The notes beneath the pieces were generated by a model. That model was not told where the DNA came from. It saw nothing but the letters and a program-made list of their open reading frames with translations, and searched no databases. The translations under genes and the position numbers were made by a program. DNA of 52,275 bases from Burkholderiales bacterium (lineage in GTDB: Bacteria > Pseudomonadota > Gammaproteobacteria > Burkholderiales > SG8-39), in assembly GCA_035549805.1 (NCBI GenBank), contig DASZQH010000245.1, forward strand, positions 1-52,275. Direction: 5' to 3'. Shown in pieces: positions 1-52,275 of this stretch (the first letter of the stretch is position 1; every line of letters begins with the position of its first letter).

Positions 1-3000
1 GCTGTCCGGGTCCGAAGAGGTCAACTGACCGCCGGTGCTGAGCGCGGCGTTGGTCTCCGTTACCGTCGCCGTGGCGACGCCGCCGATCACCGTCGCGTCA
101 TCCGTGCCGTTGATCGTCACCGTCACCACTTGCGAGGTGCCATCCGCGGTCGTGACCGTGAAGCTGTCGGTCACCGTCTGGCCGGCAGCAAGGTTGTTCA
201 GGGCGGAGCCCGTCGTGTAGGTCCACGCCCCGCTCGCGTCCACGCTGAAGCTGCCGTAGCCGTTGCTGCCCGCAACACCCGCCTGGACATTGAAGGCGGC
301 GCTGGAGTCAGGATCGCTAGAGGTGAGCTGGCCGCCCGTCGACAGGACCGAGTTCGTCTCCGACACCGTCGAAGTCGCCACCCCTCCGATCACTGTCGCG
401 TCGTTTACCGCGGTCACGTTGATCGTGGACGTGACCGTGTTGGAGTTGGCCGCGCTGTCGTTGATCACGAAGCTGACCGTGCGCGCCGATGTGCTCGGAT
501 TGTCCGAGCTGTTGGAATACTGCACCGCACGCAGCGCCGCCTGCCATTGCGCCACCGTCGCCGTATTCCCCGCCGACGAGAGCGTCATAACGCCCGTCGT
601 CGCGTCGTAGCTGCCGGCGATGTTGCCCATCGTCCCGGGGTTGTTCGTGTAACTCAGGACATCCTGGCCGGACTGGAATCCGCCCGTGATCGACACCGTC
701 GCGCCCGACAGCGTCGCGTTATCCGGGTCCGAAACCGTGATCGACGTATTGACCGCCGTGGCGGCGCCGTTCTCCGTGTAGTTCAGCGTACTGCCAGTCG
801 CGAGCACCGGTGCATCGTTAACCGGCGCGACATCCACGGTGATGGTGTTCGGAGCCGCGTCGAAGGTCGACCCGTCGCGCACGCTGAACGTGAAGGAGGC
901 GTACGACGCTCCGTTCGCGTTCGCCGCGGGCGTGAAGCGAAGGCGATTCGCGCCGATGTCCGCCGCGCTGATCACCTGTCCCGAGCTGACCGCTGTCCAA
1001 TTCCCGCTTCCCGTCGTGTCGTACTGGAGTGCTCCGGCAGCCGGAAGGCTGTCGATCCTCACGGCCCCGAGCGTGTCCGCGGAATCGACGTCGCTGAAGC
1101 CGAAGTTCGCCGCCGCAAAGACGTGCGGGGTGTCTTCGCTGGTCGTGACCGTTGCATCGGTGCCCGTGGGGGCATCGTTGACCGGAACGACGTCGATGGT
1201 ACTGACCGCCGTATTGCTCCAGACATTGGTCGTGTCCCGGACGCTGACCTCCACCAAGCGGGCCACGCTGCCCGGATCATCGCCGGTGTTGCTGAACCGG
1301 ATCGCCTCGATGGCGGTCTGGTAGTTCGCCTTGCTGGAGGAGCCGATGAGGACGAGCGTCGTCGAGGTGGAAGACGCGTCGAGCGTAATCCCCCCGGGGA
1401 GCGCACCGGCGATCGTGAGCTGGTCTCCCGCCTGCGCGTTGCTGATGGTGATGACGGCACGGTTGATGTTGGTGCCGTCGTCCGTGACGATGGTATCGGT
1501 GTCGGCAATAGCGACAGCGGCGCCGTTTTCCGTGTAGGTGGTGGCATGACCGCTAGGCTCGGCGGTCACCGTGACGTTGTCGATGTACAGGAACTCGTTG
1601 CTGTCGAAGTTCGCCGCCAGCCGGAAGCGAATGACGGTATTTGCGGACTCGTAGCCGCTGAGACTGACGGTCTGGGTGCCGGTGACGTCGTTCTCGTAAG
1701 TCGCGAGCGTCACGAAGCTGTTGCCGCCGTCGCTCGACACCTCCACCACGTAATCGTCGGCGTTGTCGAGGTTGCCGCTGCTCGACAGGGCGAAAGACAG
1801 GCTGGCATTGATATGCCTCGAGAGGTCGATGGCGCGCGAAATGCTGCCGCGCGAGGCCGCCGTCCCGCCATCGTTGTTGCCCGTGTCCGTGAGGCGAATC
1901 GCGTAGTTCGTGCCGGCCACCGGCGTATCGACGATCTGGACGTCGCCCTCCGAGGCGCTCTGCGCCGCGCCCTCGGGGTCGTTTTCGACCCAGTCGCTGC
2001 TCCAGGGCACGGCGCCCCCAGAGGCGCCGGCGTAGGAAACGCCGGCCAGCGTGTCGCTCGCCGTCTCGTTGGCCGTGCTGTCGTTCAGGTCCACCCGCGG
2101 CGGCGTGGTCGCGGTCAAGTTGATCGTGACGTTGTCGCTGTCGCTCAGCGCGCCATCCGAGGTGACGAGGCTCAGCGTCGCCGCACCCGTGTAGCCCGTA
2201 TTCGGCATGAACTGCAGGCCGTTGAGCGCCGCATTGATGTCCGCCGTGGAACCCGAGAACGTCATCGTCGAGTCGTTCGTCCCGTCTCCCGTGGTGAACG
2301 TCAGCCCGGTCATGCCGGAGAGGGTCAGCCGGCCGTTGGTCGCGCCGAGCGTGACCGTCAGCGTGCCGCTGTCGACATCCGAAACGCTGATCCCGTTGCC
2401 GTAGGCCGTGCCGAACACCAGCGGGGCGTTGGATGCCGCAGCCTGCGCGCCCGGCACCGTGTTCAGCGGCGCGTCGTTGACGGGCAGCACCGTGATGTCC
2501 ACCGTGTCCGAGTCGGTCAGCGTCCCACCGGCGCCGCTCGAGCCGAGATCGCTCGTCAGGATGGTCAGCGTGTCGCTCCCGACGAAGTCGGGCGACGGGT
2601 CATAGCTCATGCCGCTGAGCGCGGCGTTCACGGCCGCCTGCGTACCGGTAAACGTCATCGTTGCGCTGCCGTTCGCTCCGGCATTGAACGTCAGCCCGGC
2701 GGTTCCGGAGAGCGAAAGGGTGCCGTTGGCGACAGAAAGCTGTACCTGGACGGTGGCCGCATCCGGGTCGGAGACGCTGATCAGGTTGCCGTTGCCGCTG
2801 GAGAACACCAGCGCGGTATCCTCGTTGATGCTCTGCGCCGCCGGGACGGAGTTCCCGGGAGCGTCGTTCAGCGCGCTGAGCGCGATGGCGCTTGTCGCGA
2901 CGTTTCCTTCCGTGCCGCCCGAGTCGACCAGGCTCGCCCCGACATAAGCCGTGTCTCTCGTCCCGGCGACGGTAGGATCGTCGCCGGCGTTGCTGTATCG

Positions 3001-5190
3001 GATCGTGTTGATCAGGTCCTGGTAAGCGGTCTTCGATGCGGTACCCGTCAGCGTAAGCACGCCGGTCCCTGCGTCGTAGGAGGCAGTGATGCCGGAGGCG
3101 CTGGCGACGGTCGCGTTCCAGGTGAGCTGGTCGCCGGCGGCGAAGTTCTGGACCGTGACGCGCCCGCTCGCCATGTTCGTCGTGTCCGGATCCGTGATCA
3201 GCGAGCTCGCGGATGCCGCGATCAGCACCCCCGTCGCGTCCCCCTCGGTATACGCGTTCGAGGAGCCGGTCGGCTGGGCGCTGACCTGGAGGTTGTCGAC
3301 GTAGAAGTATTCGTCCGCGGCGCTGAGGCTCGTGGTGCCGGAGACCCGGAAACGGATCACGGTGTTGGTCGACTCGTAGCCCGCGATGTCGATTGCCTCG
3401 GACGTCAGCGTCGTCATGTTGCCCGAGTAGGTCTTCAGCAGCGTGAAGTTCGCCCCCCCGTTGCGGGAGATTTCCAGCACCACCGAATCGCCGCTCTCAA
3501 GCGTATTCGACGTCATGTAGTCGAACGTCAGCACGGAGTTGGAGTACGCCGACAGGTCGATTTCACGGCTCGCGCCGGTGTAGTGGGCGGCGGTAGTAGT
3601 GTTGTTCAGGCGCAGCGCGTAGTTCACCGCGGCCGTGGGATCGCGGTCGACCACTTGCACCTTCCCGCCCGTCGCGCCGCCCCCGGTGTTGTCGGTCTCG
3701 ATCCAGTTCGTGGTCCAGGGAATCGCCCCGCCGCTCGCGTTGGCGTAGCTCTGGGTCGCAAAGCCGTCGCTCACGGCCTCGGGACTCGTGCTGGTCGAAT
3801 CGAGGTCGAGGATGGGCGGATTGAGCTGCGTGCCCATGAAGGTGATGTCGTGCAGCGTCACAAGCGTGACGTTCGGGTTCCCGCTGTACGTGAAGGACAC
3901 CGTGCGGATGTCGTTCACGTTGAAGTAGACGTACACGTTACCGTTCGACGACGTGGCGCCGCCGTCCGTGCCGGTGCCGCCCACCGTCACGCTGGTTCCC
4001 GAGCCCGGAGTGCCGGCGGTGATGGAGTTGAACGCGCTCGTGGCGACCTGCGTCGGCGAGATGACGGTGCCGTCGGCCAGCGTGGCGGTGAACTGGGCCG
4101 CCTCCGCGTTGTCCACGTCGAAGAGCGAGAAGCCCACGTTGCTTACGCTGCCGCCGGGCTGGGCGCTGAAATCCATCGTGATGGTGTTCGAGCCGGTCCC
4201 GCCCACGACGAACTGCAAGGCGTTCTGCGCCGGCGAGAGGCCGCCGGTGTAGTTCGACGCGAGCGTCGGATTGCCATTGGCCGCGGCGTCGAGCGTGAGC
4301 GTGACGTCGTAGCCGTCGACTGTATAGGTCTTGCTGAGGCCGGAAGTCCAGGTGCTCACGGTGTCGAAATCCAGCGTGCGAAGCGCCATGACATCGCGCC
4401 AGGCGTCGCGCGCGTCGGCGGACACGGCGATGTCGGTCTCGATCGAGCCGGTCCGGCGCTCGAGGTCCCAATCGCCGCCGAGCGACGCGTGACCCGTCGC
4501 GTCGTCGCTCGACGCGACGTCCGCGCCGGTGAGCTGCGCGAGCTGCTGTGCCACGGCCTCGCCGGCCGCACCCTTGCCGAAATCGCAGCCGTAGATGAGC
4601 AGATCTGCCTCGGCGCTGAGGTGCGCCTTGAGCACCGCGAGGTCCGCGGCGTAGGTGTTGCCCAGCGTCGTCGCGTTCAGCACGCTCGAGCCGAAATTGA
4701 GCTGGCCCTCGGTGCCATGGGAAATCAGGTGGATCGCGTCCAGCGAGTCGTATTGCTTCACCACCTCGAGCATCTGCTTGACGCCATCCTTCGCCGGGTC
4801 GAGAAGGACGACGCGCGTGTTGGTGGTGTCGATGCCGTCGATCAGCTTCTGGAAGTCGCGTACCGACACGTCGACGAAGACGATTTCCTGGCGCACCTCT
4901 GCCGCGGTGCCCTCCGCAATGAGGCGCTCCGCCTCGCTCGCCTGCTTTTCCGCGGCCGGCTTCTGCGCTGGCCCTTCCGATTGCGCTGCCTGAGGCGACG
5001 CGGGCGCGACCGGCGCGTCGGTCGTCGCCTCGCCGAGCATGACCTGCGTCGCCTTGACCCCGAGGTCGATGCCGAGCGCGCCGTCGAAGAGCATGCGCGG
5101 CTCGAGCGCGATCATGCGGGTGCGCCGGCGGGGCACCACGGCGGCTTTGCGCTTGGCGGTCGTGGGCTTGGCTTCTTTGCTCTTGGACAT
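1..5190 (-). CDS. Giant repetitive adhesin-like protein (N-terminal 1730 aa; 3' end runs off the window): DUF4347-type N-terminal domain, cadherin-like NDAP-linked repeats, VCBS-like repeats
   Basis: Not in the ORF track because no stop lies in the window. Reverse-complement reading from ATG at 5190 (GAGGT 7 nt upstream) gives MSKSKEAKPTTAKRKAAVVPRRRTRMIALEPRMLFDGALGIDLG. It continues with EIVFVDVSVRDFQKLIDGIDTTNTRVVLLDPAKDGVKQMLEVV...AIHLISHGTEGQLNFG...ATGHASLGGDWDLE, which is DUF4347-like (about 4441-4890). Further on come repeated VNDAP linkers, SFTFSVRDG, and at the window edge VVTVTINGTDDATVIGGVATATVTETNAALSTGGQLTSSDPDS. No minus-strand ORF fragment is listed in this frame across 5.2 kb, which fits one open frame. 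I translated about 15 segments by hand, not every codon. Confidence 0.85.
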   Translation of the reverse strand, partial: MSKSKEAKPTTAKRKAAVVPRRRTRMIALEPRMLFDGALGIDLGVKATQVMLGEATTDAPVAPASPQAAQSEGPAQKPAAEKQASEAERLIAEGTAAEVRQEIVFVDVSVRDFQKLIDGIDTTNTRVVLLDPAKDGVKQMLEVVKQYDSLDAIHLISHGTEGQLNFGSSVLNATTLGNTYAADLAVLKAHLSAEADLLIYGCDFGKGAAGEAVAQQLAQLTGADVASSDDATGHASLGGDWDLERRTGSIETDIAVSADARDAWRDVMALRTLDFDTVSTWTSGLSKTYTVDGYDVTLTLDAAANGNPTLASNYTGGLSPAQNALQFVVGGTGSNTITMDFSAQPGGSVSNVGFSLFDVDNAEAAQFTATLADGTVISPTQVATSAFNSITAGTPGSGTSVTVGGTGTDGGATSSNGNVYVYFNVNDIRTVSFTYSGNPNVTLVTLHDITFMGTQLNPPILDLDSTSTSPEAVSDGFATQSYANASGGAIPWTTNWIETDNTGGGATGGKVQVVDRDPTAAVNYALRLNNTTTAAHYTGASREIDLSAYSNSVLTFDYMTSNTLESGDSVVLEISRNGGANFTLLKTYSGNMTTLTSEAIDIAGYESTNTVIRFRVSGTTSLSAADEYFYVDNLQVSAQPTGSSNAYTEGDATGVLIAASASSLITDPDTTNMASGRVTVQNFAAGDQLTWNATVASASGITASYDAGTGVLTLTGTASKTAYQDLINTIRYSNAGDDPTVAGTRDTAYVGASLVDSGGTEGNVATSAIALSALNDAPGNSVPAAQSINEDTALVFSSGNGNLISVSDPDAATVQVQLSVANGTLSLSGTAGLTFNAGANGSATMTFTGTQAAVNAALSGMSYDPSPDFVGSDTLTILTSDLGSSGAGGTLTDSDTVDITVLPVNDAPLNTVPGAQAAASNAPLVFGTAYGNGISVSDVDSGTLTVTLGATNGRLTLSGMTGLTFTTGDGTNDSTMTFSGSTADINAALNGLQFMPNTGYTGAATLSLVTSDGALSDSDNVTINLTATTPPRVDLNDSTANETASDTLAGVSYAGASGGAVPWSSDWVENDPEGAAQSASEGDVQIVDTPVAGTNYAIRLTDTGNNDGGTAASRGSISRAIDLSRHINASLSFALSSSGNLDNADDYVVEVSSDGGNSFVTLATYENDVTGTQTVSLSGYESANTVIRFRLAANFDSNEFLYIDNVTVTAEPSGHATTYTENGAAVAIADTDTIVTDDGTNINRAVITISNAQAGDQLTIAGALPGGITLDASSTSTTLVLIGSSSKANYQTAIEAIRFSNTGDDPGSVARLVEVSVRDTTNVWSNTAVSTIDVVPVNDAPTGTDATVTTSEDTPHVFAAANFGFSDVDSADTLGAVRIDSLPAAGALQYDTTGSGNWTAVSSGQVISAADIGANRLRFTPAANANGASYASFTFSVRDGSTFDAAPNTITVDVAPVNDAPVLATGSTLNYTENGAATAVNTSITVSDPDNATLSGATVSITGGFQSGQDVLSYTNNPGTMGNIAGSYDATTGVMTLSSAGNTATVAQWQAALRAVQYSNSSDNPSTSARTVSFVINDSAANSNTVTSTINVTAVNDATVIGGVATSTVSETNSVLSTGGQLTSSDPDSSAAFNVQAGVAGSNGYGSFSVDASGAWTYTTGSALNNLAAGQTVTDSFTVTTADGTSQVVTVTINGTDDATVIGGVATATVTETNAALSTGGQLTSSDPDS
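1555..2095 (-). repeat. Adhesin internal module A2 (about 180 aa); paralogue of A1
   Basis: Hand translation: VDLNDSTANETASDTLAGVSYAGASGGAVPWSSDWVEND...NYAIRLTD...RAIDLSRHINASLSFAL...VVEVSSDGGNSFVTLATYEN...VSLSGYESANTVIRFRLAANFDSNEFLYIDNVTVTAEP. Confidence 0.7.
2110..2868 (-). repeat. Two tandem ~125-aa cadherin-like units inside the adhesin (2483-2868 and 2110-2482)
   Basis: Unit 1: NDAPGNSVPAAQSINEDTALVFSSGNGNLISVSDPDAATVQVQLSVANGTLSLSGTAGLTFNAG...TMTFTGTQAAVNAALSGMSY. Unit 2: NDAPLNTVPGAQAAASNAPLVFGTAYGNGISVSDVDSGTLTVTLGATNGRLTLSGMTGLTFTTG...TMTFSGSTADINAALNGLQF. Confidence 0.75.
3265..3815 (-). repeat. Adhesin internal module A1 (about 180 aa, beta-sandwich-like); paralogue of module A2
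   Basis: Hand translation: LDLDSTSTSPEAVSDGFATQSYANASGGAIPWTTNWIETDN...NYALRLNN...REIDLSAYSNSVLTFDY...VVLEISRNGGANFTLLKTYSG...IDIAGYESTNTVIRFRVSG...DEYFYVDNLQVSAQP. It aligns with A2 through SYAxASGGAxPW, NYAxRL, RxIDLS, GYESxNTVIRFR and ExxYxDNxxV. Confidence 0.7.
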
Positions 5191-5198
5191 GCGTTACC

Positions 5199-7412
5199 TC
5201 AGAGTCCGCTCTCGCGGATCAGCACGGAAAGAATTCGGTAGACGAAGTTTTCGACGACGAAGCGGAATCCGGTGTCGATGCGGACGCTGCCGTGCACGAC
5301 GGCGTTCGCCGAGGCCACGTCGCCGTGCGGCCGGACGAGGACGCGGAATACGGCGTCCTGCGCTACCAGCGCACCTCGCGCGCCCTGCTTTACCGCGACG
5401 TCCCCGCCGTAGATCGAGGCGAGAAGCGGCCGCGACAGCTCCTTCTGCGGCGATTTGTCGACGGACACGACCTCTCCGGTCAGGGTCGGGCGGTCAGGCA
5501 GCTTCGGATAGAACCGCACCACCTGGCCCGGCTCGATCGCGGCCACCTGCCGCTCGCCGACGTACGCCTCGATGAGCTGGTCGGAATCGGAGACGACGCG
5601 CATCAGGAGCTGGCGAGGCCCGACCCAGCGGCCGGCGACGAGATCAGGCGCGAGGTCCCGCACCCGCCCCCCCTGCGGTGCGCGCAGGTGCTGGCGCGTG
5701 TACTCGTCGAGCACGGCCTGCTTCTCGACGAGTCCCTGCGCGAGCCGTTCCTGCATCACCTTGTAGTTTTCCTGCAGCCGCACGCTCGCCGGCATGCGCG
5801 CGAGCTCGACCCGGGCAGAGGCAATCGCGATCTCCGCTTTCTTCAGGCGCACGTCCAGGTCCACCGCCTCGAGGCTGACGAGCTCCGCATCGGCGCCCAC
5901 CTCGTCCCGGTCGGCGACCCGCACCGCGACGACGCGGGCCGGGAACGGGGCGTAGACCGCGTGCTCCTGCTGCGCGCGCAGGATCGCGGGCGCCGTGACC
6001 GTGTTGGAGATCGGGACGATCCACATGAAGGCGAGCAGCACCGCGACGAGCGCCGCGGCCGGACGCCAGGCGATGCGCACTTCCTTGCGTTGCTTCCAGA
6101 GATACGCGAGCTCGGCATAGACCGGCTTGGCGATGAACCAGACCAGCTCCAGGACCATGAGGAACAGGCCCAGCAGCTTGAAGAACATGTGGTACACGAG
6201 CACCGCGATGCCGAGAAAGATCGTCAGGCGGTACAGCCAGGTGATGTACGCGAAGACGATCAGCCCGGCACGCTGGCGCGGCGTCAGGGTCGGCTCCGGC
6301 TGGGGCTCCTGCAGGCGGAAGAAGGTGCGGCGCAGCCAGTTCTTCGCCAGCGCGCCGCTGCGCTCGTGCAGGTTCGGGAAGTCGATCAGGTCCGAGAAGA
6401 CGAAGTAGCCGTCGAACCTCATGAACGGGCTGAGGTTGATCGCGAGCGTCATGATCCACGTCGTGCTCGCGAGGACGAAGAAAACGTTCTTCGCCGCGCC
6501 CTCCGGCGACAGCGCCCACAGCAGGGTCGAGAACACCGCCAGCACGAGCTCGGCACCCATGCCCGCGCAGGCGATGACGAGCTGCTTGCGGCGGTCCCCG
6601 AGCTTCCACGTCTCGCCGGTGTCCGTGTACAGGAACGGCCAGAGCACCAGGAAGGCCACGCCGAGCGTCGGGACCCGCACCCCGTAGCGCCGCGCGGCGT
6701 ACGCATGCGCGAGCTCGTGGATGATCTTGGAGAAGGTCACCGCCACGGCGTAGTAGAGGAACGCCGCCGGCGTGAGCATGCGCCCCATCGCCTCGGTGAA
6801 GCTGTACCACTCACGCGACAGCAGGTAGAGGTCCAGCCCGAGCAGGATCAGCACCAGCAGCACGAAGCCGCGCGTGAAGAAGATGTCCGTCAGCCCGACG
6901 GTCCTGGCGAGGAACGCGTCGGGGCGCACGAGCGGAATCCGGAAGAACAGGTAGCCGTGCAGCAGTTGCTGGTGCCACGACTGCCTGGAAGCTTCGCGAC
7001 GCCGCTTGAGCGCTTCGACGGCGGCGGCGCTGCCGGCGGCGAGCAACTGGTTTTGCGCGAGGAACGAGATCAGGTCCTTCACGTCGTCGGTGCTGGGCCT
7101 CAGCGGCGTTTCTGTGCCGACGCGCGCCACCAGCGTCTCGGCATCCGGCGCCTCGCGCCAGCGCGCGAGGAGCTCGAACTCGAGCCAGCCGATCTCGAAA
7201 AATGCATTGCGTACCGCATCGTGGATGCGCCACGTCGGCGAGCCGTCGCGCGACGTAGCACCGGGGTACAGACGAAGGTCTTCGCGCAGCGCCGGAAGCT
7301 CTGCGGTGGATTTCTTCGCCTCGGTTACCGGACCCTTGGCCCTCGGGTCGTTCACGTGCTTATCCCCCTGTCCCTTCGACCTCGGCGGGCGTCCCCGTCG
7401 AAGCAACGACAT
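5199..7412 (-). CDS. Fusion protein: M50/site-2-protease-like polytopic membrane domain + C-terminal HlyD-type membrane-fusion (periplasmic adaptor) domain
   Basis: 737-aa ORF with GGAGGGG 4 nt upstream of ATG 7412. HELAH lies at nt 6705-6719, and NLSPFMRFDGY supplies the NxxPxxxxDG third-ligand motif of M50 proteases. Multiple hydrophobic segments are present. The C-terminal ~260 aa (AILRAQQEHAVYAPFPARVVAVRV...coiled coil...IEAYVGERQVAAIEPGQVVRFYP...LTGEVVSVD) looks like the lipoyl/coiled-coil/beta-barrel of HlyD adaptors. The stop is 8 nt before the adhesin ATG. Confidence 0.8.
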   Translation of the reverse strand: MSLLRRGRPPRSKGQGDKHVNDPRAKGPVTEAKKSTAELPALREDLRLYPGATSRDGSPTWRIHDAVRNAFFEIGWLEFELLARWREAPDAETLVARVGTETPLRPSTDDVKDLISFLAQNQLLAAGSAAAVEALKRRREASRQSWHQQLLHGYLFFRIPLVRPDAFLARTVGLTDIFFTRGFVLLVLILLGLDLYLLSREWYSFTEAMGRMLTPAAFLYYAVAVTFSKIIHELAHAYAARRYGVRVPTLGVAFLVLWPFLYTDTGETWKLGDRRKQLVIACAGMGAELVLAVFSTLLWALSPEGAAKNVFFVLASTTWIMTLAINLSPFMRFDGYFVFSDLIDFPNLHERSGALAKNWLRRTFFRLQEPQPEPTLTPRQRAGLIVFAYITWLYRLTIFLGIAVLVYHMFFKLLGLFLMVLELVWFIAKPVYAELAYLWKQRKEVRIAWRPAAALVAVLLAFMWIVPISNTVTAPAILRAQQEHAVYAPFPARVVAVRVADRDEVGADAELVSLEAVDLDVRLKKAEIAIASARVELARMPASVRLQENYKVMQERLAQGLVEKQAVLDEYTRQHLRAPQGGRVRDLAPDLVAGRWVGPRQLLMRVVSDSDQLIEAYVGERQVAAIEPGQVVRFYPKLPDRPTLTGEVVSVDKSPQKELSRPLLASIYGGDVAVKQGARGALVAQDAVFRVLVRPHGDVASANAVVHGSVRIDTGFRFVVENFVYRILSVLIRESGL

Positions 7413-7466
7413 TGTCCCCTCCGTGCACCCGGAGGTTTGCTAATTTTGGTCATGATAGGATGCCGG

Positions 7467-7508
7467 AAAATTCAAGCGGAGCAAATACTTAACTCGTAAA
7501 ATTCAAGC
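7467..7508 (-). promoter_or_regulatory. AT-rich promoter island with perfect 11-bp direct repeat AAAATTCAAGC (7467-7477 and 7498-7508; GCTTGAATTTT on the coding strand), 31 bp apart
   Basis: Read directly from the sequence. It lies 55-96 bp upstream of the M50-HlyD ATG. Local GC is far below the window average. On the minus strand TTGTCA-N17-TTGAAT overlaps the distal repeat. Confidence 0.45.
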
Positions 7509-7594
7509 TTCGCTAGAGATTGCTGACAACTTCCCCCAATCACGCGTGCAAGGTAGCGCGCCCGTGGGCCTCCGGAAATCGGGGAAAACCTCAG

Positions 7595-7634
7595 AAAATC
7601 AGGGAGAAACCCTGAGTCGCCCGCTACTGCGGGC
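7595..7634 (-). terminator. Candidate intrinsic terminator(s) after cysS
   Basis: On the minus strand, GCCCGC-AGTA-GCGGGC (7619-7634) abuts the TAG stop. It is followed by TCAGGG-TTTCT-CCCTGA (7599-7615) and then TTTTCT. The stems are short (6 bp). Confidence 0.4.
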
Positions 7635-8995
7635 TAGCGGCGCCGCCAGGTCGTGGTCCCGCCGCCGTCCTCCAGGACGATGCCCTTTTCGAGCAGGTCG
7701 GCCCGTATCCGGTCTGCCGCGGCGAAGTCCTTCCGGCCACGAGCGGCGTTGCGAGCGGCGATCCGGGCTTCGATCCAACCTTCGTCGACCCCCGCGCTTC
7801 CGCCGCGCAAGAACTCCATCGGATCGCGTTGGAGGATCCCCAGCACACCGCCCAAAGCCCTCAGCTGCGCGGATGCCTCGGCACGACCCTGAAATGCCTC
7901 GTTCGCGAGCTCATGCAGGACGGCGACGGCTTCCGGCGTCCCGAAGTCGTCATCCATGGCCTCCCGGAAGCGCTTGCCGGAGGGACTCTCCCAGTCCGGC
8001 GCCGCGGCCCCTCCGGTCACCTGCCTGAGGGCGGTGTAAAGCCGCGTCAGGCCTTGCCGGGCGTCCTCGAGGTGCGCGTCGGAATAGTTGAGCGGGCTCC
8101 GATAGTGCGCTCGCAGGATGAAGAAGCGCACGACTTCGGCATCGAACCGGACGAGGACGTCCCGGATCGTCGAGAAGTTGCCAAGAGACTTCGACATCTT
8201 CTCGTCGTCCTTGCGGACGAATCCGTTGTGGATCCAGTAGCGCGCGAACCGGGCACCCGTCGCGCCTTCCGACTGCGCGATCTCGTTCTCGTGATGCGGG
8301 AACTGCAGATCCTGGCCGCCGCCATGGATGTCGAACTCGTCGCCGAGCAGGGAGCTCGACATCGCGGAGCACTCGATGTGCCAGCCCGGCCGCCCGCCGC
8401 CCCACCGGGAAGGCCAGCTCGGCTCTTCGGGCTTGGAATGCTTCCAGAGGACGAAATCGAGCGGATCCTCTTTCGTCGCGTCCACTTCGACTCGCTCTCC
8501 GGCGCGCAACTCGTCGAGCGACTTCCCGGAAAGCTTGCCGTAGCCGGGAAAGCGCCGCACCGCGTAGTTCACGTCGCCGGAAGCCGCGGGATAGGCCAGA
8601 CCGCGCTCCTCGAGCCGGCCGATGAGCTCCAGCATCTGCGGAACATACTGCGTCGCTCGCGGCTCGTGGTCGGGCTTCTGCACGCCCAGGGCAGCGGCAT
8701 CTTCATCCATGAAGCGGATGAAGCGATCGGTGAGCGCCTGGACCGGCTCGCCGTTCTCGCGCGCGCGCCGGATGATCTTGTCGTCGATATCGGTGATGTT
8801 GCGGACGTAGGTGACCCGATAGCCGCTGGCGCGCAGCCAGCGCTGCACCACGTCGAAGACGACGAACATCCGCGCATGACCGATGTGGCAGTAGTCGTAG
8901 ACGGTGATACCGCACACGTACATGCGCACCTCGCCGGCGCGCAGCGGCACGAATTCCTGCTTGCTGCGGCCGAGCGAGTTGTAGATCTTCAGCAT
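7634..8995 (-). CDS. cysS: Cysteine--tRNA ligase
   Basis: 453 aa; [17 protein letters not shown]..., HIGH-type CHIGHARM and KMSKS motifs. Confidence 0.96.
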
Positions 8996-9041
8996 GGGAC
9001 GAAAACTATGACGCGAAGCGGTTGACGCGCGTCACCGCGGG

Positions 9042-9070
9042 TTGTGGACCCGCGGGGGTTGGTCTAGAAT
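9042..9070 (+). promoter_or_regulatory. Candidate sigma70 promoter for the TPR/LDT/ppiA/lpxH operon (TTGTGG-N17-TAGAAT), overlapping inverted repeat CCGCGGG-N7-CCCGCGG (9035-9055)
   Basis: Read from the sequence; 36 nt upstream of ATG 9106, in the 110-bp divergent gap with cysS. Confidence 0.35.
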
Positions 9071-9105
9071 GCGACGCTTACGTAGGGCCTTGAAAATATA
9101 ACACA

Positions 9106-10179
9106 ATGCTGAAATTCCACGCGCCGTGGACCGTGGTACGAACGGCCGCCGGAGCGCTGATTTTCGCCCTGGCGCTGGCGGTCCATGCGCCCGCGCGCGC
9201 CGACGAGGTCCAAGACGCCGCCAAGCTCCTCAAGGCGGGTCAGCATGCGCAGGCGCTCGAGCGGGTCAATCGGGTCCTGGCGCAGAAACCTCGCGATCCC
9301 CAGGCGCGCTTCCTCCGCGGGCTCATCCTGACCGAGCAAGGCAATACGCGCGAGGCCATCGACGTCTTCACCAAGCTCACCCAGGACTACCCGGAGCTTC
9401 CGGAGCCGTATAACAACCTCGCCGTCATCTACGCGGCGCAGGGTCAATACGAGAAGGCGCGCATGTCGCTGGAGCAGTCCATTCGTACCCACCCGAGCTA
9501 TGCGACCGCCTACGAGAATCTGGGCGACGTCTACGCGAAGCTCGCGAGCCAGGCCTACGACAAGGCGCTGCAGCTCGACTCCTCGAACGCAGGCGCGCAG
9601 AACAAGCTCTCGCTGGTGCGCGAGCTTGTGGGTGGCCCGGTCACCGTCGCCAAAGCCCCGGCTCCCGTCGCCCAGAAACCGGCGCCAGAGAAGCCGGCCG
9701 CGGAAAAGACGCCGCCGATCGTGCTCGCCCAGAAGGCCAGCCCACCCGCCGAGAAACCCGCCGCTGAAAAGCCCGTCGCAGAGAAGCCCGTCGCAGAGAA
9801 GCCGGCGCCGAAGGCGGCCCAGACGCCCGCCGCATCCGAGCCGGCGGAGATCACGAAGACCCTAAACGCCTGGGCGCAGGCGTGGTCCAACAAGAATGCC
9901 GACGCCTACCTCGCCTTCTATTCCCGCGACTTCAAGACGCCCGGCGGCGAAGCCCGCGCGGCCTGGGAGAAAAGCCGGCGCGAGCGTATCGCGGCGCCCA
10001 AGAGCATTGCCGTCGCCATCGCTTCCCCCAAGGTGACCATGTCGGGAAGCAACCAGGCGAAGGTGACGTTCCGGCAGAGTTACCGCTCGGACAAGCTGAA
10101 GACGAACAGCACGAAAACTCTGGTCATGGTGAAGAGCGACGGCCGCTGGCTCATCCAGCAGGAGAGATCGGGAAGCTGA
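9106..10179 (+). CDS. Secreted TPR-repeat protein with Pro/Ala/Lys-rich linker and C-terminal NTF2-like (SnoaL/Cds6-type) domain
   Basis: Signal-like N-terminus (ALIFALALAVHAPARA), TPR-like helices, an (E/Q)KPxA pentapeptide run, and a C-terminus AWAQAWSNKNADAYLAFYSRDF...DGRWLIQQE. Confidence 0.8.
   Translation: MLKFHAPWTVVRTAAGALIFALALAVHAPARADEVQDAAKLLKAGQHAQALERVNRVLAQKPRDPQARFLRGLILTEQGNTREAIDVFTKLTQDYPELPEPYNNLAVIYAAQGQYEKARMSLEQSIRTHPSYATAYENLGDVYAKLASQAYDKALQLDSSNAGAQNKLSLVRELVGGPVTVAKAPAPVAQKPAPEKPAAEKTPPIVLAQKASPPAEKPAAEKPVAEKPVAEKPAPKAAQTPAASEPAEITKTLNAWAQAWSNKNADAYLAFYSRDFKTPGGEARAAWEKSRRERIAAPKSIAVAIASPKVTMSGSNQAKVTFRQSYRSDKLKTNSTKTLVMVKSDGRWLIQQERSGS
9751..9810 (+). repeat. Four imperfect 15-bp tandem copies (GAGAAGCCCGTCGCA-like) encoding EKPxA pentapeptides; looser copies at 9673-9717
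   Basis: Read directly: gagaaacccgccgct / gaaaagcccgtcgca / gagaagcccgtcgca / gagaagccggcgccg. Confidence 0.8.
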
Positions 10180-11332
10180 TGCGGCCCGTGATCGCCCTCG
10201 CCGCGGCGTTCCTGCTCGCCCTGCCGGCGGCCGCGTCGACGCCCGAGAATCGGCTGTCCGCCGTCTTCGAATCGATCGAAGCCAACCGGCTCGACGAGGC
10301 CCTCAAGCGCGTCGAAGCGCTGATCCGCGACCATCCGAACTTCCGCCTGGCGCACCTCGTGCGCGGCGACCTGCTCCTCGCCCGCTCGCGCCCGCTGCAA
10401 ACTTTCGGCGACGTCGCCAAGACGGTCCCCGAGGAGAAGATCGCGGGCCTGCGCGAGGAAGCCCTTGCCCGCCTGCGCGCCCAGCGCCAGCGCCCGACGG
10501 ACGATCGCCTGCCGCGACAGATCCTGCAGCTGCACTCGAACCAGAAGCATGCGTTGCTCATCGATTCGCGCCGCTCCCGCCTGTACGTCTTCTCGAACGC
10601 GGATGGGCAGCCCCGCCTCGTGGCCGACTACTACGTGACCCTGGGCAAGAACGGCGTCGAGAAGACGCGCCAGGGCGACCAGAAGACGCCGATCGGCGTC
10701 TACCATGTCACCGCGGACCTGCCGCGCAAGAAGCTCACCGATTTCTACGGCAGCGGCGCGTTCCCGATCAACTATCCGAACGAGTGGGACAAGCGCCTGG
10801 GCCGCAACGGATACGGAATCTGGGTGCACGGCACTCCGTCGGCCGTGTACAGCCGGCCGCCGCGGGCGAGCGACGGCTGCATCGTCCTCGCCAATCCGGA
10901 CCTCGATCGCGTTCGCGACTTCATGCAGGTCGGCCTCACGCCGGTGATCATCGCCGACGAGGTCGAGTGGAGCGATGCGTCGGCCCTGGAGGCCGAGCGC
11001 CGCTCGCTGAACGCCGCATTCGACCAGTGGCGCCAGGATTGGGCCAGCCGCGATACCGCCCGTTATCTCGATCACTACTCGCCGCGCTTTCGCTCTGGCC
11101 GGATGGACCTCGCGGCCTGGAGCCGGCACAAGAAGGCCGTGAATGCCGGCAAGCAGTGGGTCAAGGTCGCCGCGACCGAGGTCTCGATGTTCCGCTACCC
11201 GCGCGAAGGTGACTTCGTCGTCGTTACCTTCGCGCAGGACTACCGCTCCAACAACCTCTCCAACGTTTCCCGCAAGCGCCAGTACTGGGTGAAGGAAGCG
11301 GGACGGTGGAAGATTCTCTACGAAGGATCCGC

Positions 11333-11336
<4 letters not shown>
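10179..11336 (+). CDS. L,D-transpeptidase (YkuD) family protein with C-terminal NTF2-like domain
   Basis: The internal ATG at 10179 overlaps the upstream TGA (TGATG) and gives the signal peptide [19 protein letters not shown]. The YkuD core reads GIWVHGTP...ASDGCIVL. The listed ORF start at 9882 is an out-of-context extension. Confidence 0.85.
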
Positions 11337-11897
<561 letters not shown>

Positions 11898-11908
<11 letters not shown>

Positions 11909-12620
11909 CCTCTTCATCTCCGACCTGCACCTGAGCGAGGAGCGGTCGGAGGCGAACGAGCGCTTCTTCTCGTTCATGGAGGACACTGCGGCCGAGGCCG
12001 CGGCGCTGTACATCCTGGGCGACCTGTTCGAGTACTGGATCGGCGATGACGATCTCGGCCAGCCGTTCCACGCCCTCGTCGCCGGCTTCCTGAAGCGCCT
12101 GGCCGCCTCCGGCGTGGCCGTGCATGTGATGCACGGCAACCGGGATTTCCTCATTGCGTCGGCGTTCGCGCGGGCGGCGGGAGCAAGCCTGATGCCGGAT
12201 CCGACCGTAGCGGACATCGGCGGGACCCCTACCCTCCTCATGCACGGGGACACGTTGTGCCAGGACGACGCCGATTACCAGGCGTGGCGCTCGACCGCCC
12301 GGTCGGAGAAATGGCAGGCGGAGTTCCTCGAGCGACCGCTCGAGGAACGCCGCGCCATCATCCTCGGCCTGCGCCGGAAGAGCCGCGACGCGATCCGCAC
12401 GAAACCGGCGGAGGTGATGGACGTCAGCGCCCCCGCGGTACGCGCAGCCTTTGCGGCGCACGGCGTATCGCGCCTGGTGCATGGCCATACCCACCGGCCC
12501 GGCCACCATCGCCTGGAAGTGGACGGCCGGCTCTGCGAGCGCTGGGTCCTGCCCGACTGGTACGGACGCGGCGGCTACCTCGAAATCGGGCGGGGCGCGC
12601 CGAAGCTCGTCCGCTTCTAG
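11898..12620 (+). CDS. lpxH: UDP-2,3-diacylglucosamine diphosphatase
   Basis: 240 aa, GTG start; LFISDLHL...[13 protein letters not shown]...HGNRDFL...HGHTHRP metallophosphoesterase motifs. Confidence 0.93.
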
Positions 12621-12679
12621 CAATTCGCACGCGGCACGGCGGTTGCTGCGCCCCTTCCGCAAGGAAAGGAACCGCTCCC

Positions 12680-13159
12680 ATGACCCGCACCCGCAGCAAG
12701 ACCAACGAAGCGCTGAGCATGCTGAAGGACGACCACGACCGCGTGGAGAAGTCGTTCAAGGAATTCGAGAAGCTCGACCGCGAGGACGCCGAAACGGCGT
12801 ACCACCTCGCCATGACCGTGTGCGCGGACCTCAAGGTCCACACGACGCTGGAAGAGGAGATCTTCTACCCCGCGGTGCGGGAGGCGATCGACGACGAGGA
12901 CGTGATGAACGAGGCCGGCGTCGAGCACGAGACCGCCAAGATGCTCATCGAGCAGCTGGAAAACATGCAGCCCGACGACCCGAACTTCCACGCCACGTTC
13001 ATCGTCCTCGGCGAGTACGTCATGCATCACGTGAAGGAAGAGGAAGGCGAGATGTTCCCGGCGGCGAAGAAGAGCGATCTGGACTTCGACGATCTCGCCC
13101 AGCGCATGAAGGAGCGTCGCGAGGAGCTCGCCGGCGAAACGGAGAGAGCCCAGGCCTGA
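12680..13159 (+). CDS. Hemerythrin-domain protein
   Basis: ATG 12680 preceded by AAGGAAAGGAA. The sequence MTRTRSKTNEALSMLKDDHDRVEKSFKEFEKL...HTTLEEEIFYPAV...HHVKEEEGEMFP shows the H/E metal-ligand pattern of hemerythrin-like proteins. The upstream part of listed ORF 12257 is Arg-rich junk. Confidence 0.8.
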   Translation: MTRTRSKTNEALSMLKDDHDRVEKSFKEFEKLDREDAETAYHLAMTVCADLKVHTTLEEEIFYPAVREAIDDEDVMNEAGVEHETAKMLIEQLENMQPDDPNFHATFIVLGEYVMHHVKEEEGEMFPAAKKSDLDFDDLAQRMKERREELAGETERAQA

Positions 13160-13175
13160 GGGCCGGCGCGGCGCG

Positions 13176-14348
13176 CTACCCCAAACCGGCGGACAGGTCG
13201 TCCTGCAGGTCCGCAACCGCCTCCAGGCCGACGGAAAGGCGGACCAGCCCGTCGCTGATCCCGGCGGCGGCGCGCGCCTCGGGCGAGATGCGGCCGTGGG
13301 TCGTCGTGGCGGGGTGGGTAATCGTCGACTTGACGTCGCCGAGGTTGCCGGTAATGGAGATGAGACGCGTGGAATCGATCACCCGCCACGCCGCCGCCTT
13401 CCCCCCCTTCACCTCGAACGAGAGCACGGCTCCGCCGGCGCTCTGCTGCCGTCGTGCAAGGGCGAACTGCGGATGGGACTCGAGCCCAGGGTAGTGCACG
13501 CGCGCGACCGCAGGGTGGCCCTCCAGCCATCTGGCCAGCTCGAGCGCGGCGGCCGACTGGGCGCGCATGCGCAACTGGAGGGTCTCCAGCCCTTTGAGGA
13601 TTACCCAGGCGTTGAACGGCGAGAGCGACGGGCCTGCGGTGCGCAGGAACGGGAACACCTGCTCGGTGACGAGCTTTGCCGATCCGAGCACGGCGCCGCC
13701 GAGCACCCTGCCCTGGCCATCCAGGTGCTTGGTCGCCGAATGGATCACGAGATCGGCCCCCAGATCGAGGGGCCGCTGCAGGGCAGGCGTGCAGAAAGCG
13801 TTGTCGACCGCCAGAAGGGCGCCGGCACGCTTCGCGACGCCCGCCAGCGTGGCGATGTCGGAGATCTCGGTCAGCGGGTTCGAAGGCGTCTCCAGGAAAA
13901 GCAGCCGGGTGCCCGGACGCACCGCGCGCTCCCACTCCGCGGGATCGGACGGCGAGACGAACGTCGTTTGCACCCCGAAGCGGGACAGGACGGTCCCGAA
14001 GAGCTGGACCGTGGCGCCGAAGACCGCGTTCGAGCAGACGATGTGGTCTCCGGACTTGAGGAGCGCCATCGCAGTAGAAAGGATCGCGGACATCCCCGAC
14101 GCGGTCGCAACGCAGGCTTCCGCCCCCTCCAGCGCCGCAAGGCGGTCCTGGAACATCGATACCGTGGGGTTGGTGAAGCGCGAATAGACGAAATCGCCGC
14201 TCGTGCCGCTGAATCCCTCGGCCGCCTGGGCGGCGTTCTCGAACACGAAGCTCGAGGTGAGGAACAACGCCTCAGAGTGCTCGCGGAAATCCGTGCGCGC
14301 CTGCCCGGCGCGTACGCCCTGCGTCGCAATGTCCAGCTTCTTGACCAT
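13176..14348 (-). CDS. metZ: O-succinylhomoserine sulfhydrylase (Cys/Met-metabolism PLP enzyme)
   Basis: 390 aa; TQGVRAGQ...FVYSRFTNPT...HSATKHLDGQGR (PLP lysine); sits in the usual metZ-purF neighbourhood. Confidence 0.9.
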   Translation of the reverse strand: MVKKLDIATQGVRAGQARTDFREHSEALFLTSSFVFENAAQAAEGFSGTSGDFVYSRFTNPTVSMFQDRLAALEGAEACVATASGMSAILSTAMALLKSGDHIVCSNAVFGATVQLFGTVLSRFGVQTTFVSPSDPAEWERAVRPGTRLLFLETPSNPLTEISDIATLAGVAKRAGALLAVDNAFCTPALQRPLDLGADLVIHSATKHLDGQGRVLGGAVLGSAKLVTEQVFPFLRTAGPSLSPFNAWVILKGLETLQLRMRAQSAAALELARWLEGHPAVARVHYPGLESHPQFALARRQQSAGGAVLSFEVKGGKAAAWRVIDSTRLISITGNLGDVKSTITHPATTTHGRISPEARAAAGISDGLVRLSVGLEAVADLQDDLSAGLG

Positions 14349-14466
14349 AAAAAACCCGGCTCCTGAAAGTTAAGCGGACCGGGTCGTCTCGGCACGCTTT
14401 AGCGGCATTTATTACGCGCCCGCAAGCTGTGGGCTCAAATCGGCGCGAGGCAAAACTATAGCAGAG
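14349..14466 (-). promoter_or_regulatory. metZ leader: possible SAM-II-like aptamer (about 14392-14448) plus hairpin ACCCGG...CCGGGU (14354-14384) followed by U5 and then AUG
   Basis: Minus-strand RNA: CGAUUUGAGCCCACAGCUUGCGGGCGCGUAAUAAAUGCCGCUAAAGCG...GACGACCCGGUCCGCUUAACUUUCAGGAGCCGGGUUUUUUAUG. The GAUUU / GCUUGC-in-loop / GCUAAAGC elements resemble my memory of the SAM-II consensus. The hairpin 3' arm adjoins the AGGAG SD. Confidence 0.35.
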
Positions 14467-15984
<1,518 letters not shown>

Positions 15985-16015
15985 GGCGAGCGCAGCGTCC
16001 AGAAGTCGTTAAGGG

Positions 16016-16507
16016 TCAATCATAGCGCAAGCGATCCGCCAGCGCGGGCGGCAACCAGGGCTTGAGCGCGAGCGACGCGCGGGCAAGATGCGCGCCGGTG
16101 AACGACTCTTTCCACTGCGAGTCGCGCGGCAGGCCCGTCAGCCCCGCGACGAGGCCCAACGCGAGGACCACCACGCCTGCACGTGCCACGCCGAACAGCC
16201 CGCCGAGCGTGCGGTCCACGCCGCCGAGCCCGGCGGCCTTCATGATGCGCGACAGGATCAGCCCGCCGAGCGACGCCAGGATCAGCACCACGATGAAGAT
16301 CCCCACGAACGCCAGCAGCACGCGAAACTCCTCCCGCACCACCGAGGCGGGGATGAACTCGCCCATCGGCCCGGCGAACAGGTTCGCCGCCAGGAATGCA
16401 ATGACGTACGCGCCGAGCGAGACCACCTCGCGTACGAGGCCTCGCCAGATTCCCCACGCAACCGATAGAACCAGGATGCCGAGGACGACGTAATCCAGCC
16501 AGGTCAT
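16016..16507 (-). CDS. cvpA: Colicin V production membrane protein CvpA
   Basis: 163 aa, four hydrophobic segments; conserved position between purF and the SPOR/folC genes. Confidence 0.88.
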   Translation of the reverse strand: MTWLDYVVLGILVLSVAWGIWRGLVREVVSLGAYVIAFLAANLFAGPMGEFIPASVVREEFRVLLAFVGIFIVVLILASLGGLILSRIMKAAGLGGVDRTLGGLFGVARAGVVVLALGLVAGLTGLPRDSQWKESFTGAHLARASLALKPWLPPALADRLRYD

Positions 16508-17094
16508 CCCGCGCGGCTGGCGACCGGGCCTGGCTGCAGGCCGAGACCTTTCAACCGCGCCGCCGCCTTGTCCGCGGCTTCGCGGCTGGCGAACGGGCCC
16601 GCGCGCACGCGCGTAAGGTTTCCTGGCGCGGCCTCGGTGTAATAGGGGACCTTCGCCGCGGACAGCTTCGCAATGACGCTATCGGGGTTCGCGAAGGCCC
16701 CCACGGGAACGACGAACTGTGCGTTGGCAAGGGCCGCTTCCGCACGCGCACGTTCCTTAATTGCTTCCTTGGCCGCCCCCTTGGGCGCTTCTGCCTTTAC
16801 CGCCTCGATCGCATTCTTTTCGTCGGGCGCCTTCGCGTCGGCCTCGGGGGCCGGCGTTGCCTCCCCCTTGGTCTCCGACGGACGCGGCGGCGGCTTGGGT
16901 CCCTTCGGCGTGAACCCCGCGTCGTCGCGCCCGGGCACCGTGACGGTGACGGGCGGGAGCGTGCCGCGAGGCTCCGGGTCGAACACCATGGGAAGGACGA
17001 TCACCGCCAGTAGAACGAGCGCCACCGCGCCGACGAGGCGCCTGCGCCCGCGCCGCTTCAGCGCGTCGACGTCTTGTTGTTCTTGTTCAGCCAT
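16504..17094 (-). CDS. SPOR-domain cell-division protein (DedD-like)
   Basis: 196 aa; single N-terminal TM, Pro/Lys/Ala-rich linker, C-terminal SPOR-like FVVPVGAFANPDSV...RVRAGPFASREAADKAAARLKGLG. Confidence 0.85.
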   Translation of the reverse strand: MAEQEQQDVDALKRRGRRRLVGAVALVLLAVIVLPMVFDPEPRGTLPPVTVTVPGRDDAGFTPKGPKPPPRPSETKGEATPAPEADAKAPDEKNAIEAVKAEAPKGAAKEAIKERARAEAALANAQFVVPVGAFANPDSVIAKLSAAKVPYYTEAAPGNLTRVRAGPFASREAADKAAARLKGLGLQPGPVASRAG

Positions 17095-18323
17095 TGCATC
17101 GCTTCGCCGACGGTGAGGAAGGAACCGAACACGACGATCTTATCATTCTCGCCTGCCGCGCCGAGCGCGGCCTCGAGCGCGAGCACGGCAGATTCGAACG
17201 TCGCCACCGGCGCGCGGATCCCCGCCGCTTCGCTTGCCGCGCGCAGCGCGTCGGCGCGCGCCGCGCGCGGCCCCTGCAGCGAGCAGAAGTGCCAGCGCGA
17301 AACCTGGCCGGCCAGCGCGCGCAGGACACCCGGGATGTCCTTGTCGCGGAGCATGCCGCACACGCCGAACGTCTCGGGCGCGAATCCCGACGCAGAAAGG
17401 TTCGTGGCGAGCGCCTGCGCCGCCTCGACGTTGTGCGCGACGTCGAGGATCACCTGCGGACGTCCCGGGAGGACCTGGAAACGTCCGGGCAGGGTCACTT
17501 CGGCGAGCCCGCGACGCACGTCCTGCATGGCGATCGGGAGCCGCTCGCGCAACGAATCGAGCGCGCAGAGCGCGGCGGAGGCGTTGCGCAGCTGGATCGC
17601 ACCGCGCAGCGCAGGATGCGCGAGCCCCGACCGTCGGCCCGCGGGGCCCCAGTAGGACCACTGCGAGCCCTGGTCGGTGAACCCGAAGTCACGGCCCAGG
17701 AGCAGGTGCCGTCCCGGTGCGGTCATCACCGCCTCCGGCGGATGCGGCTCGGCGATCACCGCGGGACGGCCGGCTCGGAAGATGCCCGCCTTCTCCCGCC
17801 CGATGTCCTCGCGGCTCGAACCGAGGAAATCCACGTGGTCGATGCCGACGCTCGTGAGCACGGCGCAGTCCGGGTCCACCACGTTCACCGCGTCGAGCCG
17901 CCCGCCCAGGCCGACCTCGAGGACCGCGACGTCGACTCGTTCGCGGGCGAAATGCCAGAACGCGGCGAGCGTCCCGTACTCGAAGTACGTCAGGGGGACG
18001 TCCCCGCGCGCGCTCTCCACCGCCTCGAAGGCGGCGATCAGTGCCGCATCGGAGGCCTCCTCGCCGCAGACGCGGACGCGCTCGTTGTAGCGAAGCAGGT
18101 GCGGCGAGCTGTAAAGCGCCGCTCGATGGCCAGCCGCGCCGAGGATCGCGGCGAGCATGGCGGTCGTCGATCCCTTGCCGTTCGTTCCCGTCACGGTGAT
18201 GACCGGCCCCGTCGGACGCGCGTCCATCCGGCCGAACACCTCGCGCACGCGGTCCAGCCCGAGCGCAATGGCCTGCGGGTGCTGGCCCTCGATGTAGGCG
18301 AGCCATTCCGCGAGCGTCTTCAT
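17058..18323 (-). CDS. folC: Bifunctional folylpolyglutamate synthase / dihydrofolate synthase
   Basis: Internal ATG 18323 gives [16 protein letters not shown]...VTGTNGKGST (P-loop). This ATG overlaps the ligase TGA (ATGA). The listed ORF start at 18512 lies inside the ligase gene in another frame. Confidence 0.93.
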   Translation of the reverse strand: MKTLAEWLAYIEGQHPQAIALGLDRVREVFGRMDARPTGPVITVTGTNGKGSTTAMLAAILGAAGHRAALYSSPHLLRYNERVRVCGEEASDAALIAAFEAVESARGDVPLTYFEYGTLAAFWHFARERVDVAVLEVGLGGRLDAVNVVDPDCAVLTSVGIDHVDFLGSSREDIGREKAGIFRAGRPAVIAEPHPPEAVMTAPGRHLLLGRDFGFTDQGSQWSYWGPAGRRSGLAHPALRGAIQLRNASAALCALDSLRERLPIAMQDVRRGLAEVTLPGRFQVLPGRPQVILDVAHNVEAAQALATNLSASGFAPETFGVCGMLRDKDIPGVLRALAGQVSRWHFCSLQGPRAARADALRAASEAAGIRAPVATFESAVLALEAALGAAGENDKIVVFGSFLTVGEAMQWLNKNNKTSTR

Positions 18324-19858
18324 CGTCCCGCCTGGCTCTCGAAGAGACGCCGCACCGTGTCGATCGTATCGGCTTGCGTAGCCGCCTTGTCCGGGCGATA
18401 CCGCTTCACGCGGGCGAAGCGCAGGGCCATGCCGCAGGGATAGTGCGGGCTCTTCTGGATGTCGTTGAAGGCGATCTCCACGACGAGCTCCGGGCGCACG
18501 CGCACTATCCACTCGTCCCGTGCGGTCTCACGCGCGAGGAACTCACGCGTCTGCCATTCCAGCATGGCGTCCGTGAGCCCCTTGAAAGTCTTCCCCAGCA
18601 TGACGAATCCGCCGCCGGCCGGATCGCGAGCGCCCAAGTGGAGGTTGGACAGCCATCCCTTGCGGCGGCCGCTGCCCCACTCCACCGCAAGAACCACCAG
18701 GTCGAGGGTGTGTGCGCGCTTGACCTTCAGCCAGGTTCCGCCGCGGCGGCCCGCCTCGTAGGGCGACCCGAGCGACTTCACCATCACGCCTTCATGTCCT
18801 CGCCGGAGCGCGTCCTCATAGAAGGCAGCGGCCTGCTCGCCGGTGGCCGCGCGCACGGCGGGGGTGACGTTCTCCGGGAGAACCGCACGCTCGAGGGCTG
18901 CGCGGCGGGCTTCGAGGGGCGCGTCGACCAATGGATGCCCGTCCGCCAGCAGGCAATCGAAGAAAAATGCAGAGAGCGGCAGTCCGTCGCGCGTGTCGGC
19001 GTCATCCTTCTTGCGGCCGAAGCGGCGCATGGTGTCTTGAAACGGATGCGGCGAGCCGTCCGGGCGAAGCGCGATCGCCTCTCCGTCCAGGATGAGCGAC
19101 TGCGCGGGCGCCGCGAGAGCTGCGGCAACGACCTCGGGCAAGGCCGCGGTCACTTCATTCAGGCTGCGCGTAAATACTTTGACCTGCGCCCCCTCTTTGT
19201 GGACCTGAACCCGCGCGCCGTCGAGCTTCCACTCGACCAGAGCCGTGCCGCAGGCGGCCATCGCGGCCTGCGCATCGGCGGCAGGCTGCGCGAGCATCGG
19301 CATCACGGGGCGCATCACCTGAACTGAAAAATGTCGCAGCCCCGCGGTGCCTGCCTCCAGCGCTGCGCGCGCGACCGGCGCAAGCGCTCCGGCGAACGTT
19401 GCCGCCCGGCGGACGTCTGCCGCAGGCACGTCCGCGGCGGCGGCGACGGCATCCAGCATGACCCCTTCAAGTGCTCCCTGGCGCAGCTCGCCAATGATCA
19501 ACCGCGCCAGGAAATCCTGCTCCGAGGGCGTCGCCCGGACGAAGAGCTCGCGGAGCGCGGTTGCGCGCCTTTGCGCGACGCCCTTGCCCCGCATCCCCTT
19601 GAGCGACTCGAAGGCGCGATCGACGTCCTGAACGGTGAGGCGTGACTCGCCCCCAGGCGCCTGCGCGCTCCTGAGCGCCGCGAATGGCACGGAGAGCCGG
19701 CCCTGGCGAGGCTCGCCGCTGAGAAAAGGGATGACGATCTCGAGCTCCCCGGGTTCCAGGCGCCGCAGGAGCGCGGCGAACGCTTCGATCTTTTCGCGCC
19801 GGCTGGCGGTCGCCGCCACGCGCCCGGACGTCTCGACCACGTCTGCGAAGCGGGTCAC
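18320..19858 (-). CDS. ATP-dependent DNA ligase (three-domain Lig1/LigB-like: DNA-binding, adenylation, OB)
   Basis: 512 aa from GTG 19858, which overlaps the accD TGA (GTGA). N-terminus [33 protein letters not shown]. Motif I reads [11 protein letters not shown], with the lysine codon at 19226-19228. Also [18 protein letters not shown]...WLKVK and C-terminal [12 protein letters not shown]. The upstream 260 aa of listed ORF 18320..20638 are an out-of-frame read through accD. Confidence 0.88.
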
Positions 19859-20724
19859 GCCGTGGTTTCGGCGGGCAGCCCCTGGAGCATCGACAGGATT
19901 GCGTGCAGCTTGTCCCGCAGCTGGCGGCGGTCGACGATCATGTCGATCGCGCCCTTCTCGAGGAGGAACTCGGCGCGCTGGAAGCCCTCCGGGAGCTTCT
20001 GGCGCACCGTCTGCTCGATGACGCGCGGGCCGGCAAAGCCGATCAGCGCCTTGGGCTCTGCGATGACCACGTCGCCGATCATGGCGAAGCTCGCCGACAC
20101 GCCTCCCATCGTGGGATCGGCGAGCACGGTGATGAACGGCAGCCGGCGCTCGGCGAGGTCCGTAAGCGCCGCCGTGGTCTTCGCCATCTGCACGAGCGAA
20201 AGCAGGCCTTCCTGCATCCGGGCACCGCCGGACGACGTCACGCAGACGAAAGGCAGCTTCTGCTCGATCGCGACGCGCACGCCGCGCACGAACCGCTCGC
20301 CGACGACCGAGCCCATGGATCCGCCCATGAAGTCGAACTCGAACGCGGCCGCGACGACGCCTACCGCCTTGATCGCGCCCTGCATGACGACCAGCGCGTC
20401 GGATTCCGCCGTCTGCTCCTGGGCTTCGGCGAGCCGCTCGGTGTAGCGTCGCGAGTCCTTGAACTTCAGCGTATCGACCGGCAGCACCTCCGCGCCGATC
20501 TCGAACCGGCCGTCGGGGTCCAGCAGCGCATCGAGACGCGGACGCGCCCCGAGGCGCTCGTGGTGGCCGCACTTCGGGCAGACGTTGAGGTTCTTCTCGA
20601 GGTCGGTGCTGTACAGCACTGCGTCGCACGAAGCGCACTTGGTCCAGAGGCCTTCGGGAACCGTCTTGCGGCCCGCGCCGGTGCGCTGGATCTTCGGCGG
20701 CAGCAACTTCTGGAGCCAGCTCAT
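19855..20724 (-). CDS. accD: Acetyl-CoA carboxylase carboxyltransferase beta subunit
   Basis: [13 protein letters not shown]..., zinc ribbon CASCDAVLY...CPKCGHH. ATG 20724 overlaps the trpA TGA. Confidence 0.95.
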
Positions 20725-21530
20725 TTCGCCACCTCCGCGTCGAGCGCCTTGCGAATCGGCGCCAGGAATTCCTTCACCTTCGCTGCCGCACTCTGCGCGC
20801 CGGCGGCTTCGATGACCTCGATGATCCGGCTGCCGATCACGACCGCGTCGGCGGTCTGAGCGATCCGGCAGGCCGACTCGGCGTCGCGGATGCCGAAACC
20901 GACGCCGATCGGCAGCTTCGTCGCCGCGCGGATCTTCGGGATGCGCGCTGCCACGTCGGATACGTCGATGTGGCCGGCCCCGGTGATGCCCTTGAGCGAG
21001 ACGTAGTAGAGGTAGCCGCTGCCGCAGCGCCCGACGTCCCGGATCCGCTTGTCGGTCGACGTGGGAGCGAGGAGAAAGATGGGATCGATGCCGTTCTTTT
21101 TCGCCAGCGCGGAGAACTCCTCGCACTCCTCCGGCGGGTAGTCGACGACGATCACGCCGTCCACGCCGGCCTGGCGCGCCGCGGCGACGAACTTCTCCAT
21201 CCCCATCGCTTCCACCGGGTTCGCGTACCCCATCAGCACGATCGGTGTTGTCGCGTCCTGCTTCCTGAATTCCGCAACGATCGCGAGCACGTCGCCGAGG
21301 CCGACGCCGTGCTTGAGCGCGCGCTCGCTGGCCCGCTGGACCACGGGCCCGTCCGCCATCGGATCGGAAAACGGCACCCCGAGCTCCAGGATGTCGCCCC
21401 CGGATTCGACGAGCGCTCGCATCAGCGGGACGGTGAGCGACGGATGCGGATCGCCCGCGGTGATGTACGGGATCAGAGCCTTGCGCTTCGCCCGGCGCAG
21501 CGCTTCGAAGCAGGCCTGGATCCGCGACAT
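20721..21530 (-). CDS. trpA: Tryptophan synthase alpha chain
   Basis: 269 aa; [11 protein letters not shown]...[15 protein letters not shown]. Confidence 0.96.
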
Positions 21531-21532
21531 GC

Positions 21533-22718
<1,186 letters not shown>

Positions 22719-22732
<14 letters not shown>

Positions 22733-23348
22733 TTGCGACCTCCGAGATGAACGCGGCGATTTTCGCGGCGTCCTTGATGCCCTTCGCCGACTCGACTCCG
22801 CTCGACACGTCCACGCCCCACGGCCTCACCCGGCGGATCGCTTCGCGCACGTTCCCTGGCTCGAGGCCGCCGGAAAGAACCAGCGGGCGCTCGCGCTGGG
22901 CCGGCACCAGCGACCAGTCGAACCGCTCGCCCACGCCGCCGTATTCCGCGACGTGGCTGTCGAGCAGCCACGCCGATGCGTGCTTGAAGGAGCGCAGGTA
23001 TTTTAGCAAGACCTCCGGCGTGATCCCCCCTTTCACCCGCGCGGCCTTGATGTACGGCAGCCCGAATTCGTCGCAGAAAGCCGGCGTTTCTTCGCCATGG
23101 AACTGCAGCAGCGAAGGCTTCACCCGGCCGATCACCTGAGCGACCTGGGCCGCATCCGGATTGACGAACAGCGCCACGGCTTGCACGAACGGCGGCAGCG
23201 CGTCACGGATCTCCACCGCCCGCTCCAGGCTGAGAAAGCGCGGGCTCGGCGGATAGAACACGAGACCGATCGCATCCGCGCCGGCTTGCGCCGCAGCGAG
23301 GGCATCCGACGGGCGTGTGATGCCGCAGATCTTGACTCGCGTCCTCAT
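22719..23348 (-). CDS. trpF: Phosphoribosylanthranilate isomerase
   Basis: Internal ATG 23348 gives [16 protein letters not shown]...; 209 aa. The ATG overlaps the truA TGA. Confidence 0.93.
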
Positions 23349-24133
23349 TGGGCCGGCACCTCGAGGAGTCCCGCCTCGCGCGCGGGAAGTTGCCAATGCG
23401 CCTCGTACTCCACCTTCTCGAGGTAAAGGCCCTCGGCGGGGAAGGTCGGCGCGGCGAGTGCGCGATTGCGCGATGCGAGTACGTCCCGCGCCCACTGCGG
23501 CGGGTGCTTCCCTTTCCCCACGTAGACCAGGGTCCCGACGAGGTTGCGAACCATGTGATGGAGGAAAGCGTTCGCCCGCACCACGAAATCGATGCGCTCG
23601 CCACGCCGCTCGATCTCCAGGGCATGCAGGGTGCGGACCGGCGATTTCGCCTGGCACTCCGCCGATCGAAAGGCCGAGAAATCGTGCTCGCCGACGAGAT
23701 GCGAAGCAGCGCGACGCATCGCCTCGACGTCGAGCGGCAGGTGGAACCAGCCGGCGTGGCGCGCGCCGAGCGCTGGCCGCACGGCGCGGTTCAGCAGCAC
23801 GTAGCGATAAGTCCGCGCGCGCGCGCTGAAACGAGCGTGAAATTCGCCGGGCACCTCCCGCGACCAGAGGACCGCGACGGATTCGGGCAGAGTCGCGTTG
23901 ACGCCGCGGACCCAGGCGGATTCGGGACGCGAAGCTCGCGTGTCGAAATGCACGACCTGCTCGCGCGCATGTACACCGCGATCCGTCCGGCCCGCGCAAG
24001 TGACGCCGACGCTTTCGCCCGCGATTCCGCTCAGCGCCGGCTCGAGGGCGTCCTGGACCGCGCCGCCTCCCGGCTGCGTCTGCCAGCCGAGGTAGCGGCT
24101 GCCGTCGTACTCGATGCCCAGTGCAATTCTCAT
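23345..24133 (-). CDS. truA: tRNA pseudouridine(38-40) synthase
   Basis: ATG 24133 gives MRIALGIEYDGSRYLGWQTQ...CAGRTDRGVHA (catalytic Asp). The longer listed start at 24238 runs through a terminator hairpin and is Arg/Ser junk. Confidence 0.92.
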   Translation of the reverse strand: MRIALGIEYDGSRYLGWQTQPGGGAVQDALEPALSGIAGESVGVTCAGRTDRGVHAREQVVHFDTRASRPESAWVRGVNATLPESVAVLWSREVPGEFHARFSARARTYRYVLLNRAVRPALGARHAGWFHLPLDVEAMRRAASHLVGEHDFSAFRSAECQAKSPVRTLHALEIERRGERIDFVVRANAFLHHMVRNLVGTLVYVGKGKHPPQWARDVLASRNRALAAPTFPAEGLYLEKVEYEAHWQLPAREAGLLEVPAQ

Positions 24134-24164
24134 AAAAGAAAAAGCCGCGGTCGCCCGCGGCTTT
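24134..24164 (-). terminator. Intrinsic terminator after fimV
   Basis: Minus strand: AAAGCCGCGG-GCGA-CCGCGGCUUU (10-bp perfect stem, 24141-24164), then UUCUUUU (24134-24140), which runs straight into the truA AUG. Confidence 0.75.
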
Positions 24165-24182
24165 CGGCGGGATTGGGAGCGC

Positions 24183-26837
24183 CTAGCCGAGCTTGGCGAG
24201 CAACTGCTGCGCCTGCCCCTTCTGCGCTGCGTCACCATCCTTCATGACTTCGTTCAGCAGCTCGCGTGCACCGTCCTTGTCGCCCATCTCCTCGTATGCC
24301 TTCGCCAGGTCGAGCTTGGTCGCGACCTCCTGCCATTTCGGATCGCCCCCGCCTGCCGACGAAGCCGACGCGTCGCCGAGGTCGAGGCTGATGGCCGACA
24401 GATCCATCGAAGGCGCCGCTTCCGGCGCGGCGGCCGGCTTGTCGCCGCCCATGTCGAGATTCAGGTCGAAGTCCAGGCCGCCGCTCGGATCCGCCGCAGC
24501 AGGCGCGGAGGCAGGCGCCGACACGGGCTTCGTGTCGCCGCCAAAGCCCAGGTCGAAGTCCAGGCCGCCAGCGGCGGTCTTGTCCGCCGAAGGCTCGTCC
24601 TTGCCGATGATCAGCGTGCCCTCGGGCGTGAAGTCGCTTTTCTGCTCCGGTTCCGCGGGCGCGGATGCCGCGGCACCGAGGTCGAAATCGATGGAAGACG
24701 CGGCGGCGTCCTTCGGCGCGACGGAATCGAGTGCGATGTCGGGCGGGGGCTGGGTCGAGGCTCCCCCGAGGTCGAAGTCGAGGGCGGGTGCAGCGACCGC
24801 TGGCGCCGCTGCGGCTGCGGCGGCGGCCGCCGCCGCAGCGCCGGAAGCCCCGCCATACAGGCCGTTTTGCGGATCGATCCCGCGCCCGAGCGCTGCCGCC
24901 TTGTCCCATTCCGGCCCGGCGCCGTTCGTCAGGCCTTTCAGCTTGAGGGCGGTCTGCTCGAACGACTTGGCATCCTTGCGATTCGCATAGATCTCGAGCA
25001 GCTTCGCATGCACCGGAATGCGGCTCGGATCCTTCGCCACCGCCTCCTTGAGGATTTCTTCGGCCTGCGCGTCGCGGCCATAGGCCATGTACACGTCCGC
25101 CTCGGCGATCGGATCGACCTCCTCCGCCTCCATCCCGGTGGGGGCCTGGCTGACGGACGCCGCGGACGAGGAGGCGCTCGCCGCCGCAGGTGCGCCGAAG
25201 ACCGATGCGGCTCCCCCGCTCGAGGCGGCATCCAGGACGCTGTCCTGGAACTTGGACTGCGAGCGCTTCTTGCGGCGCCAGGCCCAGGCGCCGTAGCCGA
25301 TGAGGACCAGAACCGCGAACCCAAGCCCGCCGAGTGCGGCAGGATTGTCGAGGAATTCGTCGATGATGCTCGGCTCCGGCGCGGGTGCCGGCGCGGGCTT
25401 CTTGGCTTCCTTCGGGGCCGGCTTTGGGGCGTCCTTCTTCTTCTCGTCCTTCGCGGCGGGCTTGGGCGCTTCGGCGGCAGGCTTTGCCGGCTCTGCTGCC
25501 TTCGGCGCGGGCGCGGGAGCAGCCGGCTTGGGCGCTTCAGGGGCTTTCGATGCAGGCTCGGCGGCCTTGGGCGCCGGCGCTGGTGCCGGCTTGGGGGCTT
25601 CGGCAGCTTTCGGGGCCGGGGCGGGAGCCGGGGCCGGCTTCGCAGGCTCGGCCGCCTTCGGGGCAGGTGCCGGCGCAGGAGCGGGCTTTGCCCCGGCCTT
25701 CTTCTCCAACTCGGCGAGCTGCTGGTTCTTCAGCTCCAGCAGCTTCTGCAAGTCGGTGACGTTCTTCTCCAGCTCGGCCTGGCGCGATTGCGCCTCCTTC
25801 AGCGCGCGCTCGCGCGCGACCCGGTCGTCCTCGCGCGCGGCGCGAGCGCCCGGCGCGCCCGGCTTCGCGGGGTCGGCCTTGGACAGCCGCAGCTGGTCCT
25901 GCTTGTCGGCCGGCGCCGGTGCAGCCGGCTTGGGCTCGATGCGGCCCGCAACCTCGCGCTGTCCGGCCGAACCGTCCGCCGTAACGGGCGCGGACGCCAG
26001 GCGATTGCGATAGGCCACGAACTCCGACTGGTGAGTCTTGACGATACGGCGCGCCTCGTCATTGTCGACGGTCGTCGCGGCATCGGCGGGAATGTTGAGA
26101 ATGCGCCCGGCGCGGACGAGGTTGATGTTGTCCCGGATGAACGCGTCCTGGTTGGCGCGGAAGATCGCGATCAGCATCTGGTCGAGGGTGACCCCCGGCG
26201 CCAGGTTCTCGCGCGCGATCTTGCCCAGCGTGTCGCCTCTCTTGACCTCGTACGTCTTCTTTTCGCTCTCGGCTGCTTTTTCCATGGCCGGCGCGGCGGG
26301 CGCTACCGGCTCCGAGACGAGGGGCTTCGATTCGATCGGTGCGGGCTTCGTCGCCTCGGCCGGCGCAGGGGCAGGCTTGGCCTGCGGAGCGGGAACCGGG
26401 GCCGGCGCAGGCGCCGCGGCGATCGCGGCGGGGCCCTTGTATTCGACCGGGTCGAGCAGGAACGTGTACTCGCGGACGAGCCGGCCGGTATTCCACTGCA
26501 GCTCCACGAGCAGGTCGAGGAACGGCTCGTTGACCGGCGTCGAGCTGCTGATCTTGACGAGCGGACGCCCGCCCCGCCGCTCGATGGCGAAGCGCAGCGA
26601 AGACAGCAAGACGTTGTAGTCGATGCCCGCCTGCTTGAAGGCTTCCGGCGTCGCGAGTCGCGCAGCCAGGTTCTCCTCCTCGCCCGGCTGCAGGGACACG
26701 ATCTCGATTTCCGCGTTGAGCGGCTGGCCGAGCGGCGAGAGGACGGTGAGCTTGCCGAGCCCTGCGGCGTGCGCGGCGAGCGGTCCCGCCAGGGACAGCA
26801 CGGCCACAACGACTGCAATGGCGATAGATCTACCCAC
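24183..26837 (-). CDS. fimV: FimV/HubP-family peptidoglycan-binding (LysM) type IV pilus assembly / polar landmark protein
   Basis: Signal peptide GRSIAIAVVVAVLSLAGPLAAHA, then the FimV N-domain LGKLTVLSPLGQPLNAEIEI...REYTFLLDP. LysM reads YEVKRGDTLGKIA. A coiled coil, a long AP/K-rich spacer, a TM segment and acidic repeats follow. The C-terminal motif is KLDLAKAYEEMGDKDGARELLNEV. I prefer GTG 26837 (GGGGGAAGC upstream) over the listed TTG 26873. Confidence 0.88.
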   Translation of the reverse strand: MGRSIAIAVVVAVLSLAGPLAAHAAGLGKLTVLSPLGQPLNAEIEIVSLQPGEEENLAARLATPEAFKQAGIDYNVLLSSLRFAIERRGGRPLVKISSSTPVNEPFLDLLVELQWNTGRLVREYTFLLDPVEYKGPAAIAAAPAPAPVPAPQAKPAPAPAEATKPAPIESKPLVSEPVAPAAPAMEKAAESEKKTYEVKRGDTLGKIARENLAPGVTLDQMLIAIFRANQDAFIRDNINLVRAGRILNIPADAATTVDNDEARRIVKTHQSEFVAYRNRLASAPVTADGSAGQREVAGRIEPKPAAPAPADKQDQLRLSKADPAKPGAPGARAAREDDRVARERALKEAQSRQAELEKNVTDLQKLLELKNQQLAELEKKAGAKPAPAPAPAPKAAEPAKPAPAPAPAPKAAEAPKPAPAPAPKAAEPASKAPEAPKPAAPAPAPKAAEPAKPAAEAPKPAAKDEKKKDAPKPAPKEAKKPAPAPAPEPSIIDEFLDNPAALGGLGFAVLVLIGYGAWAWRRKKRSQSKFQDSVLDAASSGGAASVFGAPAAASASSSAASVSQAPTGMEAEEVDPIAEADVYMAYGRDAQAEEILKEAVAKDPSRIPVHAKLLEIYANRKDAKSFEQTALKLKGLTNGAGPEWDKAAALGRGIDPQNGLYGGASGAAAAAAAAAAAAPAVAAPALDFDLGGASTQPPPDIALDSVAPKDAAASSIDFDLGAAASAPAEPEQKSDFTPEGTLIIGKDEPSADKTAAGGLDFDLGFGGDTKPVSAPASAPAAADPSGGLDFDLNLDMGGDKPAAAPEAAPSMDLSAISLDLGDASASSAGGGDPKWQEVATKLDLAKAYEEMGDKDGARELLNEVMKDGDAAQKGQAQQLLAKLG
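25375..25710 (-). repeat. Low-complexity coding repeat (KAAEPAKPAPAPAPAP-like) in fimV; separate 12-codon poly-Ala run at 24804-24839
   Basis: Translation: GAKPAPAPAPAPKAAEPAKPAPAPAPAPKAAEAPKPAPAPAPKAAEPASKAPEAPKPAAPAPAPKAAEPAKPAAEAPKPAAKDEKKKDAPKPAPKEAKKPAPAPAPEP. The poly-Ala codons were read directly. Confidence 0.85.
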
Positions 26838-26890
26838 GCTTCCCCCGCCCAAAGTTCTTATTAGCTGGACCAATCCTACGGACCAACTAA

Positions 26891-26910
26891 CATAACATCA
26901 TGATGTTATG
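26891..26910. promoter_or_regulatory. Perfect 20-bp AT-rich palindrome CATAACATCATGATGTTATG upstream of fimV; second inverted repeat GAATTTC-cgt-GAAATTC at 26923-26939
   Basis: Verified base by base. It lies in the 84-bp asd-fimV gap, whose GC content is far below the flanks. Confidence 0.4.
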
Positions 26911-26957
26911 CTGGCAAATCAAGAATTTCCGTGAAATTCAGGATCGCCCCCCTCGCC

Positions 26958-28085
26958 CTAGTTCCGAACCCCCGCGTCTAGCAGGATCCTGACCATCCGC
27001 CGGAGCGGCTCGGCCGCCCCCCAGAGGAGCTGGTCCCCGACCGTGAAGGCGGAAAGGTAGTCCGGTCCCATGGGGAGCTTCCGCAGGCGCCCGACGGGTA
27101 CGGACAGCTTCCCGGTCACCGCCGCCGGCGTCAGCTCGGCGAGGGACTCCTCCCGCCGGTTCGGCACGACCTTCACCCAGTCGTTCGCCTCCGCGATCAT
27201 GCCTTCGATCTCGTCGAGCGGGATCGGCCGGCGCAGCTTGATCGTCAGGGCCTGGCTGTGGCAGCGCATCGCGCCGATGCGCACGCAGACGCCGTCGACC
27301 GGAATCGGCCCCTTCCCGTTGCGGCCGAGGATCTTGTTGGTCTCGGCCTGGCCCTTCCACTCCTCGCGGCTCTGGCCGTTGCCCATGTCCTTGTCGATCC
27401 AGGGCAGCAGGCTCGCCGCGAGGGGATAGCCGAAGTTCTCCTTCGGCATCCCCGGCCCGCGCACCGCGTCGGTCACGGCGCGGTCGAGGTCCAGGATGCT
27501 CGAAGCGGGATCGGCGAGGAGCGCCTTCGCGCTGTCGCCGACCTGCGCCATCTGAGCGACGAGCTCGCGCATGTTGGCCGCACCGGCGCCGGAAGCCGCC
27601 TGATACGTCATGGTCGTCAGCCACTCGATCTCGTCGCGCTGAAAGAGGCCGGCCATGCCCATCATCATCAGGCTGACGGTGCAATTGCCGCCGATGTAGT
27701 CGCGCGCGCCGGCCTTGAGGGCGTCCTTGATCACCGGCATGTTCACCGGGTCGAGGATGATGACCGCGTCGTCCTTCATGCGCAGGGCGCTGGCGGCGTC
27801 GATCCAGTAGCCCTTCCACCCCGCCTGGCGCAGCCTGGGGTAGACATCGTTCGTGTAGTCGCCGCCCTGGCAGGAGATGATCACCGGCAGCGCCTTCAGC
27901 GCCGCGATGTCGTTCGCGTCCTGCACGGCCTCGACGTCGCGGCCGATCTGCGGCCCCTTGCCGCCGGCCCGGGAGGTGGAGAAGAACACCGGATCGACGT
28001 GGTCGAAGTCGCGCTCCTCGCGCATGCGCTGCACCAGGACCGACCCCACCATTCCGCGCCAACCGACGATACCGACTCTGAGCAT
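26958..28085 (-). CDS. asd: Aspartate-semialdehyde dehydrogenase
   Basis: 375 aa; [17 protein letters not shown]...GGNCTVS (active-site Cys). Confidence 0.96.
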
Positions 28086-28094
28086 GGCCGTAGT

Positions 28095-29742
<1,648 letters not shown>

Positions 29743-29744
29743 GC

Positions 29745-31160
29745 TTACCTCCAGCTCCGGATGTCCACGAAATGCCCGGCGATCGCCGCGGCGGCCGCCA
29801 TCGGCGGGCTCACGAGATGCGTCCGCCCCCCGATGCCCTGCCGGCCCTCGAAGTTGCGGTTCGACGTGGACGCGCAGCGCTCGCCCGGATCGAGCCGGTC
29901 GGGATTCATGCCGAGACACATCGAGCAGCCGGGCTCGCGCCACTGGAAGCCGGCGTCGCGGAAGATCTTGTCGAGCCCCTCGCGCTCGGCCTGGGCCTTC
30001 ACCACGCCCGAGCCCGGGACCACCATCGCGACCTTGATGTTCGAGGCGACGCGGCGGCCCTTCACGACGTGCGCGGCTGCGCGCAGGTCCTCGATGCGCG
30101 AATTGGTGCAGGAGCCGATGAAGATCTTGTCGAGCCGGATGTCGGTGATCTTCGTGCGCGGCTTGAGGCTCATGTACTGGAGCGCGCGCTCCATGCCCTC
30201 GCGGCGCAAGGCGTCCTTCTCCTTGTCGGGATCGGGGACCGTCTCGTCGACCGCGACCACCATCTCCGGAGAGGTGCCCCAGGTGACGTGCGGCTTGATC
30301 TCGCGTGCGTCGAGCTTCACCTCCCGGTCGAACTTCGCGTCCGGGTCGCTCTTCAGCGATTTCCAGTAGGCCACCGCTGCATCCCATTCGACGCCCTTGG
30401 GCGCGAACGGGCGGCCCCTCACGTAGTCGATCGTGGCGTCATCCACGGCGACGAGGCCGGCGCGGGCGCCCGCTTCGATCGACATGTTGCACACCGTCAT
30501 CCGCCCCTCCATGGAAAGGCCACGGATCGTGCTGCCGGCGAACTCGATGGCGCTGCCCGTGCCGCCGGCGGTGCCGATCTTGCCGATGATGGCGAGCACG
30601 ACGTCCTTCGCGGTGACGCCGGGGCCGAGCGGGCCGTCGACGGACACGCGCATGTTCTTCATCTTCTTCGTCACGAGGCACTGGGTGGCGAGGACGTGCT
30701 CGACCTCCGAGGTGCCGATGCCGTGCGCAAGGCAGCCGAAAGCGCCATGGGTGCTGGTGTGCGAATCGCCGCAGACCACCGTCATGCCCGGCAGCGTCGC
30801 GCCCTGCTCCGGCCCGATCACGTGCACGATGCCCTGGCGCTTGTCGAGGAACGGGAAGTAGACCTTGGCCCCGTACTCCCTCATGTTGGCGTCGAGGGTC
30901 TCGATCTGCTGCTTCGCGAGCTTGTCGCGCACGCCCGCCATGCCCTCTTCCCAGTGCTCGGTCGGGGTGTTGTGGTCCGCGGTCGCGACGACCGAGTCCA
31001 CGCGCCATGGCTTGCGGTTCGCAAGCTTCAGCCCCTCATACGCCTGCGGGCTCGTCACCTCGTGGATGAGATGCCGGTCGATGTAGAGAATGGACGTGCC
31101 GTCCTCCTCGGAATGAACGAGGTGGCTGTCCCAAAGCTTGTCGTAGAGCGTCTGGCCCAT
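29745..31160 (-). CDS. leuC: 3-isopropylmalate dehydratase large subunit
   Basis: 471 aa; [15 protein letters not shown]...[14 protein letters not shown]...[12 protein letters not shown]...[10 protein letters not shown]. Confidence 0.97.
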
Positions 31161-31235
31161 TTGCCGCGATTCCGTGAACGCGCGCGCTTGCCGCGCTGCG
31201 CAAATGGGAAATTATGGCACGGAAACCGTGGCTTA

Positions 31236-32060
31236 CTACTTTCCCGTCGACGCGCTCCCGCCGGATTTCGCAGCCTGGTAGAGCGGCATCACCCGCTGCG
31301 AGTACTCGCGCAGGTCCTTGATCCTGTTCTCGTGCGAGGGATGCGTCGAAAGGAACTGCGGCGGCCCGCCGTTTCCCGCCTTCTGCATCTTCTCCCAGAG
31401 GGTGATCGCCGCACGCGGGTCATAGCCGGCGCGCGCCGCGAGCTCCACGCCCATCCGGTCCGCCTCCACCTCCTGGGTCCGCGAGTTCGGGCGGTTGAAC
31501 GTCACGTCCGCGACCAGATTGCCCAGCCCCTGGCCGAGATCGCCCAGGCCGAACAAGGCGCCTGCGATGCCGACGGCCATCTGCGTGCCCATCTCGCGCG
31601 ACGCGCGTTCCCGGGAGTGCTCGCGCAGGGCGTGCGAGATCTCATGCCCCATCACCGCGGCGATCTCGTCGTCGGTCGCCTTCAGGCTCTCGATCAGGCC
31701 GGAGTAGATCGCCATCTTGCCCCCCGGCATGCACCAGGCGTTCACCTCGGCCACGGAGACCACGTGCACCTCCCACGGCCACTTGGCCGCGTCCGGCCGG
31801 AACGCCTTGGTCTGCCCGACCAGGCGCTGGGTGATCGCGCGCACGCGTTGCACCTGGGCGGCGTCGCGATCGAGCAGTCCCTTCTTCTTCGCTTCGCCCA
31901 TCATCTGGGCGTACGCCTTGACCGCGCCTGCCTCCATGTCCTGGGCGGAAACCATCATTCGCTGGTCGCGGTCGACGCCCACCACGCCGGGCTGCGTCGT
32001 CTCCACGCTTTGGCAGGCGGCAAGAACCGCCGCCGTGAACGCTATTGTCAGTCTTCGCAT
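31236..32060 (-). CDS. M48-family zinc metalloprotease lipoprotein (LoiP/YcaL-like)
   Basis: Internal ATG 32060 (GAGGAG upstream) gives MRRLTIAFTAAVLAAC (lipobox), then HEISH...EADRMG. The listed 655-aa ORF is an artefactual extension through the MFS gene. Confidence 0.88.
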   Translation of the reverse strand: MRRLTIAFTAAVLAACQSVETTQPGVVGVDRDQRMMVSAQDMEAGAVKAYAQMMGEAKKKGLLDRDAAQVQRVRAITQRLVGQTKAFRPDAAKWPWEVHVVSVAEVNAWCMPGGKMAIYSGLIESLKATDDEIAAVMGHEISHALREHSRERASREMGTQMAVGIAGALFGLGDLGQGLGNLVADVTFNRPNSRTQEVEADRMGVELAARAGYDPRAAITLWEKMQKAGNGGPPQFLSTHPSHENRIKDLREYSQRVMPLYQAAKSGGSASTGK

Positions 32061-32074
32061 GACACTCCTCGTCG

Positions 32075-33217
32075 CTAAAGTCCCGCTCGCCTGAGCCGAT
32101 ATGCAAAATGCGCGCCGAATAGTCCGAACAGCGCAGCGCCCGTGAAGGCGAGCCCGGCTCCGTGCGCGTCCCACGCCCAGCCGGCCATCATCGCCCCGAT
32201 GGCGCCGCCCGCGCCATAGGAAGCGCTGGAAAAGAGCGCCTGGCCCCGCGCGTGCGCGGTGTCGGGAAAGACGCGATGGATCGCGGCCACCGACGCGGCG
32301 TGGAAGGATCCGAACGTCGCCGCGTGCAATACCTGCGCGAGCGCGATGAGCCAGAACGCTCCGGCGAGCCAGGCGATCCCAAGGAAGCGGGCCACCGCGC
32401 AGCCGAAGCTGAAAAGCAGGATCGAGGAGAGCGCATAGCGCCGCAGCAGATGCGGGAGGTAGTAGAAAACGAGGATCTCCGCGATCACGCCGAGCGTCCA
32501 TAGCGCCCCGATGGTCGTCCCGCTGTAGCCCAGGCGCTGCAGATGCAGCGTCAGGAACGCGTAGAGCGCGCCGTGCGCCGCCGCCATGCAGAAACCGGCA
32601 CCGAGGACGGCACGCGCTTCGGGCGTGAGGCGCACGGACAGACTTGTACCGTTCGCCTGCCGCTTTCCCCCGGGAAGCCCGGTCGCTGCGGCGACCGCGG
32701 CCACCGCCAGCACTGCCATCGCCGGCGCGACAGTCGCAGGCGAGAAGTGATCCAGCCACACGCCGCCGCCCAGGACCACCGCGATGAAGCCCACGGATCC
32801 CCAGAGACGGATCGGCCCGTACCGCGCCGGGCCCCCGGGGATCCCGAGCGCGATCGCCTCGACCAGCGGCAGCGCGCCGGCGGAAACGATCCCGGTGATG
32901 CCGATCAGCCAGGCGATGCCCGCAGCATCGACGAACGGCAGCGCCGCGAAGCAGACGGCCATGCTCGCGCAGGAGGCGACAACGATGCCGCCGCGCGCGC
33001 CGGCGCGGTCCGCCACCCAGCCCCAGAGCGCCGGGGCGAAGATGCGCGCGAGCTGGGGCAACGCGAGCACGAGCGCGATCGCCGCTGCATCGAGGCCGCG
33101 GCCGGCGAGATACAGCGGGAAGTAGGCGACGTAGGCGGCCGCGTAGGCGAAGAACGCGAAGTAGAACGCGCCCAGCCGCGTCGGCAGTTCGAACCGGAGC
33201 CATGGCAGCGGCATCAC
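32075..33217 (-). CDS. MFS transporter (12-TM, HcaT/PPP-like)
   Basis: 380 aa, uniformly hydrophobic, with an MFS-like GWVADRAG loop motif. Confidence 0.8.
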   Translation of the reverse strand: MMPLPWLRFELPTRLGAFYFAFFAYAAAYVAYFPLYLAGRGLDAAAIALVLALPQLARIFAPALWGWVADRAGARGGIVVASCASMAVCFAALPFVDAAGIAWLIGITGIVSAGALPLVEAIALGIPGGPARYGPIRLWGSVGFIAVVLGGGVWLDHFSPATVAPAMAVLAVAAVAAATGLPGGKRQANGTSLSVRLTPEARAVLGAGFCMAAAHGALYAFLTLHLQRLGYSGTTIGALWTLGVIAEILVFYYLPHLLRRYALSSILLFSFGCAVARFLGIAWLAGAFWLIALAQVLHAATFGSFHAASVAAIHRVFPDTAHARGQALFSSASYGAGGAIGAMMAGWAWDAHGAGLAFTGAALFGLFGAHFAYRLRRAGL

Positions 33218-33237
33218 GCTTAAATTAGCATCGCGCG

Positions 33238-36210
33238 ATGCCGCGCGGCCTCTTCTACCTCGTTTTCGTCTTTTCCGGCGTCGCCGGCCTGATCTACGAG
33301 TCCATCTGGACTCACTACCTGAAGCTCTTCCTCGGCCACGCGGCCTACGCCCAGTCGCTCGTGCTCATGGTGTTCATGGGCGGCCTCGCGGGCGGCGCCT
33401 GGCTCGCCGGACGGTACTCCGCGCGCGTGCGCAACCCGCTGCGCGCCTATGCCGCGATCGAGGCCGCGATCGGGCTGCTCGCGATGGTGTTCCATGCGGT
33501 GTTCACCGGTGCGACGGACTGGGCCTACGGCTCGCTCCTCCCCGCTCTCGGCGCGGACGCCCCGGTGCTCGCGGCAAAGCTCGCGCTCTCGGCGGCGCTC
33601 ATCGTGCCGCAGTCCGTGCTGCTCGGCATGACCTTCCCCCTGATGAGCGCCGGCCTCGCTCGCGCGCACCCGGGCGCCGCGGGCGAGTCGATCGCCATGC
33701 TCTATTTCACCAACAGCCTCGGCGCGGCGCTCGGCGTACTTGCGAGCGGCTTCGTCCTGATCGAGGCACTGGCCCTGCCGGGCACCCTGCGCTTCGCGGG
33801 AGCGATGAATCTCGTGCTGGCCGCCGCGGTCTGGCTGGTCGCACGCCCCGAGGAGCGGGTCCTGTCGCCTGCGCGAGCGTATGCGCCCTCCGCGGCGCGG
33901 CTCCTGCTCGGCATCGCCTTCCTGACCGGCCTCGCCTCGTTCGTCTACGAGATCGCGTGGATCCGCATGCTTTCGCTGGTGCTCGGAGCCTCCACGCATT
34001 CCTTCGAGCTGATGCTCGCCACGTTCATCCTCGGCCTCGCCCTCGGCGGGCTGGCGGTGCGCCGGCGCGTGGATGGGGCGCGCCCGCCGGAGCGCCTGCT
34101 CGCCCTCGTGCAGCTCGCGATGGCCGGCGCCGCCGCCGGCACCCTCGCCCTCTACGACGTCACCTTCGACCTGATGGAAGCGCTGATGCAGGGCCTGGCG
34201 CGGACGCAGGCCGGCTACGCGCTCTTCAATGCGGGCGGCGCCGCGGTCGCGGCGCTGGTGATGCTGCCGGCCACCTTCTTCGCCGGCATGACGCTTCCGC
34301 TGCTCACCGGCGCCCTGCTGCGGCGCGGCGCCGGGGAGGCGGCCATCGGGCAGATCTATGCCGCGAACACGCTCGGCGCGATCGCCGGGGTTGTACTCGC
34401 GGTGCACGTCGGCCTGCCGGTGCTCGGCCTCAAGGGCACGCTCCTCGCGGGAGCGCTCGTCGACGCCGCACTCGGGCTCGTGCTGCTCGCGTCGCTCGGC
34501 ACGACACGCGGCGCGCTCGGCGTTGCCGGCGCAGCGTGCGGCGTCGTGCTGCTCGCGCTCGCGACGTTCGTGCAGCTCGACGTGAACAAGATGACGGCCG
34601 GCGTTTTTCGCCATGGCGATCTGTCGACTTCCCGCGACGCGCAGGTCCTGTTCGCCCGCGACGGGAAAACCGCGACCGTGCACCTCGTCAAATACTCGGA
34701 CGCGACCAGCTTGCGCACGAACGGCAAGTCCGACGGCTCGATCAACCTCGATCCCGGGGCGGAGCGCGGCACCGACGAGATCACCATGGTGCTCACGGCT
34801 GCGCTGCCCCTCGCCCTCAAGCCCGACGCTCGCAGCGCCGCGGTCATCGGCATCGGCACCGGGCTGACCACGCATACCCTGCTGCAGAGCCTGCACATCG
34901 AGCGCGTGGAGACGATCGAGATCGAGGCGGCGATGGCCGAAGCCGCCCGCGGCTTCCTGCCGCGCAACAGCGGCGCCTTCGCCGACCCGCGCGGCGAGAT
35001 CGTGATCGACGACGCGAAGACCTTCTTCGCGGCGCGCGACCGGCGCTACGACCTGATCGTGTCCGAGCCCTCGAATCCGTGGGTGAGCGGCGTCGCGGGC
35101 CTCTTCACGCGGGAGTTCTACCGGCGCGTGCGCGGCCACCTCGCCGAGGGCGGCCTGCTCGTGCAATGGTTCCAGCTCTACGAGATCGACCCCTCCCTCG
35201 TGGCAAGCGTGATCACGGCGCTCGGCGAGGTCTTCCCGCACTACGCCATCTTCGCCGCGAGCGATCACGACCTTCTGATCGTGGCCGGCGCGACGCCGGT
35301 GCCGTTGCCCGCCCAGGCGGCGGTCTTCGAGCAGCCGGGCCTGGCGAAGGAGCTCTGGACCACGCACGTGCTGGCCGCCGGGGACCTCGACGCGCGCTAC
35401 CTGGGCAGCCGCGCGGCGCTCGAGCCGCTCTTTCGCAGCTACGGCATGCCGGCCAATTCGGACTTCGCGCCGATCCTCGACCTGAACGCCGCCCGCCACC
35501 GCTTCATGGAGCGCAGCGCCGCTTCGCTGGTGGCGCTCCTCAACGCCGACGTCCCGGTCCTCGAGATGATCGAGCCGGCGCGCAGCCGGCGCGCGGTCAA
35601 TCCCCTGTTCCGCGGCGCCTATGCCTTCGACCGCGTCGAGAACACCCGCCTTGCCTGGTACGCGCGGGATTTCCTCGTCGCGCCGCGCGCGCCGGAGCCG
35701 CAGGGGATCCCGGCGCAGCTCCAGCAGGACCTGGAGCTCTTCAAGCTGCGCGCCATCGACTGCCACGAGCCCCGCGAGCTCGACCTCTGGCTGCGCTCGG
35801 CGCTGCGGGTCGCGAAGCAGCTCAATCCGTACCTTGCGAGCGACGACGCGAGCGCGGTGTGGTTCCGTACGGCCCGCGCGCCATGCTTCGGGCAATTGCA
35901 CGAATACCAGCGCCAGTGGCTCGCGCTCTTCCGCGCGGTCGGCGCAAGGGACGCCCCCCGCATGGCGGAGTTCGCGGAGCGCCTGCTGACTGGGGAACGC
36001 CCCATAGGGATCGAAGCGCGCGAATACCTCGTCCTCGCCGCGATGGCCGGGCGCGTCGCCATGGGGCAGGCGCCCCGGGCGGCCGAGGTGTGGCGCACGC
36101 ACAAGGACGAGCTGGGCGAAGCCGCCGGGCGACCCGCGTTCCGCCTCCTCCATTGCCGGGGCGAGCCGGACCGCTGCGCCGCGGAGTTCGCGCCCTACGC
36201 CGTGCGCTGA
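33238..36210 (+). CDS. Fused polytopic membrane domain + spermidine-synthase-like (class I SAM-fold) domain + ~300-aa C-terminal domain of unknown function
   Basis: 990 aa. The N-terminal ~470 aa are hydrophobic (GLIYESIWTHYLKLFLGH...). The middle region reads VIGIGTGLTTHTLL...VETIEIEAAM...DDAKTFF...YDLIVSEPSNPWVSGVAGLFTREFY...GGLLVQW. The C-terminal region shows no motif I recognise. Confidence 0.75.
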   Translation: MPRGLFYLVFVFSGVAGLIYESIWTHYLKLFLGHAAYAQSLVLMVFMGGLAGGAWLAGRYSARVRNPLRAYAAIEAAIGLLAMVFHAVFTGATDWAYGSLLPALGADAPVLAAKLALSAALIVPQSVLLGMTFPLMSAGLARAHPGAAGESIAMLYFTNSLGAALGVLASGFVLIEALALPGTLRFAGAMNLVLAAAVWLVARPEERVLSPARAYAPSAARLLLGIAFLTGLASFVYEIAWIRMLSLVLGASTHSFELMLATFILGLALGGLAVRRRVDGARPPERLLALVQLAMAGAAAGTLALYDVTFDLMEALMQGLARTQAGYALFNAGGAAVAALVMLPATFFAGMTLPLLTGALLRRGAGEAAIGQIYAANTLGAIAGVVLAVHVGLPVLGLKGTLLAGALVDAALGLVLLASLGTTRGALGVAGAACGVVLLALATFVQLDVNKMTAGVFRHGDLSTSRDAQVLFARDGKTATVHLVKYSDATSLRTNGKSDGSINLDPGAERGTDEITMVLTAALPLALKPDARSAAVIGIGTGLTTHTLLQSLHIERVETIEIEAAMAEAARGFLPRNSGAFADPRGEIVIDDAKTFFAARDRRYDLIVSEPSNPWVSGVAGLFTREFYRRVRGHLAEGGLLVQWFQLYEIDPSLVASVITALGEVFPHYAIFAASDHDLLIVAGATPVPLPAQAAVFEQPGLAKELWTTHVLAAGDLDARYLGSRAALEPLFRSYGMPANSDFAPILDLNAARHRFMERSAASLVALLNADVPVLEMIEPARSRRAVNPLFRGAYAFDRVENTRLAWYARDFLVAPRAPEPQGIPAQLQQDLELFKLRAIDCHEPRELDLWLRSALRVAKQLNPYLASDDASAVWFRTARAPCFGQLHEYQRQWLALFRAVGARDAPRMAEFAERLLTGERPIGIEAREYLVLAAMAGRVAMGQAPRAAEVWRTHKDELGEAAGRPAFRLLHCRGEPDRCAAEFAPYAVR

Positions 36211-36791
36211 GGCGCTGCCGCGAAGCGGACCGCGCCCGTCACCTTGCGGATGAACTCCGCGCGCTGCGCGCCGCCTGCCGTCGCCTGCGGAAAGTGCCCG
36301 GCGAGCAGCAGGTGGGAAAGGCCATGGACGAGCGACCAGGCGGCCGCAGCCGCGGTCTCCGGGTCGGCCACGTCGCCGCGGGCGCGAAACGCGGCGACCA
36401 GCCCCTCGTATGCGCCGCTCGCTGCCCGTGCCAGGGCCGGGTCGCTGCCGAGCTTGACCGTCCCTCCGAACATGAGCCGGAAACGCTGCGGCCGCTCGAG
36501 GGCAAACGACACATAGGCCTCCCCCATGACGGCGCCGGCCTGCGACTGCATACGCGCCCCGAATTCCGCGAAGCCCTCGGCGGCGAGCGCCGCGAGCAGC
36601 GCGTCCCGGCTGGGAAAATGGCGGTACGGCGCATTGTGGGAGACTCCGGCACGCCGCGCGACCTCCCGCAACACGATCCCCTCAGGTCCTTGTTTCTCCA
36701 GTATTTCCCCGGCCGCCCGCAGCAAAGCCGAGCGCAGGTCGCCGTGATGGTACGGAGGCTTCTTCTGGCCTGATGTTGACATGAGCAACAT
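36195..36791 (-). CDS. TetR/AcrR-family transcriptional regulator
   Basis: YHHGDLRSALLRAAGEILEKQGPEGIVLREVARRAGVSHNAPYRHFPSRDALL is a TetR HTH. An alternative ATG lies at 36782. Confidence 0.9.
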   Translation of the reverse strand: MLLMSTSGQKKPPYHHGDLRSALLRAAGEILEKQGPEGIVLREVARRAGVSHNAPYRHFPSRDALLAALAAEGFAEFGARMQSQAGAVMGEAYVSFALERPQRFRLMFGGTVKLGSDPALARAASGAYEGLVAAFRARGDVADPETAAAAAWSLVHGLSHLLLAGHFPQATAGGAQRAEFIRKVTGAVRFAAAPQRTA

Positions 36792-36808
36792 TGATCCGGT
36801 AACGTGAT

Positions 36809-36823
36809 GTTGTCATTGTCAAC
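36809..36823. promoter_or_regulatory. Candidate TetR operator GTTGTCATTGTCAAC (15-bp palindrome, one mismatched pair), plus CAACAT(36786-91)/ATGTTG(36807-12) inverted repeat
   Basis: Read from the sequence in the divergent gap between the TetR gene and the DUF2214-like gene. Confidence 0.45.
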
Positions 36824-36843
36824 TTATGCTTGGAGAAACGCAA

Positions 36844-37272
36844 ATGACCGCCGCCCTCGTCGGCCTGCTTCACCACCTCGCGGCTTTTACGCTCGTCGCC
36901 GCGCTCGTCGCTGAGCACCTGCTGTTCGAGCGCCGCCTGGAGCCCGCGGCGGCGCGGCGGCTCCAGATCGTCGACGCCGTCTACGGCCTCTCTGCCGGCG
37001 TTCTCCTCGTCGCCGGCCTCCTGCGCGTGTTCTATTTCGAGAAGGGGGCGGCGTATTACTTCGGCAACCCGTATTTCCTGATCAAGCTCGCCGCGTTCGT
37101 GGCGATCGCCCTGCTCTCGATCTATCCGACCGTGAGTTTCCTCTCGTGGCGCAAGACGCCCGGTGTCACCGAAGCGCAGGCCGCCTGGATTCCGCGCCTG
37201 CTCAGGCTGCAGCTCCTCCTCGTCCCCGTCATCCTCTTCTGCGCCGTCCTTATGGCGAAAGGCTTCCGATGA
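36844..37272 (+). CDS. Small integral membrane protein (DUF2214-like)
   Basis: MTAALVGLLHHLAAFTLVAALVAEH...; about 4 TM segments. ATG 36844 has GGAGAA 6 nt upstream; the listed start is 36826. Confidence 0.7.
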   Translation: MTAALVGLLHHLAAFTLVAALVAEHLLFERRLEPAAARRLQIVDAVYGLSAGVLLVAGLLRVFYFEKGAAYYFGNPYFLIKLAAFVAIALLSIYPTVSFLSWRKTPGVTEAQAAWIPRLLRLQLLLVPVILFCAVLMAKGFR

Positions 37273-37625
37273 TCATCGGCATTCACCTCTCGGCCGCGCT
37301 CGCTTCCCTTGCGCTCGGCCCCGCCCTGCTCTTCCTGCGCAAGGGCACGCCGCTGCACAAGGGCCTCGGGCGCGCCTGGGCGGCGCTGATGCTCCTCACC
37401 GCGATCTCTTCGTTCTGGATCCTCAAGAACGGCCAGTTCTCCTGGATCCACATCCTGTCGGTGGTAGTCCTGGCCAACCTTGCTTGCGCGGTGTACTTCA
37501 TCCGCCGGGGCCACGTGCGCGCGCACATGAAGTTCATGGTCGGCAACTACCTCGGGTTGGTCGCGGCCGGCGTCGGCGCCGTGGCGGCGCCGGGCCGCAC
37601 GCTTCACTTTTTCTTCTTCACGTAG
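37269..37625 (+). CDS. Small integral membrane protein (4 predicted TM; family uncertain)
   Basis: ATG 37269 overlaps the upstream TGA (ATGA). Sequence: [46 protein letters not shown]... Confidence 0.65.
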
Positions 37626-39010
37626 CCGCGCTTGCGGTCTTTCGCCTGCTGCAGGGCGCGCGGCTTGCCCGAGGGAAGCCGCTTGCCCTTCTCCGCGTAC
37701 GGATTGCGCCCCGAGCGGAACTCGATGCGCAGCGGCGTGCCGACGAGCTGGAACTCGCTGCTGAAGAAGTGCTCGAGGTAGCGCTTGTAGGCGTCGGGGA
37801 TGCGGTCGAGCGCGTTGCCGTGGATCACGATGCGCGGCGGGTTCATCCCGCCCTGGTGCGCGTAGCGCAGCTTCGGCCGCACCAGGCCGGCCTTGGGCGG
37901 CGCCTGCCGCTCGACGGCGGCCATCAGCGCGCGCGTAAGCCTCGGCGTGGGCAGCTTCGCCATCGCGGCGGCATAGGCGCCGTCGACGCCGCGCAGCAGC
38001 GGCGCGAGCCCCTTCCCGTCCCGCGCCGACACGAAATGCGTCTCCGCGAAGCCAAGGAAGCCGAGCTTCCACTGCAGCTCCGCCTTGATCCGGCGGCGCA
38101 TCTCTTCGTCCGCCGCGTCCCACTTGTTCACCGCGATCACCACCGCGCGCCCGCGCTCCAGGATGTAGCCCGCCACGTGCGCGTCCTGCTCCGTGACGCC
38201 GTCGGCGGCGTCGAGCATGAGGATCGCGACGTTCGCCGCCTCGATCGCCTGCAGCGCCTTCACGATCGAGAAGAACTCGACCGGGCTGCCGGTCTTGCCG
38301 CGCCGGCGCACCCCCGCGGTGTCGATGAGCGTATAGCGCCGGCCCGCCTTCTCGAAGGGCACTTCGATCGGGTCGCGCGTCGTGCCGGGCTGGTCGAAGG
38401 CGATGACGCGCTCCTCGCCGACCAGCGAGTTGATGAGGGTCGACTTCCCCACGTTCGGCCTGCCGACGACCGCCACGCGCGGGTGGCCTTCGTCCTTCTC
38501 CTCCGCCTGGCGCCGGGAAGGAAACGGCGCGAGCACCGCCTCCATCAGGTCGTGGACCCCCTCGCCGTGCGACGCCGAGATCGCGTCGGGATCGCCGAGG
38601 CCGAGCTCGTGGAACTCCGCCACGGCCGTGTCGCGCTGCATCCCTTCGGCCTTGTTCACCGCCACGCGCAGCGGCGTGCGCAGCTTGCGCAGGCGCTCGG
38701 CGATCACGCGGTCCCCGGGCGTGAGGCCCGCGCGCGCGTCGACGACGAAAACGACGGCGTCCGCCTCCGCGATCGCCTGCTCTGCCTGGCGCGCCATCTC
38801 GACGTAGATGCCGTCCGCTGCGCCGAGCTCGAGCCCGCCGGTGTCGATGGCGATGAAGGCGCGATCGCCGAGGCGGCCCTCGCCGTAGTGCCGGTCGCGC
38901 GTGACGCCCGGCACGTCGTGCACGATGGCGTCGCGGCTCTTCGTCAGACGGTTAAAGAGGGTGGACTTGCCGACGTTCGGGCGCCCGACCAGGGCGACGA
39001 CGGGCTTCAC
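37604..39010 (-). CDS. der: Ribosome-biogenesis GTPase Der (EngA)
   Basis: 468 aa; two G-domains, each with GRPNVGKS, and a Lys-rich C-terminal tail. Confidence 0.96.
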
Positions 39011-40128
39011 GGTGCAAGCGCGTAGAGCCCGCCGTCCGCGGTCTGAACGAGGAACCCCTTCGGCAGCGGGAGGGGCGCCGCGCGCACGGCCCCGCCGCCG
39101 GTCGAGTAGCGCGACACGAAAGCGCCCGAATCCCGCGCGAGGAAATGCACGTAGCCCTCGAAATCGCCGACGGCGGCCGTGGCGCCGACCGGCAGGGGCA
39201 GCGAGAGCTGTCGAAGCGACAGGCGATCCTGCTTCCAGATCGCCCGGCCATTGGAGCGGTCGAGGGCGTGGACCGCGCCCTTCTCGTCGCTCACGTAGGC
39301 GTAGCGCGCGTCGAGGCTGACGCCGTTCAGTACGGACAGGTCGCGCGCCCAGAGCTGGCGGCCCGTCGCCGCCTCGAAGCAGGCCACCCGCCCCTGGTAG
39401 GCGGCGACGCAGACCTCGCGTCCCTGGACGGCGGGATAGCCGACCACGTCGGTCACGCGCTCGAGCTCCGTCGCGCCCTTCGGGATGGCGACGGTGGCTT
39501 CCCAGCGCACCCCGCCGTTGCCGAGCGCGAGGGCCACCAGGCGGCCGCCGGGAACGCCGAGGAACGCCGTCTCCCCGTCGATTGTGACACCCGCCGGCGA
39601 GCGGACCATGAGGCTCGTGGGAGAGCGCTGGTACACCCAGCGGCGCTTGCCATCGAGCTCGCCGAAAGCGAACACGCGGTTGTCCACGCTGCGCACCAGC
39701 ACCAGGCCGCTTCCGACCGTGGGCGCGGCCAGCACTTCGCTCGACACGCGGCCGCGCCAGCGCTCCTTGCCGTCGGCCGCGTCGAGGGCGATCACCTCCC
39801 CTTCCTCGGTGGCGAACGCCACCGTGCCGCTCCCGGCGCCCGCCCCGGCCGACAGCGGCGTGCCGAGGGAGATCCGCCAGACTTCCTTCCCGGTCGCGGC
39901 ATCCAGGCGGAGCACCGCGCCGTCGCGCGAAGAGGCATAGACCGCGTCGCCCGAGAGGGCGGGATAGAAAATGAATCGCTCCGCACCTCCCACGCTCGCC
40001 GACCAGAGCAACTGCACGGGACGCGGGTTGGCGAGCTCCGGCAGCGGCGCGGGCTTCGGCCCGCTCGAGCTGGAGCAGCCCGCGAGGAACAGCGCGGCGA
40101 TGCCGAGGCGGGCGAGGACGCCCCTCAT
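39007..40128 (-). CDS. bamB: Outer-membrane protein assembly factor BamB
   Basis: Internal ATG 40128 gives [18 protein letters not shown] (lipobox), then PQQ-like beta-propeller repeats (G.V.ALDA.TGKE.W). Start and stop overlap their neighbours by 4 nt. Confidence 0.92.
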
Positions 40129-40754
40129 CCGCCGAGCCCTTCGAGGCGCATCCGCACGCTGTCGCGGAACGCGCGCTGCGACGGCGGCGCCTTTTCGAGC
40201 GCGACCTTGTAGGCGGCCTTCGCTTCGGCCGCCTGGTTCTTGGCGACCAGCGCGTCGCCCTTGAGCGCCGCGAACTGCGCGTCGAACGCGGCGCCGTGCG
40301 GCGCCTCGGCGGCCTTCAGCGCCTCGTCGTAGGCCTTCTCGTCGAGCAGGATCGCGCCGAGTCGCAGCCGCGCCAGGTCGCGCAGGTCGGGGGAGGCGCG
40401 CTCGATCACCCATTGCAGCTGCGCCTTCGCGTTCTTCAGGTCGTTGCGATCGAAGTAGTAGCGCGCCGACAGGAGCGCGCCGAGCGCCGCGTACTGCGTG
40501 CGCGGATACGACTCCACCAGCGTGCCGCCCGCGTCGCGCAGGGCCTTGGCGTCGTTCTCCGTCGCGGCCTTGCTGAGCGTCTCGTAGAGCGCGCTCGCCC
40601 CGGCGGCCTGGCTCGCCTGATACCACTGCCACCCGCTCCAGCCCGCGACGGCGAGCGCCGCCGCCGCGACGAGCGCCGTGACCAACGTCCCGTGCTGGTT
40701 CCACCACGCCTTCAGCTCGGCGACCTTTTCCTGCTCTTCCAGATCCAGTGCCAT
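40125..40754 (-). CDS. YfgM-like TPR membrane protein (ancillary SecYEG-associated)
   Basis: 209 aa; [22 protein letters not shown], one TM segment, then a TPR-like region. It sits in the conserved hisS-yfgM-bamB-der order. Confidence 0.85.
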
Positions 40755-40763
40755 GTCTCTTCT

Positions 40764-42113
40764 CTATCCCTTCAAGGCGGCGCGCACCGCTTCCACGAGG
40801 CCGCCAAGGTTAACCTCCGCCTGGCTTTTCGTGAGCAGGTTCTTCAGCTGCACGGCATCGCGGCCGAATTCGTTCCCCCCGGCTACGACCGCGAGCCGGA
40901 AGCCCTTCTTGCTGGCGTACTCGAGCTGCTTGCCGAGCGCCTTATCCTCGAGATAGAGCTCGGTGTTGATTCCCGCCTTCCTGAGCTGGTTCGCGACCTT
41001 GATGTACCGCTCGATGTGCGGCTTCTCCAGAACCGTCACCAGCACCTCCGCCGGGGTCTTCTCGAGCGGCTTGAGGAGGTTCGCGTCCTTCATGCGCGAG
41101 AAGAGACGCGACAGGCCGATGGAGATCCCCACGCCCGGCAGCTTCGTGTTCGTGAAGTAGCCGGCGAGGTCGTCGTAGCGACCGCCCGAGCAGATGCTCC
41201 CGAGCTCGGGATGGTCGATCAGCGTGGTCTCGTAGATGGTGCCCGTGTAGTAGTCGAGGCCGCGGACCACGCCGAGATCCACGCCGAAGGCCGAATCGGG
41301 CACGTCGAACTGGCGGATCGCGCTCACCACGGCCTTCAGCTCCTCGAGGCCCTTTGCGCACAGATCGTTCTTGCCGGCGTAACTGGAGAGCTCCCCGAAG
41401 ATGTCCGCGTGCCTGTGCGTGATCAGGCGGAGAATTTCCGTCGAGACGTCCTTCGCGAGACCTTGCCGTCCGAGATCCTCGAGCGTCTTCGCGTGCTCTT
41501 CCTTCTCGGCCTTGTCCATGATGCGGAACACTTCCGGCGCGGCCGCCTCGGAAACCCCGAAATGCTGCAGCAGCCCCTTGAGGAGCTTGCGGTTGTTGAG
41601 GCGGATGCGGAACGGGCCGATGTTCATCCCGGAGAACACGCGGTAGATGACGCTCGGGATCTCCGCTTCGGCGAGGTAGCCGAGCTCGCCCTTGCCGATG
41701 ATGTCGATGTCGCACTGGTAGAACTCGCGGAAGCGGCCCTTGCTCGCCTGCGGGTTCTCGCCGCGCCAGACGCGCTGGATCTGGTAGCGGCGGAACGGGA
41801 ACGCGAGCTGGTGCTCGCGCATGGCGACGTAGCGCGCGAGCGGAACGGTCAGGTCGAAGTGCAGCGCGCCGCGCGAGGACTCCGTGTCGCCGGGATCGCC
41901 GGCGAGCCGCGTGATGGCGTAGATCTCCTTCTCCATGCCGCCCTTCGAGGTGAGGATCTCCCTGCGCTCGGCCGAGGGCGTCTCGATCGGCAGGAAGCCG
42001 AACAGCTCGAAGCTGCGGCGGATCGAGTCGACGAGCGCGTTGAACTGCAGCTGCTCGCCGGGCAGGAATTCCTGGTCGAAGCCCTTCAGGAGGGCAGGCT
42101 TCACTTTCTCCAT
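40764..42113 (-). CDS. hisS: Histidine--tRNA ligase, eukaryote/archaeal-like sequence type
   Basis: 449 aa. Class II motifs and a C-terminal HGTP anticodon-binding domain (VLVTVLEK...QLRKAGINTELYL...KGFRLAVVAG). Motif 2 reads FRRYQIQRVWRGENPQASKGRFREFYQCDIDIIG. Confidence 0.9.
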   Translation of the reverse strand: MEKVKPALLKGFDQEFLPGEQLQFNALVDSIRRSFELFGFLPIETPSAERREILTSKGGMEKEIYAITRLAGDPGDTESSRGALHFDLTVPLARYVAMREHQLAFPFRRYQIQRVWRGENPQASKGRFREFYQCDIDIIGKGELGYLAEAEIPSVIYRVFSGMNIGPFRIRLNNRKLLKGLLQHFGVSEAAAPEVFRIMDKAEKEEHAKTLEDLGRQGLAKDVSTEILRLITHRHADIFGELSSYAGKNDLCAKGLEELKAVVSAIRQFDVPDSAFGVDLGVVRGLDYYTGTIYETTLIDHPELGSICSGGRYDDLAGYFTNTKLPGVGISIGLSRLFSRMKDANLLKPLEKTPAEVLVTVLEKPHIERYIKVANQLRKAGINTELYLEDKALGKQLEYASKKGFRLAVVAGGNEFGRDAVQLKNLLTKSQAEVNLGGLVEAVRAALKG

Positions 42114-42121
42114 GGGGACCG

Positions 42122-43383
<1,262 letters not shown>

Positions 43384-43387
<4 letters not shown>

Positions 43388-44229
43388 GGCAGCGTGAAGC
43401 GCGCGACGTCGGCCCTGGCGTGGGCCTGCAGGTCGACCTCGCGGTCGTTGTAGGTGATCCGCACGCTGGAGGCGTTGCCCACCACGAGGCTGCACGGCGG
43501 CGCGCAGTTCACCACCCGTTCCGTGCCGCCGGGCTGCAGGGAGGAAATGAGCAGCTTCCCGGCGCCGTTGGTCACCTCGAGCCACGCCTCCTCCTCGAAC
43601 TGCAACCGCAGGCGGTTGGGGCCGGCGACCGCCTTCGGCGCGGACGCCACCACGACCGGCGCCGCTGGTTTGGCTTCGGGTTTGGTTTCGGGTTTGGCTT
43701 CGGACTTCGCTTCGGGCTTGGCGACGGGCTCAGCCTTCTTCACCGTGGCCTCGACCTTCTTCGCCACCGTCTCGACTTTCGCAACCTGCACCGGCTGCTC
43801 CTTCGCCGGGGAAACGAACTGCGCCACCGGCCGCTCGTGGCGCCATTCGTAGAGGAGCCCGCCGGCGAGCGCGAGCACGCCCGCGGACAGCACCAGGTAG
43901 AGCAGGGTCGAGCGGCGCCCGCCGTCGGAGAACGGCACCGGCTGGTTGAAGCGCGCCGAGAGCTGCGGCGTCGGGTCGGGCGCCTCGACGCGCCCCGCCA
44001 TGCGCTCGAGCAGAGGCTCGGGCTCCAGCTTGAGGAAGCGCGCGTAGGTGCGGACCATGCCGCGGGCGATCGTCGGGCCGGGCAGCGAGTCGAAGCGCTC
44101 GGCCTCGAGCGCCTCGAGCTGGCGCGGCATGAACTTCAGCTGCTGCGCGACGTCGTGGTGCGAAAGGCCGAGGGCCTTGCGCGCTTCGGCGAGCGCGCTG
44201 CCGACGCCCAGGCCTGCGGCTTCAGTCAA
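43384..44229 (-). CDS. rodZ: RodZ-like cytoskeleton protein (HTH + TM + C-terminal domain)
   Basis: 281 aa, TTG start; [31 protein letters not shown], one TM segment, and a KPE-rich linker. Confidence 0.85.
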
Positions 44230-45013
44230 ATTCCCCTCGCTGCAGCGATTGGTACTCGGCCGAGTTCGGGAAGCGGCGCCGCAACTGGGTGGCGTAGCTC
44301 GCCTCGGCAGTGCGCGCGCCGGTCCGCCGCTCGATGCGCAGGGCGAGCCACAGCGACTCGGCGCTCGGCTCGGCGATCTTCCCGTACCGGGACACGAGGC
44401 GCCGGGCTTCGTCGAGCCTGCCCTGGCGGTAGCGGATCTGGCCCATCTGCAGCGTGGCGACGGGATCGTCGGGCTCCAGGCGCAGCGAGCGCTCGAAGTA
44501 CTGCTCCGCGTCCTTGTAGTTCTTCAGCCGCATGGTGCAGACGCCGGCGGCGGAGTACGAGCGCCAGGGCGCCTGGTAGAGCGGATTGCGCAGCGCGGTC
44601 AGGAAATACTTGATCGAGTCGGTTTCCCGCTGCGTCTGGCAGAGGAACCAGCCGTAGTTGTGGTTCACGTCCGGGTCGCCCGGCGCGAGGCGCAGCGCGC
44701 GGTCGAAGCTCTGCTCCGCGAGGCGGTTCTCCCGCAGGTCCTGGTACACGATGCCGAACATCATGTGCGCCGGCGCGTAGGTCGCGTCCGCGCTCGCCGC
44801 GACGCGCAGCTCCTCGAGGGCGACCGCCATGTTGCCGCGCGCGTGGTAGAGCGACGCGAGCTCGGTGTGCAGGCGAGCGCGGTTGCGCGGCTCGCCGCTT
44901 TCGCCGACCTGCGTGCCGGTCTCGACCGTCGGCCCCTCGGGCAGGTCCGTGGTGCCGCCGGCGCATCCGGCGAGCAGCGTCGCGGCGCCGAGCGCCGCCA
45001 GCGTGGTCCTCAT
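44222..45013 (-). CDS. pilW: Type IV pilus biogenesis/stability TPR lipoprotein PilW (PilF of Pseudomonas)
   Basis: 263 aa; lipobox LLAGC plus TPR repeats; conserved rlmN-pilW-rodZ-ispG order. Confidence 0.85.
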
Positions 45014-46098
45014 GCCCTCACCTCCCTGATCGTCGTGACGCCGCGCGTTCGCCGCGTGCGGTCGGCCACATCCCCCGCGAGCTGGCCGCAGGCCGCCGCG
45101 ATGTCGTCACCACGCGTCTTGCGCGTGGTGACCGTGAGCCCGGCGCGGCGCAGGATGTCCGCGAAGCGCGCGATGCGCTCCGGCGGCGAGCGCCGGAACT
45201 CCGAGCGGGGAAACGGATTGAACGGTATGAGGTTGAACTTGCAGCGCACCTTCGCCGCCAGGCCCACCAGCTCGCGCGCGTTGGCGTCGGCATCGTTGAC
45301 GCCGTCGAGCATCACGTACTCCATGGTCACGAAGTCGCGCGGCGCCCGGTCGAGGTAGCGGTTGCAGGCGGCGATCAGGTCCGCGATCGGATACTTTCGG
45401 TTCACCGGGACGAGCCGGTCGCGCAGCGCGTCGTTCGAGGCGTGCAGCGAGACCGCGAGCGCCACCGGGCATTCGTCGCGCAGCCGGTCCATGCCGGGGA
45501 CCACGCCCGAGGTCGACACGGTGACGCGGCGCCGCGAGAGGCCGTAGGCGTTGTCGTCGAGCATCAGGCGCAGCGCGGGAATCACCGCGTCGAGGTTCAG
45601 CAGCGGCTCGCCCATGCCCATCATCACGACGTTGGACACCGGCCGCGGATCCGTTTCGCTCCTCAATTCCCGGTTGGCGAGCCAGAGCTGACCGATGATC
45701 TCGCCGGTGGAAAGGTTGCGGTTGAAGCCCTGCTTGCCCGTGGCGCAGAACGCACAGTCGAGCACGCATCCCGCCTGGCTCGAGACGCACAGCGTGCCCC
45801 TCTCCGCCTCCGGGATGAATACCGCTTCCACGGCGTTGGCGCCATCGACGGCGACCAGCCATTTGCGCGTGCCGTCTGCCGCCGTCGTGTCTCCGACCGT
45901 GACCGGGGCGCGAATCGCCGCGACCTGCCCGAGCTTCTCGCGCAGGTCCTTCGCCAGGTCGCTCATGGAAGCGAAGTCCGCCGCGCCGCGCTGGTGGATC
46001 CAGCGCAGCACCTGCCGGGCGCGGAAAGGCTTCTCGCCCAGCTCCTCGAAGTAGCGCGCGAGTCCCTCCGCGTCCAGGTCGAGGAGGTTCTTCTTCAA
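45010..46098 (-). CDS. rlmN: 23S rRNA/tRNA adenine-C2 methyltransferase (radical SAM)
   Basis: 362 aa; [18 protein letters not shown] radical-SAM cluster motif. Confidence 0.95.
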
Positions 46099-46520
46099 CG
46101 GGGGAACACCTCGAGCGCGGCGAAGAAATACGCGATCTCGGTACGCGCGGTGTCCGGCCCGTCGGAGCCGTGCACGGCGTTCGCATCGATCGACTCGGCG
46201 AAGTCGGCGCGGATCGTTCCCTTCGCCGCCTTCTTCGGGTCGGTGGCGCCCATCAGCTCGCGGTTCTTCGCGATCGCGTTCTCGCCCTCCAGCACCTGGA
46301 CGAGCACCGGCCCGGAGACCATGAAGTCGACGAGATCCTTGAAGAACGGGCGCTCGCGGTGCACGGCGTAGAAGCCCTCCGCCTGCGGGCGCGACAGGTG
46401 CATCATCCGCGCCGCCGCGATGCGCAGGCCTGCCGCCTCGAACCGCGCCATGATTTGGCCGATCGCCTTCTTCTTGACCGCGTCGGGCTTGATGATCGAA
46501 AGGGTCCTCTCCACTGCCAT
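46095..46520 (-). CDS. ndk: Nucleoside-diphosphate kinase
   Basis: 141 aa; [12 protein letters not shown]...NAVHGSD. Confidence 0.97.
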
Positions 46521-47802
46521 TCCCGATTCTCCGTGAGCGCTATGAAAAATTAGCCCGCGAGTTTACCACGCGCAGGCGCGGATTCACGCAAAAACAAGGC
46601 CTTAGGTCTTTGCTTGCCAGCGCGGCAGCGCGCCATCGCGCGCCTGGAATCGCGCGTCGAGGCCAAGCCCGGGCACCCACACGAGATCGTCGCCGCAGAA
46701 GAGCAGCGGGAGCCGATCGCGCTCGTGCGGCGGCACGCCGGCTTCCTGGAACAGATTCTTGAGCGTGCGGCGCGGGCGCTTCGGGTCGGGCTGCAGCCGC
46801 TCGCCGCCGCTGCGCAGGCGAAAGGAAAAAGGCTTCTCCTTCAACAACGTGGCATCCACGCCGAGCGGCGCGCGGGCGAACGTCACCACGCCGCCCAGCG
46901 CCGGGATCGCCAGCCGCTTTTCGCCCTTCCAGCGCAGGCCGTGGAACGCCCGCGGCCGGTCGACGGCTTCGACGGAAACACGGCCGCGATAAACGCGCAG
47001 CATCTTGCCGTCGTGGCGCAGCGCCGTGCGCGCGCCGCCCGACTGCAGCTGCTTGAGCATCTCGACCAGCCGGGCCTCGCCCGGCGCGCGCAGCCCGCGC
47101 GCGCGCAGGAACTCGCGCAGCAGATCGGAGGCGTCCGCCTCGTCGCGCGCCGCAAGGCGTGCCGTTCGCGCGATGCCTTCGCGCCAGCGCGGGAACCTTG
47201 CTTCCAGCAGCGGTGCGACCCGCCTGCGCAGGAAGTTGCGCGTCAGGGCTTCGTCGTCGTTGCTCTCGTCCTCGATCCAGCGCAGCTCGTGCGCTTGCGC
47301 GTACGCCTCGATGGACGCGCGCGGCACCTCGAGCAGGGGACGCAGCAGGACCTTGCCGCCGTGGCGCCCGCGCGCCGGCATCCCGCTCAGCCCGCGCCGG
47401 CCCGCGCCGCGCAGCAGGTTGAGGAGCACCGTCTCGGCCTGGTCGTCCAGATGATGGGCGAGCGCGACCGCGTCTCCCTTGACCGCGCGAAACGCTTCGT
47501 ATCGCGCCTTGCGCGCGGCGGCCTCCAATCCTTCTCCCGCCCTTGTGACGCGCACTCGCTTCGTGCTCAGGGGAACCTTCAACTGCCGGCACACCCACTG
47601 ACAGAAGCGTTGCCACTTGGCCGCGTTCGGGCTCAGGCCGTGATGCACGTGCAGGGCGGAAAGCCGGAAGCCGTGCCGGGCCTTCAGCCCGCGCAGGACG
47701 TGGAGCAGAACGACGGAATCCACCCCGCCCGAGAGCGCCACGACGACGTGCTTCTTCCCGAGGAGAGCGCCGGCGAGGAACGCGTCCGCCGCGCGCGCGG
47801 GG

Positions 47803-48771
<969 letters not shown>

Positions 48772-48802
48772 CGGGGGGCGATTCTACCCCTGCCCCGCGG
48801 CT

Positions 48803-49420
48803 TCAATATTCGACCGGGACGGGGTCGAGGGACCGCCACAGGTACCAGGTGGCCACCGAGCGCCACGGGCGCCACGTCTCGCCCAGGCGCTTCATGGTCC
48901 TGACGGAGACCTTGCGGCCGCCGAAATAGGCGACCCGGATGCCCTTCTGCAGGCCGAGGTCGTCGAGCGGGAAGACGTCCGGGCGCAGCAGGTTGAAGAT
49001 GAGGAACATCTCCGCGGTCCAGCGGCCGATGCCGCGCACCTCGACCAGCTCGGCGATGATCGCCTCGTCGTCCATCTGCGGCCACTTGTGGACGTGGATG
49101 CGGCCGTCGGCGAAGTGCTGCGCCAGGTCCGCGATGTACTCCACCTTGCGATCCGAGAAGCCGCAGGCGCGCAGCGCAGGCCTCTTCTGCCGGAGCACGT
49201 TCGCCGGCGTCACGGCGCCGACGCAGGCCTCGAAGCGGTTCCACACGCTCTGCGCGGCCTTCACGGAGATCTGCTGTCCGACGATCGCGCGCGCCAGCGT
49301 GAAGAACGGCTCGCCGCGCGGCTGCAGGTACACCTTCGGATGCGCCCTGATGACGGCGCGCAGGACAGGATCGGCCCGGCCGAGCGCGCGCTTCGCGCGC
49401 TCCCAGTATTCAGGCTTCAT
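48803..49420 (-). CDS. DNA-3-methyladenine glycosylase II-like (HhH-GPD superfamily)
   Basis: 205 aa; IVGQQISVKAAQSVW...LVEVRGIGRWTAEMFLIF...DVFPLDDLGL (catalytic Asp context). Confidence 0.85.
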   Translation of the reverse strand: MKPEYWERAKRALGRADPVLRAVIRAHPKVYLQPRGEPFFTLARAIVGQQISVKAAQSVWNRFEACVGAVTPANVLRQKRPALRACGFSDRKVEYIADLAQHFADGRIHVHKWPQMDDEAIIAELVEVRGIGRWTAEMFLIFNLLRPDVFPLDDLGLQKGIRVAYFGGRKVSVRTMKRLGETWRPWRSVATWYLWRSLDPVPVEY

Positions 49421-50309
49421 TCAGCGGCAGGTTGAGGAGCAGGTTCTGCGGCTTCATCCGCACCACGCCCTCCTCGTCCGCCGAGAGCGCGAGGTAGACC
49501 GATCGCCCCGCGATGTCCGGCCGCATCGCCGCCGGATCCTCGAACTGCAGCGCGAAGAGCGAGAGGATCCGCCGCATGCGGCCCTGCTCCACCTGCGTTC
49601 CCGCCCACAGGTCGTTGAGGATCGCGGTCGACTCGGCGTCGAGGCCGGCATGCCAGGCCCACGGATGCTCGTCGATCTGGCGGAGCGGCCTGATTCTCGT
49701 CTTGAGCGCATACAGGTGCTCGATCCACCTTTCCATGACGCGGCAGAAAGCGTCGAGCGCGGGGCGGCCGTACGTCATGCTCACCACCGTGTCGTGGCGC
49801 GACTCGCGCTCCCAGTAGATCGCGGCGTTGGCGCGGTCGAGGACGTCGAGGTCCACCTTGGCGAGGTCGCCCTGCGCCTCGACGATCAGGCGGCCGATGC
49901 TGCCGAAGCGGTTGCCCGACGCGTGCATCTCGACCGTCTCCTGGTCGGCGAGCAGGACGTGGCCGTCCTGGATCGTCGCCTTCTGCTCGCGGAAGAAGAG
50001 CTCCGCGGCGCGCAGCCGGAGCGGATCGTCGCAGCCGTCAAGGACGTTGCGCAGGATGACGTGGACGAGCTGCTCGATGAACATCGGCGGTATGTCGATC
50101 GCGCTCTTGAAGAGGCTCATGTAGCAGCCCTCGACCGTCCCGGCCTCGAGGAGCCGGTCGCGGAAGCGCAGCACCACCCGGTAGTTGTGGATCGCGTCCT
50201 CGTCGCCGACGGCGCCGATCTCCGCTTCCGCGACCGCCCTCCGCGGCGACTCCATGAGGGACGCGTGGAGCGCGTGCTCGGCGTCGTTCGATTCCTCGAC
50301 CGGATGCAC
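49410..50309 (-). CDS. Conserved hypothetical protein (possibly DUF6352-like); true 5' end probably near 50432
   Basis: The listed ORF starts at GTG 50309. The 41 in-frame codons upstream (LPEGFLPDFWRNSGFHLLERDPAGRLKVTDDFLRAYYLRPE) have protein-like composition and high GC3 but contain no ATG/GTG/TTG. The stop overlaps the glycosylase start by 11 nt. Confidence 0.6.
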   Translation of the reverse strand: MHPVEESNDAEHALHASLMESPRRAVAEAEIGAVGDEDAIHNYRVVLRFRDRLLEAGTVEGCYMSLFKSAIDIPPMFIEQLVHVILRNVLDGCDDPLRLRAAELFFREQKATIQDGHVLLADQETVEMHASGNRFGSIGRLIVEAQGDLAKVDLDVLDRANAAIYWERESRHDTVVSMTYGRPALDAFCRVMERWIEHLYALKTRIRPLRQIDEHPWAWHAGLDAESTAILNDLWAGTQVEQGRMRRILSLFALQFEDPAAMRPDIAGRSVYLALSADEEGVVRMKPQNLLLNLPLNEA

Positions 50310-50424
50310 CTCCGGGCGCAGGTAGTACGCGCGCAGGAAGTCGTCGGTGACCTTCAGCCGGCCGGCCGGGTCGCGCTCGAGAAGATGAAAACCGCTATTG
50401 CGCCAGAAGTCGGGCAGAAAACCT

Positions 50425-51003
50425 TCAGGCAGGCGTCAGGACCAGGCGCGAATGCGACGCGACGTGCTGCTTCAGGAACTCCATCTGGTCGGCGAGGATG
50501 CGGCGGTTGGTGAGGATCAGGTATTCCGCCTTGTTCGGCACGTACGGCGCGTAGAGGAGCTGCATCCCCGATTCCTCCGGCAGGCGATTGCGCTTGTGGC
50601 CGTTGCAATGCCGGCACGCGGCGACGACGTTCATCCACGTGTCCCGCCCGCCGCGCGAAAGCGGGGTGATGTGGTCGCGGGTCAGGCGGAAGTAGTTGAA
50701 CTCGCCGCCGCAGTAGGCGCACATGTGCCGGTCGCGGCGGAACAGCTCGCGGTTGTTGAGCGGCGGCACCTGGTTGAAGCCCTTCGCGGCGAGCGCCTTG
50801 CCCTTGACCGCGATGATGGAGTGCGCCGTGATGCTGGAGCGCTCGCCGGTGATGCGGGAGATGCCCCCGTAGTACGTGAACGTCTCGTCCCCCAGCGTCC
50901 ACGCGACGAGGTTCTTCGCATAGTAGAAGCACGCCTGCTGCCAGCTGATCCACCGGTGCGGAACACCGTGGGCGTCGAGCGAGAGGATGAGAGGATGGTC
51001 CAT
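50425..51003 (-). CDS. HNH endonuclease
   Basis: 192 aa; CAYCGGEFNYFRLTRDHITPLSRGGRDTWMNVVAACRHCNGHK (HNH with a CxxC...CxxC zinc site). Confidence 0.88.
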   Translation of the reverse strand: MDHPLILSLDAHGVPHRWISWQQACFYYAKNLVAWTLGDETFTYYGGISRITGERSSITAHSIIAVKGKALAAKGFNQVPPLNNRELFRRDRHMCAYCGGEFNYFRLTRDHITPLSRGGRDTWMNVVAACRHCNGHKRNRLPEESGMQLLYAPYVPNKAEYLILTNRRILADQMEFLKQHVASHSRLVLTPA

Positions 51004-51023
51004 GGCAAAAATCGTGCTACGCG

Positions 51024-51052
51024 ATTCTGCCTATGCCCGCCATGCTTGGCAA
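51024..51052 (-). promoter_or_regulatory. Candidate sigma70 promoter for the HNH gene (TTGCCA-N17-CAGAAT on the minus strand)
   Basis: Read from the sequence. The -10 element ends about 20 nt before ATG 51003. No SD is visible in between. Confidence 0.3.
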
Positions 51053-51090
51053 TCCCCGTGAAAATCAAGGAACTGCGGGAGGAACTTCTC

Positions 51091-51381
51091 CTACTTCTTG
51101 TCGACCGCTTCCTTGAAGCCCTGCCCCGCGGCGAATGCCGGAAGCGTCTTCGCGTGGATGCGGATTTCCTTGCCGTTGACGGGGCTGCGGCCGGAGCGCG
51201 CCTTGCGCCTGCGGGGGAGGAAGGTGCCGAAGCCGACGACCGTGACCCGATTGCCCTTGGCGACGTTCTGGACGATGGCGTCGAAGAGCGCGTTCACCGC
51301 CTCGCCCGCCGCCGCCTTGCTGACATTGCCCGCTTTCGCCGCGACCTGCACCAGGTCGGACTTGGTGACCACCGATGGCAT
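51091..51381 (-). CDS. HU-family nucleoid-associated DNA-binding protein
   Basis: Internal ATG 51381 (GGAGGGG upstream) gives MPSVVTKSDLVQVAAKAGNVSKAAAGEAVNALFDAIVQNVAKGNRVTVVGFGTF...NGKEIRIHAKTLPAFAAGQGFKEAV; 96 aa. Confidence 0.9.
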   Translation of the reverse strand: MPSVVTKSDLVQVAAKAGNVSKAAAGEAVNALFDAIVQNVAKGNRVTVVGFGTFLPRRRKARSGRSPVNGKEIRIHAKTLPAFAAGQGFKEAVDKK

Positions 51382-51465
51382 TCGATCCCCTCCGGCGACG
51401 ATGCTACCCAAACGAAAATCGAAATTCAACGCGCGCTGCTACACTAAAGGTTCAGAGGAGGAGTC

Positions 51466-52275
51466 ATGAACACATTTCACAAGTGCAATGCCGCCGCGCT
51501 CGTCGCTGCAGCCGCGTTCGCGCTTCCCGCGCACGCCCAGGCGCCGCTCACGTTTTCCTCGTGGGTGCCGCCGACGCATCACCTCACCATCTGGCAGCAG
51601 AACTGGGCCGCCGACGTGGAAAAGGCCACGGGCGGACGCGTGAAGTTCCAGTCGCTGCCCAAGGCGCCCGCCGCGCCTCCCGGGACCTTCGACGCGGTAC
51701 GCGACGGCCTGGTCGACGTGTCGTACGTGACGGCGAGCTATACGCCGGCGCGGCATATCCTGCCGCTGATGGCCGAGCTCCCGGGCGCCGGCGACACCGC
51801 CGAGGTCAACTCGGTCGCGTTCTCGCGCATCCACTGGAAGCACTTCCACAAGTACGGCGAGTACAAGGGCGTGAAGCTGCTCGCCGTCTGGACCCATGGC
51901 CCCGGGCAGATGTTCACCAAGAAGCCGATCAAGGCGATCGGCGACTTCCAGAACCTCAAGATCCGCACCGGCGGCGGCATCGCCGAGAAGACGGCCAACG
52001 CGCTGGGCGCTTCCGCTTTCGTGAAGCCCGCGCCCGAGTCCTACGAGCTGCTGAGCTCCGGCGTCGCCGACGGGGTGTTCTTCCCGTTCGAGTCCATCGT
52101 CTCGTTCAAGCTCGACAAGCTGATCGGCCAGGCGACGGTGTTCCCGGGCGGGCTGTACAGCTCCGCGTTCGGCTTCTTCATGAACGAGGACAAGTGGAAC
52201 AAGCTCGCCAAGCAGGACCAGGCGATCATCGAGAAGTACGCCGGCGAGTACGCGGCGCGCAGCAACGGCCAGTCG
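51466..52275 (+). CDS. TRAP transporter substrate-binding protein (DctP family), N-terminal 270 aa; runs off the window end
   Basis: Not in the ORF track (no stop in the window). ATG 51466 is preceded by GAGGAGGAG. Sequence: MNTFHKCNAAALVAAAAFALPAHAQAPLTFSSWVPPTHHL...LKIRTGGGIAEKT...FPFESIVSFKLDKL. Confidence 0.8.
   Translation, partial: MNTFHKCNAAALVAAAAFALPAHAQAPLTFSSWVPPTHHLTIWQQNWAADVEKATGGRVKFQSLPKAPAAPPGTFDAVRDGLVDVSYVTASYTPARHILPLMAELPGAGDTAEVNSVAFSRIHWKHFHKYGEYKGVKLLAVWTHGPGQMFTKKPIKAIGDFQNLKIRTGGGIAEKTANALGASAFVKPAPESYELLSSGVADGVFFPFESIVSFKLDKLIGQATVFPGGLYSSAFGFFMNEDKWNKLAKQDQAIIEKYAGEYAARSNGQS

Follow-up and report, generated by a model that had tools for sequence, protein, structure and literature searches.

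Site-2 protease–adaptor fusions encoded beside giant adhesins in a conserved five-gene envelope module

A 52,275-nucleotide stretch of DNA from a Burkholderiales bacterium (contig DASZQH010000245.1; hereafter the window) encodes, on its minus strand, a predicted site-2 protease (S2P) joined in a single polypeptide to a membrane-fusion protein (MFP) of the HlyD type. The gene is directly followed by that of a giant adhesin-like protein. What would an intramembrane protease fused to an export adaptor act on, and what would it have to do with its giant neighbour? An earlier reading of the locus from its sequence alone had proposed secretion-coupled processing, or controlled release, of either the adhesin or an unseen peptide. 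Export of surface proteins of thousands of residues is understood mainly for the ABC-driven type I secretion of RTX adhesins. In the literature we found no description of an S2P–MFP fusion or of the five-gene module reported here; apparent mentions of 'M50' in two reviews turned out to be residue numbers or DOIs, and the giant proteins treated in a 2026 preprint belong to unrelated systems. On balance, and with modest confidence, we favour the view that the fusion protein is the inner-membrane subunit of a five-component envelope module that couples leader removal to the export or release of the giant protein.

Architecture and distribution of the fusion protein

The fusion gene (positions 5199–7412, minus strand) has an ATG start, with a GGAGG sequence 6–7 nt on its 5' side, and encodes 737 residues. 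From the reading frame, Pfam and NCBIfam matches and homologues, the protein comprises an N-terminal domain that may be RRE-like, an S2P (M50) core and an MFP (HlyD-type) domain. It scores above the Pfam cutoffs for Peptidase_M50 (PF02163; 36.4 bits, cutoff 27.2, E 4.5e-9) and HlyD_3 (43.9 bits, cutoff 22.2, E 4.4e-11), and its family profile matches MjS2P (3b4r, E 1.2e-4) and HlyD (8dck, E 2.6e-13). Pfam HlyD_D23 (23.5 bits, cutoff 30) and TIGR01843, type_I_hlyD (21.1 bits, cutoff 208.65), stayed below their thresholds. The three-part reading frame described earlier is borne out by these matches, together with the positions of its motifs. Two plus-strand reading frames (130–5241 and 5292–7499) were rejected as genes, being mirror ORFs of the two domain-supported genes.

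The polytopic membrane core (residues ~170–470; 6003–6905, minus strand) contains about seven transmembrane helices, as judged from hydropathy and from a full-length AlphaFold model. The model is of moderate quality (pLDDT 69.7, pTM 0.42) and places the core helices at residues 181–200, 215–242, 274–301, 306–326, 378–409, 412–440 and 449–465. The zinc-binding and catalytic motif HELAH (residues 232–236; 6705–6719, minus strand) sits within helix 215–242 of the model, and NLSPFMRFDGY (residues 326–336; 6405–6437, minus strand) carries the third zinc ligand, an aspartate. Across 47 diverse members of the family, H232, E233, H236, N326, F333, D334 and Y336 show no variation, and at least 90% of the sequences keep P329 and G335. 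Both HExxH and NxxPxxxxDG are retained among members just 33–48% identical. The two zinc motifs and the Pfam match point to an M50/S2P enzyme, with protease activity predicted. RseP, SpoIVFB and MjS2P have the same two motifs in a polytopic core, but their additional domains are PDZ or CBS domains and their substrates are transmembrane regulators. The fusion differs from these classical enzymes in having an N-terminal domain modelled as winged-helix-like and a C-terminal MFP domain, and in a presumed substrate segment that is not a hydrophobic transmembrane helix.

The MFP domain (residues 471–737; 5202–6002, minus strand) consists of a lipoyl-like part, a short α-hairpin (helices 519–539 and 546–572), a β-barrel and a C-terminal helix ending in RESGL. 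Foldseek aligned the C-terminal half of the model with EmrA, MacA, MexA, ZneB and Spr0693 (E 1e-11 to 1e-12). Loops 243–273, 337–377 and 441–448 are rich in lysine and arginine. From the seven model helices and the positive-inside distribution of these loops we infer an N-in/C-out topology, which would place the N-terminal domain and the active site in the cytoplasm and the MFP domain in the periplasm.

The N-terminal domain (residues 38–128; 7029–7301, minus strand) is the part for which a leader-binding function, of the RRE/PqqD kind, may be proposed. In the full-length model it forms three strands (47–50, 61–65, 70–74) followed by three helices (76–83, 91–101, 108–120), with block means of pLDDT of ~65–89 across the domain, and this β3-α3 order resembles that of PqqD/RRE domains. 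Among relatives 33–48% identical, R43, D65 and L123 never vary and W61, W85, F117 and L118 hardly do. Taken alone, the domain matched no Pfam or NCBIfam family, and a profile built from 34 diverse N-domains gave zero matches to PDB sequences at E ≤ 10. An AlphaFold model of the isolated domain (pLDDT 74) has a secondary structure unlike that in the full-length model, and Foldseek returned nothing significant for it (best E 1.4; PqqD, 3g2b, was third with E 1.5). A role as RRE-like leader-recognition module is plausible, with a fold that is only proposed. The sequence-only reading had guessed at a recognition module: the daptide RRE–S2P protease as closest curated family and the β3-α3 order of the full-length model speak for the guess, but the tests on the domain alone were not significant.

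The closest curated family is that of the daptide protease MpaP (NCBIfam daptide_HExxH, NF041824), which scores 137 bits on the window protein (136.8) and 166 bits on a Phytobacter member, under the 300-bit equivalog cutoff and with the membrane core driving the match. The daptide protease is described as an S2P fused to an RRE, and it takes off a leader that bears a short conserved motif at its N-terminus (doi 10.1101/2023.03.08.531785). MpaP likewise starts with a soluble domain and continues into an M50/S2P core, but it lacks an MFP domain and acts on peptides of ~25 residues in Gram-positive RiPP clusters with modifying enzymes, whereas the partner of the fusion, in a module of the diderm envelope, is thousands of residues long.

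An exact look-up of the fusion protein matched no record, but it has 5,792 homologues. More than 5,700 of these are full-length, so the fusion is not a chance product. Clustered at 50% identity, the family comprises 11,440 clusters at E ≤ 1e-3, 7,030 at 1e-10 and 2,818 at 1e-30; of the best 150 members, 144 have 682–741 residues and six are shorter. The S2P–MFP fusion is thus a large, widespread family with a common architecture, not a rarity. Reading frames of 821–1,136 residues at nine loci were discarded as extra fusions; their arginine-rich, out-of-frame extensions are ORF-calling artefacts.

The giant partner and its leader

The fusion gene ends at a TGA (5199–5201) located 8 nt before the adhesin ATG (5188–5190), in the order ...CTC TGA GGTAACGC ATG, and the GAGGT Shine-Dalgarno sequence of the adhesin gene (5196–5200, minus strand) overlaps this stop, as the earlier reading had it. 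Relatives keep the tight junction between fusion and giant (10–26 nt); within the clade of the window this gene order is constant and the upstream neighbour varies. The AT-rich island noted earlier upstream of the pair is also present: region 7400–7550 (minus strand), the presumed promoter, has 45–47% GC against 66–70% around it. It contains two copies of the direct repeat GCTTGAATTTT and no match to the sigma-70 consensus. A terminator-like hairpin with a T-run (7599–7615, minus strand), located by a terminator scan, divides the pair from cysS (7634–8995, minus strand; PF01406, E 2e-132).

The adhesin-like gene (1–5190, minus strand) is cut by the window edge, leaving a 5' part of 1,730 codons. 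Pfam identifies DUF4347 (E 6e-52), Cadherin_4, Big_9 and Reelin_subrepeat-B domains in its translation, and NCBIfam identifies VCBS. DUF4347 (PF14252, 176 bits) occupies residues 103–267 (4390–4884, minus strand) and occurs in all three complete partner giants tested; orthologues of the adhesin reach 7,193 residues. The domain holds an SHG...YGC motif. RTX repeats (GGxGxD) are absent from the 1,730 visible residues, which exclude the C-terminus, and from three complete partner giants. The giants share a conserved C-terminal motif, G[RK]xS[LF]xxQ[LI].

Residues 29–38 of the adhesin (5077–5106, minus strand) form the motif LEPRMLFDGA, which is conserved among partner giants and preceded here by a basic stretch at residues 13–25. 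A basic stretch followed by LALE[P/S]RxMFDGA occurs in every partner giant with a visible N-terminus, and the motif was also found in the giants of relative L009, of an E. coli plasmid and of Azospirillum. Leu, Glu, Arg, Phe and Asp are invariant in 26 motif-bearing N-termini, the first three of these having been fixed by the search pattern itself. The sole family match of this region, NF012209 (LEPR-XLL), is weak (14–15.5 bits, cutoff 17; E 0.01–0.03). There is no Sec-like hydrophobic core in the N-termini of the partner giants (median of the maximum 15-residue Kyte-Doolittle value, 1.15), and we discarded Sec export of the giant protein on this ground. A DUF4347 protein of Phaeobacter lacks this leader and has RTX repeats at its C-terminus instead, and no module lies near its gene.

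In classical S2P signalling the cut sets cytoplasmic effectors free, and the segment preceding the leader motif is strongly basic. Cleavage might liberate the basic N-terminal end of the giant into the cytoplasm to act as a signal, with export left to other components. This segment, however, differs between members in both length and sequence, some (such as L048 and L057) having almost none of it, and no transcription factor is conserved nearby, so that we consider signalling proteolysis most improbable.

A five-gene module with no linked energiser

The fusion gene belongs to a module of five genes that is conserved in 80 genomes spanning several phyla. The other four genes encode the giant protein, a TolC-family outer-membrane protein, a small MFP and an MFP with a cytoplasmic N-domain; the TolC-family gene and the two further MFP genes go with the fusion gene in Alpha-, Beta-, Gamma- and Zetaproteobacteria, Nitrospira, Scalindua and Magnetococcales. 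The N-domain of this last protein adjoins the fusion gene in 68 of the 73 loci with enough flanking sequence; it belongs to no Pfam family, and an impression of a GAF-like fold was dropped as unsupported. Genes for the TolC-family protein (Pfam OEP, E 1e-29 to 1e-31) and the small MFP are present at 52 and 53 of 69 relatives' loci, respectively, and giants of at least 900 residues at 48 of the 80 loci, in agreement with the association with large adhesins expected earlier. The same reading had cast the gene as a lone stand-in for a type I secretion adaptor; it is instead one of three MFP paralogues in the module. The three remaining partner families gave no tblastn match in the 52-kb window; the earlier remark that the pair stands alone reaches no further than this window, which the adhesin gene leaves at position 1. 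In relative L005 the TolC-family gene comes after the giant gene, and in the clade of the window the remaining partners probably lie beyond the 3' end of the adhesin gene.

The module genes overlap or abut, and there is no space between them for a small precursor gene. This bears on the proposal that the fusion processes and exports an unseen RiPP or bacteriocin precursor, in the manner of YydH/LiaK or the daptide protease, the giant being a mere neighbour. Such a role would fit the NCBIfam matches to the daptide and YydH/LiaK proteases and the JGI name of the family, 'putative peptide zinc metalloprotease protein'. The scores of both matches are far under the family cutoffs, however; neither RiPP-modifying enzymes nor an ABC exporter are conserved nearby, and the partner that stays the same from phylum to phylum is a giant gene with a conserved leader. 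We therefore regard RiPP processing as very unlikely. Because the partner giants share an N-terminal leader and the overlapping operon genes leave no room for a precursor, the adhesin is the likely substrate, rather than the unseen peptide that had been offered as an alternative.

No canonical ABC–MFP–outer-membrane type I system accompanies the module; in the window, the earlier reading had seen no ABC exporter gene between cysS and the adhesin gene. ABC, RND, MFS or PET transporter genes do not recur among the neighbours in the 80 loci; ABC-ATPase-like reading frames occur at just eight of them and never at a conserved position. No reading frame in the window has an ABC-ATPase motif, and the Azospirillum module has no ABC transporter gene within 20 kb. 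On E. coli IncF plasmids the module forms a cassette in which only the five genes, and no ABC gene, lie between IS elements. Among 5,426 complete E. coli genomes, 24 have the cassette, and the same cassette occurs in Citrobacter, Hafnia and Kosakonia. It was the adhesin N-terminus that led to the E. coli copies; a search of E. coli DNA for distant matches to the Phytobacter gene gave none. Because the module shows no energy source for moving a protein of several thousand residues, an unlinked ABC transporter or another route could also be involved.

One such arrangement would be a retention and release switch. An unlinked type I ABC system would export the giant C-terminus first, the fusion would hold its N-terminus at the inner membrane and tether the adhesin via the MFP–TolC duct, and a cut in the leader by the S2P would release the adhesin from the cell, much as LapG and LapD control LapA, with the cytoplasmic domain of the second MFP as signal sensor. 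Controlled release had been raised by the sequence-only reading. It would accommodate the lack of an encoded energiser, the C-terminal motif of the giants, which could be a secretion signal, and the conserved cytoplasmic N-domain of unassigned fold in one MFP, which is possibly regulatory. On the other hand, the complete partner giants have no RTX repeats, and no genes resembling LapG or LapD recur among the conserved neighbours. Since no ABC gene is linked in 72 of the 80 loci or on the mobile E. coli cassette, a suitable host system would also be needed in every recipient. We regard such a switch as doubtful.

A humbler function would be housekeeping of the duct. S2P enzymes such as RseP clear remnant signal peptides, and the fusion could in the same way clear leftover leaders or stalled N-terminal fragments without taking part in adhesin maturation; its active site is conserved and its gene is tightly linked to the duct genes. 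Clearing would, however, need a second enzyme for the first cut, and no such protease is conserved in the module, although DUF4347, with its SHG...YGC motif, might conceivably be one; we regard this role as unlikely.

A proposed coupling of leader removal to passage through the envelope

In the mechanism we favour, coupled leader removal and export, the cytoplasmic N-domain of the fusion would bind the leader of the giant protein, and the S2P active site, facing the cytoplasm, would cut at the motif or directly behind it. In the periplasm, the MFP domain and the two paralogous MFPs would dock onto the TolC-family channel, giving an envelope-spanning duct with no ABC transporter of its own. With cleavage at the cytoplasmic side and docking of the MFPs to TolC, leader removal would be physically coupled to the passage or release of the giant through the duct. 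We infer that the leader is the substrate of the protease, that the MFPs and the TolC-family protein form a mixed assembly, and that cleavage is coupled to export. The idea of secretion-coupled processing or release thus gains support from the module and the leader and is extended by them into a proposed mechanism.

Several known systems share parts of this design. In the CvaAB–TolC system for colicin V, the protease of the export machine itself recognises and cuts an N-terminal leader and an MFP makes the link to TolC; the leader motif of the giants ends in Gly-Ala and may resemble the double-glycine-type sites of peptidase-ABC substrates. There, however, a C39 cysteine peptidase resides on the transporter, whereas here a predicted zinc S2P resides on the adaptor and there is no ABC domain. 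RTX secretion by HlyB–HlyD–TolC has in common with the module the MFP fold, a TolC-family partner and giant repetitive cargo with Ig/cadherin-like domains. It differs in that the module has no linked ABC transporter, three different MFPs and a conserved N-terminal leader, and its giants have neither RTX repeats nor an RTX-type C-terminus. The LapA/LapG/LapD system also combines a dedicated protease for the N-terminus of a giant adhesin with a TolC-type duct and a possibly regulatory cytoplasmic domain. There, however, the protease (LapG) is a soluble cysteine enzyme of the periplasm, LapD is a c-di-GMP receptor and LapBC an ABC/MFP export pair, and none of these is present in the module. TriABC–OpmH provides a parallel for more than one MFP paralogue per single outer-membrane factor, and the sharing of one such factor by several MFPs suggests a mixed adaptor ring. 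TriABC–OpmH uses an RND transporter, unlike the module with its three MFPs and no known transporter.

Going further, we put forward tentatively, as a possibility we would not yet bet on, that the module is a self-sufficient, ABC-independent secretion system for giant adhesins. The S2P–MFP fusion would serve as both inner-membrane entry and leader peptidase, and the leader would replace the C-terminal RTX signal. Export would proceed N-terminus first, possibly co-translationally, through a mixed MFP ring into the TolC-family channel, and would perhaps be driven by extracellular folding in place of a dedicated ATPase.

The module is a distinct conserved set, comprising giant non-RTX proteins with a leader, a TolC-family channel, three adaptors and a predicted intramembrane protease, and no ATPase. 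With the cassette present on IncF plasmids of E. coli, besides Citrobacter, Hafnia and Kosakonia, a direct test is possible in a host in routine laboratory use. Should the module be sufficient by itself, it would represent a protein export route of a new kind and a function not seen before in site-2 proteases. Should it not be, it would still represent a new step, of processing or of release, for adhesins that influence biofilms and the colonisation of hosts.

The fusion gene and its surroundings

The fusion gene occupies positions 5199-7412 on the reverse strand and encodes a protein of 737 amino acids. The HELAH motif (nt 6705-6719, aa 232-236) falls exactly where the sequence-only reading had placed it in this ORF, and the NLSPFMRFDGY motif that it had named lies at nt 6405-6437 (aa 326-336). 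A GGAGG sequence lies 6-7 nt 5' of the fusion ATG. As had also been claimed, the fusion TGA (5199-5201) is located 8 nt before the ATG of the adhesin gene and is overlapped by GAGGT. The adhesin frame, on the same strand, stays open for 1,730 codons up to the window edge; the visible part of this giant protein contains DUF4347 (E 6e-52), Cadherin_4, Big_9 and VCBS domains (Pfam/NCBIfam). The AT-rich island said to precede the gene pair is apparent in the composition profile, with GC falling to 45-47% at 7400-7550, and a terminator scan located a terminator-like hairpin 3' of cysS, upstream of the fusion gene. The remaining window genes examined are housekeeping genes.

Within the AT-rich stretch just 5' of the fusion gene, GCTTGAATTTT is present twice, 31 nt apart (7475 and 7506, reverse strand). 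The upstream regions in the related loci L001 and L004-L006 do not conserve this repeat, a possible regulator site. An ORF of ~33 codons, counted by eye (ATGACCAAAATTAGC...; 7414-7455, reverse strand), starts 40 nt 5' of the fusion ATG in a different frame, overlaps the fusion start and is probably meaningless. Two forward-strand ORFs, 130-5241 (1,703 aa) and 5292-7499 (735 aa), were rejected as antisense mirrors of the adhesin and fusion genes, all domain support being on the reverse strand. Long mirror ORFs are typical of DNA with 65-70% GC.

Architecture and conservation of the fusion protein

Pfam supports both domains that had been assigned by eye, with Peptidase_M50 scoring 36.4 bits (cutoff 27.2) and HlyD_3 43.9 bits (cutoff 22.2); the other adaptor family put forward, HlyD_D23, stayed below its cutoff. 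A family profile compared with PDB sequences retrieved HlyD (8dck, 2.6e-13) and an archaeal S2P (3b4r, 1.2e-4). An AlphaFold model (55 homologues as input; pLDDT 69.7) has a C-terminal half that resembles the solved adaptors EmrA, MacA, MexA, ZneB and Spr0693 (Foldseek E 1e-11 to 1e-12). The model features seven long hydrophobic helices (181-200, 215-242, 274-301, 306-326, 378-409, 412-440 and 449-465), and loops 243-273, 337-377 and 441-448 are rich in K/R. From these helices and loops, the MFP domain is predicted to be periplasmic, and the N-domain and both zinc motifs to face the cytoplasm.

The daptide intramembrane metalloprotease NF041824 is the top curated match; it covers aa 67-425 and scores 137 bits against a cutoff of 300; the Phytobacter fusion scored 166 bits, likewise under the cutoff. 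The daptide protease is described as a site-2 protease with an RRE domain fused to its N-terminus, which cleaves off a leader with the short conserved motif ELExMEAP (doi 10.1101/2023.03.08.531785). In the full-length model of our fusion, aa 47-120 form three strands and then three helices (block mean pLDDT ~65-89). Three strands followed by three helices is the order found in PqqD-like RREs. The N-domain alone matched no family in Pfam or NCBIfam and no PDB sequence by profile; modelled in isolation, it adopted a secondary structure unlike that in the full-length model and gave no significant Foldseek match, PqqD ranking third (E 1.5). We infer that the N-domain is a leader-binding, RRE-like domain, an assignment that these direct tests did not confirm.

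The fusion family is large and old. Of 8,000 candidates in a word-indexed search, 5,792 were homologues; the best 120 have 683-737 aa and 67-93% identity, and they are named 'putative peptide zinc metalloprotease protein', 'HlyD family efflux transporter periplasmic adaptor subunit' or 'site-2 protease family protein' at source. Exhaustive HMMER searching of 50%-identity representatives returned 11,440, 7,030 and 2,818 clusters at E<=1e-3, 1e-10 and 1e-30, respectively. All but six shorter members of the top 150 clusters (144; identity across the 150, 33-48%) measure 682-741 aa, and the three-part architecture is, judging from sequence comparison, ancestral. H232, E233, H236, N326 and D334 are invariant in 47 diverse members, as are R43, D65 and L123 of the N-domain. 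The invariance of the catalytic residues argues that the protease is under selection as an active enzyme.

A five-gene module without a linked transporter

We scanned neighbourhoods in one genome per species and retained 80 of the 571 loci obtained; these represent Alpha-, Beta-, Gamma- and Zetaproteobacteria, Nitrospira, Scalindua, Magnetococcales and Desulfobacterota. The pairing with a giant adhesin seen in the window recurs among these 80 loci: giants, TolC-family and MFP genes make up the only four recurrent neighbour families, the counts depending on our own ORF calling and all-against-all BLASTP clustering. The three partners besides the giant are C2 (~520 aa; Pfam OEP domain of the TolC family, lipoprotein-like signal), C3 (a small, ~260-aa MFP that has a signal peptide and scores 119 bits, over cutoff, with TIGR01730) and C1 (~450 aa; a ~190-aa cytoplasmic domain that matched no Pfam family, one TM helix and an MFP domain). 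They most commonly occur in the order giant > C2 > C3 > C1 > fusion, on a single strand, with genes that abut or overlap. By tblastn, the C1 N-domain adjoins the fusion in 68 of the 73 loci with enough flank, and C2 and C3 are present in 52 and 53, respectively, of 69; at most loci without C2/C3, the available flank is taken up by the giant gene. Permuted orders are C2-C3-C1-fusion-giant (Nitrospira and others) and C2-C3-x-giant-C1-fusion.

In the clade of the window the order is fusion > giant, with either cysS or an unrelated gene upstream. The window shows two of the five module genes and contains no homologues of C1, C2 or C3 by tblastn, the module of this genome being deduced from relatives. 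The most complete relative, L005 (49% identity), has a gene of the TolC family after its 2,887-aa giant, which is why the remaining module genes are expected past the left window edge.

Three further features were observed at these loci. At the C-terminus of both the fusion (5202-5270, reverse strand) and C1 (L026:8629-9984, L010:8628-9989), R-[EQ]-x-G-[LFWI] comes after a helix, with RESGL, REGGF, RQWLGW and REWSGL as examples; this tail is not known as a feature of standard adaptors. Some modules lie beside genes for a phage-tail-collar-like 'tail fiber', a GNAT acetyltransferase or a sulfotransferase-like protein (L083:5036-7885, L065:1621-2493, L016:1137-1985), which might modify or accompany the giant. 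In Nitrospira (L030, L053, L071), five to six additional genes form a conserved block upstream of the module; among their products is a ~620-640-aa protein whose N-terminus resembles, by eye, a B12-binding radical SAM enzyme.

No ABC-ATPase-like ORF was found across the 52-kb window. Among the 80 loci, an ORF with Walker A and an ABC signature is present in only eight, never at a conserved position, and RND, MFS and PET families are not recurrent neighbours. On plasmid p2 of Azospirillum argentinense Az39, where the annotated order is DUF4347 protein, Ig-like protein, TolC family, 'RND adaptor', HlyD and HlyD, there is nothing transporter-like inside 20 kb on either side of the module.

The E. 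coli IncFIA/FIB plasmid NZ_CP081687.1 (L088) carries the module at 44.8-64.6 kb, between ISKpn26 and IS1. This cassette encodes a 4,459-aa 'Ig-like' protein, a TolC-family protein, an 'RND adaptor' and two 'HlyD family' proteins, the last of which (710 aa) is 36% identical to the window fusion. It recurs with >=99% identity in 24 of 5,426 complete E. coli genomes, 21 of the 25 matched places being plasmids. Given this near-identity of an IS-flanked cassette on IncF-type plasmids, the module is evidently mobile among enterobacteria. The five-gene cassette is also found on Citrobacter, Hafnia and Kosakonia plasmids (IS-flanked, IncF-type).

The giant proteins and their possible export

A leader composed of a variable basic stretch and then LLALE[P/S/A/Q]R[I/M/L][M/L]FDGAA is present in every partner giant with a visible N-terminus (those of the window, 25 strict-pattern loci, L009 with one substitution, the E. 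coli plasmid and Azospirillum). L, E, R, F and D of this leader are invariant, L/E/R being preset by the search pattern and F/D free to vary. The motif weakly matches NCBIfam LEPR-XLL (14-15.5 bits, cutoff 17), and a Sec-like hydrophobic core is absent from all leader-bearing N-termini examined. Three complete giants contain DUF4347 and Ig-like domains and no RTX repeats. Most of 38 aligned giant tails, and the E. coli protein, share the motif G[RK]xS[LF]xxQ[LI]xxA, with a possible role as second signal or anchor; it is located 20-60 residues before the C-terminus (e.g. L016:2058-9482, L026:225-6305, L088:19956-33335).

DUF4347 (4390-4884, reverse strand; adhesin aa 103-267) has conserved [IL][IL]SHG and D[IL]LxYGC motifs in the window and 23 other N-termini. 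C202 is retained in 22 of these 24 sequences and H158 in 18, with Glu in five. The pair is reminiscent of a caspase-fold His/Cys dyad, and DUF4347 might be a self-processing protease.

A DUF4347 protein on a Phaeobacter inhibens plasmid (L089:14989-20166) begins at DUF4347 itself, without a leader, has classical GGxGxD RTX repeats at its C-terminus and has no module genes nearby. There are thus at least two secretion types among DUF4347 proteins. From this one contrast family, the module appears to track with the leader, not with DUF4347, and the leader seems to replace the RTX/ABC route.

The mechanism we favour, at somewhat better than even confidence, is one in which the leader of the giant would be captured by the cytoplasmic N-domain of the fusion and cleaved at or after its motif by the S2P site, while the fused MFP and the two paralogous MFPs would form an adaptor ring beneath the TolC-family channel. 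Processing would thereby be coupled to export or release of the giant. That the leader is instead cut to free an N-terminal peptide for signalling strikes us as hardly credible, and a peptide exporter to which the giant is unrelated is very improbable. An S2P domain that merely keeps the duct in order is improbable too. The main rival, in which an unlinked ABC system exports the giant and a LapG-like switch then releases it, we consider unlikely. The proposed coupling of leader capture and S2P cleavage to export or release resembles the logic of peptidase-containing ABC exporters, from which the module differs in having a zinc S2P instead of a C39 peptidase, in the fusion of this protease to the adaptor and in the absence of an ABC domain.

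The full-text literature searched, which covered few subscription journals, contains no description of the S2P-MFP fusion, the module or the leader, and two reviews of tripartite systems and adaptors mention neither fusion nor module. The individual parts are all of known kinds; their combination and the missing transporter match no known kind. Our tentative suggestion, which we put at rather less than an even chance, is that the module may be a distinct, ABC-independent secretion route.
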